Positions 1 through 64,000 of a stretch of DNA of 64,000 nucleotides are shown here, piece after piece. Below the pieces are notes generated by a model, which worked only from the letters and a program-made list of their open reading frames with translations, did not search any database and had not been told where the DNA came from. Within the stretch, counting starts at the first letter, position 1; each line of letters begins with the position of its first letter. The position numbers and the translations under genes were made by a program. This DNA is from an uncultured Bacteroidales bacterium (lineage in GTDB: Bacteria; Bacteroidota; Bacteroidia; Bacteroidales; VadinHA17): the NCBI GenBank assembly GCA_963844935.1, contig CAWJQH010000003.1, positions 172,430-236,429 of the forward strand, in the 5' to 3' direction.

Positions 1-441
1 AGGCAAAAGGCACGTCCGTACCTCTTTTCAAATACAATCGCACCGGTCATTGTATCAGGCGTGCTGAAGGTATTTGATATCCTCTCATCAAGCACGGAGA
101 GACGCGATAAGCTTGAGAAAAACGCAGCCTACTGGCGGAAAGGACTTACCGAGGCGGGGTTTATCCTGAAAGACGGCAACACACCAATTGTTCCGGTAAT
201 GCTCTTCAATGCAAAACTGTCACAGGACTTTTCAAAGGATCTCTATAATGAGGGTATCTACGCAATAGGTTTCTTCTTCCCCGTTGTGCCAAACGGGCAG
301 GCGAGGATAAGAACCCAGATATCCGCGGGGCACGATATCAGCCACCTTGACAGGGCCCTGTCTGCTTTCATCAAGGTAGGCCTGAAATATGGCATACTCG
401 GACTCACAAAGGAGCAGATTATAGAAAAATACGGCCAGTAA
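1..441 (+). CDS. alpha-oxoamine synthase family PLP enzyme (Kbl / glycine C-acetyltransferase-like), C-terminal part; 5' end outside window
   Basis: Frame 1 is open from base 1 (RQKARPYLFSNTIAPVIVSG...) to the TAA at 439-441. The C-terminus GIYAIGFFFPVVPNGQARIRTQISAGH matches the Kbl/AONS C-terminal signature and aligns by eye with the downstream paralog. Confidence 0.75.
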   Translation, partial: RQKARPYLFSNTIAPVIVSGVLKVFDILSSSTERRDKLEKNAAYWRKGLTEAGFILKDGNTPIVPVMLFNAKLSQDFSKDLYNEGIYAIGFFFPVVPNGQARIRTQISAGHDISHLDRALSAFIKVGLKYGILGLTKEQIIEKYGQ

Positions 442-491
442 CAGCCACCCCGCCGGCAATACAATCCTGTTAATCATTAAGCCGGGATGGA

Positions 492-514
492 TGATTATCA
501 TCATTGGATAATCA
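492..514. promoter_or_regulatory. inverted repeat TGATTATC-N7-GATAATCA, candidate operator (Fur-box-like AT-rich palindrome)
   Basis: Perfect 8-bp inverted repeat with a 7-nt spacer. It lies 12 nt upstream of a near-consensus -7 motif CATCTTTG (526-533) and about 50 nt upstream of the kbl start. Confidence 0.3.
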
Positions 515-562
515 CGCTAAAACACCATCTTTGCATCCGTTTTTGTGAATAACCATAATCAG

Positions 563-1756
563 ATGTATAATAACTACCAGGATTATCTCGGTATTCAGCT
601 CCGGGAAATAAAAGAGGCCGGGCTATATAAGAATGAACGTGTAATTGTGTCGCCGCAGGGTGCTGAGATCACCCTTGACTCCGGTCAGACGGTGCTTAAT
701 TTCTGTGCCAACAACTACCTTGGACTGTCTGCCAGCAAAAAGCTGGTCGAAGCAGCAAAACATGCTCTTGACACACATGGTTACGGCATGTCGTCAGTAC
801 GGTTCATCTGCGGCACGGGGGATCTTCATAAGGAGCTGGAAAAAAAGATAGCTGAGTTTTTCGGCACTGAAGACACAATACTTTACGCGGCATGCTTTGA
901 TGCCAACGGCGGTGTCTTTGAACCGTTGCTTACAAGCGAAGATGCAATAATCTCAGACTCACTGAATCATGCCTCCATCATAGACGGGGTGCGCCTGTGC
1001 AAGGCACAGCGGTACCGGTATGAAAACGCTGACATGGAAGACCTTGAGACACAGCTGCAGCTTGCACAGGAGCAGCGGTTCAGGCTTATAGTCACTGACG
1101 GGGTCTTCTCAATGGACGGCAACGTGGCACCGCTTGACAGGATCTTTGAGCTGGCCAATAAATACAACGCCATGGTCATGGTTGATGAGTGTCATTCAGC
1201 AGGTGTGGTAGGAAAAACTGGTCGCGGTGTTACCGAGCTATATAATCTCAGGGGGAAGATCGAGATAATCACCGGCACCCTGGGCAAAGCCTTCGGCGGA
1301 GCCATAGGAGGATTTACCACCGGAAGGAAAGAGATCATCGAGATGCTTCGCCAGCGCTCAAGACCGTACCTCTTCTCCAACTCCATCCCGCCGACGGTGG
1401 CTGCTGCAGGGATCAGGATGCTCGAGATGATGACGGATACCAATGAGCTGCAGGACAAGCTTCATCTCAATACTGAGTATTTCGTTGAGAAGATGCTGAA
1501 AGCAGGGTTTGACATTAAACCGACACAGTCGGCCATTTGCGCTGTGATGCTCTATGATGCAAAGCTTGCACAGGAAGTGGCCTCAAGATTGCTCGGTGAG
1601 GGTATTTATGTAATAGGATTTTATTACCCCGTAGTGCCCAAAGGCCAGGCACGCATCAGGGTGCAGCTTTCAGCCGCTCATGAGAGAGAACACCTTGACA
1701 AGGCGGTTGCAGCCTTTACAAAAGTCGGGCGTGAGCTGGGCGTTATCAGGCAATAA
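563..1756 (+). CDS. kbl: 2-amino-3-ketobutyrate CoA ligase (glycine C-acetyltransferase)
   Basis: Track ORF is 545..1756 (GTG), but ATG 563 fits the Kbl N-terminus better. NFCANNYLGL, SVRFICGT, ISDSLNHASIIDGVRLCKA, DGVFSMDG, GTLGKAFGG (PLP Lys), RPYLFSNS and YYPVVPKGQARIR closely follow E. coli Kbl as I recall it. Confidence 0.88.
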   Translation: MYNNYQDYLGIQLREIKEAGLYKNERVIVSPQGAEITLDSGQTVLNFCANNYLGLSASKKLVEAAKHALDTHGYGMSSVRFICGTGDLHKELEKKIAEFFGTEDTILYAACFDANGGVFEPLLTSEDAIISDSLNHASIIDGVRLCKAQRYRYENADMEDLETQLQLAQEQRFRLIVTDGVFSMDGNVAPLDRIFELANKYNAMVMVDECHSAGVVGKTGRGVTELYNLRGKIEIITGTLGKAFGGAIGGFTTGRKEIIEMLRQRSRPYLFSNSIPPTVAAAGIRMLEMMTDTNELQDKLHLNTEYFVEKMLKAGFDIKPTQSAICAVMLYDAKLAQEVASRLLGEGIYVIGFYYPVVPKGQARIRVQLSAAHEREHLDKAVAAFTKVGRELGVIRQ

Positions 1757-1825
1757 GGTGCCGCGTTAAACATCATCTGGTTTTTTTATTCTATCTTGTT
1801 CCTTCAAAACAAATAAATCCGGATT

Positions 1826-2131
1826 ATGAAAACTCTGCTCTCACATAGGAATTTCTTGCTTATTGTTTCCGGGGTCATTCTGCTCTCTTTTTCAGGTTGT
1901 GCTCAGTTTGAAGACGTTGGGCAATGTCTTACCGGCCATACTTATGGTTTCTTTGGTGGCTTATGGCATGGATTTATTGCCCCGTTTGATCTTATAGGCA
2001 TGCTTTTCAGTGATAACATCACGATGTATGCCCAGAATAACACCGGTGGCTTCTATGCACTCGGGTTCATTCTTGGCAGCGGTGGCTGGGGCTTCCTCGG
2101 AGGAAGGGGCATCAGGAAAGCCAGAAAATAA
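1826..2131 (+). CDS. small Gly/aromatic-rich lipoprotein or membrane protein, unknown function
   Basis: 101-aa ORF with a signal peptide and lipobox (LLSFSGC), followed by hydrophobic Gly-rich segments (GFFGGLWHGF, GFILGSGGWGFLGG). No family recognised. Confidence 0.5.
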   Translation: MKTLLSHRNFLLIVSGVILLSFSGCAQFEDVGQCLTGHTYGFFGGLWHGFIAPFDLIGMLFSDNITMYAQNNTGGFYALGFILGSGGWGFLGGRGIRKARK

Positions 2132-2257
2132 TTCCGGCATAATTAATTGCCTCTTCTGCAAAAATGTAATGTTTTGATATTAAGCATTATAATAAGGTGC
2201 ATTATTTCTATCCGCCTTGCTTTTTTAATGACGAAATAAAGAAAAATTGACAATTAA

Positions 2258-2287
2258 TTTGATTTGTAATTAAATTATGTACTTTTG
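2258..2287 (+). promoter_or_regulatory. Bacteroidetes-type promoter (TTTG ... TACTTTTG)
   Basis: TACTTTTG at 2280-2287 matches the -7 consensus TAnnTTTG. TTTG motifs sit at 2258-2261 and 2263-2266 in an AT-rich region, 25 nt upstream of the leader ORF. Confidence 0.45.
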
Positions 2288-2312
2288 AACCTCAATTATT
2301 AACGAAAAAGCA

Positions 2313-2366
2313 GTGAAATCTGTATTATATATTATTATCCTCATCATCATTGCCGCAGGCAGCTGA
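2313..2366 (+). CDS. ilv-leu operon leader peptide (MKSVLYIIILIIIAAGS)
   Basis: 17-codon ORF with a GTG start, the only canonical start after the in-frame stop at 2286. It has 6 Ile, 2 Leu and 1 Val, with 9 of these in the 10 codons at positions 4-13. It is followed directly by antiterminator/terminator-capable sequence and then ilvD. Confidence 0.7.
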   Translation: MKSVLYIIILIIIAAGS

Positions 2367-2400
2367 TCCGGGAATAATATGTAACACTATAAGTATACAG

Positions 2401-2433
2401 AAGCTTTCCGGAAATCCGGGAAGCTTTTTTTTT
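2401..2433 (+). terminator. attenuator terminator of the ilv-leu leader
   Basis: 11-bp stem AAGCTTTCCGG (2401-2411) / CCGGGAAGCTT (2416-2426) with one G-U pair and an AAAT loop, followed by a T-run to 2433. The ilvD ATG lies 17 nt downstream. Confidence 0.75.
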
Positions 2434-2449
2434 AATGTGTTTTGAGCCT

Positions 2450-4276
2450 ATGAAGAACCAACTCAGGAGTGCAGCAACGGTAACCGGCAGGAACATGGCC
2501 GGTGCAAGAAGTCTCTGGCGGGCCAACGGCATGAAAGAAGAACACTTCGGTAAACCGGTCATTGCCATTGTCAACTCATTTTCCCAGTTCGTTCCGGGGC
2601 ATGTCCATCTGCACAGTATTGGTCAGGTCATTAAGGAGGAGATCGGGAAACATGGCCTTTTCGCAGCTGAATTCAATACAATAGCCATCGATGACGGAAT
2701 TGCGATGGGCCACGAAGGGATGCTCTATTCCTTACCCTCCAGGGAACTCATTGCCGACAGTGTCGAGTATGTGTGCAACGCCCACCGGGCAGATGCAATG
2801 ATATGTATCAGTAACTGCGACAAGATCACTCCCGGTATGCTGATGGCTGCCATGAGGCTGAACATACCGGCGGTTTTTGTTTCGGGAGGCCCGATGGAGG
2901 CCGGGAATCACAATAACAGGTCGCTTGACCTGATAGATGCGATGGTGTCTGCTGCCGACAGCACCGTGAGTGATTCAGACCTGAATGATATTGAAATGGC
3001 TGCCTGTCCTACCTGCGGGTCATGTTCAGGCATGTTCACGGCGAATTCAATGAATTGCCTGAACGAAGCGCTGGGCCTTGCACTTCCGGGCAATGGAACA
3101 ATAGTTGCCACCCACCGGAACCGCATGAGACTGTTTGAAAGAGCAGCGGGGCTGATTGTGGACCTGGCGAACAGATACTACTCAGAGGGTGATGACACAG
3201 TACTTCCAAGGTCAATTGCAACCAGGGAAGCCTTTAAAAACGCCATGTCGCTTGACATTGCAATGGGAGGATCGACAAACACCGTTCTTCACCTCCTGGC
3301 AATAGCGCATGAAGCCGGTGTTGATTTTTCAATGAAGGATATTGATGAACTTTCCCGGGAAGTCCCCACCATATGCAAAGTCTCCCCCAGTTCACATTAC
3401 CATATCCAGGATGTAAACCGTGCCGGCGGTATTTTTGCCATTCTTGGAGAATTGGAGCGAAACAATCTGATAGACAGCTCTGTAAGAAGGATAGACTATC
3501 CTACTCTTCATGAAGCAATTTCTGAATGGGATATTTCCGGAGATAATGCATTGCCCCTCGCATTTGATTACTGCAAAAGCGCCCCGGGAATGAAGAGAAG
3601 CCTTGAAATGGCTTCGCATGATACTCTTTACGACACGCTTGATACTGACCGGAAAAACGGATGCATAAGAAGTGTAAAATATCCTTATAACAAGGAAGGC
3701 GGCCTTGCTGTCCTTTACGGAAACATTGCGAAAAACGGCTGTATAGTCAAAACCGCAGGCATCGACCCTTCAATGTTTACATTTTCAGGCCATGCGGTGA
3801 TCTTCGAATCCCAGGAAGAAGCCGTGGAAGGAATACTGAATGATACTGTGGGCGCAGGAGAAGTTATCGTGATCAGGTACGAAGGTCCGAAAGGAGGGCC
3901 AGGTATGCAGGAGATGCTTTACCCTACATCATATCTGAAATCCAGGGGGCTTGACAGGAAATGTGCATTGATAACCGATGGCCGCTTTTCAGGAGGCACC
4001 TCGGGATTGTCTGTCGGTCATATCTCTCCGGAAGCAGCAGCAAAAGGAGGAATTGCAATTCTCAGGACAGGTGATCAGGTTGATATTGATATAGCAAACC
4101 GGAAGATAAATGTAAACCTTTCTGATAATGAGATCATTAAAAGGCATCAGGAGGAGGAGGCAAAGGGAGAAATGGCCTACAGGCCGAAAAACCGGCGGCG
4201 TGAAATACCATCTTCGCTGAAAGCTTATGCTGCAACGGTAAGTTCAGCTGACAGGGGGGCGGTGAGGATAATATGA
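2450..4276 (+). CDS. ilvD: dihydroxy-acid dehydratase
   Basis: [42 protein letters not shown] (Fe-S cysteines) and TDGRFSGGT. Track ORF starts at 2435; ATG 2450 (MKNQLRS) is preferred. Confidence 0.95.
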
Positions 4277-4315
4277 AGCATGGGGCATAGGGCAAGGAGC
4301 ATGGGGATTAAATCA

Positions 4316-4394
4316 GGCAATAGGCAGTAGAGGGCCGAGCGTTAAATCCCGACATGTTATGTCGGGATAGCGAAGGAGCCGGTTTGCAGGGGAG
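4316..4394. repeat. structured intergenic repeat, family 1, copy 1 (ilvD-ilvB spacer)
   Basis: The flanks GGCAATAGGCAGTAGAGGGCCGAG and TAGCGAAGGAGCCGGTTTGCAGGGGAG are nearly identical to 34768-34845. The central hairpin is a 9-bp stem with a 3-nt loop (4347-4355 / 4359-4367). Confidence 0.7.
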
Positions 4395-4454
4395 ACAAGG
4401 AGCACGGGGCACGGAGCAAAGAGATAAAAGAATGTGGACTAAGTCAGGATTAAA

Positions 4455-6194
4455 ATGAAGAAAAACAAGGAGTTAAATACAACAGTGGCGACTGGTAAGG
4501 ATCAGGAGCAGATTTCAGGAGCTGAGGCGCTTCTCAGGTGCCTTATCGAGGAAGGTGTGGATACTGTATTCGGTTACCCGGGAGGCGCCATCATGCCTGT
4601 CTATGACAAACTGCTTGATTATGAAGATAAGATCAGGCATATACTCACCCGTCACGAACAGGGAGCTGCACATGCAGCCCAGGCATATGCAATGGTTACC
4701 GGAAAACCCGGGGTCTGTTTCGCAACTTCCGGTCCCGGGGCAACCAACCTGGTAACGGGTATTGCCAATGCTTTCCTTGATTCAGTGCCTGTCGTTTTCA
4801 TCACTGCCCAGGTTGTATCAAACCTGATTGGTACTGACGCATTTCAGGAGACTGACATTCTTGGTGTTTCAATGCCTGTCACAAAATGGAACTGCCAGAT
4901 CAAAAGGCCGGAGGATCTGCCCGACACAATAGCAAAGGCATTCTACATTGCAAAGTCAGGCCGTCCCGGACCGGTGCTGGTTGACGTGGCCAAGGACGCC
5001 CAGATTGAAAAACTCAGTTTCAGGTACAGCAAATGTGAATACCTGAGAAGCTATAATCCCAGGATACCATTGCATACCAGGGAGATAGAGTCGGCAGCCA
5101 TTATGATCAACCATGCCGAGAAACCGTTAATTCTTGCCGGCCATGGTGTCCTGTTGTCGGGTGCCGAGAATGAACTAAAGGAACTGGCCGAGAAAGCCGG
5201 AATTCCTGTTGCCCTTACGCTGCTTGGACTCTCAGCCTTTCCCTACGGTCACAGACTGTATGCCGGGATGCTCGGCATGCACGGAAACCTCGGCCCGAAT
5301 GTTCTCACAAATGAGGCTGACCTGATTATTGCCATCGGAATGCGTTTTGATGACCGTGTGACAGGCAACCTGAAGAAATATGCAAAGAACGCAAGGATAA
5401 TACACATCGAGATAGATGAAGCAGAGATCAATAAGAATGTGCAGGTCGATCTTGAAATAAATAATGATGCCCGTGAAGTGCTGCGTCACCTGATACCGCT
5501 GGTGAAGGAAAATTCTTTTGCAAGATGGATAAGGGAATTCAGGATATGTGATAAAACAGAATATGATAAAGTCATCAGGCCCGAGACAGAACCGGAATCG
5601 GGAGAGATCAGAATGGGGGAAGTAGTACGCCTCGTGTCAGACCTGACCCACGGAGATGCAATAATTGTTACTGATGTCGGGCAAAACCAGATGTCTGCCG
5701 CCCGGTATTATAAATTCAAAAATCCAAACAGCCTGGTGACATCCGGCGGAATGGGAACAATGGGCTTCGGACTCCCGGCTTCTGTAGGCGCCAAGATCGG
5801 AAGACCTGACAAACAGGTTGTGGTTTTCCTTGGTGACGGCGGTTTCCAGATGACAATCCAGGAGCTTGGAACCATCCTTCAGTACCAGGTCCCGGTCAAG
5901 ATAATTATCCTGAATAACAGTTTCCTCGGGATGGTGAGACAGTGGCAGGATATGTTCTACAATAAAAGGTATGCCTCGACTGCCCTTGTCAATCCCGATT
6001 TCCTGAAGATTGCAGAGGGATTTGGGATTAGCTCAAAAAGAGTAACGGAAAGAAAGGATCTTGAAAAAAATCTGGCTGAGATGCTTGCGGCCGATGGGCC
6101 CTACCTGCTTGACGTAACAATAAGCAAGGAGGCAAATGTGCTGCCAATGGTTGAACCGGGTTCATCAGTCTCTGATGTAAGATTGACAAATTAA
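4455..6194 (+). CDS. ilvB: acetolactate synthase, large (catalytic) subunit
   Basis: ThDP-enzyme motifs [38 protein letters not shown] and LGDGGFQM; 579 aa. Confidence 0.93.
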
Positions 6195-6205
6195 ACTGCG
6201 AGAAT

Positions 6206-6766
6206 ATGAAAAACGAATATACCCTGTCACTGTTTACCGAGAATCACATCGGGATACTGAACCAGATAACAATAATCCTTACAAGGAGGCAGATAAACAT
6301 CGAGAGCATAACAGCCTCTGAATCTGCCGTCCCCGGTGTGCATCTGTGGACGCTTGTGGTTATTACATCTCCTGAAATGGTCAGAAAAGTGGCCAGGCAG
6401 ATGGAAAAGCTTGTTGATGTTCTGAAGGTCTTTGTGCACACTTCAGATGAGATAATCTACCAGGAAATCGCGCTGTTCAAGGTTGCCACCCGGGGATTGA
6501 TGTCGGGAAATATAATTGATCATATTGTCCGCGGACACCATGCCCGCATCCTGGAAGTCACTCCGGAATATATCATTGTCGAAAAAACGGGTCACAAATC
6601 AGAAATAGCCGACCTGCTTCGCCAGCTGGAACCTTACGGGGTCCTGCAGTTTGTCAGGTCAGGACGTGTGGCAATCACAAAACAGGTCAAGGAATTAAAT
6701 TCTTACCTGAAGGAAATGGATGAGGCAAAGCGCCCGGAACCGCAGGAAATAGAAATTGACAATTAA
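6206..6766 (+). CDS. ilvN: acetolactate synthase, small (regulatory) subunit
   Basis: N-terminal ACT domain (YTLSLFTENHIGILNQITIILTRRQINIESI). Starts 11 nt after ilvB; 186 aa. Confidence 0.88.
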   Translation: MKNEYTLSLFTENHIGILNQITIILTRRQINIESITASESAVPGVHLWTLVVITSPEMVRKVARQMEKLVDVLKVFVHTSDEIIYQEIALFKVATRGLMSGNIIDHIVRGHHARILEVTPEYIIVEKTGHKSEIADLLRQLEPYGVLQFVRSGRVAITKQVKELNSYLKEMDEAKRPEPQEIEIDN

Positions 6767-6796
6767 GAACTATTAATAATTAAATAATCAGAAATC

Positions 6797-7846
6797 ATGG
6801 CAAAAATCGATTTTGGCGGCGTTACAGAAAACGTTGTAACAAGAGATGAATTCCCGCTTTCAAAAGCCCGCGAAATATTAAAAAGTGAGGTCGTTGCTGT
6901 CATCGGATACGGGGTCCAGGGACCAGCACAGGCATTGAATATGAAAGACAATGGCATCAACGTGATCGTCGGACAGGCCCCTGAATTCAAAGCTGACTGG
7001 GACAAAGCTGTCGCCGATGGTTTTATACCCGGTAAGACACTTTTCGGTGTAGAAGAGGCTGCGAAAAAAGGGACTATCATTCAGTACCTTGTCTCAGATG
7101 CCGCACAGCGAACCCTCTGGCCAAAAATTAAACCATGTCTGGTTAAAGGAGATGCTCTCTATTTTTCACACGGTTTCTCAATAACCTATAAAGAGCATAC
7201 AGGTGTTATTCCTCCGGCTGATGTCGATGTTATCCTCTGTGCCCCTAAAGGTTCAGGTACAAGTGTACGCCGCAACTTTCTTGCAGGTGCGGGGATCAAC
7301 TCAAGCTTTTCGGTATTCCAGAATTATACCGGCAAGGCTGAAGAACGGGCGCTGGCCCTGGGCATTGCCATCGGTTCGGGTTACCTGTTCCCGACCACCT
7401 TCGAGATGGAGGTCTTCAGTGATCTGACAGGGGAACGGGGTGTCCTTATGGGTGCACTTGCAGGAATAATGGATGCACAGTACCAGGTTCTCCGCGAAAA
7501 CGGTCATTCCCCTTCAGAGGCATTCAATGAAACAGTTGAGGAACTGACACAAAGCCTTATCCGCCTGGTGGATGAAAAAGGGATGGACTGGATGTATGCG
7601 AATTGCAGTGCTACAGCCCAGAGGGGAGCGCTCGACTGGCGTCCCAGATTCAGGGAAGCAACTTTGCCGGTCTTCAATGAACTGTATAAAAAAGTGAAAT
7701 CGGGTGAAGAATGTGTCAGAGTACTCAAATCTACCAGTGCTGCTAATTACAAGGAAATACTTGATGCTGAGCTTAAGGAGCTTGGTGATTCAGAGATGTG
7801 GAGAGCAGGGGCTGCCGTAAGAAAGCTCCGTCCGGAAAAGCACTAA
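6797..7846 (+). CDS. ilvC: ketol-acid reductoisomerase (class I)
   Basis: [24 protein letters not shown] Rossmann segment and a conserved C-terminal knotted domain; 349 aa, within the ilv operon. Confidence 0.93.
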
Positions 7847-7863
7847 CATTAAAGTTAATTAAC

Positions 7864-9357
7864 ATGAATGAGAAGATAATTATTTTCGACACCACCCTCA
7901 GGGACGGGGAGCAGGTTCCCGGGTGCCAGCTTAATACAATAGAAAAGATTGAAGTCGCCCAGGCCCTTGAAGCGCTTGGTGTCGATGTCATTGAGGCCGG
8001 ATTCCCTGTCTCAAGTCCGGGTGATTTCAAATCCGTTGTTGAAATCTCGAAAGCAATCTCTGACCCTGTAATCTGCGCATTGACCAGGGCTGTGAAAAAA
8101 GATATTGAGGTGGCCGCAGAGGCTCTTCAGTATGCAAAAAAGAAGCGCATCCATACTGGTATCGGGACCTCCCCTTTTCATATAAAATACAAACTTAAAA
8201 CAACCCCCGAAGAGACGGTCAAAAGAGCTGTGGATGCCGTTAAATACGCAAAAAAGTTTGTTGAGGATGTGGAGTTTTATGCTGAAGATGCGGGAAGAAG
8301 CGAAAACGAATACCTGGCAAGGGTGATTGAAGCTGTGATAAAAGCCGGTGCAACAGTTGTCAATATACCGGACACAACCGGATACTGCCTCCCGGAAGAA
8401 TACGGTGAGAAGATCCGTTTCCTGAAGGAGAATGTACCGAATATCGAAAAAGCAATTATTTCAACCCACTGCCATAATGACCTGGGAATGGCTACAGCAA
8501 ACACAATTATGGGAGTCATTAACGGAGCCAGGCAGGTTGAGGTGACAATCAACGGTATCGGCGAGAGGGCGGGAAACACTTCACTTGAGGAGGTGGCAAT
8601 GATAATCAAAAGCCACCACAGTCTGAACCTGACGACAAACATAGATTCAAAGCTTATCTTCAGCACAAGCCGGCTTGTATCCACCCTGATGAGCATGCCT
8701 GTGCAGGCCAATAAAGCCATCGTAGGCCGGAATGCATTTGCTCATTCATCGGGAATTCATCAGGACGGTGTCATCAAAAACAGGGAGAACTATGAAATAA
8801 TTGACCCTGTGGAAGTCGGTGTAAAGGAATCTTCAATCATCCTTACGGCACGAAGCGGAAGAGCTGCCCTTAACCACCGGCTTGAGTTGCTCGGACTGAA
8901 GTTTGGCAAGGAGGAGCTGGATGACATCTATCATCGCTTCCTGCTTCTGGCTGACAAAAAAAAGGAGATTAACGATGAAGATATCAGGATCCTTTCAGGT
9001 GAAGTTTTCAAGGGAGAAAAAGCGCTTAAACTGGAAAAGCTGCAGGTTACATGCGGAAAATCACTGATACCGGTAGCTACAGTGTGCATCAGGATAAACG
9101 GGGAAATCCATACCTCGACCGCATCAGGCAACGGACCTATCGATGCTGCATTTACGGCAGTAAGGCAACTGATAAGCAAAACAGTGCACCTCGAAGAGTT
9201 TTTAATCCAGGCTATCACAAAGGGCAGCGATGACATCGGAAAAGTACATATCCAGGTTGAGCACCAGGGCAAAACCTTTTACGGTTTCTCTGCCAACACG
9301 GATATAATAACAGCTTCCGTGGAAGCCTTTATTGATGCTATCGATAAGATCAAGTAA
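7864..9357 (+). CDS. leuA: 2-isopropylmalate synthase
   Basis: [26 protein letters not shown] and a C-terminal LeuA dimerisation/regulatory domain. ATG 7864 is preferred because the track ORF from 7798 overlaps ilvC. Confidence 0.9.
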
Positions 9358-9399
9358 CTCCCGGCCCGCTGAAGGGGACTGTTAAATGTAAATAAGAAA

Positions 9400-10803
9400 A
9401 TGGAGGCAAAGACACTTTTTGACAAGATCTGGGATGACCATTTGGTGAGCCATATCGAGGATGGTCCGGATGTGCTTTATATCGATCAGCACTATATTCA
9501 CGAGGTAACCAGCCCCCAGGCTTTCAACGGCCTTCATGAAAGGGGTATAAAGGTTTTCAGACCGGAGCAGACTCTTGCCGTTGCCGACCACAATATCCCC
9601 ACAATCAACCAGGACAAGCAGATAAAGGACGAATTGTCAAGGAACCAGGTTACAAAACTGGCTGAAAACTGTGAGAGATACGGTATTAACATGTTCGGCC
9701 TTAATCACCCCAAAAACGGCATTGTTCATGTAATCGGTCCTGAACTTGGCTATACCCGTCCCGGAATGACTATTGTCTGCGGCGACAGCCACACTTCAAC
9801 GCACGGAGCATTCGGAACTATAGCCTTCGGCATCGGAACCAGCGAGGTTGAAATGGTGCTTGCAACGCAGTGCATCCTTCAGACCAGGCCACTGAAGATG
9901 AGAATAACGGTCAACGGCAGTTTGAATGAGGGGGTCACATCAAAGGATCTTATAATGTATATCATTTCGCAGATCTCTGCCAGCGGAGCCACAGGGTATT
10001 TCATCGAGTACGCCGGACAGGCAATAAGGGATCTGAGCATGGAGGCACGCATGACAGTATGCAACATGAGTATCGAAATGGGTGCGCGCGGCGGACTGAT
10101 AGCTCCCGATGAGACAACATTGAAGTATTTAAAGGGACTTCCCTCCTTTCCCGGAAATTTCAACCCGGGTGATTCTTTAAAAAGATGGGAAAAGCTGAAG
10201 AGTGACCCTGATGCAAAATTCGACAGTGAACTTGAATTCGATGCCGGTAAAATAAAACCCATGATCACCTATGGCACCAATCCTGGCATGGGAATGGCAA
10301 TAGACGGAAAGATCCCGGATGCCGGAGAGACCGGAAGAGATGATTCGGAATCATTCCTTAAGTCTCTCGCCTACATGGGCTTCAAGCCCGGAATGAAGCT
10401 TCTGGGACACCCCGTGGATTATGTATTCGTCGGAAGCTGTACAAACGGAAGAATTGAAGATCTGAGGGCATTTGCCCGGGTGGTCAGGGGAAGGAAGAAG
10501 GCGCCCAACATCACAGCACTGATTGTCCCGGGTTCAAAAATGGTTGAACAGCAGGCAATCAGTGAAGGATTGGTTAAAATCCTTAATGATGCGGGATTTG
10601 AACTGAGACAACCAGGATGCTCTTCATGCCTTGCAATGAATGAAGACAAGATCCCTTCAGGGAAATATGCCGTCTCAACCTCCAACAGGAACTTTGAAGG
10701 AAGGCAGGGCCCTGGAGCAAGGACACTCCTTGCAAGCCCCCTGACGGCGGCGGCGGCAGCAGTCACCGGAGTGATAACCGACCCCGGGGAATTAATCAGC
10801 TGA
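9400..10803 (+). CDS. leuC: 3-isopropylmalate dehydratase large subunit
   Basis: Aconitase-family motifs [34 protein letters not shown] and GCSSCLAMN. Confidence 0.94.
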
Positions 10804-10827
10804 TAAAACTCCATCGAATAAACCGAC

Positions 10828-11442
10828 ATGATGAAAACCAAATTCGATATCCTTAATTCAACCTGCGTTCCGCTGCCTTACGAAAACGTGGATACTGATC
10901 AGATTATTCCCGCAAGATTCCTGAGCTCGACATCCAGGGAAGGCTTCGGGGAGAACCTGTTCCGCGACTGGAGATATGATAAATCAGGAAAGAAAAACCC
11001 GGAATTCAGCCTGAATGACCCTGCATACAGCGGAAAAATTCTTATTGCAGGTAAAAACTTCGGATGCGGCTCAAGCCGTGAACATGCCGTCTGGGCTGTG
11101 TACGACTACGGTTTCAGGGCAGTGATATCAAGCTTTTTCGCTGATATATTCAGGAACAACGCGCTCAACAACGGCCTCCTGCCGGTGGTGATACCCGAAA
11201 AACTGCTGGCAGAGCTTCTGGACCTTATAAAGAAAAGCCCCGGAACCATCGTGAGAATAGACCTCCGGGAACAGCTGGTAACAGTTCCCGCTATGGGAAA
11301 ATCTTCACGGTTTGAGATAAATCCGTATAAGAAGGAATGTCTCCTGAAAGGTCTTGATGATATCGAATACCTTCTGGGTATGCAGGATCTTATAAGAGAC
11401 TATGAAATCAAAACGCATGCAGATGAGAATCGAAATAACTGA
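10828..11442 (+). CDS. leuD: 3-isopropylmalate dehydratase small subunit
   Basis: DTDQIIPARFL and GKNFGCGSSREHA; immediately follows leuC. Confidence 0.92.
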   Translation: MMKTKFDILNSTCVPLPYENVDTDQIIPARFLSSTSREGFGENLFRDWRYDKSGKKNPEFSLNDPAYSGKILIAGKNFGCGSSREHAVWAVYDYGFRAVISSFFADIFRNNALNNGLLPVVIPEKLLAELLDLIKKSPGTIVRIDLREQLVTVPAMGKSSRFEINPYKKECLLKGLDDIEYLLGMQDLIRDYEIKTHADENRNN

Positions 11443-12985
11443 TACAACGCTGAGGGATGGAGAACAGACCCAGGGCGTTTCATATCCTCCCCTCGAAAAA
11501 CTCCATATTGCAACACTTCTGCTTAAAGATGTGAATGTGGATCATCTTGAGGTAGCTTCCGCAAGGGTCTCCTCCGGGGAGTTTGAAGCTATAAGCAGGA
11601 TCACCGAATGGGCCCGCCAGAATGATCTCCTGAGTAAAATCGAGGTCCTTGGTTTTGTTGACGGAGAGGTGTCAGTCAGATGGATCAGCGATGCCGGCTG
11701 CAAGGTTGTCAACCTGCTCTGCAAGGGATCATTGCGTCACCTCGAAAAACAACTCCGCAAAACTCCTGCCCAGCATGTGAGCGACATCAGGGAGATTATT
11801 GCAAAGGCAGGTGAGCTTGAAATGCAGGTCAATATCTACCTGGAAGACTGGTCCAACGGAATGATCCATTCGGAAGATTATGTTTATTTCATGATGGATT
11901 CACTTAAAGATGAGAGGATAAAAAGGTTCATGCTCCCCGATACGCTCGGAATACTTAACCCGGAACAGACCTTCAGTTTCTGCAAAAAGATGATTGATAA
12001 ATATCCTTCACTGCATTTTGATTTTCATGCGCACAACGATTATGACCTTGCCGTTGCAAATGTTTTCGCTGCAGTGCAGGCAGGCATCCACGGAATACAT
12101 ACAACGGTGAATGGCCTCGGTGAAAGGGCCGGCAATGCGCCGCTCTCAAGCGTCATAGGGATACTGCGTGATCATCTCGGAGCAGAGACAGGCGTTAACG
12201 AGTTTGAGATCACCAGGGTCAGCAAGATTGTTGAAACATTCAGCGGGATACGCATACCTGTTAACAAACCCATTATCGGTGAGAATGTGTTTACCCAGAC
12301 ATCAGGCATTCATGCTGACGGCGACAGCAAGGACAACCTTTATTTCAACAACCTGCTTCCTGAACGATTCGGAAGAAAACGGAAATATGCCCTGGGGAAA
12401 CAGTCAGGCAAGGCAACAATCAGGAAGAACCTTGAAGAATTCGGCCTGTTCCTCAATCCCGAATCCCTGAACAAGGTGACTCAAAGAGTGATTGAACTCG
12501 GCGATAAAAAGGAGAATGTAACAACTGATGACCTTCCGTTTATAATAGCGGATGTCCTTGGCAGTGACCCGATCGACTACAGGATCTTCATTAAGAATTA
12601 TTCCCTTTCCCTGTCTTATGGCCTGAAGCCGTTTGCCAGCGTCCAGATAGAGATAAACGGCAATCTTTACCAGGAAACATCCTCCGGTGACGGACAATAC
12701 GATGCTTTTATGAGGGCCATCAGAATTATATATGACAAACTGGGAAAGGAAATTCCTTTGCTCACTGATTACCAGGTGTCCATTCCGCCGGGAGGGAGGA
12801 CTGATGCGCTGGTTGAAACAGTTATAACATGGAATCACCGGGGAAATGAGTTCAGGACAAAAGGCCTCGATGCCGACCAGACTGAGTCGGCGATAAAGGC
12901 AACTGAAAAAATGCTGAATATTATTGAGAAGAATGAAAATGCTTTAAATGGAAAAATACTAATAAACACACCGCATGAAGTTTAA
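11417..12985 (+). CDS. second LeuA-family synthase, probably (R)-citramalate synthase (cimA-like)
   Basis: [26 protein letters not shown] and a C-terminal LeuA-dimer domain. It is distinct from leuA upstream. The start is ambiguous (track 11402; ATG 11417 or 11423) and overlaps the end of leuD. Confidence 0.7.
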
Positions 12986-14042
12986 CATTGCAGTTTTGCC
13001 CGGAGACGGTATCGGCCCGGAGATTATTGAACAGGCAAAGAAAGTTGTACAGGCTGTCTGTAAGCGATTTAACCATTCGGTCGTTTTCAACTTTGGCCTC
13101 GTTGGTGCAATTGCAATTGATCAGACCGGAACTCCCCTGCCTGATAAAACCCTTGAATTGTGCAAATCGTCTGATGCAGTTCTTTTCGGGGCTATCGGTC
13201 ACCCAAAATATGATAATGATCCCTCTGTAAAGGTCCGGCCTGAGCAGGGCCTTCTCGCCATGCGAAAGGAGCTTGGCTTATATGCAAATATCAGACCTGT
13301 AACAACCTTTCCTGCCCTGATAGATAAATCGCCCCTTAAAAGAGAGATCGTGGAGGGAGCAGATATTTTAATAGTCAGGGAACTTACGGGAGGTCTCTAT
13401 TTCGGAAAGCCCCAGGGAAGGTCTGAGGATGGAAACACTGCTTATGATTCTTGTGTCTACAGTCGCTATGAGATTGAGCGTGTTGTAAAACTTGCCTGTG
13501 AATATGCAATGTCACGTACACGCAAACTCACCGTCGTCGACAAGGCTAATGTTCTTGCCACATCACGGTTATGGCGTGAGACTGCAACTGAAACTGCCAA
13601 GGCGTACAAAGATCTTACGGTCGATTTTATGTTTGTCGATAATGCTGCAATGCAGCTGATACAAAATCCGAAAAGATTTGATGTGATTGTAACTGAAAAC
13701 ATGTTCGGGGATATCCTTTCTGATGAGGCAAGCGTCATAACCGGATCGCTGGGACTTTTGCCATCAGCATCTGTGGGATTGTCAACATCGGTATTTGAAC
13801 CGATACACGGTTCCTATCCCCAGGCAGCCGGAAAGAATATTGCAAATCCGCTTGGCACGATACTCTCAGCAGCCATGATGTTCGATATTGCATTCAAACT
13901 CAAAGAAGAGGCTGACACCATAAAAAGGGCCGTTGAAAAATCCCTTGAAGAAAATTTTGTTACTGAAGATCTCAGCAGGACTGATCCAAAATCCACGTCA
14001 GATGTAGGTGACCGGATCAGCCATTTCATTCTTAATAATTGA
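12975..14042 (+). CDS. leuB: 3-isopropylmalate dehydrogenase
   Basis: [19 protein letters not shown] and [12 protein letters not shown]; 355 aa; overlaps the upstream gene by 11 nt. Confidence 0.94.
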
Positions 14043-14127
14043 GAGAATAACAGGTGATGAAGTTTGTGAAAAATTAACAATATCTCATTAATTCATGTCA
14101 TCCGATTGGTTTTGTTTAAAATTCAAT

Positions 14128-14135
14128 TATTTTTG
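14128..14135 (+). promoter_or_regulatory. -7 promoter motif TATTTTTG
   Basis: Exact TAnnTTTG match 20 nt upstream of the aromatic leader ATG, with TTTG at 14111-14114 upstream. Confidence 0.45.
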
Positions 14136-14155
14136 TAAGCCGGTAAGAGAACAAA

Positions 14156-14221
14156 ATGAATAGCTTACACAAGAATTTTAACCTCTATTACTATTTCTGG
14201 TTTTATTTTGAAAGCCGGTAA
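14156..14221 (+). CDS. aromatic amino acid operon leader peptide (MNSLHKNFNLYYYFWFYFESR)
   Basis: 21-codon ATG ORF containing 4 Phe, 4 Tyr and 1 Trp. Eight consecutive aromatic codons (YYYFWFYF) sit at positions 11-18, and a terminator hairpin follows 41 nt later. Confidence 0.75.
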   Translation: MNSLHKNFNLYYYFWFYFESR

Positions 14222-14262
14222 GGGGGATTGTTGTGTACAGATAATAGAAATTATATGAAAGC

Positions 14263-14290
14263 AAGGGCCCCCGGAAAAGGGCCCTTTTTT
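14263..14290 (+). terminator. attenuator terminator of the aromatic leader
   Basis: AAGGGCCC (14263-14270) pairs with GGGCCCTT (14279-14286) across an 8-nt loop, followed by a T-run to 14290. The pheA ATG is at 14307. Confidence 0.7.
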
Positions 14291-14306
14291 GTTAATGAAC
14301 TTTGAG

Positions 14307-15137
14307 ATGAAAATAGCGATACAGGGAGAAAAAGGAAGTTTTCATGATGTGGCTGCAAGGCAATATTTCGGCTCTGATGAGATAGAACTGGTGGAGTGCC
14401 CGACATTTGATATGACTGTCAATGCCGCAAAACAGGGAAGCGCTGATTTTGCAGTAATGGCAATTGAGAATGCACGATCCGGAAGTATCCTTTACAATTA
14501 CACACTTTTAAGGGAATCAGGACTTAAGATTTTCGGTGAGCATAATGTCAGGATAAAGCAGAATCTTATGGCACTTCCCGGCCAGCTGATATCGGAAATC
14601 AGAGAAATAAGGTCACACCCGATAGCGCTTGCCCAGTGCATGGAATTTCTTAACCGGTATCCGGAAATAATGCTTATTGAGAGCGCCGACACTGCAGGCA
14701 GTGCAAGAATTATAAAAGAAACCGGCCTTCACGGGGTCGCTGCAATAGGCCCTTCAACCGCAGCAAAAATTTATGGCCTTAACATACTTGCAGAGGGTAT
14801 TGAGACCTACAAAAAGAATTACACCAGGTTTCTTGTCATCGGGAACAAGAAAAATCAGAACAGGGAAGGAAACAAAATCTCTGTCTGTTTTGCCACCGGC
14901 CACAAACCAGGTTCACTGGCTGCCGTGCTGGTTGTGCTTGCTGAGATGAATATTAACCTCTCCAAGATTCAATCTGTTCCGCGACTGAACGGTGAGTGGG
15001 AATATATGTTCTACCTTGACCTCGAGTTAAGTAATGGCACAAGCGCGGCGATGGTTGAAAAAGCACTGGAGAAACACACAAGCAACCTGGAAGTGCTGGG
15101 AGTTTACAACAAAAACAATACGCTCCATGAAAGTTAA
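14307..15137 (+). CDS. pheA: prephenate dehydratase
   Basis: PDT domain (KIAIQGEKGSFH ...) plus a C-terminal ACT domain (ISVCFATGHKPGSLAAVL). The track ORF starts at 14289 (TTG); ATG 14307 or 14295 is more likely. Confidence 0.88.
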   Translation: MKIAIQGEKGSFHDVAARQYFGSDEIELVECPTFDMTVNAAKQGSADFAVMAIENARSGSILYNYTLLRESGLKIFGEHNVRIKQNLMALPGQLISEIREIRSHPIALAQCMEFLNRYPEIMLIESADTAGSARIIKETGLHGVAAIGPSTAAKIYGLNILAEGIETYKKNYTRFLVIGNKKNQNREGNKISVCFATGHKPGSLAAVLVVLAEMNINLSKIQSVPRLNGEWEYMFYLDLELSNGTSAAMVEKALEKHTSNLEVLGVYNKNNTLHES

Positions 15138-16320
15138 CCCGGCTGACCGCACACTCACTGTGCAGGAATACTATTTCTCCCAGAAACTCCGGCAGATTGA
15201 CCAGATGAGGAAAGCCGGAGCCAGCATCATCAGTCTTGGAATAGGCAGCCCTGATCAGGCTCCGTCAGAGAATACCGTAAGGCGGCTTATTGAAGAAAGT
15301 ACCAGATCAACCTCGCATGGCTACCAGAGCTATATCGGCATTCCTGAACTGCGGAATGCCTTTGCCGGCTGGTATAAAAAATATTTCGGGGTTGAGCTCA
15401 ATCCTGACAATGAGATCATTCCGCTCATGGGCAGCAAGGAGGGTATCATGCACATCAGCATGGCCTTTGTAAACCAGGGCGATGAAGTCCTCATTCCTGA
15501 CCCCGGTTACCCGACCTACTCGTCAGTGACAAACCTTGTCGGCGGAAAAATCAGGTACTATGAGCTTGATGAAAGAACAGGCTGGATGCCTGACCTGCAA
15601 GCCCTTGAGCTTCTTGACCTGAGCAAGGTGAAACTGATGTGGCTCAATTACCCGCATATGCCAACCGGGACGCCCGGGTCAATAAAACTCTTTGAAGACC
15701 TTGTAGCCTTTGCTGACGCTCACTCAATCCTGATCTGCAATGACAATCCATACAGCTTCATACTGAACAGGAATTACCTCAGTCTTTTGTCAGTTGACGG
15801 GGCAAAAGAGGTTGCCCTTGAGCTGAACTCCCTCAGCAAATCCCACAACATGGCCGGATGGCGTGTCGGCATGGTGGCAGGTCACAGTGAGTACCTGAAG
15901 AGCATACTCAGGGTAAAAAGCAATATGGACTCGGGAATGTTCCTCCCCGTACAGAAGGCTGCTGCCGAGGCGCTTAATAATCCGCCGGAGTGGTACGAAC
16001 AGGTTAACCTGGTTTATGAAAAACGCCGCAAAAAAGTCGAAGAGATCATGGACACCCTTGGCTGCAGATATGACAAAAACCAGGTAGGACTGTTTGTCTG
16101 GGGGCGCATACCTGAATCCGTTACCAGCTGCGAGGATTATGTGGAAGGAATTCTTAATGAAGCCGGCGTCTTTATCACCCCGGGATTTATTTTCGGGAGC
16201 AAAGGGGAACGCTATATCCGCATTTCACTGTGCGCCAGTGATGATTTACTTGAAGAAGCTAAAAAGAGAATCTCCTCTTACACTGACATAGTTAACCGGA
16301 CATCAAGAAAAGAAATATGA
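15127..16320 (+). CDS. class I/II PLP aminotransferase (probable aromatic/prephenate aminotransferase by context)
   Basis: NYPHMPTG and the SLSKSHNMAGWRVG PLP-lysine motif. ATG 15127 (MKVNPADR) is preferred over the track start at 15034, which runs inside pheA. Confidence 0.8.
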   Translation: MKVNPADRTLTVQEYYFSQKLRQIDQMRKAGASIISLGIGSPDQAPSENTVRRLIEESTRSTSHGYQSYIGIPELRNAFAGWYKKYFGVELNPDNEIIPLMGSKEGIMHISMAFVNQGDEVLIPDPGYPTYSSVTNLVGGKIRYYELDERTGWMPDLQALELLDLSKVKLMWLNYPHMPTGTPGSIKLFEDLVAFADAHSILICNDNPYSFILNRNYLSLLSVDGAKEVALELNSLSKSHNMAGWRVGMVAGHSEYLKSILRVKSNMDSGMFLPVQKAAAEALNNPPEWYEQVNLVYEKRRKKVEEIMDTLGCRYDKNQVGLFVWGRIPESVTSCEDYVEGILNEAGVFITPGFIFGSKGERYIRISLCASDDLLEEAKKRISSYTDIVNRTSRKEI

Positions 16321-17162
16321 AAATCGCTGTTGTTGGAATAGGTCTTATAGGAGGTTCGATGATGATTGACCTTCGCAAACGTGGTTTTGCCGATAAAATA
16401 ATCGGTGTTGATTCAAATCTTCAGCATCAGAACATAGCAACACTTTGCGGACTTGTCGATGAAATTGATACACTGGAGAATGCGATTGACAGAAGTGATC
16501 TTATCATACTGTCCACTCCGGTCGATGCAAACTGTCAGATGCTGCCGGGTATACTTGACAGGATTGACGGAACTTCCAAAGTTGTGACAGATATGGGTTC
16601 GACTAAAGGAAGCATCTCAAAGATTTCGGAGCACCATCCTAAACGTGGCCGGTACGTAGCCGCCCATCCTATGGCCGGAACCGAATATTCCGGTCCCCTG
16701 GCCGCCATCGGCAGGCTATTCGATTATAAGCCGGCCATCATATGTGATCCTGAACTTTGCGACCATGATGCGCTTGAGCTTGTTGAAAAGATGCTTACGA
16801 CGCTTAATATGCGGATCGTATATATGAAATCGTCAGAACATGACACACATGTCGCTTACGTCTCCCACATTTCGCATATTACTTCATTCTCGCTGGCACT
16901 GACTGTTCTTGACAAGGAGCATGAGGAGCAGAATATCCTGACACTTGCAGGGGGTGGGTTTGAAAGCACGGTGCGTCTGGCAAAAAGCAACGGGGACACC
17001 TGGGCGCCGATCTTTCTTGAGAATTCCAAATTCATCCTTGAAGTAATTGATACATATACTGAAAAAATGAGCCTGTTCAGGAAGATGATTGCCGAAAAAG
17101 ACCTGAATGGCCTGAAGTCACTTATGGATGAGGCCAACAAAATCAGGAAGATACTTAACTAA
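16317..17162 (+). CDS. tyrA: prephenate dehydrogenase
   Basis: KIAVVGIGLIGGSM Rossmann motif, HPMAGTE, and an ATGA overlap with the upstream stop. Confidence 0.85.
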   Translation: MKIAVVGIGLIGGSMMIDLRKRGFADKIIGVDSNLQHQNIATLCGLVDEIDTLENAIDRSDLIILSTPVDANCQMLPGILDRIDGTSKVVTDMGSTKGSISKISEHHPKRGRYVAAHPMAGTEYSGPLAAIGRLFDYKPAIICDPELCDHDALELVEKMLTTLNMRIVYMKSSEHDTHVAYVSHISHITSFSLALTVLDKEHEEQNILTLAGGGFESTVRLAKSNGDTWAPIFLENSKFILEVIDTYTEKMSLFRKMIAEKDLNGLKSLMDEANKIRKILN

Positions 17163-17177
17163 TTAATTTACAGTATC

Positions 17178-18278
17178 ATGGAAACCGCATTAAATACATT
17201 GCCAATACAGGAATGGAGTGGGTATAAAAACCGCCCGTTCCTTATCTCAGGCCCGTGCAGTGCCGAAACTGAGGAACAGGTTATTAAGACAGCCCGTCAG
17301 CTGGCTGAGTTAAAAACAGTGAATATTTTCCGTGCCGGGATCTGGAAACCGCGGACGCGTCCCGATTCATTCGAGGGAGTTGGATCGGAGGGACTGAAAT
17401 GGCTCAGGAGTGTCAAACAGGAAACTGGGCTTCTTGTCGGTACCGAGGTGGCAAATGAAAAGCACGTTTACGAAGCCCTTAAATATGGCATTGATATGCT
17501 GTGGATCGGGGCCAGGACATCTGTAAATCCGTTCACGGTTCAGGAAATATCCGATGCCCTGAAAGGTGTTGATGTGATGGTGCTTGTCAAAAATCCTGTC
17601 AATCCTGAAATCGACCTTTGGATGGGGGCTATTGAACGCATAGCGAAGGCGGGTATCAGGCATCTCGGAGCTATCCACCGCGGTTTTTCCACATATGAGA
17701 AAACAAGCTACAGGAATCAGCCCAACTGGCAGCTTCCCATCGAGCTTCGTCACCGCATTCCTGACCTTCCTCTCATCTGTGACCCAAGCCATATTGCCGG
17801 ATCGAGGGAATTTCTGAGGGAGATCTCCCAGAAAGCTCTTGACCTGAACTTTGACGGCCTGATGATCGAGTCTCATATCGACCCTGATAAAGCTTTGAGC
17901 GATGCGGCACAGCAGGTTACCCCGGATGGTCTCCGGAACCTTTTAAGCAGACTGGTCATTCGTAATCCTGTTGCATCAGATCCGAAGCTGCTTGATATTC
18001 TCGGTGAATTACGCCAGCAGATTGATCTCTTTGATGAACACCTGCTTGATCTCCTGGAAAAGCGCATGAAAGTTGCGGAGACTATCGGGCGGTACAAGAA
18101 GGAGAACAACATCACCATTCTCCAGCCTACCCGCTGGGATGAAATCATAAACAGGGTCATGAGCAAGACGGGGGCCAAGGGACTGAGCGCTGAATTTATT
18201 GATACAATTTTTAAGGCTATTCACCAGGAGTCAATAAATCACCAGATGAAGATAATGAACAACGGAGAGAAAAAATAA
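17178..18278 (+). CDS. bifunctional 3-deoxy-7-phosphoheptulonate (DAHP) synthase type I-beta / chorismate mutase type II
   Basis: The N-terminal ~270 aa form a KDO8P/DAHP-synthase-like TIM barrel (GPCSAE, RAGIWKPRT, CDPSH). The C-terminal ~90 aa form an AroQ chorismate mutase (LRQQIDLFDEHLLDLLEKRMKVAETIGRYK). Confidence 0.85.
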   Translation: METALNTLPIQEWSGYKNRPFLISGPCSAETEEQVIKTARQLAELKTVNIFRAGIWKPRTRPDSFEGVGSEGLKWLRSVKQETGLLVGTEVANEKHVYEALKYGIDMLWIGARTSVNPFTVQEISDALKGVDVMVLVKNPVNPEIDLWMGAIERIAKAGIRHLGAIHRGFSTYEKTSYRNQPNWQLPIELRHRIPDLPLICDPSHIAGSREFLREISQKALDLNFDGLMIESHIDPDKALSDAAQQVTPDGLRNLLSRLVIRNPVASDPKLLDILGELRQQIDLFDEHLLDLLEKRMKVAETIGRYKKENNITILQPTRWDEIINRVMSKTGAKGLSAEFIDTIFKAIHQESINHQMKIMNNGEKK

Positions 18279-18333
18279 TGATACTTGATAAGTGATTATT
18301 ACAGCAATGTTTATGCTATGAACAAATAATTAC

Positions 18334-18341
18334 TATTTTTG
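18334..18341 (+). promoter_or_regulatory. -7 promoter motif TATTTTTG
   Basis: Exact TAnnTTTG match 17 nt upstream of the his leader ATG. Confidence 0.45.
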
Positions 18342-18358
18342 CATCGAACCAGGAAAAC

Positions 18359-18415
18359 ATGTCATTAAACACGTTACATCATCATCATCTTCATACTTGC
18401 ACTCAGGCGAGGTAA
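18359..18415 (+). CDS. his operon leader peptide (MSLNTLHHHHLHTCTQAR)
   Basis: 18-codon ATG ORF in which 5 of 6 consecutive codons are CAT (His). An antiterminator-capable segment overlaps its 3' end and a terminator follows. Confidence 0.8.
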   Translation: MSLNTLHHHHLHTCTQAR

Positions 18416-18446
18416 GAATGGTGTAGTGTAACCATAAATATAACAG

Positions 18447-18478
18447 ACCCGTCTGAGCAGATCAGGCGGGTTTTTTTT
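18447..18478 (+). terminator. attenuator terminator of the his leader
   Basis: 10-bp stem ACCCGTCTGA (18447-18456) / TCAGGCGGGT (18462-18471) with one G-U pair and a GCAGA loop, followed by T8. Confidence 0.8.
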
Positions 18479-18513
18479 CCGTATGGTTTGCTCAGACTAT
18501 AACAAAAGAGAAA

Positions 18514-19371
18514 ATGAGCAAACTGAAAATTGCAATCCAGAAGAGTGGCAGGCTGAGCGAGAGCTCCCGCAAACTGTTCGAAGAATGCGGCATCAAGATC
18601 TCAAACGGTGCAGGAACACTAAAGATCGTAGCCAGTAACTTCCCCATTGAAATACTGTTTCTTCGTGACGATGATATCCCGCAATATGTTGAGCAGGATG
18701 TGGCAGATATCGGGATCGTAGGAGAGAACATGGTTTTTGAAAAAAACAAGGAAGTAGATATCCTTGAACAGCTTGGTTTTGCCGGTTGCAGGCTGAGCCT
18801 GGCCATACCAAAGGAGGATAACTACTCCGGACATGGTTTTTTCATGAACAAGAGAGTGGCAACCAGCTATCCGCGGTTACTGGGTGAATACCTTTTAAAA
18901 AATGATATTACTGCAACGGTTGAAGAGATCAGCGGCAGTGTAGAGATCGCTCCGGGAGTGGGGCTTGCCGATGCAATATGCGATATCGTGAGCTCAGGAA
19001 GCACCCTGCTCATGAACGGGTTAAAGGAGGTGGAGACAATAATGAAAAGCCAGGCAGTAATTATTGCAAACAGGAACATCCCTCCTGATAAAAAGTTAAT
19101 CCTGGAAAAACTGCTCTTCAGGATCAGGGCAGTAAAGAATGCCAGGGAGAACAAGTATATCCTGCTGAATGCTCCCCGTGAGGCCATAACGGAGATCTGC
19201 CAGATTCTGCCCGGCATGAAGAGCCCGACGATACTGCCCCTGGCAGAGGAGGGATGGTGCAGCCTGCACTCCGTAGTGAAAGAGGATGAATTCTGGGATA
19301 GGATAGATCAGCTTAAAAATGCCGGAGCAGAGGGCATCCTCGTAATACCAATAGAAAAAATGGTACTGTGA
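18514..19371 (+). CDS. hisG: ATP phosphoribosyltransferase (long form)
   Basis: 285 aa including the C-terminal regulatory domain; LKIAIQKSGRLSE N-terminus; first gene of the his operon. Confidence 0.92.
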   Translation: MSKLKIAIQKSGRLSESSRKLFEECGIKISNGAGTLKIVASNFPIEILFLRDDDIPQYVEQDVADIGIVGENMVFEKNKEVDILEQLGFAGCRLSLAIPKEDNYSGHGFFMNKRVATSYPRLLGEYLLKNDITATVEEISGSVEIAPGVGLADAICDIVSSGSTLLMNGLKEVETIMKSQAVIIANRNIPPDKKLILEKLLFRIRAVKNARENKYILLNAPREAITEICQILPGMKSPTILPLAEEGWCSLHSVVKEDEFWDRIDQLKNAGAEGILVIPIEKMVL

Positions 19372-20660
19372 TGAAAACAATATTATACCCGCCACAGGAG
19401 GAATGGAGCCTCCTGTGCAGGAGGCCAGGCATAAGCAAAAATGACCTGGAAAACCTTGTTAAAAACATCATAGGCAGAGTAAGAGATGCCGGCGACAATG
19501 CCATCCGTGAATTCTCTGAGCAGTATGACGGTTTTACTCCCAAGGCGTTAAAAGTGGACGAAGAGCAAATAGCGGCTGCAGCAGCAAGCATCCCGGAAGA
19601 ACTGAAAGCAGCCATTGAGATGGCCAGGTTAAACATTGAAAAGTTCCACCTCCTGCCTGATCCTGCAATAAAGGTGACGGAGAGTATCAGGGGTGTGAGA
19701 TGCTGGAGCAGGGAGCTGCCAATAGAAAAAGTAGGGCTCTATATACCCGGAGGAACGGCTCCGCTCTTCTCAACAGTGCTCATGCTTGCCATACCCGCTT
19801 CACTGGCAGGATGCAGGGAGATAATCCTCTGTTCTCCTCCAGGGAAAAACGGTGAGATCGACCCTCTGATCCTTTATGCTGCCTCGGTTTCAGGTGTGAC
19901 TGCAATATACAGGGTTGGCGGTGCGCAGGCAATAGCTGCCATGGCTTATGGCACTGAGACTGTTCCGTCGGTGTATAAGATCTTCGGACCCGGAAATCAG
20001 TATGTAACAAAAGCAAAACAGCTGGTGCAGACTGACGGCATTGCTATTGACATGCCTGCAGGACCAAGCGAGGTGCTGATAATCGCAGATAAAACCTCCG
20101 ACCCCCGGTTTGTAGCCGCTGACCTTCTCTCACAGGCTGAACATGGACCTGACAGCCAGGTAATTATGCTGACAGACAGCAGTGAGTTGATTGACATGGT
20201 AAGAGACGAGGTGGCACTTCAGGTAAAGCAGCTGAAGAGGAGAGATATAGCCTTAAGGGCTCTCGAAAACAGCGCCCTTATTTTACTGAAATCTTCTGAT
20301 GATTGCATCCGTTTCAGCAATATGTACGCCCCTGAACATCTTGTTATTACAGTTTCCAGTCACCGCTCACTCGCAGACAGGGTAATTAATGCTGGGTCGG
20401 TCTTTCTCGGAACATACAGCTGTGAAAGTGTTGGCGACTATGCAAGCGGCCCTAATCACACACTGCCTACAAATGGCTATGCAAAAAGTTTCAGCGGAGT
20501 GTCAACAGAAAGCTTCATGAAGAAGGTCCTTTTTCAGGAGGTCACACCCGAAGGATTAAGAAACCTGGGGCCGGCAGTAGAGTTAATGGCTGAGGCAGAA
20601 ATGCTTGATGCACATAAAAATGCTGTTTCAATCAGATTAAAATCACTGAACAATGAATGA
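19368..20660 (+). CDS. hisD: histidinol dehydrogenase
   Basis: 430 aa; YIPGGTAPLFSTVLM, AGPSEVLIIAD and SQAEHGPDSQ; ATGA overlap with hisG. Confidence 0.94.
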   Translation: MMKTILYPPQEEWSLLCRRPGISKNDLENLVKNIIGRVRDAGDNAIREFSEQYDGFTPKALKVDEEQIAAAAASIPEELKAAIEMARLNIEKFHLLPDPAIKVTESIRGVRCWSRELPIEKVGLYIPGGTAPLFSTVLMLAIPASLAGCREIILCSPPGKNGEIDPLILYAASVSGVTAIYRVGGAQAIAAMAYGTETVPSVYKIFGPGNQYVTKAKQLVQTDGIAIDMPAGPSEVLIIADKTSDPRFVAADLLSQAEHGPDSQVIMLTDSSELIDMVRDEVALQVKQLKRRDIALRALENSALILLKSSDDCIRFSNMYAPEHLVITVSSHRSLADRVINAGSVFLGTYSCESVGDYASGPNHTLPTNGYAKSFSGVSTESFMKKVLFQEVTPEGLRNLGPAVELMAEAEMLDAHKNAVSIRLKSLNNE

Positions 20661-21684
20661 TACTGAAAAACTCGTCAGAGACAATGTCAGAAAACTCATC
20701 CCCTACTCATGTGCAAGGGATGAGTACGGAGGCAGGGAGGGCATCTTTCTTGATGCCAATGAGAATCCCTTCGGCGACCTTAACAGGTACCCCGATCCCT
20801 ATCACAGGGAACTCAGATCGGCGCTCAGCCATCTGAAGGGATTACCTGCAGAAAACATCTTCACCGGAAACGGCAGTGATGAGGTGATTGATCTCTGTTA
20901 CCGTATTTTTTGCAACCCTGGCAGAGATAAAGCGCTGATATTTAATCCTACATACGGTATGTATGAAGTTTCTGCAGCAGCAAATGACATTGAAGTCATA
21001 AAAGTACCGCTTGATGAAAATTTCAATATCAATATCAGTGCTGTTGAGCCATACTTTGATGATGACAGGCTTAAGCTGATCTTCATTTGTTCGCCAAATA
21101 ATCCGACCGGCAACAGCATGAACAGCAACGATATTGAGTTTATAATCCGCAACTTCAGAGGTATCGTAATAATTGATGAGGCATATATCGACTTCAGCGT
21201 GCACCCTTCCTTCAGTCTTAAGATATTGCAGTATCCCAATCTTGTGGTCATGCAGACTTTCAGTAAGGCGCTCGGGCTTGCTGCGGCAAGGATCGGGATG
21301 GCATTTGCAGCTCAGGAAATAATAAAGTACTTCTTCAGGATGAAGCCTCCCTACAATATTAGCACCATAAACCAGGCTGTGGCTTTAAAAAAACTTGATG
21401 AAATAAGTGAAAGCAGGGACCAGGTAAAAAGGATCATTGAAGAGAGGTGCCGGCTGGTCCAGAGCCTGGCAAAACTTAAGGTAGTGGAAAAGATCTATCC
21501 CTCGGATGCCAACTTCCTGCTTATAAAAGTCATGGATGCCGATTACATTTATAACATGCTTCTTGAAAAAGGAGTTATCGTCAGGAACCGGAGCAGGATG
21601 ATCAGCAACTGCCTTCGCATAACAGTAGGTACTGCAGATGAAAACAGCAGGATGATAAGTGAACTTGAAAAAATAACATTATGA
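20653..21684 (+). CDS. hisC: histidinol-phosphate aminotransferase
   Basis: [17 protein letters not shown] and the [17 protein letters not shown]-lysine motif; overlaps hisD and hisB. Confidence 0.92.
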
Positions 21685-22769
21685 AAAAAGTCCTCTTTGT
21701 CGACAGGGATGGAACCATTATCTATGAACCGGCTGACTGGCAGATTGACAGCCTTGAAAAGCTTGAGTTTCTTCCGGGTGTGATAACAGCGCTCTCCCGG
21801 ATAGCGGGTGAGACTGATTATGAGCTGGTAATGGTTACGAACCAGGATGGGCTTGGAACGGACTCCTTTCCTGAGGCTGCTTTCTGGCCGGTACAGAACA
21901 AGATGCTTTCGATACTGAAAGGCGAGGGAATCATCTTCTCTGAGATATTTATAGACAGGTCGCTGCCTGAAGCAAACTCCCCTTCACGCAAACCCGGGAC
22001 AGCCATGCTGACACGCTACCTGGCACAAGGCGTTGACCTTGCTTCATCATATGTCATCGGTGACAGGGAGTCAGATATAAAATTGGCAGAGAATCTGGGC
22101 TGCAGGGCTATTTATCTGTCAGATAAAAGGGATGACCGTGCAGCTCTGACCACAAAAGACTGGAATGAGATCTTCAGGTTTCTGAAGAGCATACCCAGAA
22201 CTTCATCCGTAACAAGAGAGACAAAGGAGACCAGGATCCGGGTAGAACTGAGTCTTGACGGCTCAGGAAAATGCTCCATAAAAACAGGTATCGGGTTCTT
22301 CAACCATATGCTTGAGCAATTTGCAAAACACAGCGGAACAGATATTTATCTCGATGCAGAAGGAGATATTGATGTAGATGAACATCATCTGATTGAAGAT
22401 GTGGGAATAGTCCTCGGAACAGCATTCAGTAACGCACTCGGCGGCAAAAGGGGTATTGAAAGATATGGCTTCACACTCCCGATGGATGATGCCCTGGCAC
22501 AGGTGGCAATTGACTTCGGAGGCAGGCCTTGGCTTGTATGGGATGTGGATTATAAATCAGGGAGCATAGGCAGTATGCCGGCTGAAATGGTTTATCATTT
22601 TTTTAAATCATTCTCTGACAACGCAAAGTGCAACCTTAATATGAAAGCAGAAGGACAGAATGAGCACCATAAAACGGAAGCTCTGTTCAAGGCATTTGCC
22701 AGAGCAGTGAAAATGGCATTGAAACATTCAGGCAGCTATGACCTGCCGTCAACCAAAGGGATACTATGA
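21681..22769 (+). CDS. hisB: bifunctional histidinol-phosphatase / imidazoleglycerol-phosphate dehydratase
   Basis: N-terminal HAD phosphatase ([16 protein letters not shown]). C-terminal IGPD ([28 protein letters not shown]). Confidence 0.93.
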
Positions 22770-23347
22770 TAGCAATACTGAAATACAATTCCGGCAATAT
22801 TAAATCCGTCCAGACAGCGCTCGACAGAGAGGGGTGCAGAAGTCTCATCACCGACAAACCTGATGAGATCGCCGCAGCTGACAAGGTAATCATCCCGGGA
22901 GTAGGGGAAGCACGGTCGGCAATGCAGTACCTGAAAGAGAGGGAGCTTGATGTTTTGATCCGCTCGCTGAGACAGCCCGTGCTCGGGATCTGCCTGGGAC
23001 TTCAACTGTTGACAAAACACTCGGATGAAGGTGATACTGAGTGCATTGGCATCTTTGACACAATTGTAAAGAGGTTTCCTCCCGGCGACAAGGTCCCTCA
23101 CATGGGATGGAACAATTTCATATCGCTGAATCAAAAGGATCTGTTCCGGGGGATCAGGATCGAAGACAACGTCTATTATGTGCACAGCTACTATGCAGAT
23201 GTAAATTCTGACACCGTTGCCGCATGCGATTATATACTCCCGTTCAGTGCGGCAATGAGAAAAAATAACTTTTATGCGACCCAGTTCCATCCTGAAAAAT
23301 CGGGAGCAACAGGTGCCCTGATCCTGAAAAACTTCCTCGAACTATGA
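22766..23347 (+). CDS. hisH: imidazole glycerol phosphate synthase, glutamine amidotransferase subunit
   Basis: Class I GATase with GICLGLQLL (nucleophile Cys) and FHPEKS. Confidence 0.93.
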
Positions 23348-24069
23348 GAATAATTGCAGCCATTGATATCCTTGACGGAGAGTGCGTACGGCTTATCCAG
23401 GGAGATTATGAAAAAAAGAAGACGTATGACAGGGATCCGCTAAAGGTTGCAAGGCAGCTCGAAGATCATGGAATAAAACACCTGCATCTGGTTGACCTTG
23501 ATGGTGCACGAACTAAAAAGATTGTGAATTACAGCGTGCTTGAATTTATTGCAGGATCAACGTCACTAAGGATCGATTTCAGCGGAGGGATAAGGTCTGA
23601 TGACGACTTAAGAAGAGCGTTTGATAGTGGCGCCTCTCAGGTAACCTGCGGCACTGTTGCTGTTACTGACCCTCCTCTCTTCCTTGAATGGTTGAGAGCC
23701 TGGGGCCCCGAAAAGATAATACTCAGCGCCGATTTCAGGTACAGGAATATTGCCACCGGGGGGTGGACAGAAAAAACGGAGATTGATATAATCACCTTCC
23801 TGAAGAAATACCGGGCTGAGGGTGTTATATATACAGTATGTACCGACATTGAAAAGGATGGCATGCTTAAGGGCCCCTCTCTTGACATGTACAGGGAGAT
23901 AGTTACGATAACCGGGCTGAAGCTTATTGCCAGCGGAGGCATAACAACGGCCGATGAGATAAATAAATTGAAGGAGACTGGATGCGAGGGGGCAATTATC
24001 GGCAGAGCCCTCTATGAAGGAAAAATAACATTAAAGGAACTCCGGGAGCTATGCTTAAGAAACGAATAA
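23344..24069 (+). CDS. hisA: 1-(5-phosphoribosyl)-5-[(5-phosphoribosylamino)methylideneamino]imidazole-4-carboxamide isomerase
   Basis: [15 protein letters not shown] and SGGI motifs of HisA; operon position between hisH and hisF. Confidence 0.92.
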
Positions 24070-24806
24070 TACCATGCCTTGACATCAAGGACGGACGCAC
24101 TGTCAAAGGGATCAACTTTATCAGCATCAGGGATGCAGGTGACCCCGTTGAACTTGCCAGAGTTTATATGGATCAGGGGGCGGATGAGCTTGTCTTCCTC
24201 GACATAACCGCAACTGTTGAGAAGAGAAAGACACTTGCATTGCTTGTTGAACGTATAGCCTGTGAAATCAGTATTCCATTCACTGTCGGCGGCGGTATCA
24301 GCTCACTTGATGACGTTTCCATGCTTATCAGGTCGGGAGCTGACAAGGTGAGTATCAACACCGCGGCAGTGGATGATCCCAGCCTGATTTCCGGTATTGC
24401 AGGAAAATTCGGAAGCCAGTGTGTGGTGGTGGCCATAGACACACAGCTGGTCAATGACAGATGGATGGTGTTTGTTAACGGCGGAAGAACGGCAACAACC
24501 CTGAAAGCTGTTGAATGGGCTGAGAAAGCAGAAAAAAATGGTGCCGGCGAGATACTGCTTACCTCAATGAACTCTGACGGTACAAAAGCCGGATTCTCAA
24601 TAGATATTACCCGTGAAATAAGCCACAATGTAAATATTCCTGTCATTGCTTCCGGCGGAGCAGGTTGCATGGAACATTTCAGGGAGGTCTTCAAGGAAAC
24701 AGAATGCAGCGCCGCACTCGCAGCCAGCATATTTCATTTTAACGAGATTTCAATCCCTGACCTTAAAGACTATTTGTCAAAGAATAACATAAACATAAGA
24801 TGGTGA
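24051..24806 (+). CDS. hisF: imidazole glycerol phosphate synthase, cyclase subunit
   Basis: [32 protein letters not shown] and ASGGAG. Confidence 0.94.
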
Positions 24807-25393
24807 ATATAGATTTTAAAAAGGGTAACGGTCTTGTTCCTGTTATCATTCAGGACAACACGACCATGCAGGTACTCATGCTCGGGTTTATGAATGAAGA
24901 GGCTCTTTCAAAAACAGAGCAGGAGGGCAGGGTCACATTCTTCAGCAGGAGCCGCAATATGCTGTGGACCAAAGGAGAAACATCAGGCAACTACCTCTAT
25001 GTAAAAGAGATACGCACCGACTGCGACAGTGATTCAATTCTTATCCTGGCTGATCCGGCAGGCCCGGTATGTCATACCGGATCATTCTCATGCTTCGGAG
25101 ATGATACTGCCAGGGGATTTTTATATAAGCTGGAAGGGATTATCAGTCAAAGAATTGATAATGATACGGAAGGTTCGTATACAAATAAAATCTTCCGGAA
25201 GGGAATCAACAGGATTGCACAGAAGGTGGGCGAGGAAGCGGTGGAGCTGGTAATAGAAGCCAAGGATGATGACACCGGTCTGTTCAAAAACGAAGCCGCC
25301 GACCTGCTGTATCATCTGCTTATTCTTCTGAAGGCTAAATCAGTAAGCCTGTCAGATATAGAAAAAGTATTGTCTGAAAGGCACAGGAAATAA
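24800..25393 (+). CDS. hisIE: bifunctional phosphoribosyl-AMP cyclohydrolase / phosphoribosyl-ATP pyrophosphatase
   Basis: N-terminal HisI ([28 protein letters not shown]). C-terminal HisE ([22 protein letters not shown]). Confidence 0.92.
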
Positions 25394-25463
25394 CAGTTTT
25401 GGGCCTCGTGTCGGTAAAAGGTTAAAAAAATAAATACCGGACTTTATATTTATGAATAATTGT

Positions 25464-25471
25464 TATATTTG
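25464..25471 (+). promoter_or_regulatory. -7 promoter motif TATATTTG
   Basis: Exact TAnnTTTG match only 6 nt upstream of the trp leader ATG, which implies a very short or absent 5' UTR. Confidence 0.4.
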
Positions 25472-25477
25472 CATCAG

Positions 25478-25522
25478 ATGAAGACAAAAATATTATATAC
25501 CTGGCGCTGGTGCAGCTCATAA
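25478..25522 (+). CDS. trp leader peptide (MKTKILYTWRWCSS)
   Basis: 14-codon ATG ORF with two TGG codons separated by one codon (W-R-W). Alternative pairings and a terminator follow, then the TrpB-like gene. Confidence 0.7.
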   Translation: MKTKILYTWRWCSS

Positions 25523-25575
25523 GATGAAGCTGTGATTCAAGCCATTATATAATATCATAAGATAATTATGCATAG

Positions 25576-25604
25576 AGGCACGCTGATCACAGCGTGCCTT
25601 TTTT
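25576..25604 (+). terminator. attenuator terminator of the trp leader
   Basis: Perfect 10-bp stem AGGCACGCTG (25576-25585) / CAGCGTGCCT (25590-25599) with an ATCA loop, followed by T6. Confidence 0.8.
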
Positions 25605-25629
25605 ATTTATTAACCTTAATTAAACAGCT

Positions 25630-26994
25630 ATGGAAAAGATTACCAAAATTCTGTTAAGCGAAAACGAAATGCCCCGGCAGTGGTACAATATTGTTGCTGA
25701 TATGCCAAACAAGCCGTTGCCGCCGCTGAACCCCGCCACCGGTAAGCCGGTGGGCCCGGAAGATCTGTCGGTCATTTTTCCGATGGAGCTTATAAAACAG
25801 GAAGTATCGGCTGAGAGATACATTGATATCCCTGATGAGGTACTCGATCTGTACAGGACCTTTCGCCCCTCACCTCTTTTCCGGGCACGGAACCTTGAAA
25901 AGGCCCTGGGAACAAAGAGCAGGATATACTACAAATATGAGGGCGGTAATTATTCAGGCTCTCATAAGGCAAATACTGCCATCCCGCAGGCATATTACAA
26001 TAAAATGGAAGGCGTAAGGCGGATAACAACAGAGACAGGAGCCGGTCAGTGGGGAAGCGCAATGAGCTTCGCATGCAACCACTTCGGACTTGAACTGCTT
26101 GTATTCATGGTAAAAGTCAGTTACAATCAGAAACCCGGGCGCAAGCTCTTAATGAATACTTACGGTGCCAGGGTCGTTCCGTCGCCAAGCACAATGACCG
26201 CTGCCGGAAGGAGGGTGCTTGAACTCGATCCTGAGTCACCGGGAAGTCTTGGCATCGCCATTTCCGAAGCAATGGAGATTGCTGCACAGGATCCGTACAC
26301 AAAATACTCGCTCGGCAGTGTGCTTAACCATGTTATTCTTCATCAGACCATTATAGGTCAGGAGGCATTGCTCCAGATGGAAAAAACCGGTGACTACCCC
26401 GATGTGGTGATCGGATGCTTCGGCGGGGGATCAAATTTCTCCGGAATTGCATTTCCATTCCTGCGCGAAAACCTGAATAACGGGAAAAAGACTAGGCTTG
26501 TAGCTGTCGAACCTTCCTCCTGTCCCAAGCTGACAAAAGGAAAATTCACGTACGATTTCGGTGATCAGTCAGGCATGACTCCTCTATTGCCCATGTACAC
26601 GCTGGGTCATAATTTCATTCCGGACAAGATCCATGCGGGGGGTCTTCGTTATCATGGTGCCGGCGTCCTCGTCAGCCAGCTGCGCAAGGACGGATTTGTC
26701 GAGGCAAAAGCCAAGCAGCAGCGTGAATGCTTCGAAGGAGGTATTCTCTTCGCCAGAACGGAAGGTATCCTTCCTGCACCTGAATCGTCATATGCCATTG
26801 CCGGCGCTCTTGATGAAGCAAGGAGAGCGGACATTGAAGGTGTGTCAAAGACAATTCTTTTCAATCTCAGCGGCCACGGTCATTTTGACATCTCTGCCTA
26901 TGAGAAGTATTTCGAAGGCAACCTGCCTGACCATGAAACCACGGCAGAGGAGATAGAAAAGTCCCTTTCGGAGCTGAAACTACCTGTTACCTGA
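25630..26994 (+). CDS. trpB2: TrpB2-type tryptophan synthase beta-like PLP enzyme
   Basis: 454 aa with the N-terminal extension typical of TrpB2 (MPRQWYNIVADMPNKPLPPLNP), the GSHKANTA PLP-lysine motif, and GCFGGGSNFSG. No trpA or other trp genes are adjacent. Confidence 0.85.
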   Translation: MEKITKILLSENEMPRQWYNIVADMPNKPLPPLNPATGKPVGPEDLSVIFPMELIKQEVSAERYIDIPDEVLDLYRTFRPSPLFRARNLEKALGTKSRIYYKYEGGNYSGSHKANTAIPQAYYNKMEGVRRITTETGAGQWGSAMSFACNHFGLELLVFMVKVSYNQKPGRKLLMNTYGARVVPSPSTMTAAGRRVLELDPESPGSLGIAISEAMEIAAQDPYTKYSLGSVLNHVILHQTIIGQEALLQMEKTGDYPDVVIGCFGGGSNFSGIAFPFLRENLNNGKKTRLVAVEPSSCPKLTKGKFTYDFGDQSGMTPLLPMYTLGHNFIPDKIHAGGLRYHGAGVLVSQLRKDGFVEAKAKQQRECFEGGILFARTEGILPAPESSYAIAGALDEARRADIEGVSKTILFNLSGHGHFDISAYEKYFEGNLPDHETTAEEIEKSLSELKLPVT

Positions 26995-27014
26995 ACGGAC
27001 GGGTGAGTGATACA

Positions 27015-27048
27015 AGAAGAGAGGCATCATCGCTAATGCCTCTCTTCT
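27015..27048. terminator. 13-bp perfect hairpin between convergent trpB2 and nrdJ (no clear U-tract)
   Basis: AGAAGAGAGGCAT (27015-27027) pairs with ATGCCTCTCTTCT (27036-27048) across an 8-nt loop. It sits between two convergent genes. Confidence 0.45.
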
Positions 27049-27070
27049 CATTTGATAATGATTTAAAAGT

Positions 27071-27120
27071 TCCCCCTTGATAAGGGGGAGTATCCCGGCC
27101 ATAGGTCGGGAGGAGGGGGT
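27071..27120. repeat. structured intergenic repeat, family 2, single-arm copy
   Basis: Two hairpins, CCCCCTT-GAT-AAGGGGG (27072-27088) and CCCGGCC-ATA-GGTCGGG (27094-27110), followed by the purine tail AGGAGGGGG. It is collinear with 49871-49920. Confidence 0.65.
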
Positions 27121-27131
27121 TATAAAATCTG

Positions 27132-29771
27132 TCAGCTGCACTTAGATGTGCCGCAGTCGCTGCAGATGAGGCAACCCTCCTGGTAAACCAGGTTGGTGGA
27201 ACCGCATGTGCCGCACTTGCCCTTGGCCTTTGTTCCGTTGGGGATGTAACGCTTCAGCGAGCGCTCAATTCCGTTCTTCCATGTGTTGATGGATTCGCTG
27301 TCGAGCTTCATCGATGACACCAGCTCGACCACATCCTTGGCCGGCATCCCGTAGCGCAGCACACCTGATATCAGCCTGGCGTAATTCCAGAACTCAGGCT
27401 TGAACATATGAGACAGTCCCCCGAGAGTGTTCTTGTAACCGTACTTATCGGTGTACTGGAAGTCGTACCGGGTATTACCCGCATCGTCCTTGTTCTTGAT
27501 GATCTTTCCCTTGACAATGCTCTTGGGTATTGGGAACATCTCGTCATCCTGGAGGCCCGTGAAGATCTCATAAGGTACACCGTCCTTCAGCCCCACAAAG
27601 GCAATCCACTTCTCTTCATTATTCTGGAAGCGGAGTACGTCGGCCTCAAGCACCTTGGGCCTGATCGGGGACCAGTCCTGTTTCTTGTCCTCCTTGTTCG
27701 ATACAAGCACTCCTGCCCTCGAGCCGTCGCGGTAAACCGTTGCTCCCTTGCATCCTTCCTTCCACGCAGTTAGATAGAGCTCGGAGACAAGCTCTTCCTT
27801 TGCATCTGCAGGAAGGTTGATTGTCACGCTGATCGAGTGATCCACCCATTTCTGAATGGCTCCCTGCATGCGCACCTTGGCCATCCAGTCAACATCATTG
27901 GAGGTGGCCTTGTAGTAAGGCGATTTCTCAACAATTGTATTGATCTCCTCTTCGGTCATGCTCCTTACCTGTTCGTAGTCATAACCGTTCTGCTTCATCC
28001 ACTCGATGAACTTATGATGGAATACCACAAATTCTTCCCAGTGGTCGCCCACCTCGTCGGTGAAGCTCACCGTCACATCCTTGTCATTCGGATTCACCTT
28101 GCGGCGCCGCTTGTAGAAAGGCAGGAACACCGGTTCAATACCCGATGTTGTCTGGCTCATCAGGCTTGTTGATCCTGTCGGAGCGATTGTCAGCAGGGCA
28201 ATGTTGCGTCTGCCGTGTTTTTCCATCTCGGCGTACATCTCAGGATCAGCCTCGCGGAGACGGTTGATGAAAGGATTGTTACGTTCTCTTTCCTTGTCGT
28301 ACATCGGGAAAGCACCCCGCTCCTTTGCCATCTCGGTGGATGACCTGTATGCTTCAATGGCAAGTGTACGGTGCACACCGACTGAAAACTCTGTTGCCTC
28401 GTCGGTTCCGTACCGCAAACCCAGGGCAGCAAGCATGTCTCCCTCGGCGGTGATGCCGATGCCGGTACGTCTTCCTTCCTCGGTCTTATGCCGTATATTT
28501 TCCCACAGGTTCCGTTCAACAAGTTTCAGTTCCGCAGGTTCAGGATCATTGTCGATCTTGGCTATGATGGAATCTATCTTCTCCTGCTCAAGGTCGATGA
28601 TGTCATCCATGATCCTTTGTGAGAGATGTACATGCTCCCTGAACAGCTTATAGTCAAATGAGGCTTTTGGGGTAAAGGGGTTCTTGACATACCCGAAGAG
28701 GTTGATTGCAATCAGCCGGCAGCTGTCGTACGGGCAGAGCGGGATTTCGCCGCACGGATTCGTTGATACTGTCTCATAGCCCAGGTCGGCATAGCAGTCA
28801 GGCACGCTCTCGCGCTTGATTGTATCCCAGAAGAGCATCCCAGGCTCAGCTGATTTCCACGCATTATGGACTATCTTGTTCCAGAGCTTGCGTGCATCAA
28901 TCTCCTTAACGAATTTCGGATTTTCTGATTTGATCGGATACTGCTGGCGGAAGCTTCTGCCTTTGATCACCGACTCCATGAAGTCGTCTGTTATCTTCAC
29001 CGAGACGTTTGCGCCCGTGACTTTTCCTGCCTCAAGCTTAGCGTCGATAAAACTTTCGGCATCAGGATGCTTGATTGATATTGACAGCATGAGTGCGCCG
29101 CGGCGGCCGTCCTGGGCCACCTCGCGGGTTGAGTTTGAATAGCGCTCCATGAAAGGCACCACGCCCGTTGAGGTGAGCGCGCTGTTGAGCACCGGCGAGC
29201 CCTTGGGGCGTATGTGCGAGAGATCATGACCGACTCCGCCTCGGCGTTTCATGAGCTGCACCTGCTCCTGGTCGATCTTCATTATCCCGCCGTAGGAATC
29301 GGAATCGCCTTTGTTGCCTATGACAAAGCAGTTCGACAGCGAAGCGATCTGGTAGTCATTGCCTATTCCGGTCATCGGTCCGCCCTGCGGAATAATATAT
29401 TTGAAATCCTTAAAAGCCTTATAGATGGTTTCTGCCGGAAGCGGATTCGGGTACTTCAGTTCAATGCGGTGTATCTCTGAAGCAAGGCGACGGTGCATGT
29501 CGTCCGGAGTTTTTTCGTAGAGATTTCCAAATGAATCCTTCAGGGCATACTTGCTTGCCCATACCTTGGCTGCCAGGTCGTCACCGCCAAAGTACTCGCG
29601 TGTTGCCTTTATAGCATCCTCATAGAGGTAAGTGGTTTGTTCACTTGTCCCTTCCGGCATGGTCTCCTTCTCCGCCAATGTCTCTTCCTTTTTCAACTTC
29701 TTCTCCTCTTTTTTAATCATCTCCTTCTCGTTAGGGGCGACGGATGGCATGTGGACAAATGAATCTCCCAT
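27132..29771 (-). CDS. nrdJ: class II (adenosylcobalamin-dependent) ribonucleotide reductase
   Basis: 879-aa RNR core with TNPCGEIPL (active-site Cys-Glu) and YDSCRLIAINL. It lacks a class I partner beta subunit nearby. The C-terminal Cys-rich zinc ribbon CGTCGSTNLVYQEGCLICSDCGTSKC is typical of many class II enzymes. Confidence 0.85.
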   Translation of the reverse strand: MGDSFVHMPSVAPNEKEMIKKEEKKLKKEETLAEKETMPEGTSEQTTYLYEDAIKATREYFGGDDLAAKVWASKYALKDSFGNLYEKTPDDMHRRLASEIHRIELKYPNPLPAETIYKAFKDFKYIIPQGGPMTGIGNDYQIASLSNCFVIGNKGDSDSYGGIMKIDQEQVQLMKRRGGVGHDLSHIRPKGSPVLNSALTSTGVVPFMERYSNSTREVAQDGRRGALMLSISIKHPDAESFIDAKLEAGKVTGANVSVKITDDFMESVIKGRSFRQQYPIKSENPKFVKEIDARKLWNKIVHNAWKSAEPGMLFWDTIKRESVPDCYADLGYETVSTNPCGEIPLCPYDSCRLIAINLFGYVKNPFTPKASFDYKLFREHVHLSQRIMDDIIDLEQEKIDSIIAKIDNDPEPAELKLVERNLWENIRHKTEEGRRTGIGITAEGDMLAALGLRYGTDEATEFSVGVHRTLAIEAYRSSTEMAKERGAFPMYDKERERNNPFINRLREADPEMYAEMEKHGRRNIALLTIAPTGSTSLMSQTTSGIEPVFLPFYKRRRKVNPNDKDVTVSFTDEVGDHWEEFVVFHHKFIEWMKQNGYDYEQVRSMTEEEINTIVEKSPYYKATSNDVDWMAKVRMQGAIQKWVDHSISVTINLPADAKEELVSELYLTAWKEGCKGATVYRDGSRAGVLVSNKEDKKQDWSPIRPKVLEADVLRFQNNEEKWIAFVGLKDGVPYEIFTGLQDDEMFPIPKSIVKGKIIKNKDDAGNTRYDFQYTDKYGYKNTLGGLSHMFKPEFWNYARLISGVLRYGMPAKDVVELVSSMKLDSESINTWKNGIERSLKRYIPNGTKAKGKCGTCGSTNLVYQEGCLICSDCGTSKCS

Positions 29772-29928
29772 TATAGTGCAAGAATATTACAGTTTGAAAA
29801 TAAGCTACTTAATCTACCTTCGATAAAAATGAACGGGTTTTGCTAAAATAGACTAGTAAGTGAGAGGAGACAAGAATAAAAGTTCTCTTTTATCAACATA
29901 CATATTAACTTTATAAACCGCTGTGGTG

Positions 29929-29959
29929 AAAAAAAAGAGGCCGGTTCCCCGGCCTCTTT
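29929..29959 (-). terminator. rho-independent terminator downstream of the TonB receptor gene
   Basis: On the minus strand: GAGGCCGG-GGAA-CCGGCCTC stem-loop (extendable by A-T pairs) followed by T8; 22 nt after the receptor stop. Confidence 0.8.
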
Positions 29960-29980
29960 AAACAACTGAAAATAAGCCGT

Positions 29981-32900
29981 TTAGAAGATGAGACGAATAC
30001 CCAGCAGGCAACCCCATGTACTTGAGGTACTTAAGCTCTTGCTGAGAGTGGTCTTATTAGTAAAATCTTCCAGAGATGTGGCATTGAGCCTGTATGTCGG
30101 AGCCGCAGTTGCGCTGCCCCTGTTGACAACTGTCAGCGGGCGAACGTTTTCATAGCTGGCCAGGGGGTTGTATGTGTATGTGCCCCAGCTGTCATTTATC
30201 ATGTTGCCCACATTCAGGAGGTCGACGCTGAACTGGAGAGTATACTTGCGCTCTGACCCGAAGTTTGTAAAGAGATCCTGAATGATTTTGGCGTCAAACC
30301 TGTGCATCCAGGGCTGAATTTCGCCGTATCTTTCAGCGTACTGACCCTTGCGGCTGCTGAGATATTCATTGCGGTTGACATATTCCCAGAATGCATTCTG
30401 CTGTTCTTCTGCAGTCATTAATGTTCCTCCGGATGGAGTATAATTTACAAAGGTAATTTCAGATGCAGTTTCCGGGATATACATAATGTCAGCTGTTATT
30501 CCATCGCCGTTAAGGTCGTTGGAATATGTGTATGTCCACCTTCCTGTCTGATAACCCTGGTATACCAGCGAGAATGTGGTTGCAAAGTGTTTAGCATATT
30601 CAATCTTGTATGATACACTACCGATAAGTTTGTGAGGAGTGGAGAAAAGTGAATAGCTCATTTCAGGATCGTTCAGACTTCCGATAGAAGTATTGGATGA
30701 ATAAGCTGAATAAGCTGACGAACCTGGGTTGGCGCTGATGTCTTTTGCCTCAGTAAAAGTATATGCAAACATACCGGACAGACCTTTGGTGAAGTTCTTG
30801 GTCAGCATTGCAGTAACCGAATACTGGTAACCCTGCTTGGTATTTCTCAGCTCCGTAGCTGCACTGACAGTACTGACAACCTTGGCTGCAGTGCTGTTTG
30901 ACCAGAACATACGGTTATCCGGGCCGGCCAGCGTTCCTGTTGGATCCGACAGGTTTATGTTTATCTGCTGGACTGCATTGATATCCTTTGAATACATGCC
31001 CTCCAGAGTAAATATCATACTCCACGGCAGTTCAACGTCAACAGCTAAGTTAGAGCGCCATATCTGCGGGAATTTAAATTTCTTGCCGACCTGGGTAAGT
31101 GTAGAATTGTTCGGCAGCGTGCTTGGACTCTGCGGGAAAAGAGTGGGATCGCTTGCTATGTACTCTTTAAAATCAGGATTGAATTCCAGTCCCACAAGGT
31201 TTGGATTACCCGGGCCCCAGCCAATTTCAGGCGACTGAATAACGCCGGAGTTGGTTGGCTGGTTGGTGAACCATACAAACGGAAGCATACCGGTAAAGAC
31301 ACCTGTTCCTCCGCGAACCTGCAGAGAGCGGTCTCCTCTTACATCCCAGTTAAATCCGAGGCGCGGTGAGACAACAAGCTGGCTCTCGGGCCATGTGCCA
31401 ACGTCCATTTTCTGGCCGCCGTAAAAAGTGAGGGCTGCGATGGCAGGGTTATCCTGCAGTTCTTCCAGGTACAGCGGTAGTTCCAGGCGAACACCGTAGG
31501 TAAGTTTAAGTTTGGGCACAACTGCCCACTCATCCTGTGCATAAACCGATGCAAACCCAAAGGTTGCAGTTGCACCCGGTGCATCCTCACCGTTATAACC
31601 GTAAGTAACCCCAAACCCGCTGGGATCAGCACCATTTAAGAAATCATCCACAGAGGCATAACGGTAATAGGAGGTACCTTCGCGGATATATGAATTACGG
31701 AACCAAAGACGGTCAAATGAGATACCTGCGGTAAGAGTGTGGTTATTAAGGTTTATTGAGAGGTTATCAGTAAATGTCATTGTCTTGTTCTGGACATCAT
31801 TGTTATATGAGAAGAGCTCATAGCCGAATGACATGTACTGATCACCGCCTTCCCAGATGTCAACAAAGGGGAAAAGGTCCGAATTGCTGGTACGGGTATC
31901 CTGTATAAAAGTATAGCTGGCAAGGAACTTGTTCGAGAACTTGCTTCCGAAACTGCTGTTAAGTTCACCGGTGATTGAACGCACTGTGTTCTTAAACCCG
32001 TAGAATGCATTCGAGAAAGCCATTGACTGGCTGCTGATACGGCCGGAGTTTCTTGCGTTGTTTGGCGGGCCGCTGGTAGGATTGGTTTGCTGGTCTGAGG
32101 TACCGACAACATCATTGTAACGGATAGTGAATTTGTGATCCTTGTTGATGTTCCAGTCGAGGCGGGCAAGTATTTTAGTATTTATATTTTTGAAGGGATC
32201 ATAGTCCTTGTATTTGCCCGGATCGTAGTTATATGTTTCAAGCAGGTGATCTCTGACTGCGACCATGTCTGATTCAAGTGTTCTTGAGATCATCAGGTCC
32301 TGGTTGGCTACGCCGTCTGTACTTGGTTTCCACGTAACTCCCGGAATAGTCTCGGTACCATACTCACCGCTGAGGAAGAAGAAGAGTTTGTTCTTGATGA
32401 TGGGTCCGCCGATGCGTCCGCCGAAGTTAAGTGAACTTCTGGAGTTTGCTCCAACAACTTCCTTTCCGTCAACAGTGTTTCCGGTAAATAATTCCGGACG
32501 AATGTATGTATAAACTGATCCCTTGAACTCATTGTCACCGCTGCGTGTGACGGCGTTGATACTGGCGCCTGTGAACTGTGACATACGCACATCATAGGGT
32601 GCCATACTTACTGAAATTTCCTCAATGGCATCAAGTGCGATCGGTTGTGATTCGCCGCCGGGGAGAGGATTGCTGCTCAGTCCGAAGTTGTTGTTGAAAG
32701 CGGCGCCGTCAATTGTAATGGTGTTGAAACGTCCGTCCCTTCCTCCGAATGAGTTACCCTGTGCCTGGGGAGTAAACTTGGTGAAATCGGTGATACTCCT
32801 GCTGATCGACGGCATGCTTGCCAGCTCACGTCCGCTGACGTTGGTCTGGGTACCTGCACGCTCTGAACTGAGGATTGAGTTCTTGAGCCCAGCCGTAACA

Positions 32901-33259
32901 ACAACTTCCTGCAATGCCGTAGTAGTTTCAGTCAGCTGGCCGTTCTGAACATAGTTTTCACCAAGCTTGAGATAAATATCAGTGTAGGTGTTGGCTGAAT
33001 AACCCACGAAGGAGACATCAACCTTGTAAGGACCGCCGATACGCATGTTCTGGATCCTGTAGTTGCCGGAATTATCACACAGTGCTGCGTACTGCGTTCC
33101 TGATGGAACGTGCACCGCAACAACGGTAGCACCCGGAAGAGATTCTCCGTTCGAGTCGGTAATTTTTCCACTTAGTGAAGAGGTCGTCACCTGGGCCATC
33201 AGGGTCATTGACCCCAGGAACAGCGACAACAGAATGAAAGTGAACTTAAGTTTTCGCAT
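29981..33259 (-). CDS. TonB-dependent outer-membrane receptor with N-terminal CarboxypepD_reg domain (Oar-like; no SusD partner)
   Basis: 1092 aa. Signal peptide (MRKLKFTFILLSLFLGSMTLMAQ), then a carboxypeptidase-regulatory-like fold (GKITDSNGESLPGATVVAV...GNYRIQNM), a plug, a long beta-barrel, and a C-terminal ...GIRLIF ending in the terminal aromatic residue. Confidence 0.85.
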   Translation of the reverse strand: MRKLKFTFILLSLFLGSMTLMAQVTTSSLSGKITDSNGESLPGATVVAVHVPSGTQYAALCDNSGNYRIQNMRIGGPYKVDVSFVGYSANTYTDIYLKLGENYVQNGQLTETTTALQEVVVTAGLKNSILSSERAGTQTNVSGRELASMPSISRSITDFTKFTPQAQGNSFGGRDGRFNTITIDGAAFNNNFGLSSNPLPGGESQPIALDAIEEISVSMAPYDVRMSQFTGASINAVTRSGDNEFKGSVYTYIRPELFTGNTVDGKEVVGANSRSSLNFGGRIGGPIIKNKLFFFLSGEYGTETIPGVTWKPSTDGVANQDLMISRTLESDMVAVRDHLLETYNYDPGKYKDYDPFKNINTKILARLDWNINKDHKFTIRYNDVVGTSDQQTNPTSGPPNNARNSGRISSQSMAFSNAFYGFKNTVRSITGELNSSFGSKFSNKFLASYTFIQDTRTSNSDLFPFVDIWEGGDQYMSFGYELFSYNNDVQNKTMTFTDNLSINLNNHTLTAGISFDRLWFRNSYIREGTSYYRYASVDDFLNGADPSGFGVTYGYNGEDAPGATATFGFASVYAQDEWAVVPKLKLTYGVRLELPLYLEELQDNPAIAALTFYGGQKMDVGTWPESQLVVSPRLGFNWDVRGDRSLQVRGGTGVFTGMLPFVWFTNQPTNSGVIQSPEIGWGPGNPNLVGLEFNPDFKEYIASDPTLFPQSPSTLPNNSTLTQVGKKFKFPQIWRSNLAVDVELPWSMIFTLEGMYSKDINAVQQININLSDPTGTLAGPDNRMFWSNSTAAKVVSTVSAATELRNTKQGYQYSVTAMLTKNFTKGLSGMFAYTFTEAKDISANPGSSAYSAYSSNTSIGSLNDPEMSYSLFSTPHKLIGSVSYKIEYAKHFATTFSLVYQGYQTGRWTYTYSNDLNGDGITADIMYIPETASEITFVNYTPSGGTLMTAEEQQNAFWEYVNRNEYLSSRKGQYAERYGEIQPWMHRFDAKIIQDLFTNFGSERKYTLQFSVDLLNVGNMINDSWGTYTYNPLASYENVRPLTVVNRGSATAAPTYRLNATSLEDFTNKTTLSKSLSTSSTWGCLLGIRLIF

Positions 33260-33425
33260 AATTTGATTGAGTTAGAATGTTTATGGTTATAGTTGGTTGT
33301 AATAAATTGAATGTCAGTGACTTATAAATGCGGTTCTCTCCGGGTAAGGCAGAGCGTTAAATTACATTTCCGGTCAGACTTTCTTTGGATTTGGCATTTC
33401 GTAATTATGAACAAGTTTTTAACGT

Positions 33426-33445
33426 GTTATCAATAAGTTATCAAT
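33426..33445. promoter_or_regulatory. direct repeat GTTATCAAT-AA-GTTATCAAT (11-bp period), candidate regulator binding site
   Basis: Two perfect 9-mers one helical turn apart, about 170 bp upstream of the TonB receptor start and overlapping the stop of the small minus-strand ORF. Confidence 0.3.
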
Positions 33446-33680
33446 CAGGTGTTTTGAATACACAATTCAATTACATTGCATGTAACGCCCTTATTTTCTG
33501 CAAGATACAAATAGCCGTCCTCTCTGGCAGAGCTAAGCGCCGCATTGTCAGACAGATACTTTTCAACAGATGCATAATCTGACCCGGAATTGTCAAAAAA
33601 ACCGTTCCGCCATGCCTGCCAGGGTCCTCTGCAAAATGAAATTTATTTAAGCCCTGGTCAGTCAACACGTCCAAAGTCAT
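33445..33680 (-). pseudogene. small ORF (about 78 aa if repaired) interrupted by a 1-nt frameshift at a C-run; unknown function
   Basis: ATG 33680 gives MTLDVLTDQGLNKFHFAEDP. A second frame then continues with no start codon as WQAWRNGFFDNSGSDYASVEKYLSDNAALSSAREDGYLYLAENKGVTCNVIELCIQNT*. The frames join at CCC (33622-33624, minus strand). Confidence 0.35.
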
Positions 33681-33782
33681 TTTTATACCTTAATTATAAT
33701 ACTCCTGTACGCTTTCCTTCCTTAACAGGAGACAAAATGAGCAACATTAATTCATTTTGGCGTCGCAAAGGTAATAAACTCA

Positions 33783-33790
33783 TAATTTTG
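33783..33790 (+). promoter_or_regulatory. -7 promoter motif TAATTTTG
   Basis: Exact TAnnTTTG match 22 nt upstream of the histidine kinase ATG. Confidence 0.4.
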
Positions 33791-33812
33791 TACGAATTAA
33801 ATTTTTGTTACA

Positions 33813-34760
33813 ATGGTACGTCTGATCGCCCTCATCATTTCAATAGCGCTGCAGATTATTGCTGCCGTCATCGCCCTCCGCTTCATGAAGATGACAAGGT
33901 ACAGGCTCTCCTGGATACTGCTCTCCATCTCCTTCGTGCTGATGTCGCTGCGAACGATGATCCAGCTGATAGAGTACTTCCAGGGCAAGCCGTCCTTTGA
34001 GCTCACAATGATGGATGACTGGATGAATGTGCTGATATCTGTGTTGATTATTTCCGGCGTAGTTCTTATAAGGGAACTCTTCACATCTCTCAAGCGGGCT
34101 GAGACCGACAGGATGCGGTCTGACCGCAGGCTGCTCAACGCCATCATCACCACCGAGGAGACAGAGAAGAAGAGGTTTGCCAAGGATCTGCACGACGGGC
34201 TCGGACCTCTTTTATCCACCGTGAAAATGTCGCTCTCGGCTCTTACACCCATGGTGTCTGATGCCGTGGGCAAGGAGATTCTCGGCAACACCAACCATGT
34301 TGTCAACGAGGCTCTCAGTACAATCAAGGAGATAGCAAACAACATGAGCCCTCATGTGCTGACAAACCTCGGTGTTGCCAGCGCCATTAGCACCTTCGCT
34401 GCAAAAGTGAACCAGACAAGGAGCGTCAGCATTGATTTCCGGACAAACATGGAAGGTGAACGGTTTGACACGGACAAGGAGGTGGTGATCTACAGGGCAG
34501 CCTGCGAGCTGATCAACAACGGAATGAAACACTCGGGAGCATCGAAGATTGAAATGGATCTGCACCGCCATCAAAAAATTATTACCTTGCAGTATCTTGA
34601 TAACGGGAGGGGATTTGACACAGAGATGCTGACCTCGGAAGAAGCTGTGGGCATGGGAATTCCGAACATCGAGACAAGGGTGAGGGCAGTGGACGGAGTA
34701 TTCCTGATAGAGAGCTCGAAGGGTAAGGGAACAAGCGCACTGATCAGGGTCAATTATTAA
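33813..34760 (+). CDS. membrane sensor histidine kinase (HisKA_3 / NarL-partner type)
   Basis: Three N-terminal TM helices, the H-box FAKDLHDGLGPLL, and HATPase_c boxes (ELINNGMKHSGA, DNGRGF, GMGIPNI). Confidence 0.85.
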   Translation: MVRLIALIISIALQIIAAVIALRFMKMTRYRLSWILLSISFVLMSLRTMIQLIEYFQGKPSFELTMMDDWMNVLISVLIISGVVLIRELFTSLKRAETDRMRSDRRLLNAIITTEETEKKRFAKDLHDGLGPLLSTVKMSLSALTPMVSDAVGKEILGNTNHVVNEALSTIKEIANNMSPHVLTNLGVASAISTFAAKVNQTRSVSIDFRTNMEGERFDTDKEVVIYRAACELINNGMKHSGASKIEMDLHRHQKIITLQYLDNGRGFDTEMLTSEEAVGMGIPNIETRVRAVDGVFLIESSKGKGTSALIRVNY

Positions 34761-34767
34761 GGCAGTA

Positions 34768-34845
34768 GGCAATAGGCAGTAGAGGGCCGAGAGTAAATAA
34801 TTTGCCCGGTGGGCAAATTTAGCGAGGAGCCAGATTGCAGGGGAG
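34768..34845. repeat. structured intergenic repeat, family 1, copy 2 (kinase - regulator spacer)
   Basis: Same flanks as 4316-4394. The central hairpin AATTTGCCC-GGT-GGGCAAATT (34799-34819) has the same 9-bp stem and 3-nt loop geometry but an unrelated sequence. Confidence 0.7.
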
Positions 34846-34914
34846 GTAAAGGGTAAGTGCAGAGGGCATGGATAAAAATATATTGCCCGCAGGGCATTAA
34901 GTATTGCAGAAAAA

Positions 34915-35556
34915 ATGGATAAAATAAGAATTGCACTCGCTGATGACCATCAGCTGTTCAGGAACGGACTGAAGATTTTACTGGGTAGCTTCAGTGAGTT
35001 TGAGGTGGTAGCCGAAGCTTCCAACGGCAATGAGATTCTGAGAGCCATGGAGACCAGCCCCTCCGATATCGTACTCATGGATATAAGCATGCCGGAGATG
35101 GACGGAGTGGAGGCAACGGGCATACTGTCGCGTCAGTTTCCCGGTACAAGAGTGATTGCTCTTTCAATGTACGGCGAAGAAGAATATTACTACAGGATGA
35201 TTGATGCCGGCGCAAAGGGCTTTATCCTCAAAGACTCAGACATAACCGACGTGCATGACGCAATCATCGCAGTATTCAAAGGCGGCAATTACTTCTCCCA
35301 GGAACTGCTCTACCATGTAATCAACCGCATCAAGAACAGGGAACAGGAGGTAAAGAGCTCAAGCCTCTCGAAACGTGAGAAGGAGATACTGCTGAAGATC
35401 TGTGAAGGACTTTCAAACCATGAAATTGCCGACACACTCTTCATAAGCAAACGCACCGTCGACAAGCACCGTGCCAACCTCCTGGCAAAGACGGGCTCAA
35501 AGAATACAGCCAGCCTCATTCTGTACGCCATAAAAAACAGGCTGATAGAGATCTGA
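34915..35556 (+). CDS. NarL/LuxR-family response regulator
   Basis: REC domain (IALADDH, VLMDISMPEMDG) plus a C-terminal LuxR HTH (LSKREKEILLKICEGLSNHEIADTLFISKRTVDKHRANLLAK). Confidence 0.9.
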   Translation: MDKIRIALADDHQLFRNGLKILLGSFSEFEVVAEASNGNEILRAMETSPSDIVLMDISMPEMDGVEATGILSRQFPGTRVIALSMYGEEEYYYRMIDAGAKGFILKDSDITDVHDAIIAVFKGGNYFSQELLYHVINRIKNREQEVKSSSLSKREKEILLKICEGLSNHEIADTLFISKRTVDKHRANLLAKTGSKNTASLILYAIKNRLIEI

Positions 35557-35557
35557 C

Positions 35558-35920
35558 ATGAGCGATAAGACATCGCTGGGCATCAGGGGCGAAGAGATGG
35601 CTGCCGGCTGGCTCAGTCAGAAGGGTTACACCATACGCGACAGGAACTGGAGGTCAGGACGGACAGAGATCGATATCATTGCAGAGACCAGTGACTGTAT
35701 AGTCTTTGTGGAGGTAAAGACAAGATCAGCCGGTTACCAGGTCAGTCCTGCCGATGCCGTCAACGTACCCAAACAACGGACAATAATCTTTGCCGCATCG
35801 AACTATTTAAACCAGTACAGCCTTAATAAGGAAGCGAGGTTCGATATTATCACCCTCATTTCAAACGGATCCGAATGGGAAATAGATCATATTGAAAATG
35901 CCTTTTATCCTACGATGTGA
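35558..35920 (+). CDS. yraN: YraN-family (UPF0102) predicted endonuclease
   Basis: 120 aa; GEEMAAGWLSQKGYTIRDRNWR, EIDIIA and VFVEVKTR, characteristic of the family; starts 1 nt after the regulator stop. Confidence 0.8.
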   Translation: MSDKTSLGIRGEEMAAGWLSQKGYTIRDRNWRSGRTEIDIIAETSDCIVFVEVKTRSAGYQVSPADAVNVPKQRTIIFAASNYLNQYSLNKEARFDIITLISNGSEWEIDHIENAFYPTM

Positions 35921-35975
35921 CCGGCAGGATTTACTGCAGCTGCTTAAAAACATTTTTCTGACCGGATATTTTGAA

Positions 35976-35983
35976 TATTTTTG
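35976..35983 (+). promoter_or_regulatory. -7 promoter motif TATTTTTG
   Basis: Exact TAnnTTTG match 36 nt upstream of the pepC ATG. Confidence 0.4.
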
Positions 35984-36019
35984 ACCTGAACCCAATCATT
36001 AATTAACAATTATACAAAA

Positions 36020-37225
36020 ATGAAAAACTTACTTTTCGCCGTGGTGGCACTTAGCCTGTTAACAGCACCACTGTCAGCACAGAAAAAAAATAAGGAAACT
36101 GCAGTCACTCCTGAAGGATATAAATTCACCACCGTTGTCTCATTGCCAGCCACACCGGTCAAGAACCAGTCCGCCACAGGCACATGCTGGTGTTTTGCCA
36201 CAACATCATTCATGGAATCGGAACTGCTCCGTCTCGGCAAGGGCGAGTATGATCTTTCCGAGATGTTTGTCGTAAGGAATACTTACCAGAACAGGATATG
36301 GGACAACTACCTGAGGGAGGGCCGTGGCAACATTAATGAAGGAAGTCTTTCGCCCTCATGGATAAGGGTTTTTAATAAATCAGGGATAGTGCCTCAGGAG
36401 GTGTACTCCGGAATAAGTTACAGTTCCCCGGTACATAATCACCGTGAACTTCAGGCATATATCGAGGCTGTAACAGCAGTGCCGTTAAAGAACAGGCAAA
36501 TGAGCGCTGAATCGCAGGAGGTTACAGATGCAATTCTTGATATCTACCTCGGCGAGGTACCCGGGACTTTTATCTACAAAGGAGAGACCTATACACCAAA
36601 ATCGTTCGCTGCCAGCCTCGGCCTGGACATGAACAACTACGTGAATATCACCTCTTTTATGCATTTCCCATTCTACACCCAGGGAGTTCTTGAGGTGCGT
36701 GACAACTGGGAGATGACACGATTCTATAACGTTCCTCTTGATGAACTGATAATGATAACGGACAATGCGCTTTCAAAGGGTTTCACTGTTGACTGGGATG
36801 GTGACGTCAGCGAGAAGGGCTTCTCGCACTCAAAGGGAGTGGCTGTCAATCCTGATGTAACGAATATTGATAATTTTTCAGTCACTGACCGTGCACGCTT
36901 TGAGAAGATGCCTGTTCAGGAGCGTATGGCAGAGGTTTACAAATTTGAAAAACCCTGGCCTGAGATTGCTGTCACCCAGGAGATACGTCAGAAAGGATAC
37001 GAGACGTTTGTGACAACGGATGATCACCTGATGCATCTCACTGGTATTGTAAAAGACCAGAACGGTACGAAATACTACGTTACGAAGAACTCCTGGGGCA
37101 CGGAAAGGAATCCGTTCGGCGGTTACCTGAACATGTCGGAGAGTTTCGTCAGGGCAAAGACCATATATATTATGGTGCACAAGGATGCTGTTCCGGCTGA
37201 TATCAGGCAGAAGCTCGGGTTTTAA
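36020..37225 (+). CDS. pepC: aminopeptidase C / bleomycin hydrolase family cysteine peptidase (C1B)
   Basis: Signal peptide followed by QSATGTCWCFATTSFMESE (catalytic Cys) and a C-terminal NSWG segment (VTKNSWG); 401 aa. Confidence 0.85.
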   Translation: MKNLLFAVVALSLLTAPLSAQKKNKETAVTPEGYKFTTVVSLPATPVKNQSATGTCWCFATTSFMESELLRLGKGEYDLSEMFVVRNTYQNRIWDNYLREGRGNINEGSLSPSWIRVFNKSGIVPQEVYSGISYSSPVHNHRELQAYIEAVTAVPLKNRQMSAESQEVTDAILDIYLGEVPGTFIYKGETYTPKSFAASLGLDMNNYVNITSFMHFPFYTQGVLEVRDNWEMTRFYNVPLDELIMITDNALSKGFTVDWDGDVSEKGFSHSKGVAVNPDVTNIDNFSVTDRARFEKMPVQERMAEVYKFEKPWPEIAVTQEIRQKGYETFVTTDDHLMHLTGIVKDQNGTKYYVTKNSWGTERNPFGGYLNMSESFVRAKTIYIMVHKDAVPADIRQKLGF

Positions 37226-37231
37226 TCCGGG

Positions 37232-38815
37232 TCAGTAAACGAACCCCGGTTCTTTTTTCAGCAAGGGATAAAACCAGGCGTAGAACAGCGAAAAGAAAAC
37301 AAAAAGATTCTGTCCTGACTGTGACTCAAAGGAATTGTTGCCGGTGAAATTTACCAGGAAAACAATGAGGAACAGGATGAACATGAAAGATTCATGTGCC
37401 CTGTTCTTCACAAGGAAATAACCGTACAGCGCCGCAATGATTATCATTCCGGCAATCCCCAGGGTAAGCAGGATGTAGAGGAACTGATTGTGCGGCCTCA
37501 TATTCAGCCCTGCAAGGGTGGAGCCATTCTTTTTAATGCCATAATCCACAGCCTTCAGGATGCTGCCGGTGCCCCAGCCCAGAACAGGGTGCTCTTTAAA
37601 GGCCTCCCGTGAAGCTCTCCATACATCAATTCTTTTTGTCAGGGAACCCCACGAGGTAACTTTACGCGAACTCTGATAATAGATCTGCAGGCTCATTATC
37701 TCTTCATAAGCTCTTATATAAAATCCGGGCCTTTTGATATTCAAATAATTGGTTGTTCCTCTTTCAATTGCCCTTATCTCACTGCCGGCAAGTTGCATCA
37801 AACCTTCCCTGTCCTTTTTAAGGCTCCGCGAAGACATATACCTGTACAATGTGGCCCTGAGCTCCTGGTTCATTAAATCATTTCCGTCAAAATCCAGGTC
37901 GCTCCTTTCATTCCAGGCATCCCTCAGTTCGTCGTCAGCAATATAGATATAGACCGGATTACCGTTCTCTCTTATCCTGTTTATGGTGTCATGCAGGTAT
38001 GGAGTGCCATGGACGGTGTACTTCTCAAGCGTCCTGAAATCAGTCGGTGTTTCGGCATGAGTCTGCTTATAGATACTGACCATCGGCCATATTGCCAGTC
38101 CTGTCATAAGAATAACAAGGGCCGGCACTGAAACTTTAAGAAGCAAGCTTTTTACCCTGGTGACAAAAATCACTGTCACGAAGACCATTACAGCAGCAAA
38201 AGAAGCAATGGCTGACAGGGCCCTCAGGTAGAACAGGAAAAAGATAAGCCAGGCAGATATTGCCAGGCTCAGGTAAAGTAACATCCTGTTGCCGGTCATC
38301 TGTCTTACGAGCAAAGGCAACTGAAAGGCTGCAATAATCAGCATTATTCCAAGATAGGCACCCGGGATAAAGGGTGAGGCTTCACGGAAGAAAGGATTTG
38401 ACTGGAAAACCCTGCTGAAGAACCCAATAAATGATACCACCAGAACCGATGATATGAACAGCAACAACAGCACCCTTATTTTGTTCCTGTCTGGCAGCGG
38501 CGATGTGGCAAGGATTAGCGGCAGGAACAGCGTGGGAGATTTATGAAGCAGGTCATTCTTGAATGCATATCCTGTATCCTGCGTCCATATCAGCCCGATT
38601 ACGTTCAGGATATAAATCAGCATTAAAGCAACAGCAGATTTGTCAGACCGCAGTTTATTGAACTTCGCTTTAAAATCAGCTTCTGCCAGCCAGTTACATA
38701 AAAGAAGGATCTCGCTTATCGTCAAAAAATACCTTGACGACGGCAGGGAGACCACAAAAAGACACAAAGAAGCAAAATATACGAGTTGATGTACTGATTT
38801 CCTGGTTATGGGCAT
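37232..38815 (-). CDS. O-antigen ligase / Wzy-like polytopic membrane protein
   Basis: 527 aa with at least 10 predicted TM helices. A large soluble loop precedes the Wzy_C-type motif RPHNQFLYILLTLGIAGMII. Confidence 0.65.
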   Translation of the reverse strand: MPITRKSVHQLVYFASLCLFVVSLPSSRYFLTISEILLLCNWLAEADFKAKFNKLRSDKSAVALMLIYILNVIGLIWTQDTGYAFKNDLLHKSPTLFLPLILATSPLPDRNKIRVLLLLFISSVLVVSFIGFFSRVFQSNPFFREASPFIPGAYLGIMLIIAAFQLPLLVRQMTGNRMLLYLSLAISAWLIFFLFYLRALSAIASFAAVMVFVTVIFVTRVKSLLLKVSVPALVILMTGLAIWPMVSIYKQTHAETPTDFRTLEKYTVHGTPYLHDTINRIRENGNPVYIYIADDELRDAWNERSDLDFDGNDLMNQELRATLYRYMSSRSLKKDREGLMQLAGSEIRAIERGTTNYLNIKRPGFYIRAYEEIMSLQIYYQSSRKVTSWGSLTKRIDVWRASREAFKEHPVLGWGTGSILKAVDYGIKKNGSTLAGLNMRPHNQFLYILLTLGIAGMIIIAALYGYFLVKNRAHESFMFILFLIVFLVNFTGNNSFESQSGQNLFVFFSLFYAWFYPLLKKEPGFVY

Positions 38816-38818
38816 GTC

Positions 38819-39667
38819 TTACACCAGATGTCTGAACCGTTCCGGAATTCTTATAACCGGTTTCTCAAGGAGCATCCCCGGCTTATTAAGCGCAAACAGC
38901 GGACGAAAAAGGTTTTCTCTTCTTCTTGCCTGCTTAAAAAACGCATCGCCGTCAACAGGGGTCTTTTTCGTGATCAGGTCAAACAATTCAAACCTTCTGT
39001 CGAGGTGACCCTGCCAGCCGGCATGAAGCAGCAACTCGTCTTCCATTTTCCCCTTTGAAATCGCGTAATCAACCATTCCAAAATGAAACAGGAACAGATT
39101 CGGATCTATATGAAAGTTTTTGAACCTCACCCTGTGAAACCCCGACCCCCAGGTAAGAGGACGGGTTGCAACAATTGCCTTTGTATATCGTGCCGATACA
39201 TGGGCAAAACTCCTTTGCTCAAGGAAGGGGCGCGCAGGATCGATAGGCTGTTCGAGGTCGAGATGCTGTCCCACATCCAGTCCGAGTGCCGAGAGTGATG
39301 CGGATCGCACATGACGCTGAAGGTAATCGGCCAGGCTGAGATTTTGTCTGGGATCTGCCACAAGAATTTCATCTATATCATGTGCAATGATCAGGTCATA
39401 CCTTTGGAACAATGCCTTCACAAAGTAGGAGATCACATCTATGCGGTTCCTGTCTCCCCGGTCCCTGTTCAGCTTGACCCGGGGAATCCTTATTACATTA
39501 ATTGATCCATTGCCTTCAGGAAAAGCCTGATCGTGTCCGTCCAGGATAAGAAAGAGATTTTCATAACCAAGCTGCGTTCCATAATATTCTATCCACTTCG
39601 GGATAAAGAACCGGTCATTTCTGACCATGGATACAACTCCGATCTTTTTGCGACTGTTTCCGGACAT
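38819..39667 (-). CDS. putative glycosyltransferase (GT2/GT92-like fold)
   Basis: 282 aa; N-terminus IGVVSMVRNDRFFIPKWIEYY and ILDGHDQ resemble stand-alone GT-A glycosyltransferases; 3 nt upstream of the Wzy-like gene. Confidence 0.5.
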   Translation of the reverse strand: MSGNSRKKIGVVSMVRNDRFFIPKWIEYYGTQLGYENLFLILDGHDQAFPEGNGSINVIRIPRVKLNRDRGDRNRIDVISYFVKALFQRYDLIIAHDIDEILVADPRQNLSLADYLQRHVRSASLSALGLDVGQHLDLEQPIDPARPFLEQRSFAHVSARYTKAIVATRPLTWGSGFHRVRFKNFHIDPNLFLFHFGMVDYAISKGKMEDELLLHAGWQGHLDRRFELFDLITKKTPVDGDAFFKQARRRENLFRPLFALNKPGMLLEKPVIRIPERFRHLV

Positions 39668-39732
39668 CCGTCTCTGTTTTTCAGGCTAAAATTGTAAAAA
39701 ATTATTTAATACAGTAAATTTACAATAAAACT

Positions 39733-40755
39733 ATGTCAGATAACACCGCTTCTGCCCACGGAAATCCTATCGATGCGGTAATCCTGTGGGTTGACGGCAA
39801 TGACATCAGGATTACAGAAAAAAGGAATCATTACCTTTCTCTGGAAAATAAAGCCGGTGCCCACCAGGGAGCTCTTCCGACACGTTTCGCATCATCAGAC
39901 GAAATAAGGTATTGTGTCCTGTCAATTTTAACCTTTGCTCCTTTTATCAGGAATATATTCATTGTCACCGATGAACAGGACCCTGATCTTTATGATGATG
40001 TCAGGGCCAGGTTTCCCGAAAAGGCGGACTGTCTGAAAATCGTTGACCACAAGGAGATCTTCAGGGGTTACGAGCAGTATCTTCCGACTTTCAACAGCTC
40101 GTCAATTCAGGCTCTGATCTGGAGAATTGAAGGGCTCTCAGAAAGATTCATCTATTTTAATGATGATGTGATTCTTATAAGGGAAACAAAGGCCGGGGAC
40201 TGGTTTGCAGGTGAGAGCCCGGTTCTGATGGGCAAGTGGCTGTTCCCTCCCTACAGGAGGATCGCCGGAATTAACCTGAAAGCCTTAATAAACAAATATA
40301 TACTGAACAACAAGGATCACCAGCCCAGGATCTCATTTTATATCCGCCAGTGGAAGAGTGCGGTTGTGCTGGGGATGAAAGGGCGGTATTTTTTCCATGA
40401 TCACACACCTCATCCGATGAGGATAAAAACGCTTGAGAATTTTTTCGCAGCGAACAGGGAGCTGCTTGAAAAAACCATTTCATACCGCTTCAGGGATTCC
40501 GGGCAGATAATTGCCCCCTCTGTAGCCTATCATCTTGAGATCCTAAACGGCAACAGAAATTATGGAAAACTCAGGCTGGGGTATTTCCATCCTTACTATT
40601 CGGAGAATCGACTGAACAGAAGAATCAAACGCTGCATGAGTGACTCCCGGATTAAATTTATCTGCATTCAGAGCATAGAGCTGCTCAGCAGCAGGCAGCG
40701 GGAAAAAATTTTCAGGTGGATGGATACAATTTTAAATTTGCAACCAAAAACATGA
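39733..40755 (+). CDS. Stealth-family hexose-1-phosphoryltransferase (capsule phosphotransferase-like), paralog 1
   Basis: Stealth conserved regions: DAVILWVDGND (CR1), TRFASSDEIRYCVLSILTFAPFIRNIFIVTDEQ (CR2), and LPTFNSSSIQALIWRIEGLSERFIYFNDD (CR3). Confidence 0.8.
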   Translation: MSDNTASAHGNPIDAVILWVDGNDIRITEKRNHYLSLENKAGAHQGALPTRFASSDEIRYCVLSILTFAPFIRNIFIVTDEQDPDLYDDVRARFPEKADCLKIVDHKEIFRGYEQYLPTFNSSSIQALIWRIEGLSERFIYFNDDVILIRETKAGDWFAGESPVLMGKWLFPPYRRIAGINLKALINKYILNNKDHQPRISFYIRQWKSAVVLGMKGRYFFHDHTPHPMRIKTLENFFAANRELLEKTISYRFRDSGQIIAPSVAYHLEILNGNRNYGKLRLGYFHPYYSENRLNRRIKRCMSDSRIKFICIQSIELLSSRQREKIFRWMDTILNLQPKT

Positions 40756-41771
40756 TTTCCATGACAAGCAACAGACCTTCTGAAGCCAATCCTCCCATTG
40801 ATGTGGTGATAGCCTGGGTTGACGGCGATGACCCTAAACTGGCACAGAAGAGAAGCAATTATATTCATGGGACAGACATTCCCTTGGGGTCAGGTGCGCA
40901 CTCAACGCGTTTTGCCTCGTCGAATGAAATCCGTTATTGCGTCCTGTCTGTCCTGAGATTTGCCCCGTTTGTCAGGAACATCTTCATTGTCACCGATGAG
41001 CAGGATCCCGGAATCCATGATGACGTGCGAAAATATTTTCCTGAAAGGCTTGAATCAATAAGGATAGTTGATCATAAAGAGATCTTTGAGGGATACGAAA
41101 ACTGTTTGCCGACCTTCAACAGCATCTCCATTGCGAATATGATATGGAGAATAAAAGGCCTCTCTGAAAATTTTGTCTATTTCAATGATGATACTTTCCT
41201 GATAAGCAGCATAAAGCCCGAAGAGTGGTTCGTTAACGGCAGGCCTGTATTACGTGGCAGATGGGTCGCGGCAACAACTCCAAGGGCAATGTGGAACAGC
41301 ATCAGGATTGCATTCAACAGGCGTCTTCTCGGTAAAAAAGACTTTGAACCAAGGGCTTCCTTCCATCTGGGTCAGTGGAATGCTGCTGCATTGCTCGGAT
41401 TTAAATTCAGGTATTTCACAAACAGCCACACGCCGCACTCAGTCAACCGGAAGCTGGTTGAAGATTATTTCAGCAAAAACGACTCGGTCCTCAGGAAAAA
41501 CATTTCATTTCGTTTCCGCGACCATTCACAGTTCACTTTCATCTCACTTTCAAATCATCTGCAGCTTCTTGCCGGCAACAGGCATATTGCCGGACCGGCC
41601 CTGGCTTACCTTAAACCTCAGGGCCATGCAGATGATTACGTGGACAGGAAAATAGCTCTGTGTGAAAACAACCCGGTCATCAGGTTCATGTGCATTCAGG
41701 GCCTTGAAATGTGCAGAAATGAAGACCGGGAGAAGCTGTTCAGTTGGCTCGACAGGAGACTGGAGCTTTGA
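40752..41771 (+). CDS. Stealth-family hexose-1-phosphoryltransferase, paralog 2
   Basis: Same CR1-CR3 motifs (DVVIAWVDGDD; TRFASSNEIRYCVLSVLRFAPFVRNIFIVTDEQ; LPTFNSISIANMIWRIKGLSENFVYFNDD). It is collinear with paralog 1, and ATG 40752 overlaps the paralog 1 stop (ATGA). Confidence 0.8.
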   Translation: MISMTSNRPSEANPPIDVVIAWVDGDDPKLAQKRSNYIHGTDIPLGSGAHSTRFASSNEIRYCVLSVLRFAPFVRNIFIVTDEQDPGIHDDVRKYFPERLESIRIVDHKEIFEGYENCLPTFNSISIANMIWRIKGLSENFVYFNDDTFLISSIKPEEWFVNGRPVLRGRWVAATTPRAMWNSIRIAFNRRLLGKKDFEPRASFHLGQWNAAALLGFKFRYFTNSHTPHSVNRKLVEDYFSKNDSVLRKNISFRFRDHSQFTFISLSNHLQLLAGNRHIAGPALAYLKPQGHADDYVDRKIALCENNPVIRFMCIQGLEMCRNEDREKLFSWLDRRLEL

Positions 41772-41794
41772 AAGCCTGAAGCTTTAAATAATAA

Positions 41795-42793
41795 CTAAGT
41801 CACCATCAGGCTGCATCCCCTGATATCGGAATTATCAAACCTCCCCAGGACCTCAAACGTGCCACCTTCGCTCATCCTTCCAATGTCGGAGGTGGCGATG
41901 AATGAACATGACCATATGTTCGCCAGGTCTATGATGCTTATGCCTCCTGACGCCCCGGCCTCAGTTGTATGTGATGACGGATCATGGCTGTCGCGCATCA
42001 GCACTTTCATCCATGGCGGTGCAGTGAAAAGACCGTCCGCCGCAGAGTAAGCCTGGCTCAGCAATTCGGTCATACCGTACTCAGAATGTACTGCACTTAC
42101 GTTAAATGCTGCCTTAAGTTTTCCGTGCAGCTCTTCCCTTATCATCTCCTGCCTTCTCCCCTTCATGCCTCCCGTCTCCATAATGATAACGTCACTCAGA
42201 TCGCAGGGGTGCTTTTCCGCCAGGTCAAGCAGTGCAAAGGTCACTCCGAAAAGAAGAACCTTCAGCTTCGCCCGGCGAGCCTTGCCGACAGCCCTTAGCA
42301 AGCCCTCGGAATCATACAGGAAGAAGCCGCCGCTAGTATTTCCCGAGAGGTCAATTAGTGTTTTCACCATATAGACCAGTGACGACCCGTCGCGTTCAAG
42401 ATATGAGGGAAGGAGGCCCATTATTGCATACTGTGAAGGATCGCCGTAGAAGCGTCTGAAAGTACGTGCCAGGCTCTCGTCGCAGAGGGCAAGGCTTTTC
42501 ACTGCATGCCTGCTTTGCCGCATACCGGCGGTGCCGCTGCTGAGAAAGATCTTCTCCGGTTCACCGCCGCCGGTAATGACAGGGTGATCCCTGAAAAAGG
42601 AAACAGGCAGGAAAGGGATCTTAAGAATGCCATCAACCTTCTGCGGGTCAATTCCAAGGAGGTTTATATACTGGCTGTAAACAGGACACTCATGTGCCTG
42701 AAAACGGAAGATCTCCAGCGCCAGCTTTTCAAACGATTTATTATCAGCAACACTGAAGATCTCTTCCGGCAACGGCGGCTTCATCACTGTCAC
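41795..42793 (-). CDS. LuxE/PaaK-like acyl-protein synthetase / adenylate-forming enzyme
   Basis: 332 aa; FRFQAHECPVYSQY, IPFLPVSFF and SSGTAGMRQSRH resemble the LuxE-like proteins common in Bacteroidetes. The start is either GTG 42793 or ATG 42784. Confidence 0.6.
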   Translation of the reverse strand: MTVMKPPLPEEIFSVADNKSFEKLALEIFRFQAHECPVYSQYINLLGIDPQKVDGILKIPFLPVSFFRDHPVITGGGEPEKIFLSSGTAGMRQSRHAVKSLALCDESLARTFRRFYGDPSQYAIMGLLPSYLERDGSSLVYMVKTLIDLSGNTSGGFFLYDSEGLLRAVGKARRAKLKVLLFGVTFALLDLAEKHPCDLSDVIIMETGGMKGRRQEMIREELHGKLKAAFNVSAVHSEYGMTELLSQAYSAADGLFTAPPWMKVLMRDSHDPSSHTTEAGASGGISIIDLANIWSCSFIATSDIGRMSEGGTFEVLGRFDNSDIRGCSLMVT

Positions 42794-43314
42794 GGGAACT
42801 GCGTTGAGCCGTCAGGCTGAAAAACCCACTCGAATTTGCAGGTGGCGTAGGGAGCTTCTCCTGAAAGGTCAAGGGTCACATCGATGATCCTGATCTTGGC
42901 GTACCTTTCATCTTCAGTCCTTACCACCCACACCTGGTTTTCCTTCAGCGGTGCAGCCAGCTCGATATATGCAGCGGCTCCAACAGAGCTAAGGGCATCG
43001 AAAGCGCTTTTGGCAGCACTCTCGGTGCCGTATTCGCCCTTGAGGGCGAACGACGGCTCAAGAGTGTTAGCCGATAAAAATGCTTCGGTGGGGCCTCCGG
43101 TGGTCAGTGATCCTGCCTGAATATCAATATCATAAGGTTCAGTGAGCGTTGAAACCAGGTCGGCTGCAGCAAATGAAAATCCCAGCGCATAGTACGGACC
43201 ACTGCCAAAGAGTTCATTCGTCACCGTTATTGTGCCTGATGTCGGAACATCATCGCCGCCGCACCCCGGAAGAAGGAGCAGGACAGCCAGTGCCGGTATG
43301 AGCCGCAGTTTCAT
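42790..43314 (-). CDS. lipoprotein of unknown function
   Basis: 174 aa with a signal peptide and lipobox (LLLLPGCGG). Its start overlaps the pgk stop (TAATG) and its stop abuts the LuxE-like start. Confidence 0.6.
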   Translation of the reverse strand: MKLRLIPALAVLLLLPGCGGDDVPTSGTITVTNELFGSGPYYALGFSFAAADLVSTLTEPYDIDIQAGSLTTGGPTEAFLSANTLEPSFALKGEYGTESAAKSAFDALSSVGAAAYIELAAPLKENQVWVVRTEDERYAKIRIIDVTLDLSGEAPYATCKFEWVFQPDGSTQFP

Positions 43315-44576
43315 TACTCTCCCCTTATTGCTGTTATGCCGGGCAGTTTCTTGCCTTCCATATACTCAAGCATTGCACCGCCGCCGGTCGACACGTAACT
43401 CACCTTGTCTGCCAGGTTATTCTTGTTGATGGCTGCAACAGAATCACCTCCGCCGATGAGCGAGTAGGCTCCCTTTTCTGTTGCCGCAGCCACTGCTTTT
43501 GCTATGGCCGTGGTGCCTGCAGCAAACTTCTCCATTTCAAAGACACCCATCGGGCCGTTCCAGAGAATAGTCTTTGAATCCATTATAACCTTCTCGAAAA
43601 GTGCGATGCTCTTTGGCCCTATGTCAAGTCCCATCCATCCGTCCTTCACATCATCTATTGCTGACAAATAAGTATTTGCTTCGGCATCAAACTTGTCGGC
43701 GTTGATCCCGTCAACCGGGAAGATAAGATTTACTCCCCTGGCTTTTGCTTTTTCAATGACGGCCCTTGCGATATCCAGCTTGTCTTCCTCACACAGTGAA
43801 TTGCCTATCCTGCCTCCCTGTGCCTTTATGAAAGTATAGGTCATCCCACCGCCGATGATCAGGTTGTCAACCCTGTCAAGGAGGTTCTCGATGATGAGTA
43901 TCTTGTCGGATACCTTTGCTCCTCCCATTACTGCAGTGAACGGTTTGCCGGGGTTCTTCAGCACCTTGTCCATGGCAGCCAGCTCGCTGTTGATGAGGAA
44001 GCCGAACATCCTTTTATCTTCCGGAAAATAATCAGCCATCACCGCGGTGGTTGCATGGGCCCTGTGTGCCGTGCCGAAGGCATCATTGACATATATGTCG
44101 GCATACCCCGAAAGTTTTTTGGCCATCTCTTTCTGCTTTACCTTCAGTGCAGCTTTGGCGGCTTTCTTCTCCTCGTCCGTGGCTGTTTCGGGAAGTATAG
44201 GCTTACCCTCTTCCTCCGGATAGAACCTGACGTTTTCAAGCATCATCACCTCTCCGGGTTTCATGGCAGCAGCCAGGGCTGCGGTCTCCTCACCGAGAGC
44301 GTCGGGAGCAAAGGCTACCTTCATGCCAAGTAGATTCTCGAGCACCGGCATGACAGGTTTGAGCGAGTATTTCTCCTGAACCCCTTCCGGGCGTCCCAGG
44401 TGCGACATCAGTATTGCCGATCCGCCATCGCTGACGATCTTTTTTATTGTTTTCAGCGCACCGCGGATACGTGTGTCGTCAGTGACCTCTCGTGTCTTCT
44501 TATCCAGCGGAACGTTGAAATCAACCCTTACAATGGCCTTGTGGCCTTTGAAATCGAAATTGTCAATTATTTTCAT
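43314..44576 (-). CDS. pgk: phosphoglycerate kinase
   Basis: 420 aa; [30 protein letters not shown] and STGGGA. Confidence 0.95.
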
Positions 44577-44611
44577 AGTTTATCTGTTTATGGTTTTCAT
44601 CAACCGGAATA

Positions 44612-44619
44612 CAAAGTTA
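44612..44619 (-). promoter_or_regulatory. -7 promoter motif TAACTTTG (minus strand) for pgk
   Basis: The reverse complement of CAAAGTTA is an exact TAnnTTTG match, 35 nt upstream of the pgk ATG. Confidence 0.4.
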
Positions 44620-44684
44620 ATCAATTTGAAAAACCCTGCTGTCTCCTGGTTGCACTCTGATCAGAATCATTCACTTTAAATTGC

Positions 44685-44692
44685 TAATTTTG
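44685..44692 (+). promoter_or_regulatory. -7 promoter motif TAATTTTG for holB
   Basis: Exact TAnnTTTG match 23 nt upstream of ATG 44716. Confidence 0.4.
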
Positions 44693-44715
44693 CTTTCCGT
44701 CACCAGCAAGCCAGG

Positions 44716-45843
44716 ATGAATTTTTCAGAGATACCCGGACAAAAAGCAGTTATCGACAGATTAAGGAGTTCTGTTGCTGAGAACCGTGTCAGCCACGCAT
44801 TGCTTTTTAACGGTCCGGAAGGAAGCGGCAAGTTCGCTATCGCCCTGGCATTTGCGCGTTATATCAGCTGTGAAAAACGCACTGCCGAAGATGCCTGCGG
44901 CGTCTGTCCGTCATGTGCCAAATACAACAAGCTTATACATCCTGACCTTCACTTCGTTTTTCCCGTTATAAAAAAGAAGGCCGGGACCGAACCGGTGAGT
45001 GACACATTCATTGCGCAATGGCGTGAGATGGTGCTCCGTTCACCGTGGTTCTCACTGAGCACCTGGACTGAAGCGATGGAAGTGGCGAACGAACAGGCGC
45101 TGATCCCGGTAGCCGAAGCTGCCGAGATAATAAAGAAGCTGAGTCTCAAATCGTTTGAGTCCGACTTTAAGATCATGATCATCTGGTTGCCGGAAAAGAT
45201 GAATGCCGAGACGGCCAACAAGCTCCTGAAGATTATAGAGGAACCGCCGGAAAGGACACTCTTCATTCTTGTCACCGAGGAGGAGGACAGGCTTCTGCCG
45301 ACAATCACCTCGCGCTGCCAGCATATAAGGATACCTGCCATATCTGCAGAAGACCTGAGTCTTTACCTTGAGACTAAGCTTGGCCTGGAGCGTGCCCGGG
45401 CAGCAGCAATAGCCGGCATTGCGAACGGCAATATGGTCAGGGCAATGGAGCTGGCCCGCGAAGACGACAACAGCATCCTCCACCTTGACCGGTTCACCAG
45501 GCTGATGCGGACAGCATATACCCGTGACATACAGACCATTGTTTCCTGGTCGGAGGAAACGGCAGCCCTGGGAAGGGAGAGACAGAAGAGTTTCCTTTCA
45601 TATTCGCTGCGTATGATCCGTGAAAACCTCATGCTCAACCTCGGCGGCAGGGAAAATAATTTTGTCTACCTCACACAGGATGAGGACGATTTCTCCAGAA
45701 AATTTCATCCGTTCATAAACGAAAAGAATATCAATGCCCTTGACCGTGAGTTCAACCTGGCGTATGCTCACATCGAAAGCAACGGTAACACCAAAATGAT
45801 CTTCCTCGATCTTGCCCTCAGGACAATGAGGCTCATCAGGTAA
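44716..45843 (+). CDS. holB: DNA polymerase III subunit delta-prime
   Basis: AAA+-like GPEGSGKFAIALAFARYISC, the zinc module CGVCPSCAKYNKLIHPDLHFVFP, and SRCQHIRI. Confidence 0.85.
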   Translation: MNFSEIPGQKAVIDRLRSSVAENRVSHALLFNGPEGSGKFAIALAFARYISCEKRTAEDACGVCPSCAKYNKLIHPDLHFVFPVIKKKAGTEPVSDTFIAQWREMVLRSPWFSLSTWTEAMEVANEQALIPVAEAAEIIKKLSLKSFESDFKIMIIWLPEKMNAETANKLLKIIEEPPERTLFILVTEEEDRLLPTITSRCQHIRIPAISAEDLSLYLETKLGLERARAAAIAGIANGNMVRAMELAREDDNSILHLDRFTRLMRTAYTRDIQTIVSWSEETAALGRERQKSFLSYSLRMIRENLMLNLGGRENNFVYLTQDEDDFSRKFHPFINEKNINALDREFNLAYAHIESNGNTKMIFLDLALRTMRLIR

Positions 45844-45879
45844 GTGTTCAGAGACTGTTGAAAATAGCTCTTTTATTCC

Positions 45880-45887
45880 TAAATTTG
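45880..45887 (+). promoter_or_regulatory. -7 promoter motif TAAATTTG
   Basis: Exact TAnnTTTG match (followed by CAT, as at the his and trp leaders) upstream of the PSP1 gene. Confidence 0.35.
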
Positions 45888-45948
45888 CATTCTCGTACCG
45901 GGCAGCCGTTAATTTTTAACCGTCATCCGGGAAATATTATATGTCACA

Positions 45949-47091
45949 ATGGTAAACGAAGATATACAGGCACACACAGGTGAAGAACCTTCTGAACCTG
46001 CAATAAAATATAAAAGGGGCGCAAACAAGCTTGATGAATTCAACTGGCTTGCAGGTCTTCCGTACGACCCCCGGTACAATGAAGTAGTCGAAGTCCGGTT
46101 TAAGAATACCCGGAAGGGATTCTACCGCAACGTCAATGACCTGAGGCTTGAGGTGGGAGACCTGGTTGCCGTCGAAGCTTCTCCCGGCCATGATATCGGC
46201 CACGTATCCATGACCGGTTTCCTTGTCCTTGAACAGATAAAGAAGATGAAGGTCAAACCTGTCATCGAGGAGATGAAGAAGGTTTACAGGAAGGCAAGGA
46301 CTGTTGACCTGCAGAAGTGGGAGGAGGCGCGGAAGCAGGAGGTTCACACAATGCTCAGGTCAAGAAAAATTGCAGAGGACATCGGGCTCGCAATGAAGAT
46401 AGGCGATGTGGAGTACCAGGGAGACAAAACAAAAGCGATCTTCTACTATCTCGCCGACGAGAGGGTGGACTTCCGTCAGCTGATCAAACTTCTGGCAGAA
46501 GAGTTCCATATCCGTGTCGAGATGAGGCAGATAGGCGCCCGCCAGGAAGCGGGGCGCATCGGCGGCATTGGTACATGCGGACGTGAGCTCTGCTGCTCTA
46601 CCCATGTCACCAACTTCGTCTCGGTGACCACATCCCATGCCCGTTACCAGGATTTGTCACTGAACCCGCAGAAGCTGGCGGGACAGTGCGGGAAACTCAA
46701 GTGCTGCCTCAACTATGAACTTGACTGTTATATCGATGCGCAGAAGGATTTCCCCTCGAGAGAGATACCTCTTGAACTGGCTAACGGTACAGCCTGGTTC
46801 ATGAAAATGGAAGTACATACCGGCATCTACTGGTATTCGAGTGACCAGCGCATGGCTGTGAACCTGACTGCGGTGCCGGTTGCGAGAGTGCGCGAAATAA
46901 TACAGCTTAACAGGAAAGGCATAAAACCCGATAATCTGCTGGCCGGTGCAGGCGCCAACGCACCTGAAAAGGGCAATGACCTCCTGCTGCAGAACAGCGG
47001 TCTGACAAGGTTTGAGACTAAAAGCAACCCGCGCCAGCCGAGAGGAAGGCGCAGACCTTACAACAAGAAAAATGAGGGAACCCGGAAATAA
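45949..47091 (+). CDS. PSP1-domain protein (RicT/YaaT-like)
   Basis: PSP1 C-terminal domain with GRELCCSTH and GKLKCCLNYE Cys motifs. The conserved holB-PSP1-gldH order is seen in Bacteroidetes. Confidence 0.8.
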   Translation: MVNEDIQAHTGEEPSEPAIKYKRGANKLDEFNWLAGLPYDPRYNEVVEVRFKNTRKGFYRNVNDLRLEVGDLVAVEASPGHDIGHVSMTGFLVLEQIKKMKVKPVIEEMKKVYRKARTVDLQKWEEARKQEVHTMLRSRKIAEDIGLAMKIGDVEYQGDKTKAIFYYLADERVDFRQLIKLLAEEFHIRVEMRQIGARQEAGRIGGIGTCGRELCCSTHVTNFVSVTTSHARYQDLSLNPQKLAGQCGKLKCCLNYELDCYIDAQKDFPSREIPLELANGTAWFMKMEVHTGIYWYSSDQRMAVNLTAVPVARVREIIQLNRKGIKPDNLLAGAGANAPEKGNDLLLQNSGLTRFETKSNPRQPRGRRRPYNKKNEGTRK

Positions 47092-47551
47092 AATACTTGC
47101 TGTCAGTGCACTGATCATGCTCATCACCCTGTCATGCGACAGGGGTACCTACTACGCTGACAGTGTTAAAATGCAGGGCGATTCATGGAGCATGTACGAT
47201 CCATGCAAGTTTTCATGCCAGATCGATGACACGGTAAGTGTGTATAATTTTGACCTCTCAATCCGGACATCAACAGGATACCCGTACCGTAACCTGTACC
47301 TTTTTGTCGTTACTTCATTCCCTTCAGGAAACACGGTCACTGATACCGTACAGGCTATTCTCGCAAATGAAAAAGGCGACTGGCTCGGCAAGGGCGCGGG
47401 CGATCTCCGTGAGCTGACAATACCTTATAAATCGAATATTTACTTCCCCGAAAAAGGCGAATATCATTTTAAGGTGATACACGGAATGAGAGATACCGTT
47501 CTGAACGGGGTATATGACCTCGGCATGAGGATATCACTGAAGCAGAAGTAA
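47072..47551 (+). CDS. gldH: gliding motility lipoprotein GldH
   Basis: About 160 aa from ATG 47072; lipobox LITLSCD; family-like YPYRNLYLFV core. The track ORF from 47012 overlaps PSP1. Confidence 0.7.
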   Translation: MREPGNKILAVSALIMLITLSCDRGTYYADSVKMQGDSWSMYDPCKFSCQIDDTVSVYNFDLSIRTSTGYPYRNLYLFVVTSFPSGNTVTDTVQAILANEKGDWLGKGAGDLRELTIPYKSNIYFPEKGEYHFKVIHGMRDTVLNGVYDLGMRISLKQK

Positions 47552-47568
47552 TACAAATTATTCCGGTA

Positions 47569-48267
47569 TTGGGCAAGAACAAACTGGCACGGTGGGCTGA
47601 GATGAAAGGCTTTGACCATGTAATCGAGCCTTCGTTTGATGATGTTTTCGGACATGATTTCCACCTTAAGGGGAAATGGCACAGCGACTGGTTCGGAAAC
47701 AGTAATCCGATCGTTCTTGAGCTGGGATGCGGCAAGGGTGAATATACAGTAAGGCTTGCTGAGATCTCTCCGCAGAAAAATTTCATCGGCATTGACATCA
47801 AGGGTGCACGGATGTGGAAAGGTGCAAAAGAATCGCATTATATGAAACAACAGAATGCGACATTCCTCCGAACCAGGATTGAGCTCCTCGGATCGTTCTT
47901 TGCTGCCGGCGAGACAGATGAGATATGGCTCACCTTCCCTGACCCTCAACCGAAATGGAAAAGAGAGAAGAAGAGGCTGTCAGGCCCTGTCTTTCTGAAC
48001 CTCTACAGAAATTTCCTGAAAGACAACGGGATCGTGCACCTCAAGACCGACAGCAGGGAGCTGTATGATTACACCCTTTCCCTGGCGCAGACAAACAACC
48101 TTGAAATCATTACCTCTGTCACTGACCTGCACGGTCAGATGCCCGGCGATCCGCTGCTGTCGATCAGAACCCATTATGAGGAGATCTTCCTGAAACAGGG
48201 GATCCCTATCACTTACCTTGCATTCAGACTGCCAAATGAAAAGGAGATCATCAGTCCCGGACAATAA
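47569..48267 (+). CDS. trmB: tRNA (guanine-N7)-methyltransferase
   Basis: N-terminus MGKNKLARWAE (TTG start), the SAM site LELGCGKGEYT, and FPDPQPK. Confidence 0.88.
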   Translation: MGKNKLARWAEMKGFDHVIEPSFDDVFGHDFHLKGKWHSDWFGNSNPIVLELGCGKGEYTVRLAEISPQKNFIGIDIKGARMWKGAKESHYMKQQNATFLRTRIELLGSFFAAGETDEIWLTFPDPQPKWKREKKRLSGPVFLNLYRNFLKDNGIVHLKTDSRELYDYTLSLAQTNNLEIITSVTDLHGQMPGDPLLSIRTHYEEIFLKQGIPITYLAFRLPNEKEIISPGQ

Positions 48268-48592
48268 AAATGAGGGCTTCTTCAGCCGGGTGTACGATGT
48301 CACCCGCCTGATACCTTACGGAAGGATCACGTCATACGGTGCAATTGCCAGGTACCTCGGCACTGCCGGCTCTGCCAGGATGGTTGGCTGGGCGCTTAAC
48401 TCATCGCACACCCTTCCTGAATTTATTCCCGCACACCGTGTTGTCAACCGCAACGGAATGCTCACCGGCAAATTTCATTTCGGCAATTCATCAACGATGC
48501 AGCAACTGCTGGAAAACGAAGGATTTATTGTCAGGGATGACCGGGTCATTGACTTCAGCCAAAAATTCTGGGATCCGGCTGTTGAACTTTGA
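48236..48592 (+). CDS. alkyltransferase-like (ATL) protein: MGMT DNA-binding fold lacking the acceptor cysteine
   Basis: IPYGRITSYGAIARYLG helix-turn-helix. The active-site motif reads PAHRV instead of PCHRV, so Cys is replaced by Ala. Confidence 0.75.
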   Translation: MKRRSSVPDNKNEGFFSRVYDVTRLIPYGRITSYGAIARYLGTAGSARMVGWALNSSHTLPEFIPAHRVVNRNGMLTGKFHFGNSSTMQQLLENEGFIVRDDRVIDFSQKFWDPAVEL

Positions 48593-48649
48593 TACGGGAA
48601 GGATGTTCTGTATTAAACTGATCTGAGAAAAAGGATTAACAAATAAATT

Positions 48650-49750
48650 ATGCATACAAAACAACAAGTCCTTGAAGCGCTGAAAAAGGTTTCCCATCCG
48701 GAAAAGGGAAGTGATATCGTTACACTGGGCATCGTAAGCGATGTTACTGTGACGGAGGAAGGAATAAATATCCTGCTTACCCCCGAAAAATCTAACGATC
48801 CGTTCCTCTCGTCCATAAAGAGCAACTGCGTAAGGGCAGTAAAGGATGCACTAGGGCCCGATGCAGTGATCACATCGATAGATGTCAGGCCAAAAATAGT
48901 TGTGTCTAAAAAGAAAGAACCGAAGAGGGATGTTCTTCCGGGAGTAAAAAACATCATAGCCGTTTCATCGGGCAAGGGCGGCGTTGGCAAATCGACTGTG
49001 GCAGTGAACCTGGCTGTGGCACTGGCCCGCAAAGGTTATGCAACCGGTCTGCTCGATGCAGACATCTTCGGGCCATCGGTGCCCCGTATGTTCAATGCAG
49101 AACAATACAAGCCTGATGTTCACAGTGAGAACGGCAGTGACAGGATCATTCCGATGAAGAAATATGGTGTCAGCATTCTGTCAATCGGCTTTTTTGTCAA
49201 AGATTCCGAAGCGGTTATATGGAGAGGTCCCATGGCAAGCAGCTTTCTCAAGCAGCTAATCAACCAGGGCGACTGGGGTGAGCTTGACTATCTCATCTTT
49301 GACCTTCCTCCCGGTACCAGTGATATTCATCTGACGCTGGTGCAGGAGGTGCCCGTTACCGGTGCCCTGGTGGTTACCACACCTCAGGAGGTAGCTCTTG
49401 CCGATGCCCGGAAAGGCATAGCCATGTTCCGCAGTGAGGCTATCAATGTCCCGGTTCTGGGTCTGGTTGAAAATATGTCATTCTTTATAGCTCCCGAGCT
49501 GCCAGGAAGACGGTATTACATCTTCGGCAAGGAGGGCGGAAGCAGGCTTGCCGCAGAGGCCGGCGTTGAGCTTCTGGGACAGATCCCCATTGTGGAGAGC
49601 ATCTGTGACGGCGGCGATGCCGGTACCCCTGCCGCCCTGAGCGACAATGAGACAGGCCAGGCTTTCCTCAGGCTGGCGGAAACCGTCGTCAGGCAGGTTG
49701 AGAAACGCAATTCCGAACAGGCCCCTACAAAAAGAGTTGAGATGAAATAG
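48650..49750 (+). CDS. apbC: Mrp/ApbC/NBP35-family Fe-S cluster carrier ATPase
   Basis: N-terminal DUF59-like domain, deviant Walker A VSSGKGGVGKST, and a CxxC-type region (ESICDGGD variant); 366 aa. Confidence 0.88.
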   Translation: MHTKQQVLEALKKVSHPEKGSDIVTLGIVSDVTVTEEGINILLTPEKSNDPFLSSIKSNCVRAVKDALGPDAVITSIDVRPKIVVSKKKEPKRDVLPGVKNIIAVSSGKGGVGKSTVAVNLAVALARKGYATGLLDADIFGPSVPRMFNAEQYKPDVHSENGSDRIIPMKKYGVSILSIGFFVKDSEAVIWRGPMASSFLKQLINQGDWGELDYLIFDLPPGTSDIHLTLVQEVPVTGALVVTTPQEVALADARKGIAMFRSEAINVPVLGLVENMSFFIAPELPGRRYYIFGKEGGSRLAAEAGVELLGQIPIVESICDGGDAGTPAALSDNETGQAFLRLAETVVRQVEKRNSEQAPTKRVEMK

Positions 49751-49771
49751 GTCTCCCGTCGGCATAAAGCA

Positions 49772-49931
49772 GTCTCAAAAGTATATTTACCACCCCGTCC
49801 CGACCCTTCGGTCGGGGCACCCCTCCTTAAAAAAGGAGGGGAAATGTCTGAATTTAAATATTTTAACTTTCTCCTCCTTGATAAGGAGGAGTACTCCCGC
49901 AGAGCGGGAGGGAGGAGGTGACTTTTGAGAC
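49772..49931. repeat. ~160-bp composite palindromic element (family 2, two inverted arms, four local hairpins)
   Basis: The outer 11-bp inverted repeat is perfect: GTCTCAAAAGT (49772-49782) / ACTTTTGAGAC (49921-49931). The arms 49791-49841 and 49871-49920 are imperfect reverse complements of each other. Each arm carries two hairpins, and the spacer is 29 nt and AT-rich. Confidence 0.7.
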
Positions 49932-49950
49932 ACGTTTATCCTCTTTTTAG

Positions 49951-49958
49951 TACCTTTG
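49951..49958 (+). promoter_or_regulatory. -7 promoter motif TACCTTTG
   Basis: Exact TAnnTTTG match 48 nt upstream of the TTG start at 50007. Confidence 0.35.
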
Positions 49959-50006
49959 GATACTTTTAACTGCCCTTGGCAGTTATAGAGTATATACCAC
50001 TCTTTC

Positions 50007-52664
50007 TTGAGTTCACGGCACTCAGTATATTATGTCGCGATGACCCTGGTGCTCACCGCACTTATAACCGGTTGTTCTGTTGAGAAGAACACCGGGGCGA
50101 GCCGTTTTTACAACTCCCTCGTAGCAAAATACAACGTATGGTTCAACGGCAATGAAGCCTATAAGGCCGGCGTTGAAAAGATACAGCAGTCACACCGTGA
50201 TGATTACAGCGTTCTGATCCCTGTTTTTGAATACACCTCGGATGAATCTGTTGCGGCGGCTGCCTCAGACATGGAACGTGCCGCCCAGAAAGCATCGAAG
50301 GTTATTGCGCTCTACTCAATCACCGCCAAACCGAAAGAGAAGAGTAACAGGAGAGATGATGCCCGTGACGAGGAATTCTACAACCGCCGGGAATACAACG
50401 AGTGGGTGGACGATGCCTACCTTCTTCTTGCCAAAGCACAGTTCATGCTTAAAAACCTCCCGGCATCACGGTCCGCCTTTTCCTATACGGTAAGTATAGC
50501 CACAGACCCTGATCTTATTAGCGAAGCAAATATCTGGATGGCCAGGATACAAACTGAAGAGGGCAATTATTCAGAAGCATCACGCATACTGCAGGGTTTC
50601 AATGACATTGACGGCCTGCCGAAATCACTCAAGCCAATGTTCTACTCAACCATGGCTGATGTCGCCCTCAGGCAGAAACGCTACAATGATGCGGTCAGTC
50701 CCCTTACAATGGCCGTTGAGAACAGCACCAACAAGCATTTCAGGGTGCGCCTGACATACCTGCTGGCACAGGTGTGCAAAACAACCGGCGACAACGCTCT
50801 TTCCACACGTTATTTCCGGGATGTGATCAGGATGAACCCGGCTTATGAGCTTGAGTTCAATGCCGCCATTAACCTTGCCGGTGTAACTGATTTATCTCAC
50901 GGTGATGCCGAAGATCTGATAAAATCGCTTCGCAGGATGCTGCGTGACTTAAAGAACAAGGATTATCTTGATCAGATCTACTTCGCACTCGGTGAGCTCG
51001 AGATGCGGATGGGAAACACCGCTGAGGCCCTTGATCTCTGGATCCAGTCTGCCAGGAGCAGCACAGTGAACACCAGGCAGAGGGCAAGGGCATACCTGGC
51101 ACTCGGGGAATACTATTATGCACAGCCTGAATACATGACGGCATTTCTTTACTACGACACTGCCACCTACCTTATTGATGAACGTTTTCCCGACTATAAT
51201 CTTATCAGCCGCAGGACAAGTGACCTGGGTGAGTTTGCAGACTTCCACCGTGTGGTGATGACTGAGGACAGCCTTCGCAGGGTGGCCATGATGAGCAGTG
51301 CGGAACGTGATGCCCTGATTGCAGAAATGATCCGTGCTTATGAGCAGGAACAGACAAAGGCAGTGCAGGGTGATGGCAGCGAAAGGTACAATATGGGGCT
51401 TTATTACGAGAATGAGCAGCGTTCCGCCGGAGCCATATCTGCTGAAGGAGGATGGTATTTCTACAACCAGTCGGCGCTTACATTCGGCCGTACGGAGTTC
51501 AAACGCCGCTGGGGCGACAGGAGACTTGAGGATAACTGGCGGCGGTCGAACAAGGCACGCGCTGCATTCACTGCCCCCACCGCTGCCGAGAACGGGGAGG
51601 AACAACAGGCCGGCGACAGTACGGCAACGGCTCCTGAGCGGACAAAGGAATACTATCTCCGCAATCTCCCGCTTACTGATTCGCTTATGAGCCTCTCTGC
51701 AAGTAAAAGCGCCAACGCCTTGCTGGGTGAAGGAAAGATACTTGCCTCACGCCTTGCTGACACTCTTATGGCGGCGAAGTCTCTTGAAGAGGCTGCGGCA
51801 CGGGGTAACAGTGACAATATCAGGACTGAAGCTCTCTATGAGCTCTACAGGCTGCTCCGCAACTACGACCCGTCCCGGGCGGAGGTTTTCAGGGCAGAGC
51901 TTCTGTCATCATTCCCCAATTCAGAATACTCACTTATACTCTCCGACCCTGACTATGTCAGAAAACAGCTGGAGATGGCAACGAGGGCGAGGACAACATA
52001 TGAGGCCGCCTATGAAGCCTTCATGTCACAGAGTTACGTCGAGACTCAAAACATTTGCAGGGAAGCCGCCGGCCTGTTCCCGGGTGACGGTCTTTTGCCG
52101 AAATTCATGCTTCTTGACGCCATGGCCACCGGCGCTACGGACGGTGAAGTTGCCTACAAGGAAAAACTTGATTCCCTTACGGCAAAATATCCTGAAACTC
52201 CTGAGGGCATAAGAGCAGCAGAGATAACCGCATTCCTGAAAAGGGAGATACCTGAACTGCAGATTGCAGAAGATACCCGCATAGCTGAAGAACTTTATGA
52301 GCCAGATACAATCCAGCCGCATTTTGTCATTGTAGTGGCAGAAAACATACAGGCGAACATGAACCAGATGGTCTTCGATGTTATCAACTATAACCTCGAT
52401 AACTTTACCGACAAAAATTACCGTACTGAAGGAAAAGCGGTTGACAATGAGTATATCCTTATCACAGTCGGTCCTTTTGAAAATGCTGCAGAGGCAGGCA
52501 ATTGGCTCAGCTCATTCGATCCTGCTGCAAATATCAGGGGATCTGAAAATGCAGGTATTTCGCTCTATGCGATCAGCCGTGACAACCTGGAAAAACTCAC
52601 CACTGACAAGAATATTAACCGGTACCGGATCTTCTATGAGACTGCTTACAGCAGCAAAAAATGA
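50007..52664 (+). CDS. TPR-repeat lipoprotein, SprE/PorW-like (tentative)
   Basis: 885 aa; lipobox LITGCS; N-terminal KNTGASRFYNSLVAKYNVWFNGNEAY resembles my memory of the SprE/PorW N-terminus; multiple TPR-like repeats; next to porX. The ortholog assignment was not verified. Confidence 0.55.
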   Translation: MSSRHSVYYVAMTLVLTALITGCSVEKNTGASRFYNSLVAKYNVWFNGNEAYKAGVEKIQQSHRDDYSVLIPVFEYTSDESVAAAASDMERAAQKASKVIALYSITAKPKEKSNRRDDARDEEFYNRREYNEWVDDAYLLLAKAQFMLKNLPASRSAFSYTVSIATDPDLISEANIWMARIQTEEGNYSEASRILQGFNDIDGLPKSLKPMFYSTMADVALRQKRYNDAVSPLTMAVENSTNKHFRVRLTYLLAQVCKTTGDNALSTRYFRDVIRMNPAYELEFNAAINLAGVTDLSHGDAEDLIKSLRRMLRDLKNKDYLDQIYFALGELEMRMGNTAEALDLWIQSARSSTVNTRQRARAYLALGEYYYAQPEYMTAFLYYDTATYLIDERFPDYNLISRRTSDLGEFADFHRVVMTEDSLRRVAMMSSAERDALIAEMIRAYEQEQTKAVQGDGSERYNMGLYYENEQRSAGAISAEGGWYFYNQSALTFGRTEFKRRWGDRRLEDNWRRSNKARAAFTAPTAAENGEEQQAGDSTATAPERTKEYYLRNLPLTDSLMSLSASKSANALLGEGKILASRLADTLMAAKSLEEAAARGNSDNIRTEALYELYRLLRNYDPSRAEVFRAELLSSFPNSEYSLILSDPDYVRKQLEMATRARTTYEAAYEAFMSQSYVETQNICREAAGLFPGDGLLPKFMLLDAMATGATDGEVAYKEKLDSLTAKYPETPEGIRAAEITAFLKREIPELQIAEDTRIAEELYEPDTIQPHFVIVVAENIQANMNQMVFDVINYNLDNFTDKNYRTEGKAVDNEYILITVGPFENAAEAGNWLSSFDPAANIRGSENAGISLYAISRDNLEKLTTDKNINRYRIFYETAYSSKK

Positions 52665-52679
52665 AATGAGAGACTGACG

Positions 52680-54233
52680 ATGCGACAGGTAAGAATATTA
52701 TGGGTTGATGATGAGGTCGGGGTTCTGCGGTCTCATATTCTCTTTTTGCATGAGAAGGGTTTTGAAACCGATACATGTCCTTCCGGCAATGATGCCATAC
52801 GTATGGTGAAGGAAAAACCTTATGACATCATTTTTCTTGACGAGCATATGCCCGGGCTCAGCGGCATCGAGACACTGCGGCGCATCAAGGCGATCAAGCC
52901 ATCCATCCCGATAGTGATGATCACCAAGAGCGAGGAGGAGGAGATAATGGATGCTGCCATTGGATCACAGATAGCTGATTACCTGATCAAGCCCGTAAAG
53001 CCGCAGCAGATACTTCTCGCCCTGAAGCGTATCCTTGACATAGGAGATATAGTAACGCGGCAGACAACGACAATATTCAGGGAGGAGTTCGGTTCAATAT
53101 CGGATATGATATCTGCAGCCTCCACTTTTGAGCAGTGGTGCGAAGTGTACCGCAGGCTTGTCTTCTGGCAGGGTGAACTCATCAGGTCATCAGATCCCGG
53201 CATGAGGGAGGTTCTGCGCATGCAGGAGGCTGATGCCAACAGGGCTTTTGGAAAATACATTTCAAAAAACTATACAGGGTGGATGGCTTCCGATGCCGGT
53301 GACAAGCCGCTTCTTTCGCCGTCGGTGATGTCAAAACGCATATTCCCGCTCATCAAAAGCGGATCGTCACTCTTCATTATCATAATTGACAACATGCGCC
53401 TCGATCAGTGGCAGACGATATCGGCTGATCTCAGTCCTTTCCTGCGGAATGTTTCAGATGAAATTTATATGAGCATCCTTCCCACCGCAACGCAGTTTTC
53501 ACGTAACGCACTCTTCGCGGGACTGATGCCTGCGGCGATAGGTGACCTGATGCCGGAATACTGGATAAATGACACTGAGGATGAAGGCAAGAACCTCCAT
53601 GAGGAAAAACTGCTCGGCAAGCACCTGCAGAGAGCCGGCATCAACTGCAAATGGAGCTACAGCAAGATAAGCTCTGACGCGGAAGGCAAGACCCTTAACG
53701 ACAGGCTCCCGCAGCTTCTTACAAATGACCTGAACGTTCTTGTCTATAACTTTGTCGATATGCTCAGCCATGCCCGGACAGAAGTCGGCGTTCTGCGTGA
53801 CATGACCGGTGATGAGGCGTCATGGCTCTCATTCACACATTCATGGTTTATCCATTCACCTCTCTTTGAGCTTCTCAGGGCTGTGGCTGTAAAAGGATCA
53901 CGCGTGGTGATAACAACAGACCACGGTTCTGTCAGGGTCCAGAAACCTGTCAGGGTTGTAGGCGACAGGCAGACATCAATGAACCTGCGTTACAAGTCCG
54001 GAAAGAACCTTGACTACAATCCGCGTGAGGTATTTGAAATCACTGTTCCCTCAAAGGCAGGGTTGCCAATGACCAACCTCTCGTCCAAGTATATATTTGC
54101 CTGCGGAAATGATTTCCTGGTCTATCCGAATAATTTCAACCATATTGTGTCGTATTACCGTGATTCATTCCAGCACGGAGGGGTTTCGTTGCATGAGATG
54201 ATGCTTCCTCTCGCCTTTCTTGAGCCCGTATAA
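52680..54233 (+). CDS. porX: PorX-type response regulator (REC + PglZ/alkaline-phosphatase-like domain), T9SS regulator
   Basis: 517 aa; RILWVDDE..., IIFLDEHMPGLSG, ITKSEEEEIMDAAIGSQIADYLIKPV, and a PglZ core (IIIIDNMRLDQW, TTDHGS). This closely parallels P. gingivalis PorX as I recall it. Confidence 0.85.
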   Translation: MRQVRILWVDDEVGVLRSHILFLHEKGFETDTCPSGNDAIRMVKEKPYDIIFLDEHMPGLSGIETLRRIKAIKPSIPIVMITKSEEEEIMDAAIGSQIADYLIKPVKPQQILLALKRILDIGDIVTRQTTTIFREEFGSISDMISAASTFEQWCEVYRRLVFWQGELIRSSDPGMREVLRMQEADANRAFGKYISKNYTGWMASDAGDKPLLSPSVMSKRIFPLIKSGSSLFIIIIDNMRLDQWQTISADLSPFLRNVSDEIYMSILPTATQFSRNALFAGLMPAAIGDLMPEYWINDTEDEGKNLHEEKLLGKHLQRAGINCKWSYSKISSDAEGKTLNDRLPQLLTNDLNVLVYNFVDMLSHARTEVGVLRDMTGDEASWLSFTHSWFIHSPLFELLRAVAVKGSRVVITTDHGSVRVQKPVRVVGDRQTSMNLRYKSGKNLDYNPREVFEITVPSKAGLPMTNLSSKYIFACGNDFLVYPNNFNHIVSYYRDSFQHGGVSLHEMMLPLAFLEPV

Positions 54234-54251
54234 AAATATTATTTTTGCTGC

Positions 54252-54669
54252 ATGAAGGTAATTATTCCGGATAAAAGCCATCTTAAGGAAGCGGCGAGGC
54301 ATTTTCTCAGGGAGACGGCAGGATCGCGGATCTTTGCCTTTTACGGGCAGATGGGTTCCGGGAAAACCACCTTCATAAAGGCTCTGTGCAAAGAGCTGGG
54401 GGTGACCGATACGTGTGACCAGCCCTTCCTTCACCCTGATAAATGAGTACCGTCGGCCCGGCGATGTGCCAGTTTATCATTTTGATTTTTACAGGATAAG
54501 GAAAATCTCGGAAGTACTTGATTTCGGTATTGAGGAGTATTTTGATTCAGCCTCGCCCTGCTTCATGGAGTGGCCGGAGCTGATTGAACCGCTGCTCCCT
54601 TCCGAAACACTGAGAGTATCTGTCACAGTAATGCCTGACGGAAGCAGGGTCATCGAAGACCGCCAGTGA
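54252..54669 (+). pseudogene. tsaE: tRNA t6A37 biosynthesis ATPase TsaE, split by a frameshift near 54414
   Basis: ORF 54252-54446 carries the P-loop GQMGSGKTTF...GVTDT. ORF 54415-54669 continues as VTSPSFTLINEY...YHFDFYR...EW. The reading GAT ACG T GTG ACC implies one extra base (or two missing bases). Confidence 0.8.
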
Positions 54670-54732
54670 ATTGCAGATAATTTATCCCGTCGAATAATAA
54701 GGCTTCAGACATAATCTCTCCGATTAAAATCT

Positions 54733-54740
54733 TAATTTTG
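54733..54740 (+). promoter_or_regulatory. -7 promoter motif TAATTTTG
   Basis: Exact TAnnTTTG match 46 nt upstream of ATG 54787. Confidence 0.4.
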
Positions 54741-54786
54741 ATCTGAGTATTGCTGTTCCTTTGTTAAATCCTTAAAACGAAGCCAC

Positions 54787-55983
54787 ATGAATCAACCTGC
54801 CAGAAGTGCATTCATGCCGCGTGAAGAGCTTATAGAAAAAGCAGTGAGCAGGCGACAGATTTCAATTGGCATCCCGCATGACATCCATGATGATGAAAAG
54901 CGTGTTGCCCTCACTCCTGAGGCCGTAAAGATCCTGACAGACACGGGAAATGAAGTCTTTATCCAGACCAATGCCGGCCTGGGTGCCGGTTTCCCTGACA
55001 GGGATTACAGCGAAAACGGTGCAGTTGTGGCCGATACTCCGCAGAAAGTGTACGAGTGCGACATAGTCATCAAGATTGCCCCTTTCACCGAAAAGGAGGC
55101 CGGGCTGCTTAAGGGTAACCAGATTGTAATATCGTTCATGAATGCGGCCACGATGGGCGAGGATACGCTCTCGGCACTGACGCGCAAGCGTGTGACGGCA
55201 ATTGCGGCTGAAAGGATTAAGGACAATGACGGAATATTGCCGGTCGTTGAATCAATGAGTGAAATCAGCGGTATTACATCGGTGCTTATTGCATCGGAGT
55301 ACCTGAGCAACACCTCAGGCGGCAAGGGGGTGATGCTTGGCGGAGTGACCGGCGTTACGCCCACGGAAGTTGTAATCATCGGAGCCAACACGGCAGGAGA
55401 ATATGCCGCACGTGCTGCGCTCGGCCTGGGTGCAATAGTGAGGGTGTTCGACAGCTCCGTTCACCGCCTGCGCCTCTTCCAGGATCTTCTTGGCCAGAGG
55501 CTCTACACCTCGACTTTCCACCCGCAGGTGCTGCAGAAAGCGCTTAAGTCAGCCGACGTGCTCATCGGTGCACTGTCAACAGATGATCTTAGACCCTGGT
55601 TTTATGTCAGTGAGGAGATGGTACAGGGAATGAAGCGCGGATCGGTTATAATCGATCTGAGTGTTGATACCGGCGGCTGCGTGGAAACAACAGAACCCAG
55701 GGCAATAAAAGACCCGATCTATGAAAAACACGGGGTGCTGCACTACTCGGCCTGGAACCTTCCTTCAAGGGTACCCAAGACGGCCTCAATCGCCCTGAGC
55801 AATGTCTTCAGACCTCTTATGCAGGATATAGCAGATTCTGGTGGGATAACACCTATGCTCAAGTTCAACACCGGTCTCCGCCATGGCGTTTATATTTACA
55901 ACGGTATCCTCACCAATGAGATGCTCGCCCAGAAATTCGGGATCCTTTCAAAAGATATCAACCTGCTGCTTGCAGCTTTCTGA
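54787..55983 (+). CDS. ald: alanine dehydrogenase / PNT-alpha family NAD-dependent dehydrogenase
   Basis: 398 aa; N-terminal AlaDh_PNT domain (EKRVALTPE) and a Rossmann segment VVIIGANTAGEYAARAALGLGAIVRVFD. Confidence 0.7.
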   Translation: MNQPARSAFMPREELIEKAVSRRQISIGIPHDIHDDEKRVALTPEAVKILTDTGNEVFIQTNAGLGAGFPDRDYSENGAVVADTPQKVYECDIVIKIAPFTEKEAGLLKGNQIVISFMNAATMGEDTLSALTRKRVTAIAAERIKDNDGILPVVESMSEISGITSVLIASEYLSNTSGGKGVMLGGVTGVTPTEVVIIGANTAGEYAARAALGLGAIVRVFDSSVHRLRLFQDLLGQRLYTSTFHPQVLQKALKSADVLIGALSTDDLRPWFYVSEEMVQGMKRGSVIIDLSVDTGGCVETTEPRAIKDPIYEKHGVLHYSAWNLPSRVPKTASIALSNVFRPLMQDIADSGGITPMLKFNTGLRHGVYIYNGILTNEMLAQKFGILSKDINLLLAAF

Positions 55984-55989
55984 GGCTGA

Positions 55990-56901
55990 TCACAGGTAGC
56001 TCAGGGACGCTTCGGAACCATTTTGCGTCAGTCGTGCCCTGCGGCCGAGGTAAATGGCCCTGTTGTCTGTTATATGGCCGGCCGGGAAGTTGAACAGTAC
56101 CGGGTATCCGTACCTGCCGGCAACATTCATCACAACCTCTTCTACGCTCTGGTTAAATACGTGTTCGCCTTCGGTAATCTTCTCCATTCCTCCCACAATC
56201 AGCGCGGACAGGTTGTTCAGCATGCCCGTCATACGCATTGATGTAAGCATACGGTCGAGGTGATAGAATTGCTCTCCTATCTCTTCCATAAACAGTATCG
56301 CCCCTTCAGTGTCCGGCTGGCCCGGTGTGCCGTTCAGACTGTAAATAAGCGATATGTTGCCCCCCAGGACAGTCCCTTCCGCAGTGAAGGATGCTTCCCG
56401 GGAACTCTTCCATACTACCGGCTCCTGCTCGCCCTTAAGGGCTTTGATCATCGTGTCATAGCAAAGAGGAGAGCATTCCGGATTGGAATAATTGATCGGC
56501 ATCTCTGCATGAAGCGATGCAATGCCGCATACTTTATTGAGCCACAGATGGAGCGAAGTTATGTCACTGTACCCCACATACCACTTCGGATACTTTTTCA
56601 GGGCTGAATAATCCACCCTGTCAACAATCCTTGATATGCCGTAGCCTCCCCGTGAGCATAACACAGCCTTTACCGAAGGGTCATCGGTGGCTTGCTGCAG
56701 ATCATGGAGGCGCTCATCGTCGCTTCCTGCAAAAGGACCGTCTGCCGAGAAGACATGCTCACCAAGAACAACATCAAATCCGGATGCTCTCAGCAATTTC
56801 TCCGCATTCAGCACAAGCTTTCCGTCAATATGACTTGCCGGGGAAACAATGGAGATCCTGTCTCCTTTCTTAAGATAGGGTGGTATGGTAAGAGCTTTCA
56901 T
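55990..56901 (-). CDS. ldcA: LD-carboxypeptidase (peptidase S66)
   Basis: From ATG 56901 (MKALTIPPYLKKGDRISIVSPAS); nucleophile motif GYSDITSLH; the C-terminal HIT (GHITDN) motif region. The 5' 231 nt of the track ORF overlap the upstream gene and are rejected. Confidence 0.8.
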   Translation of the reverse strand: MKALTIPPYLKKGDRISIVSPASHIDGKLVLNAEKLLRASGFDVVLGEHVFSADGPFAGSDDERLHDLQQATDDPSVKAVLCSRGGYGISRIVDRVDYSALKKYPKWYVGYSDITSLHLWLNKVCGIASLHAEMPINYSNPECSPLCYDTMIKALKGEQEPVVWKSSREASFTAEGTVLGGNISLIYSLNGTPGQPDTEGAILFMEEIGEQFYHLDRMLTSMRMTGMLNNLSALIVGGMEKITEGEHVFNQSVEEVVMNVAGRYGYPVLFNFPAGHITDNRAIYLGRRARLTQNGSEASLSYL

Positions 56902-56941
56902 AGTTGATCCTTCTCTGATGACAGGATCAAAAGTAGCAATT

Positions 56942-58096
56942 TCAGGAAAGAAACGAGGCAGCAGTGGTGAACAGTCTGTCAAAAGTACCGTCCACTTCAT
57001 CCGACAGGTTGCCTGCCAGCACCGGAAATGGATTTTCATGCGTACAGGGATATCCGGGAGACCATATCTCAAGGTCGGCACCCTGAAGCGTTGCCGATAC
57101 AGCCCCAGATGGTATGACAGAATCGCTTTCAAAGGAGACTGCCATGAGCTTACCCCCGGTATTCATGAATGGTGTGCCGGTGACATCCTTCAGCCGGTTC
57201 AGGGAGGTCATTGCATAAAACGCCTCGCCTTCAGGGGTGTCATTCATTATCTTCATTAACCTGCCGTCATCACTGTCTGTATTCGCTCCCGGCCATTCAA
57301 GATAGAATGCCATAAGTCTTTCAAAGGCCCTGCTGTCCATTATAAGTTTTGATGTGCCGTTCATCAGGCTGAAGGCGCTTCCTCCGCAGAACAGTATCAC
57401 ACGGCTGTCATCAGGCAGAACGGAGGGTTTCGAAAGCATCATAACCTGGGTGGCCAGTGCCCCGATCGAATAGGCGAATATATCAACCGGGCCGCCTCCC
57501 GGCAGGTCAGGATGGGTCCCGTCACGAATGGAACCGATGAGCACTTTCAGGTCATTTATTGTCTGGTATCCGGAAAGTAAAAACCGCTGGGGTGATAATG
57601 ACATCCGCGTGCTCAGGGCCACATTGACAAAGGTCGACAATTGCGTGTCAGGCACGAGGGCCGTGCGCGCTGCCACAAGCGGCATCATCAGATGCCTGTC
57701 GATCCAGCTGCGGGGTGAACGGTTCATGTGATAGGCGCTGGGAAAAAGCACAACAGGCCTTCCGGTGTCAGCCGCCAGCCTCATACCCCACTGCAGGTAC
57801 TTGTTCCAGCTGCGTTCATTGAGGCCGTGAAGGAGAATGATCGCACCCCTGCCGCTGCTGTTACCGGGAATTAATAAATAATAACGGAAATCACTGTTGG
57901 ACTGCTCAAGCTCCCTGGATTTAAAGATAGAACGGAAGACGCCGGCCACACTCCTGCTGTCAGGTACGGAATAGCCGTTCGGGGAGTGAAACAGTGCGCT
58001 TACAATCCTTACTCCCGTGCCCGGAATAAAACCATCGGTCAGTCCCCCCCTGAAAATTCCGGCCAGTTGCCTCTCCTGAGCTGTGTATCCCATCAT
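56942..58096 (-). CDS. alpha/beta-hydrolase fold protein, uncharacterised
   Basis: 384 aa; IILLHGLNE oxyanion region and a nucleophile elbow variant FAYSIGA. No specific family recognised. Confidence 0.55.
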   Translation of the reverse strand: MMGYTAQERQLAGIFRGGLTDGFIPGTGVRIVSALFHSPNGYSVPDSRSVAGVFRSIFKSRELEQSNSDFRYYLLIPGNSSGRGAIILLHGLNERSWNKYLQWGMRLAADTGRPVVLFPSAYHMNRSPRSWIDRHLMMPLVAARTALVPDTQLSTFVNVALSTRMSLSPQRFLLSGYQTINDLKVLIGSIRDGTHPDLPGGGPVDIFAYSIGALATQVMMLSKPSVLPDDSRVILFCGGSAFSLMNGTSKLIMDSRAFERLMAFYLEWPGANTDSDDGRLMKIMNDTPEGEAFYAMTSLNRLKDVTGTPFMNTGGKLMAVSFESDSVIPSGAVSATLQGADLEIWSPGYPCTHENPFPVLAGNLSDEVDGTFDRLFTTAASFLS

Positions 58097-58258
58097 GTTT
58101 TTCCTGCAAACAAAACAGATACACTGCGTCTGTCCAAATAATAGGTTCTGACCGGGTGCCCAGGGGCCTTAATCCCTTTATCCGGGGTAAAAAAGCCAAT
58201 GCAGGGGTAAAATGTGCCGTATGAAATCCCGGAAAAATCCTTCAGACATGAAAAATAC

Positions 58259-58266
58259 TAATTTTG
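58259..58266 (+). promoter_or_regulatory. -7 promoter motif TAATTTTG
   Basis: Exact TAnnTTTG match 16 nt upstream of ATG 58283. Confidence 0.4.
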
Positions 58267-58282
58267 TAACGGGACATACTGA

Positions 58283-59134
58283 ATGAATATTGATCTGCAT
58301 AAAAAGCTGCCTGGTTACCTTACAGAGAAAGGAAACATAGTAACACATATCCTGTTCACTGCAGGATTTTCACTCCTGTTCCTCAACCTCTACACGCCGT
58401 TCGGTGCCTTGACCTTTTCCGAGGTATCCAAACCGACACTTTTCCTTTATACGAGCGGGGTAATCCTGACCGGTATGCTGACCGTCGCAGTGAGCCGTAT
58501 CATCATGTACCTCCTGTTGCGCAGGGGAATGGAGCTTGTCATCTGGCAGTACCTTGCCTGGGTGGCAGCTGAAATAGTGGCGATGGCTCTCTTCTTTGCA
58601 TTTTTTGAGATTGTGATCCTTGATGACCGGCGAAGCTTCCCTGACCTCCTTGGAAAATCTGTTGTGAATACTTCGCTTACACTGCTCCTCCCTTATGCAA
58701 TGCTCTGGCTTTATTTTTCGTGGCGTGACAACAAGATTAAGCTTGCTGAGCTGAAGGAACAGCCTGACGGTGCAGGACAAAAACCGATGATACCATTCCG
58801 GGATGAGAAAGGGGTGCTGCGCCTCTCGCTAAAGAGATCAGATATTCTTTATCTTCAGGGAAGCGACAACTATGTCACAGTATGGTACCAGTCGCAGAGC
58901 CGGATCACGAAGTTCATGCTGCGCACCACCTTAAGAATGATGGAGGATGAGCTGAGGCAGGAAGGCATAAAGAGATGCCATCGGTCGTATCTTGTAAATA
59001 TTGAGCGGGTTAAACTCATCCGAAGGGAGAAGGACGGACTGCAGCTCGAGCTTGACAGCACCCCTCCTTCAACAGTGCCTGTCTCAAGGACATATATGCA
59101 CGAAGTGCTCTCTGCCTTCGGCCAGGAGAGCTGA
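58283..59134 (+). CDS. membrane-anchored LytTR-domain DNA-binding protein
   Basis: Four N-terminal TM helices, then a LytTR domain (ILYLQGSDNYVTVWY...CHRSYLVNIERV). Confidence 0.8.
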   Translation: MNIDLHKKLPGYLTEKGNIVTHILFTAGFSLLFLNLYTPFGALTFSEVSKPTLFLYTSGVILTGMLTVAVSRIIMYLLLRRGMELVIWQYLAWVAAEIVAMALFFAFFEIVILDDRRSFPDLLGKSVVNTSLTLLLPYAMLWLYFSWRDNKIKLAELKEQPDGAGQKPMIPFRDEKGVLRLSLKRSDILYLQGSDNYVTVWYQSQSRITKFMLRTTLRMMEDELRQEGIKRCHRSYLVNIERVKLIRREKDGLQLELDSTPPSTVPVSRTYMHEVLSAFGQES

Positions 59135-59163
59135 CAGGCCTTAGCGCAGTTTCCTGAAATCAT

Positions 59164-59171
59164 TATCTTTG
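59164..59171 (+). promoter_or_regulatory. -7 promoter motif TATCTTTG
   Basis: Exact TAnnTTTG match 34 nt upstream of the metG ATG. Confidence 0.4.
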
Positions 59172-59205
59172 CCGCACCAGCATCAGAAACAAGCTTTTAT
59201 TACAG

Positions 59206-61240
59206 ATGAAGAAGTTTAAACGCCACCTTATCACCTCTGCCCTGCCTTATGCAAACGGTCCTATTCATATAGGACATCTTGCCGGGGTCTACGTACCGTC
59301 GGATATCTATGTACGCTACCTCCGGATGAAGGGTGCCGATGTGATATCAATATGCGGTTCCGATGAGCATGGCGTGCCCATCACTCTCAAGGCGAGGAAA
59401 GAGGGCATCACCCCGCAGGAGGTTGTTGACCGCTATCATGAGATGAACAAAAAAGCCTTTGAGGAGTTCGGCATTTCTTTCGACATCTATTCGCGCACCT
59501 CGAACAAAATACACTACGAGACCGCCTCGGCATTCTTCCGCAAACTATATGACCAGGGCGAATTCATAGAGAAGAGTGCCAGCCAGTATTATGATGAGGA
59601 GGCGGGGTGTTTCCTTGCTGACAGGTACATCACAGGCACCTGTCCGTTCTGCGGAAATGAAAATGCCTACGGTGACCAGTGCGAGAAATGCGGCACGTCA
59701 CTCAGCCCCACAGACCTGATCAATCCGCGGTCGACAATCAGCGGCAGCGCACCGGTGATGCGTGAAACACTGCACTGGTACCTTCCTCTTGACAGGTATG
59801 AATCGTGGATCAGAAAATGGATACTGGAAGATCATGCCGACTGGAAGACAAACGTGTACGGCCAGTGCAAGTCGTGGCTCGACCAGGGCCTGCAGCCCAG
59901 GGCTGTGAGCCGTGACCTCGACTGGGGAGTTCCTGTACCCGTTGAGGGCGCTGAGGGCAAGGTTCTTTATGTGTGGTTTGATGCTCCCATCGGATATATT
60001 TCGGCAACACGTGAACTGACTCCCGACTGGGAAAAATACTGGAAAGACCCGGAGACACGCATGATACACTTCATCGGCAAGGATAATATCGTGTTTCATT
60101 GCATCATCTTCCCTGCGATGCTGAAGGCAGAAGGGAGCTATATCCTTCCTGACAACGTACCGGCAAACGAGTTCCTTAACCTGGAGAACGAAAAAATATC
60201 AACCTCAAGGAACTGGGCTGTCTGGCTGCATGAATACCTGGCTGACTTCCCGGGGAAGCAGGATTCGCTCCGCTATGCCCTGTGCGCCAGCGCACCCGAG
60301 ACAAAAGACAACGACTTTACATGGAAAGAGTTCCAGGCCAGGAACAACAATGAGCTGGTGGCTATTCTCGGGTAACTTCGTCAACCGGACACTGGTGCTG
60401 ACAAACAACTATTACGGAGGCACAGTTCCCGTTCCCGGTGAAATGAACGAATATGATAAGTCAACTGTAAATTCAATCATGACATGCCGGGAAGGCACTG
60501 AGAGCAACCTCGAGGCTTTCCGCTTCCGGCAGGCGCTTGCCGAAGCAATGAACCTGGCACGTCTTGGCAACAAGTACCTGGCAGACACCGAGCCCTGGAA
60601 AGTGATTAAAACCGATCCTGAGCGGGTTAAGACAATCATGTTCATTTCGCTTCAGATATCTGCCAACCTCGCGATAATACTTGAGCCTTTCCTCCCCTTC
60701 TCGATGAATAAGCTGAGAAGCTGGCTGAATATCGCCGATCTCAGCTGGGACAAGGCCGGCAGCGCTGAACTTCTGAAGCCGGGTCACAAGGTCTCCGCCG
60801 GAGAACTGATGTTCAGCAAAGTTGAGGATGCCGAGATAGAAAAGCAGGTAAAGAAGCTGCTTGATACAAAACAGGCGAATGAGAAAGTTACGGCACCGGT
60901 AATTGCCGCGAAAAATGATGTCAGCTTCGAGGAGTTCACCGCGATGGATATACGCACAGCGACCATCCTGGAAGCACAAAAAGTGCCAAAGACCACCAAA
61001 CTCATAAAGCTGAAGGTTGATACCGGAATAGATGTACGGACCATCGTGTCAGGCATCGCTGAGCAGTTCACTGCAGAAGAGCTCCCGGGAAAGCAGATCT
61101 CCGTGATTGTGAATCTCGCACCGCGAAACATCAAGGGAATAGAATCAAGGGGAATGGTTCTGCTGGCAGAAGATGAGAACGGCAAGCTGACCTTTATGGT
61201 GCCCGAAACGGCAATAAAAAACGGAAGCCCCGTTAAATAG
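59206..61240 (+). pseudogene. metG: methionyl-tRNA synthetase, reading frame broken by one extra G at 60370-60372
   Basis: HIGH (PIHIGHLAG), zinc knuckles ([18 protein letters not shown]) and KMSKS-like KISTSR lie in ORF 59206-60375. The anticodon-binding and C-terminal EMAP/Trbp111-like domains lie in ORF 60230-61240. Removing one G from CTC GGG TAA C restores ...[16 protein letters not shown]... Confidence 0.9.
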
Positions 61241-61248
61241 GTCTTCCG

Positions 61249-61280
61249 GATTTGCGATTTGCGATTTGCGATTTGCGATT
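61249..61280. repeat. heptamer tandem array (GATTTGC x 4.6)
   Basis: GATTTGC is repeated perfectly four times plus a partial copy, starting 8 nt after the metG stop. Confidence 0.9.
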
Positions 61281-61321
61281 AAATGCTTCCGATGACTGAC
61301 TTGCGAATTAGCTGACCCTTA

Positions 61322-61356
61322 AATTCTTAATTCTTAACTCTTAATTCTTAATTCCC
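61322..61356. repeat. heptamer tandem array (AATTCTT x 5, two variant units)
   Basis: AATTCTT AATTCTT AACTCTT AATTCTT AATTCCC, abutting the stop codon of the convergent SPOR gene. Confidence 0.9.
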
Positions 61357-61357
61357 A

Positions 61358-62392
61358 CTATTGCCTGCTCTTATGTATCCAGGCTCCCGGAAAGTTTTTG
61401 ATTATCCTGCTATGGGCAGCCTTTGCCTCCTCAACCGAGTCAAATGATACAGCGCTGACGCGAAGGAAGCCGTCCGGCCCGCCGGTCATTTCAGGGTCAT
61501 AACCGATCTTCCTTAGCTTTTCTATCATTGTCAGTGCATTATCTTCCGTCTTGAAGCTTCCGATAATCAGCAAATACCTGTATTCATGGACAACCACCGC
61601 CTGCTGTACAGGTTTTACCGGTTCAGGATCAGGAGCAGGAACAACGGCGGCAACAGGCGGCTCAGGAACCGGTTGTTCGGCTACCGCCGCTGCGGTGTCA
61701 GCGGTCTCTATGACTGTCGTTTCAGGCTCAATATATGCCGTGTCTGCCACAATCTGTTCCCGGTTGAACTCCAGCTCGGCATTGGCCAGCGGATTAAGGG
61801 TGGATTCCTCCATCCTGCCCCTGAACAGGTTATCATTGAAAGGAACAAGGGCAAGGGCTATCAGCACCGGTACTATTACAGCTGCCCTGGTCAGAAGTCG
61901 CTTCATCGAAGGCTGGCTTACGGCAGGTTCATGGTGATGTTCAAGCATCTTCTTCCGTACGTCGAAGTCGCTTACCGGTCTCCTCTGGTAAGAGGTAAGC
62001 CCGTATGAAGAAAGGAGATAATTTACTGTGTTGTCAGGTTCAAAGATTACAGTCCCTTCGCGGTTGAGCGAAAAGGTTCCGAGATGATCAAGGTTCAGAA
62101 TGGTCCCGGCCATTATTTTGCCCCTGAGTTCTTCAGCCCAGGTGCCGATCATATCACGTGACTCACTGTAGGAGATCTTCAGGTGCGAGGAGACATGCCC
62201 TATCAGCAGACCGTCATTGCCGGTGAGATGGCGGTTGAAAGTTATCCGTCTTACAGGGGGGTAAAAAAGCCCCTCGTTACGGTCAATATGCGAAGGAAAA
62301 TAGTTCCCGATAAATGCACCAAACCCCGGTATAATGACACAATCGTGTTTGAAAAGCAGTTCCCTGATGTGTACGCTGATATCCTTCGCCAT
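61358..62392 (-). CDS. HU-like N-terminal domain / C-terminal SPOR (peptidoglycan-binding) domain protein
   Basis: N-terminus HIRELLFKHDCVIIPGFGAFIGNY (HU-CCDC81-like), a central TM and Pro/Ala-rich linker, and a C-terminal SPOR domain (YLLIIGSFKTEDNALTMIEKLRKIGYD...). Confidence 0.75.
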   Translation of the reverse strand: MAKDISVHIRELLFKHDCVIIPGFGAFIGNYFPSHIDRNEGLFYPPVRRITFNRHLTGNDGLLIGHVSSHLKISYSESRDMIGTWAEELRGKIMAGTILNLDHLGTFSLNREGTVIFEPDNTVNYLLSSYGLTSYQRRPVSDFDVRKKMLEHHHEPAVSQPSMKRLLTRAAVIVPVLIALALVPFNDNLFRGRMEESTLNPLANAELEFNREQIVADTAYIEPETTVIETADTAAAVAEQPVPEPPVAAVVPAPDPEPVKPVQQAVVVHEYRYLLIIGSFKTEDNALTMIEKLRKIGYDPEMTGGPDGFLRVSAVSFDSVEEAKAAHSRIIKNFPGAWIHKSRQ

Positions 62393-62496
62393 GAAGATGC
62401 AATAATGAACAAAGATACAAAACCGGCAGGACTATATGAAGGAAAAAAGGTTAAAATAAATTGTGCTATCTTCGCTTTCGAGAGACGAAACAGCCC

Positions 62497-63624
62497 ATGA
62501 AAAAAATCGAAATGGTTGACCTCCGGTCACAGTATGAAAGGCTTAAGGCTGATATTGACAGATCGATTTCCGGAGTGCTTGATTCGACTGCTTTCATCAA
62601 GGGGCCTGATGTCCGTCTTTTCGAAGAGGAGCTGCAGCGTTACCTGGGCATAAGGAATGTAATAGCATGTGCCAACGGCACTGATGCCCTGCAGATAGCC
62701 ATGATGGCACTGGGGCTGAAACCGGGTGATGAAATCATAACAACAAATTTTACATTCATTGCTACAGTGGAGGTGATTGAGCTCCTCGGGCTTAAGCTGG
62801 TGCTTGTTGATCCGGAAAAAGATACATACAACATCAGTGTCGAAGCGATCAGGAAAGCAATAACGCCCCGCACCAGGGCTATCGTGCCGGTCCACCTCTT
62901 CGGCCAGTGTGCTGATATGGAACCCATAACGGAAATGGCAGGGCAGCACGGGATACATATCATAGAGGATGTTGCCCAGGCAACCGGGGCAGAATACACT
63001 TTCAGCGACGGAAGGGTAAAGAAAGCCGGTACGATGGGTACAATCGGATGCACTTCCTTTTTCCCTTCAAAGAACCTGGGATGCTACGGTGACGGAGGCG
63101 CGCTGTTCACTGACAATGATGAACTGGCAGCACTTATCAGGAGCATTACCAACCATGGCATGAAGGTCAGGTATTATCATGACACAATAGGGGTCAACTC
63201 GCGTCTTGATACAATTCAGGCAGCAGTCTTAAGGGTCAAGCTCCGCCACCTTGATGCCTTCAACGAAGCGCGGCAGCAGGCTGCTGCACACTATGACACT
63301 GAACTGTCAGGTCTGAAGGGTATCACAATACCGGCCAGGGCAGGAAATTCAACACATATATTTCACCAGTACACTTTGCGCGTGGCTGACGGTGCCAGGA
63401 ACAGGCTGCGCGAGTGTCTTGAGAATGAGGGAGTACCTTCAATGATCTACTATCCTGTGCCTCTTCACATGCAAAAAGCTTATGCTCACCTGGGGTACGG
63501 ACCTGACGACTTCCCGGTTACAACGGAACTTACAAACGAGGTGCTTTCGCTTCCGATGCATACCGAGCTTGACAGGGAACAGCTCGAATATATTACCGGG
63601 TGCATCAGGTCAGAATTCAAATGA
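62497..63624 (+). CDS. DegT/DnrJ/EryC1/StrS-family sugar aminotransferase
   Basis: From ATG 62497 (MKKIEMVDL); CANGTDALQIA, HLFGQ, and the SFFPSKNLGCYGDGG PLP-lysine motif. Confidence 0.88.
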   Translation: MKKIEMVDLRSQYERLKADIDRSISGVLDSTAFIKGPDVRLFEEELQRYLGIRNVIACANGTDALQIAMMALGLKPGDEIITTNFTFIATVEVIELLGLKLVLVDPEKDTYNISVEAIRKAITPRTRAIVPVHLFGQCADMEPITEMAGQHGIHIIEDVAQATGAEYTFSDGRVKKAGTMGTIGCTSFFPSKNLGCYGDGGALFTDNDELAALIRSITNHGMKVRYYHDTIGVNSRLDTIQAAVLRVKLRHLDAFNEARQQAAAHYDTELSGLKGITIPARAGNSTHIFHQYTLRVADGARNRLRECLENEGVPSMIYYPVPLHMQKAYAHLGYGPDDFPVTTELTNEVLSLPMHTELDREQLEYITGCIRSEFK

Positions 63625-63633
63625 AAAAAAGAG

Positions 63634-64000
63634 ATGGAAAAAGAGTTTTATGCACATGAGACAGCAGTAATTGATGAGGGGTGCACAATAGGCAAAGGCA
63701 GTAAAATATGGCATTTCAGTCATATCATGAAGGACTCCGTCATAGGTGAAAAGTGCAATATAGGGCAGAACGTAGTCGTCTCTCCGGGTGTCAGGCTGGG
63801 GAATAATGTCAAAGTGCAGAACAATGTATCGATCTACACGGGCGTTATCTGTGAAGATGATGTTTTCCTTGGCCCTTCGATGGTATTCACCAATATTATA
63901 AACCCCCGCAGTGCAGTCATCAGGCGTGACCTGTATGTAAAAACCATGGTCAGGCGCGGCGCTTCCATCGGAGCCAACGCAACAATCATCTGCGGAAATG
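63634..64000 (+). CDS. hexapeptide-repeat (left-handed beta-helix) sugar N-acetyltransferase, WbpD/WlbB-like; 3' end outside window
   Basis: Open frame from ATG 63634 to the window end: MEKEFYAHETAVIDEGCTIGKGSKIWHFSHIM...IGQNVVVSPGVRLGNNVKVQNNVSIY...GASIGANATIICGN. It shows hexapeptide periodicity and is not in the ORF track because there is no stop. Confidence 0.75.
   Translation, partial: MEKEFYAHETAVIDEGCTIGKGSKIWHFSHIMKDSVIGEKCNIGQNVVVSPGVRLGNNVKVQNNVSIYTGVICEDDVFLGPSMVFTNIINPRSAVIRRDLYVKTMVRRGASIGANATIICGN

Follow-up and report, generated by a model that had tools for sequence, protein, structure and literature searches.

The spacer between a sensor histidine kinase gene and a response regulator gene, at positions 34761-34914 of the window (the whole stretch of DNA that was analysed, 64,000 nucleotides from an uncultured Bacteroidales bacterium), is a mosaic of small repeats, the centre of which, 34783-34845, is one copy of a repeated element. 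This core is probably a dispersed, non-autonomous mobile element of the REP/MITE kind that is co-transcribed as an intercistronic hairpin. The hairpin is kept by compensatory changes, and the element adjoins unrelated genes in at least 26 Bacteroidales species; sequence comparison shows sites that are otherwise orthologous with and without it.

The initial annotation had remarked on a gap of 154 nt between kinase and regulator. The gap was confirmed, with open reading frames at 33813..34760 (+) and 34915..35556 (+) on either side and Pfam domains that fit a kinase and a regulator. The features of the spacer and its neighbours, together with the other copy of the element in the window, are as follows.

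33813..34760, + strand: upstream gene, sensor histidine kinase with HisKA_3 and HATPase_c domains (Pfam); stop codon TAA at 34758-34760.
34761..34782, + strand: heptamer array GGCAGTA GGCAATA GGCAGTA(G); an array without the core lies at the same site in loci L169, L170 and L171.
34783..34845, + strand: family-1 core, AGGGCCGAG...GCAGGGGAG, 63 nt; a discrete insertion relative to L169, L170 and L171; 94.2 bits with model R1.
34799..34819, + strand: central hairpin of the core, 9 bp with a GGU triloop; covariation over 43 copies.
34846..34876, + strand: degenerate G/A-rich tract, GTAAAGG GTAAGTG CAGAGGG CATGGAT..., loosely heptameric, without a TRF call.
34877..34914, + strand: 3' module, made up of a small hairpin, TGCCC-GCA-GGGCA, at 34884-34896 and then TTAAGTATTGCAGAAAAA up to the regulator ATG.
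34915..35556, + strand: downstream gene, NarL/LuxR-type response regulator with Response_reg and GerE domains (Pfam).
4316..4394, + strand: other window copy of the element, in the spacer between ilvD (2435-4276) and ilvB (4455-6194); 97.8 bits with model R1.

Read in order, the spacer consists of the kinase TAA, the heptamers, G followed by AGGGCCGAGAGTAAAT, the hairpin AATTTGCCC-GGT-GGGCAAATT, TAGCGAGGAGCCAGATTGCAGGGGAG, the G/A-rich tract, the small hairpin and TTAAGTATTGCAGAAAAA, and then the regulator ATG. The heptamers that had been noticed at the spacer start occupy 34761-34781 and were called by TRF as a period-7 repeat of 3.3 copies (34760-34782). They place TAG in all three frames no more than 21 nt past the kinase stop, and GTAG (34779-34782) closes the array immediately 5' of the core. 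The central hairpin, described at the outset as a 9-bp stem with a 3-nt loop, was recovered at 34799-34819 with the arms AATTTGCCC and GGGCAAATT. Two further details needed amendment: the trailing heptamers, first read as GGTAAAG GGTAAGT GCAGAGG GCATGGA, form a tract that is only loosely heptameric and looks like decayed GGRGCAY arrays of relatives, with no TRF call, while the second small hairpin exists but lies at 34884-34896 and not at 34880-34892. The 3' module that contains this hairpin is kept in many orthologous junctions in which the rest of the spacer differs.

The element had been taken to be the second copy of a repeat family, and this holds: the 25-mer AGGCAATAGGCAGTAGAGGGCCGAG occurs exactly twice in the window, at 4315 and 34767, both times on the + strand and with 0 occurrences expected (100 shuffles), and a right flank, TAGCGA.GGAGCC...TTGCAGGGGAG, is also common to both copies. 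The copy between ilvD and ilvB begins with GGCAATA GGCAGTA, followed by a core at 4331-4394 with a hairpin at 4346-4368 (TCCCGACAT-GTT-ATGTCGGGA), and is flanked by GGRGCAY heptamers at 4277-4309 and 4399-4418. The hairpins of the two copies are wholly different in sequence and the same in shape, and this is the most informative feature of the pair. The 64-kb window holds only these two copies, and no inverted pairs of the core (REPINs) were found.

Period-7 repeats were called by TRF at 34760-34782, 4399-4418, 61249-61280 and 61322-61354. A third mosaic spacer, at 61241-61357, separates convergent genes and carries no family-1 core; (GATTTGC)4 stands directly past the stop of the + gene and, on the other strand, GGCAATAGTG and (AAGAATT)n stand directly past the stop of the - gene, so that each array is sense to its own upstream gene. 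A family of two-hairpin elements (TCCYCCTTGATAAGGRGGAG, then TAYCCCGS...SCGGGAGG, then a closing GGAGG) was also seen, at 27068-27125 and 49870-49925 of the window and at L170:2390-2505; it is absent in L169 (1340-1440). Direct repeats at 39765-40001 and 40793-41026 (families D1 and D3), with 74-78% identity and a spacing of about 1025 nt, most likely represent two adjacent paralogous genes.

Species-representative genomes were scanned with the exact 17-mer GGCAGTAGAGGGCCGAG, which returned 112 loci, about half of them spurious, in the coding DNA of taxa that are unrelated and for the most part GC-rich. The full element was present at about 50 loci, all in 26 MAGs assigned to Bacteroidales, Rikenellaceae, 'Rikenella sp.' or Bacteroidia, with up to eight exact-17-mer copies in one MAG (CAVYRA01); because the exact 17-mer was demanded, the copy and MAG counts are minima, and the search pattern itself determined the left flank. 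The earlier remark that one element lies beside functionally unrelated genes, made on two operons, now extends to these roughly 50 copies, which adjoin unrelated genes and a tRNA. Their consensus is (GGCARTA)n GAGGGCCGAGCGTTAAG, then AAATGACCC-GGT-GGGTCATTT, then YAGCGAAGGAGCCRGNTTGCAGGGRAGG, often continued by GCARTAG(TG) and further heptamer arrays, and the element unit of about 63 nt can be written as AGGGCCGAG ... 10-bp hairpin with GGU loop ... AGCGAAGGAGCC.G.TTGCAGGGGAG. The kinase itself has hundreds of close homologues in metagenomes, the few named ones being 'MAG: Bacteroidales bacterium'.

Rfam 15 gave no match at the gathering score over the whole window, none at E<=10 around 34700-34960, and around 4230-4480 (E<=10) a chance lncRNA match only, at 8.7 bits. 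The right flank had 0 matches in viral contigs, and literature searches for the sequences of the element found no paper that contains them. At L108:2600-2945 a diverged core (GGCAGGGTCTGGCG...CAGCCAGGGGCCGGATTGCAGGGAAGG) lies within a 159-nt tandem duplication. The opening 12 nt of the neighbouring tRNA-Leu gene (GCCCGGATGGC) stand at the head of each unit, which suggests that the 5' edge of that gene was a site of duplication or insertion. At L094:5012-6650 two same-strand cores enclose a dinB-like polymerase gene and lie upstream of a gene with an error-prone-DnaE-like N-terminus (as judged by eye); behind both cores comes the same set of TCGATTT/GCAAATC/GACTTTA arrays.

An alignment of 43 copies was folded with RNAalifold into a 10-bp central helix with two short outer helices. 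Under this predicted structure, 97.3% of cells were paired; double-change cells numbered 74 against 8.5 in column shuffles, a value reached in 0 of 500 shuffles, and sliding the partner by 1-3 columns brought the paired cells down to 23-46%. Compensatory changes were found at 10/10 pairs of the central helix. The outer helices (GCAG/UUGC, GGC/GCC and CGUU/AGCG) showed no covariation and, being invariant, were neither supported nor refuted; for CGUU/AGCG, inspection by eye gave about three consistent and five inconsistent variants. At variable stem positions, 12 G-U cells against 2 C-A cells point to + as the folding strand. The loop is GGT in 33/43 copies, and the unpaired flanks are more conserved than the stem, which recurs in several types (AAATGACCC, AATTGCCC, TCCCGACAT, AAAAATCC and AGTCAGCCC) and is cleanly lost in some copies (L117, L106).

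The core flanks at 34786-34798 and 34820-34832, GGC-C-GA-G-CGUU and AGCG-AAG-GA-GCC, could pair as GGC/GCC with tandem G-A/A-G pairs in a purine-rich internal loop. A K-turn was rejected on inspection by hand, its bulge being 1 nt rather than 3 and the next pair G-G, and an SRP-like resemblance of the flanks also failed on inspection. A coding reading was discarded, as period 7 breaks the frame and the sole ATG lies in one hairpin subtype, and a sigma-70 promoter match at 34773-34801 was set aside as weak (9/12) and not of the Bacteroidetes promoter type.

A stable hairpin just downstream of genes also raises the question of an intrinsic terminator or attenuator between kinase and regulator, by which partial termination would set their ratio. 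The excess of convergent over divergent regions (15 versus 3) and a copy behind a tRNA gene would agree with this, as would the commonest subtype, in which the lower stem is A/U-rich (AAAUGACCC...GGGUCAUUUU) and, if opened, would leave three to four U after a GC-rich stem. However, a GC-rich hairpin directly followed by a U run is not what the copies contain: 40/43 have no T in the 8 nt past the 10-bp stem, and a terminator scan flagged the hairpin on the minus strand only. The TCCCGACAT subtype, including the ilvD-ilvB copy, has no U run of any kind, canonical hairpin-plus-T-run terminators occur in the same spacers upstream (L017) or downstream (L084) of the core, and the element lies within ilvD-ilvB and kinase-regulator pairs, which are expected to be co-transcribed. 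An intrinsic terminator was therefore rejected, and termination is a very improbable function of the core.

The history of the kinase-regulator spacer was followed through about 50 orthologous junctions, which range in length from 10 to 338 nt. The shortest are 10 nt (L005 and L006) and 13 nt (L004), and these belong to the most distant orthologues; by this comparison of sequences, the ancestral junction was tight, at 10-13 nt. The modules found at the junctions are heptamer arrays, long ones among them (GGCARTA, CAGTCGG, GACTGRA, AAGAATT, GGAGCAK and TTTGCGA), several kinds of hairpin core, and a small GC hairpin with AAAGYATTGTAG that is present in one to six copies and abuts the regulator start. 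Seven orthologous junctions have family-1 cores (the window, L119, L122, L125, L129, L132 and L149), and these differ in hairpin subtype and in the neighbouring arrays.

The module next to the regulator is a repeat in its own right. It has two parts, a GC-rich hairpin of 5-6 bp with a GYA or GAA loop and, behind it, (A/T)AAAG(T/C)ATTGTAG, and was seen at kinase-regulator junctions in the window (34877-34914), L001, L002, L123, L132, L137-L148, L156, L161, L170 and L171, as well as in L111. It lies 0-8 nt before the regulator start, with the ATG within TTGTATG in some loci, and its stems show compensatory changes (TGCCC/GGGCA, TGCGC/GCGCA, ACCTC/GAGGT and TTCCCC/GGGGAA). There are one to six tandem copies with a period of about 45-50 nt (one clear copy only in the window), and the module is retained at the junction even where everything else in the spacer has changed. 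One possibility is that it serves as a portable leader or 5'-end module.

The closest relatives, L169, L170 and L171, share about 90% nucleotide identity with the window in both genes, and their spacers, in which the array is kept, were compared with that of the window by eye. The L169 junction is 38 nt long and reads TAA (GGCARTA)4 GTG AAGAAAT ATG; those of L171 (91 nt) and L170 (115 nt) have the array and the 3' module without the core, and differ from each other in heptamer number even though L170 and L171 encode the same kinase protein (P0005). All three relatives read GGCAGTAG directly followed by TG, where the window reads GGCAGTAG, then AGGGCC...GGGGAG, then GT, which marks the core as a discrete 63-nt insertion past GTAG. 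Downstream of the regulator, two adjacent Stealth-domain genes are annotated in both L169 and L170.

Two other loci tell of similar differences. The ilvD-ilvB spacer is 178 nt in the window, 61 nt in L163, where it contains (GGCAGTA)2GTG and no core, and 29 nt in L164, where both of its ends are common to the longer window spacer; protein identity in this comparison is 96% for L163 and 92% for L164. In the spacer between a PALP-domain gene and a ribonucleotide reductase gene, L170 has a diverged core nested in the two-hairpin element and outside any heptamer array, the window has the two-hairpin element without the core (27068-27125), and L169 has neither. The initial annotation had proposed that the element either inserted into a formerly tight operon junction or sets differential expression of kinase and regulator. 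The insertion is upheld by the distant junctions of 10-13 nt, the core-free arrays of L169, L170 and L171, the empty and array-only states between ilvD and ilvB, and the roughly 50 further copies. It had also held that one and the same spacer at all orthologous junctions, with no empty sites and no other copies, would speak against this proposal, a picture that is contradicted on every count. Its suggestion of a target-site duplication was not borne out: filled and empty sites compared at three loci gave nothing longer than an ambiguous AG. The core ends AGGGCCGAG and GCAGGGGAG are not complementary and form no terminal inverted repeats, so the core has neither of these two features of a classical MITE.

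Such differences could in principle arise with no transposition, if replication slippage made and altered the arrays, and if the core passed from one locus to another through nothing but homologous recombination or gene conversion involving the arrays beside it. The core does usually lie within arrays, with GGCARTA on the left and, in 17/43 copies, GCRRTAG within about 20 nt on the right, and in L149 it is embedded in GGAGCAK arrays. Core-free arrays at the same sites (L169, L124, L162, L142 and L163), the different heptamer numbers beside an identical kinase protein in L170 and L171, and hairpins swapped between otherwise matching cores are all as this account would have it. It does not fit copies that have no array on one or both sides (L094:5012-5107, L008 and L019) or the L170 copy nested in a non-heptamer hairpin element, and it does not say how an array first came to a tight junction. 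Recombination as the sole means of spread is accordingly improbable. In copies from the 17-mer scan, GTAG was imposed by the search pattern; of about five copies recovered by means other than the left flank, two (L149 and L094:5012-5107) lack GTAG.

Placement was examined with gene calls from a codon-usage caller trained on the loci themselves. The upstream gene was on the same strand as the element in 35/45 cases; in 15 of these 35 its stop codon lay inside the element, and mostly it was within about 50 nt. Regions were tandem in 24 cases (17 sense and 7 antisense), convergent in 15 and divergent in 3, and the sense bias in tandem regions is modest, at about 13 versus 5 once orthologous pairs, which lower the number of independent cases, are taken out. 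Of the 15 convergent regions, 14 have the core directly next to the stop codon of whichever gene it is sense to, and in L078 and L084 the element stands 8-12 nt past tRNA-Thr. Neither local GC skew (21/44 positive, a weak test since skew over 8 kb is noisy) nor the predominant coding strand of the 8-kb locus (51%) showed any relation to orientation. Together with the same-strand upstream gene, this indicates a polarity that is local to the upstream gene end.

Conservation of the spacer was gauged against L119, in which the genes are about 93.5% identical to those of the window and 49/232 fourfold sites differ (21%). The spacer shows 8/154 differences (5.2%), only 2 of which fall in the array-plus-core stretch 34768-34848. 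Other intergenic DNA of the locus is about 90% identical, so that constraint on the spacer, at 5.2% against about 10%, is no weaker than on intergenic DNA in general. In blastn comparisons with the window, the spacers of L120, L121 and L001 had no similarity, at 88-90% gene identity. Ten orthologous MAG-locus pairs with the core in both members kept the core flanks at 70-86% flanking identity, and the hairpins of L078 and L084 differ by two adjacent compensated pairs. L058:2315-2411 and L095:6367-6456, at about 71% flanking identity, have nearly identical core flanks, including the rare GCGTATAA variant, and unrelated hairpins (AAAATGATCCGC...GCGGATCATTTT versus TCCCGACAT...ATGTCGGGA), which looks like an exchange of the hairpin and nothing else. 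Kept flanks with differing hairpins fit selection on the flanks and repeated insertion or conversion from a conserved pool alike.

It is possible, though on balance unlikely, that the core is instead a dedicated RNA motif that acts in cis and is under selection, such as a binding site for a protein in a 3'-UTR or between cistrons. The conserved, purine-rich flanks GAGGGCCGAGCG / AGCGAAGGAGCC and the GGU loop would then be functional, and the motif would have spread by recruitment and not by selfish transposition. Flanks more conserved than the stem, the frequent GGT loop, the near identity of the L058 and L095 flanks beside differing hairpins, and the G-U pairs on the sense strand would all be expected of such a motif, as would an orientation that tracks the adjacent upstream gene and not GC skew; between the window and L119, moreover, the spacer is about four times less diverged than fourfold sites. 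Several of these points have a second side, however, as the left flank was fixed by the way in which copies were found, flank identity between species could equally come from independent insertions or conversion between copies, and other intergenic DNA of the locus is conserved as well. The presence or absence of the core in near relatives, at a junction of 10 to 338 nt, argues for dispensability; furthermore, 7 of the 24 copies in tandem regions are antisense, and Rfam has no match.

On a more speculative reading, and a doubtful one, GTAG-ended heptamer arrays at gene ends would serve as landing pads for interchangeable hairpin 'cassettes'. A protein specific to the clade would recognise their conserved, purine-rich frame (GAGGGCCGAGCG / AGCGAAGGAGCC, with the GGU loop) in the sense RNA, making the cassettes portable 3'-UTR or intercistronic modules under selection, more than selfish DNA. 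If this were true, such modules would be reshuffled faster than genes diverge in uncultured Bacteroidales.

If the core is a mobile element of the REP/MITE kind, the preferred reading, it would be moved by an enzyme encoded elsewhere, for which a RAYT/IS200-like HUH enzyme acting 3' of GTAG is a first guess, and copies may be exchanged among themselves with the help of the flanking heptamer arrays. No Y1-like open reading frame or HUH...Y motif was found in about 1.3 Mb, a weak search in which a single-copy gene would be easily missed. Several observations run counter to this reading: GTAG stands 16 nt from the main stem and not 0-2 nt, as REP-like movement would have it, and IS200-like movement is expected to follow the replication strand, whereas the copies bear no relation to local GC skew. 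The two copies without GTAG, the low number of copies in the window, the lack of inverted pairs and of terminal inverted repeats, and the modest sense bias in tandem regions also count against it. The element would be co-transcribed with the kinase. As copies are oriented with the adjacent upstream gene and carry G-T pairs on the sense strand, it is probably as sense RNA, or as the top DNA strand, that the element is active. Most likely, the hairpin and its purine-rich flanks would act as a generic 3'-end or intercistronic module, which would shield the upstream message from 3'-to-5' decay and uncouple translation of the regulator, while the heptamers would close all three reading frames. Such a role would be generic, as the initial annotation had argued, and unrelated to the signal sensed by the two-component system; since spacers of anything between 10 and 338 nt occur naturally at the junction, the core is unlikely to be essential or specific to one pathway.

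Small repeats of this kind are well studied in Proteobacteria and hardly at all in Bacteroidota, the transcription and translation signals of which differ from the textbook model. A single operon junction offers a natural series, from 10 nt to the array only, to the array plus core, and up to 338 nt, and the core is a defined 63-nt insertion with known empty sites and a structural model backed by covariation. This makes it possible to test what moves the element in Bacteroidales, whether heptamer arrays are its targets, and whether an intercistronic hairpin alters the kinase:regulator ratio. There is also a warning for annotation, in that a long spacer within an operon of these MAGs is a mosaic of repeats, and should not be taken for an overlooked gene or a specific regulator.

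Several known families of small repeats can be compared with the core. The pneumococcal BOX and neisserial Correia elements are small, non-coding mosaic repeats of intergenic or intercistronic regions that are co-transcribed and form stable RNA structures; they can alter the expression of neighbouring genes, and their module number varies. They have defined terminal modules or inverted repeats, and Correia elements also a TA duplication, whereas the core is without terminal inverted repeats or a clear duplication. Palindrome-associated elements derived from IS200/IS605 likewise have no terminal inverted repeats and no target duplication, are recognised through a hairpin and insert 3' of a short specific motif. 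They differ in having hairpins at both ends and in following the replication strand, while the core has one central hairpin and no relation to GC skew.

The flanking arrays, though not the core, have the character of heptanucleotide repeats such as the cyanobacterial STRR, the LSSR, and the TAACTGA repeats of Beggiatoaceae, Cyanobacteria and Bacteroidetes (MacGregor 2015, PMC4679880). Common to both are intergenic period-7 arrays oriented relative to genes, stops in all three frames with frequent overlap of the upstream stop codon, several heptamer types per spacer, and long arrays in some Bacteroidetes (PMC4679880). The units found here are different (GGCARTA, CAGTCGG, GACTGRA, AAGAATT, GGAGCAK and GATTTGC), and the arrays lie at the 3' end of the upstream gene, in contrast to the Beggiatoa repeats just before start codons; they also host a structured hairpin core, of which none is described for those repeats (PMC4679880).

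The closest resemblance is to the REP/BIME elements, which are GTAG-tagged and moved by RAYT (TnpA-REP) (Di Nocera 2013, PMC3733652; Quentin 2018, PMC6006769). These, too, are short, multi-copy intergenic hairpin repeats with GTAG 5' of the structure; they fall into sub-families with complementary stem changes, in which G-T pairs hint at a role as RNA, and lie mainly downstream of genes in tandem and convergent spacers (PMC3733652). As with REP elements, the core has many intergenic copies, mostly downstream of genes, and stem sub-families with complementary changes, and both occur in mosaic spacers with other motifs and are present or absent at orthologous sites. GTAG REPs have been reported in Proteobacteria, Cyanobacteria, Chloroflexi and the PVC group, and not in Bacteroidetes (PMC3733652). 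Bacteroidetes have RAYTs of subclasses 2.4 and 2.6, with 'atypical secondary structures' beside those of subclass 2.6 (PMC6006769). A REP has a basal stem of 7-20 bases, all of them paired, with GTAG or GTGG 0-2 nt to its 5' side (PMC6006769), whereas the GTAG at 34779-34782 is 16 nt from the 9-10-bp stem that begins at 34799, and the only helix at its foot is the invariant 3-bp GGC/GCC. The conserved part of the core is its unpaired flanks and not its stem, and its copies are singletons, never inverted dimers, with an orientation tied to the upstream gene and no RAYT linked to them. The core is best described as a new REP/MITE-like variant that resides in the gene-end heptamer arrays of a clade of uncultured Bacteroidales.

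Follow-up and report, generated by a model that had tools for sequence, protein, structure and literature searches.

A composite palindrome between mrp and porW in a Bacteroidales genome as a candidate REPIN-like element built from inverted intrastrand-triplex units

What is the ~160-bp palindrome that lies between the genes for ApbC/Mrp (48650-49750) and PorW/SprE (50007-52664, followed by PorX) in the genome of an uncultured Bacteroidales bacterium? The original prediction, made from the letters of a 64-kb window (the whole stretch of DNA analysed, 64,000 nucleotides), described four hairpins enclosed by an outer inverted repeat and offered a MITE-like element, a strong bidirectional terminator or insulator, or a structured RNA. 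Its description of the palindrome was right in all coordinates and sequences, including the outer inverted repeat, the four hairpins and the 29-nt AT-rich spacer, and the single-arm relative that it had placed near 27071-27120 is present, with an extent of 27070-27121. The mirror relation of the purine tail to the purine arm had been overlooked. On the evidence presented here, the composite is probably a non-autonomous REPIN-like mobile element of two inverted ~52-nt units that would fold as single-stranded DNA and that are possibly mobilised in trans by a DUF559 protein.

Architecture of the units

Alignment of the three arms of the window in a common orientation, two from the doublet (units C and A) and one from the solo copy (unit B), resolved one unit of ~52 nt into five shared parts. 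These are, in order, a 9-nt pyrimidine stem (Y-stem), a 3-4-nt loop, the complementary 9-nt purine stem (R-stem), TR with a G+C-rich connector hairpin, and a G/T-rich 9-nt tail (Table 1). Read 3' to 5', the tail corresponds to the purine stem read 5' to 3', with G facing G and A facing T (sometimes A), in the pairs AAGGAGGGG/GGGGTGGTA (unit C), AAGGGGGAG/GGAGGGGGTT (unit B) and AAGGAGGAG/GAGGAGGTG (unit A); it is complementary to nothing within the unit. This rule is the triplet code of an antiparallel purine-motif triple helix (G.G-C, T.A-T, A.A-T), with the strands ordered Y-R-R' on one DNA strand. Because the tail mirrors the purine arm and covaries with it, the unit is, as judged from its sequence, a class II intrastrand triplex motif with a Y-stem, an R-stem and a mirrored third stem, in which the second loop is a small hairpin.

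Table 1 Positions of the doublet, the solo unit and neighbouring motifs in the window
Feature	Position	Strand	Remarks
Whole doublet	49772..49931	.	Two inverted triplex-motif units head to head, tails outward, plus outer 11-nt inverted repeat
Left outer inverted repeat GTCTCAAAAGT	49772..49782	+	Complement of the 3' extension ACTTTTGAGAC
Right outer inverted repeat ACTTTTGAGAC	49921..49931	+	3' extension of unit A
Four hairpins of the doublet	49799-49816, 49820-49841, 49871-49891, 49896-49908		Same inverted repeats from repeat search; in this order CCCGACC-CTTC-GGTCGGG, CCCCTCCTT-AAAA-AAGGAGGGG, CTCCTCCTT-GAT-AAGGAGGAG, CCCGC-AGA-GCGGG
Unit C (CCCCTCCTT type)	49788..49843	-	Also recovered by the generic triplex detector
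Unit C Y-stem CCCCTCCTT	49841-49833	-	Loop 49832-49829
Unit C R-stem AAGGAGGGG	49828-49820	-	Pairs with CCCCTCCTT across the AAAA loop
Unit C connector hairpin	49817-49799	-	
Unit C third stem GGGGTGGTA	49796-49788	-	Mirror of the R-stem at 9/9 positions
AT-rich spacer between the units, 29 nt	49842-49870	.	49844..49870 when taken from the end of unit C; kept along with the doublet in other genomes
Unit A (CTCCTCCTT type)	49871..49920	+	Y-stem 49871-49879, loop GAT 49880-49882
Unit A R-stem AAGGAGGAG	49883-49891	+	
Unit A connector hairpin CTCCCGC-AGA-GCGGGAG	49894-49910	+	
Unit A third stem GAGGAGGTG	49912-49920	+	Mirror of the R-stem at 8/9 positions
Left half ATAAAGCA of the split small host hairpin	49764..49771	+	Partner 49932-49939
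Right half ACGTTTAT of the split host hairpin	49932..49939	+	Followed by conserved CCTCTTTTT
TACCTTTG, conserved promoter-like motif	49951-49958	+	Upstream of porW
Solo unit B	27070..27121	+	Between convergent trpB-like and nrdJ genes; also recovered by the generic detector
Unit B Y-stem TTCCCCCTT	27070-27078	+	Loop GAT
Unit B R-stem AAGGGGGAG	27082-27090	+	
Unit B connector hairpin	27093-27111	+	
Unit B third stem GAGGGGGTT	27113-27121	+	9/9 mirror

A generic detector of triplex architecture found exactly these three units in 64 kb and nothing else, and a unit pattern built from the three arms gave 3 matches in the window against 0 in 100 shuffles. The 210-nt region around the doublet folds with -91.2 kcal/mol on the + strand and -89.0 kcal/mol on the - strand, as compared with ~-59.5 for shuffles (z = -7.0 and -6.4, respectively; 0/200 shuffles equally good). 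The 11-mer outer repeat by itself is at chance level in 64 kb (2 matches, 1.2 expected), but it is nonetheless kept in element copies of other genomes, and ACTTTTGAGAC stands as a 3' extension after the unit tail in this Bacteroidales subfamily (L015, L053, L082, L097, L099).

Among the matches listed from the genome scan, the mirror rule holds at 8 or more of 9 positions in 104 of 106 distinct copies (69 at 9/9 and 35 at 8/9), and the variants of stem and tail change jointly, as in AAGGAGGGG/GGGGTGGTT, AAGGGGGAG/GAGGGGGTY and AAGGAGGAG/GAGGTGGTT. Since these copies were found by a pattern that already held part of the tail, the mirror test was repeated on 80 metagenomic loci chosen by protein only. 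There, of 334 perfect asymmetric pyrimidine/purine hairpins, strand-counted so that each duplex is entered on both strands, 148 were followed 3' within 45 nt by a perfectly mirrored stem (8/8); when the mirrored stem was sought 5' of the hairpin, or a direct copy in its place, 12-24 were found, and shuffled flanks gave 3. About 20 different stems occur in these protein-chosen loci, each with its own mirrored tail. The mirror relation of stem and tail is selected, not accidental. At the connector, all but one of the 118 units (117) form a hairpin of at least 4 bp, and 37 different stems close it; this was obtained by folding sequence by sequence, as RNAalifold on a MAFFT alignment of the 118 sequences recovered hairpin 1 only because connector length varies.

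Two other uses of the tail were considered and rejected. An alternative-hairpin switch, in which the tail would pair with the 5' pyrimidine arm, gives only 4-7 Watson-Crick pairs and is inconsistent across variants, while the mirror rule is constant. For an SD-sequestering leader or a small ORF behind the tail, the start codon was inconsistent on reading, and the host is a Bacteroidota genome. The AGGAGG-type tracts that had caught attention as Shine-Dalgarno-like signals are instead stems of the triplex motif.

Knowledge of the E. coli triplex repeats named BoxC, PIT or TM_ECO goes back to the 1990s, with earlier work reportedly by Bachellier and by Hoyne and Maher in 2000. To our knowledge, they have no assigned function, mobility mechanism or partner protein. 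They and the units of the window have the same class II Y-R-R purine-motif order with 9-nt stems, all three on one strand, and both are intergenic, multi-copy repeats of highly conserved sequence that occur singly or as inverted ('palindromic') pairs at strain-variable loci. Holder et al. (2015) described class II intrastrand triplex repeats in bacteria with a focus on TM_ECO, the BoxC/PIT element, which follows the pattern CCCTCNCCC N3-6 GGGNGAGGG N3 GGGNGAGGG, has 23 intergenic copies in MG1655, some of them in inverted pairs, and as a single strand forms a stable triplex by CD and NMR (PMC4666352). According to the same paper, which cites Maher's work on this point, the motif is without promoter or terminator activity; it is further associated with local genome instability, and no transposase or integrase lies nearby (PMC4666352). 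By analogy with TM_ECO, and from the covariation of stem and tail, the single-stranded DNA of a unit would be expected to fold into a triplex.

The window family departs from TM_ECO in its stems (CCCCTCCTT/AAGGAGGGG/GGGGTGGTT and variants, as against CCCTCNCCC/GGGNGAGGG/GGGNGAGGG), in its greater use of T.A-T, in a second loop formed by a conserved hairpin of 15-25 nt where TM_ECO has 3 nt, and in its hosts, which are Bacteroidota, Ignavibacteria, Acidobacteriota, Planctomycetota, CPR and others, whereas those of TM_ECO are Proteobacteria. As to the features sought by the ITxF search, all three window units have a Y-stem within 6-15 nt and its Watson-Crick purine complement (9-nt stems throughout) and a mirrored third stem with at most one mismatch (9/9 in C, 8/9 in A, 9/9 in B); ITxF takes both loops at 1-6 nt only (PMC4666352), and in the window loop 1 is 3-4 nt and loop 2 a hairpin of 20-23 nt, so that hairpin-interrupted units would be missed. 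The window units (CCCCTCCTT..AAGGAGGGG..GGGGTGGTA and variants) do not fit the TM_ECO pattern, and a true TM_ECO was found only in an E. coli locus (L117). The window element thus departs from the sequence pattern of TM_ECO and from the loop-2 range, and is of the same kind without being a member. A full-text literature search for the stem sequences as strings returned unrelated primers only. The original prediction had recognised no described family, which holds for the sequence family, absent from Rfam and from the literature searched, and does not hold for the kind, since intrastrand triplex repeats of the BoxC/PIT/TM_ECO sort have been described.

Insertion sites and distribution

The orthologous mrp-porW spacers of four relatives (L198-L201; Mrp identities of 94, 86, 84 and 84%) are 125-148 nt long and lack the doublet, and all four keep CCTCTTTTT and the TACCTTTG motif upstream of porW. 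The empty site of the closest relative (L198) consists of a small hairpin, TAAAGCA-tataggac-TGCTTTA, followed by CCTCTTTTT, where the window has ATAAAGCA, the doublet and ACGTTTAT in succession; from this comparison, the doublet landed in the hairpin loop. At the site of the solo unit, the spacer between the trpB-like gene and nrdJ is 77-82 nt long without the unit in three further relatives (L202-L204; TrpB-like protein identities of 97-98% and 92%) and 137 nt in the window, and the gap in the spacer coincides with unit B. The empty orthologous spacers of close relatives mark both the doublet and the solo unit as insertions, and recent ones. A target-site duplication was sought at both places; none is evident at the doublet, and a possible imperfect one, TTTAAAA/TTATAAAA, lies at the solo unit.

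The whole doublet including its spacer is ~95% identical at two loci (L053 and L015) of another Bacteroidales genome, where the similarity begins at GTCTCAAAAGT and stops at ACTTTTGAGACAC and the flanks are unrelated. An orthologous relation of L053 to the window locus was ruled out by these unrelated flanks. The empty sites and the whole-doublet copies therefore indicate that single units insert alone and that doublets spread as wholes. The MITE-like reading of the original prediction is borne out in so far as the element is discrete and multi-copy, has conserved ends, occurs at unrelated loci and is absent from four orthologous spacers, the solo copy being likewise inserted. Comparison of the mrp-sprE spacer among relatives, which it had proposed, found the element missing in four of them; doublets and units were recovered in other genomes, and the element is not unique to this locus.

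The unit pattern was found in at least 116 genome stretches, with at least 126 matches, from at least eight phyla (one genome per species scanned). The hosts include many Bacteroidota orders, Ignavibacteria, Acidobacteriota, Pirellulales and CPR (Doudnabacteria, Saccharibacteria, Microgenomates), together with Marinimicrobia, Nitrospinota and Gamma- and Betaproteobacteria. Phage or plasmid carriage was considered and rejected: blastn against phage and plasmid records gave no match for the element, and the unit pattern had 0 matches in 2.9 million viral contigs. Same-strand unit copies lie 0.3-2 kb apart at some loci; an integron attC site was considered for these and rejected because the R'/R'' core (GTTRRRY) is absent.

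Gene-free (+)(-) doublets of 162 nt are also found within genes. They are inserted in frame (54 codons), twice in an Acidobacteriota gene for an AMP-binding/PP-binding/acyltransferase protein, in which the Pfam AMP-binding match spans one of the insertions. An Acidobacteriota valyl-tRNA synthetase gene also has in-frame 162-nt doublets, with a peptide identical to that in the acyltransferase gene.

Most unit copies lie between genes, with a preference for gene 3' ends (27 convergent versus 9 divergent spacers among the matches listed). Together with the very stable hairpins on both strands and an insertion site that is a terminator-like hairpin followed by CCTCTTTTT, this preference would suit a strong bidirectional terminator or insulator between mrp and porW that was selected as such. 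In co-directional spacers, however, the unit is sense in 23 cases and antisense in 22 among the matches listed, showing no orientation bias; no stem with a T-run is found on either strand in 49600-50100, the gene pair is present without the element in four relatives, and other copies lie in frame inside essential genes. The related PIT/BoxC motif is moreover without promoter or terminator activity, as summarised in PMC4666352. We regard the terminator or insulator as very unlikely, and the absence of a stem with a T-run, the unbiased orientation and the in-frame copies in ORFs stand against the original prediction on this point. Any local effect of the doublet between mrp and porW would probably be incidental. 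The near-equal sense and antisense counts among the matches listed likewise argue against a strand-specific role at the RNA level.

DUF559 genes bracketed by units

DUF559 is a domain without an assigned function that is very frequent in bacteria. At 9 of the 116 pattern loci listed, an ORF of 110-125 aa that encodes it (Pfam PF04480, E = 6.9e-25; NCBIfam agrees) lies a few hundred nt from a unit. An alignment of six such unit-adjacent ORFs was used as bait against metagenome contigs and returned the 80 protein-chosen loci; as the bait was built from genes beside units, the result holds for that DUF559 subfamily only. At 71 of these 80 loci, the gene has a triplex unit no more than 300 nt away (63 upstream, 57 downstream), and the units number 185 in the 43.7 kb near the DUF559 gene versus 11 in the 120 kb farther off. 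The usual layout is (+)unit-gene-(-)unit, in which the (+) unit ends at a median of 30 nt ahead of the first ATG and the (-) unit starts at a median of 3 nt past the stop codon, often overlapping it. The two units are often of different sequence types, and loop 2 in units beside DUF559 genes ranges from 1-5 nt, which is BoxC-like, up to 45 nt. Many DUF559 genes are bracketed by whole (-)(+) doublets resembling that of the window, and at one locus (L120) CTCCTCCT lies upstream and CCCCTCCT downstream of the gene, the same pair as in the window doublet. The 64-kb window itself contains no DUF559 gene. On a single Marinimicrobia contig, two DUF559 copies with 94% similarity lie 4 kb apart (L035, L062).

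Among PDB structures, 3HRL is matched by the DUF559 profile with E = 1.6e-27, and there is a weak match to 3R3P, the homing endonuclease of a mobile intron; the residues E-x-D-G-x-x-H...D are invariant in the DUF559 alignment. Vsr, DUF559 and the EDxHD homing endonucleases have been placed in one family (PMC3424549, PMC9403480). One DUF559 subfamily, with a nuclease fold of the Vsr/EDxHD type, is thus almost always tightly bracketed by units. In the literature searched, no paper linked DUF559 or ycjD to BoxC or triplex repeats.

With its median distance of 30 nt from the DUF559 start codon, the upstream (+) unit could serve as a leader, and the two hairpins are kept with compensatory changes across phyla; both could speak for the third proposal of the original prediction, a structured RNA (a small RNA, a riboswitch-like leader or an mRNA-stabilising 3' element) whose purine tail takes part in RNA tertiary structure. 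The tail, however, is the mirror image and not the Watson-Crick complement of the purine arm, and the covariation follows the purine-motif triplet code, whose triplexes are reported not to form in RNA (PMC4666352). Units are sense as often as antisense and occur on either strand of the doublet and inside ORFs. Rfam at the gathering threshold had no match in the whole window or in 15 related loci, and a permissive search (E up to 10) yielded chance-level microRNA matches only. A structured RNA is therefore hardly credible.

In the E. coli stretch examined (L117), ycjD is the only DUF559 gene, and it ends in a TM-like half motif. A canonical TM_ECO follows ~170 nt downstream of ycjD, behind a duplicated fragment of the ycjD 3' end; it was recognised by eye against the published pattern, since the triplex detector misses it because of a non-pyrimidine base in the Y-stem. 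For 23 copies spread over 4.64 Mb, the chance that a TM_ECO lies within 200 nt of one pre-chosen gene is ~0.002. ycjD is present in 3,378 of 5,426 complete E. coli genomes, and BoxC places were counted in an evenly spread sample of 60 chromosomes with ycjD and its BoxC as query. The 37 genomes with ycjD had 10-25 further BoxC places (median 16) and the 23 without it had 1-12 (median 4), a difference with a Mann-Whitney p of 1.6e-9 when relatedness is ignored; the correlation is confounded by phylogroup, as B2 strains such as Nissle have few BoxC and no ycjD. That the number of BoxC in E. coli tracks the presence of ycjD, in the same direction as the metagenomic result, is only suggestive. A DUF559 gene beside one copy, and a copy number that follows that gene, are further points in which BoxC/PIT/TM_ECO is like the window family, whereas the published work on TM_ECO reported no associated mobility gene.

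The association between DUF559 and the units could equally have arisen from a gene homing into repeats. In a broader form of this explanation, the repeats would be older and primary and would have spread otherwise, by slippage, template switching, gene conversion or as a host-beneficial replication or recombination signal, with DUF559 as a free-standing homing gene inserting into them. DUF559 is indeed grouped with the EDxHD homing endonucleases (PMC3424549, PMC9403480), whole (-)(+) doublets usually lie on either side of its genes, as though these had been inserted among repeats already present, TM_ECO has been tied to local genome instability without any mobility gene (Holder et al., PMC4666352), and IS elements with REPs as their targets offer a precedent (PMC1525189). 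We nevertheless consider the broader explanation unlikely. The (+) unit at the start and the (-) unit over the stop are placed tightly and consistently and are often of different types, like the defined ends of an element, and the gene-free (+)(-) doublets occur as discrete 162-nt insertions, as expected of deletion derivatives. The larger number of BoxC where ycjD is present points in the same direction.

Relation to known systems and proposed mechanism

REPs are palindromes of 20-40 nt, tagged at one end by GTAG or CGTC. The window family resembles the REP/REPIN-RAYT system in being composed of short structured repeats, present either singly or in inverted pairs that can fold into one long hairpin, in lying mostly between genes near their 3' ends, and in having a candidate mobilising gene flanked by inverted repeats. 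It differs in its third mirror stem and in its conservation across phyla, REPs being species-specific, and no GTAG/CGTC tag was found at the unit ends in the 118-sequence alignment. The gene flanked by the repeats is DUF559 in place of a Y1 (HUH) RAYT gene, with an analogous layout; the partner is thus a nuclease of the Vsr/EDxHD (PD-(D/E)XK-like) sort and not an HUH Y1 transposase.

Like a MITE, the doublet is small (160 bp) and has terminal inverted repeats, an AT-rich centre, multiple copies and empty-site polymorphism: an 11/11-nt outer inverted repeat adjoins the inverted units, copies are found in L015, L053 and L082, and the sites are empty in L198-L201 and L202-L204. Unlike a MITE, it has no related element with a DDE transposase, and its half-elements insert alone; as to target-site duplications, none is clear, with a possible imperfect one at the solo unit. 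Rickettsia palindromic elements (RPEs) are comparable to the Acidobacteriota relatives, which are likewise ~160-nt palindromic in-frame insertions, valS included, with the same peptide each time; the sequences are unrelated, and both window copies are intergenic. We know of no triplex or associated nuclease for RPEs. The fold and the motif E-x-D...H...D are common to DUF559 and the EDxHD/Vsr-like homing endonucleases (I-Bth0305I, PDB 3R3P). The latter are located in group I introns or inteins and home their own gene, whereas the unit-bracketed DUF559 gene is free-standing between structured repeats that also spread without it.

For the REPIN-like mobile element that we favour, the following steps are proposed. 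When the unit strand becomes single-stranded, the Y-stem and the R-stem would form a hairpin, and the third stem would then occupy the major groove, antiparallel to the purine stem, with G.G-C, T.A-T and A.A-T triplets. A DUF559 nuclease encoded elsewhere in the genome may recognise the folded unit and mobilise units and doublets in trans, a role that we infer by analogy with the action proposed for RAYT transposases on REPs and REPINs. In the window, the doublet landed in the loop of a small terminator-like hairpin just after mrp, upstream of the promoter-like motif of porW. The order of the window doublet is (-)(+) with the tails outward, the reverse of the order expected from a simple internal deletion of (+)gene(-).

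A more general proposal, which we put forward tentatively and with some doubt, is that DUF559 proteins, YcjD among them, might be structure-specific nucleases for the single-stranded intrastrand triplex and might mobilise a pan-bacterial group of triplex-ended elements. If so, these elements would comprise gene-carrying copies, solo units, doublets and in-frame gene insertions. They would amount to a transposition or homing system without DDE, HUH, serine or tyrosine enzymes, and the origin of the BoxC/PIT repeats would be explained.

While intrastrand triplex repeats are known as a kind, the hairpin-interrupted family, its phyletic breadth and the link with DUF559 appear to be new. With the bracketing of DUF559 genes and the ycjD/BoxC signal, what moves triplex repeats and what DUF559 does become testable in a model organism. 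For annotation, this would mean taking AGGAGG-rich palindromes in Bacteroidota spacers for selfish repeats and not for regulatory signals.

Flanks of the two insertion sites in the window

The gene order gldH, trmB, a DNA_binding_1/Ogt-like gene, mrp and porW is common to the window (45949-54233) and the relatives whose mrp-porW spacer is empty (L198-L201), and in the window porX follows porW immediately. The sequence elements listed upstream of porW in the table, including the palindrome and the motif after it, were found in all five genomes compared (5/5) and are intact in the window despite the doublet insertion. These conserved elements probably constitute the porW promoter/leader region. 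Directly 3' of the trpB-like gene, the terminator-like hairpin is also kept in relatives, and the solo unit was inserted about 20 nt past it.

Coordinates of repeat units and neighboring features
Feature	Location	Orientation	Remark
trpB-like gene	window 25630-26994		
Terminator-like hairpin AGAGAGGCAT..ATGCCTCTCT, then TCTCATTT	window 27013-27047		directly 3' of trpB-like gene
CCTCTTTTT; TACCTTTG (49951-49958); palindrome TAACTGCC-CTT-GGCAGTTA, then TAGAGTATA	window 49940-49990		upstream of porW
Doublet, 162 nt	L006:286-447	(+)(-)	same unit family as window element
Doublet, 162 nt	L006:2224-2385	(+)(-)	same unit family as window element
Doublet, 162 nt	L061:about 6190-6350	(+)(-)	same unit family as window element; second copy upstream, same ORF
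Doublets, tandem arrays	L096:6930-7240; L071:1240-1400, 1830-2119	(-)(+)	one rumen Bacteroidaceae contig
ycjD (DUF559)	L117 4408-4761	(-)	
Duplicated ycjD 3' fragment	L117 about 4300-4365		downstream of ycjD
TM_ECO, canonical BoxC	L117 about 4203-4240		downstream of ycjD and duplicated fragment

Doublets within genes and around DUF559 genes

In Acidobacteriota (Pyrinomonadaceae and relatives; L006, L061), the doublet insertions keep the reading frame, their length corresponding to 54 codons. They lie in an AMP-binding/PP-binding/acyltransferase gene and in a valyl-tRNA synthetase gene, and each adds a near-identical peptide, SPPYEGGV..NHPVPI.NIGTPLLRK.GS. In this respect they resemble Rickettsia palindromic elements.

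The tandem arrays of the rumen contig have a period of 108 nt and flank a DUF559 nuclease gene on either side. On Marinimicrobia contig CALBFA010000066.1, two almost identical DUF559 genes (L035, L062) are spaced about 4 kb apart, each with an identical (+) unit 74 nt upstream and with reverse units that do not have the connector hairpin downstream; further repeat copies lie between the two genes.

ycjD and BoxC in E. coli

At the E. coli MG1655 locus (L117, 1347000-1355000), a TM-like half motif forms the end of the DUF559 gene ycjD. Downstream of the gene there is a duplicated piece of its own 3' terminus, with a canonical BoxC/TM_ECO beyond that piece. Among complete E. coli genomes, just 62% contain ycjD. 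In a sample of 60 E. coli genomes, BoxC copies were more numerous where ycjD was present than where it was absent (median 16 versus 4).
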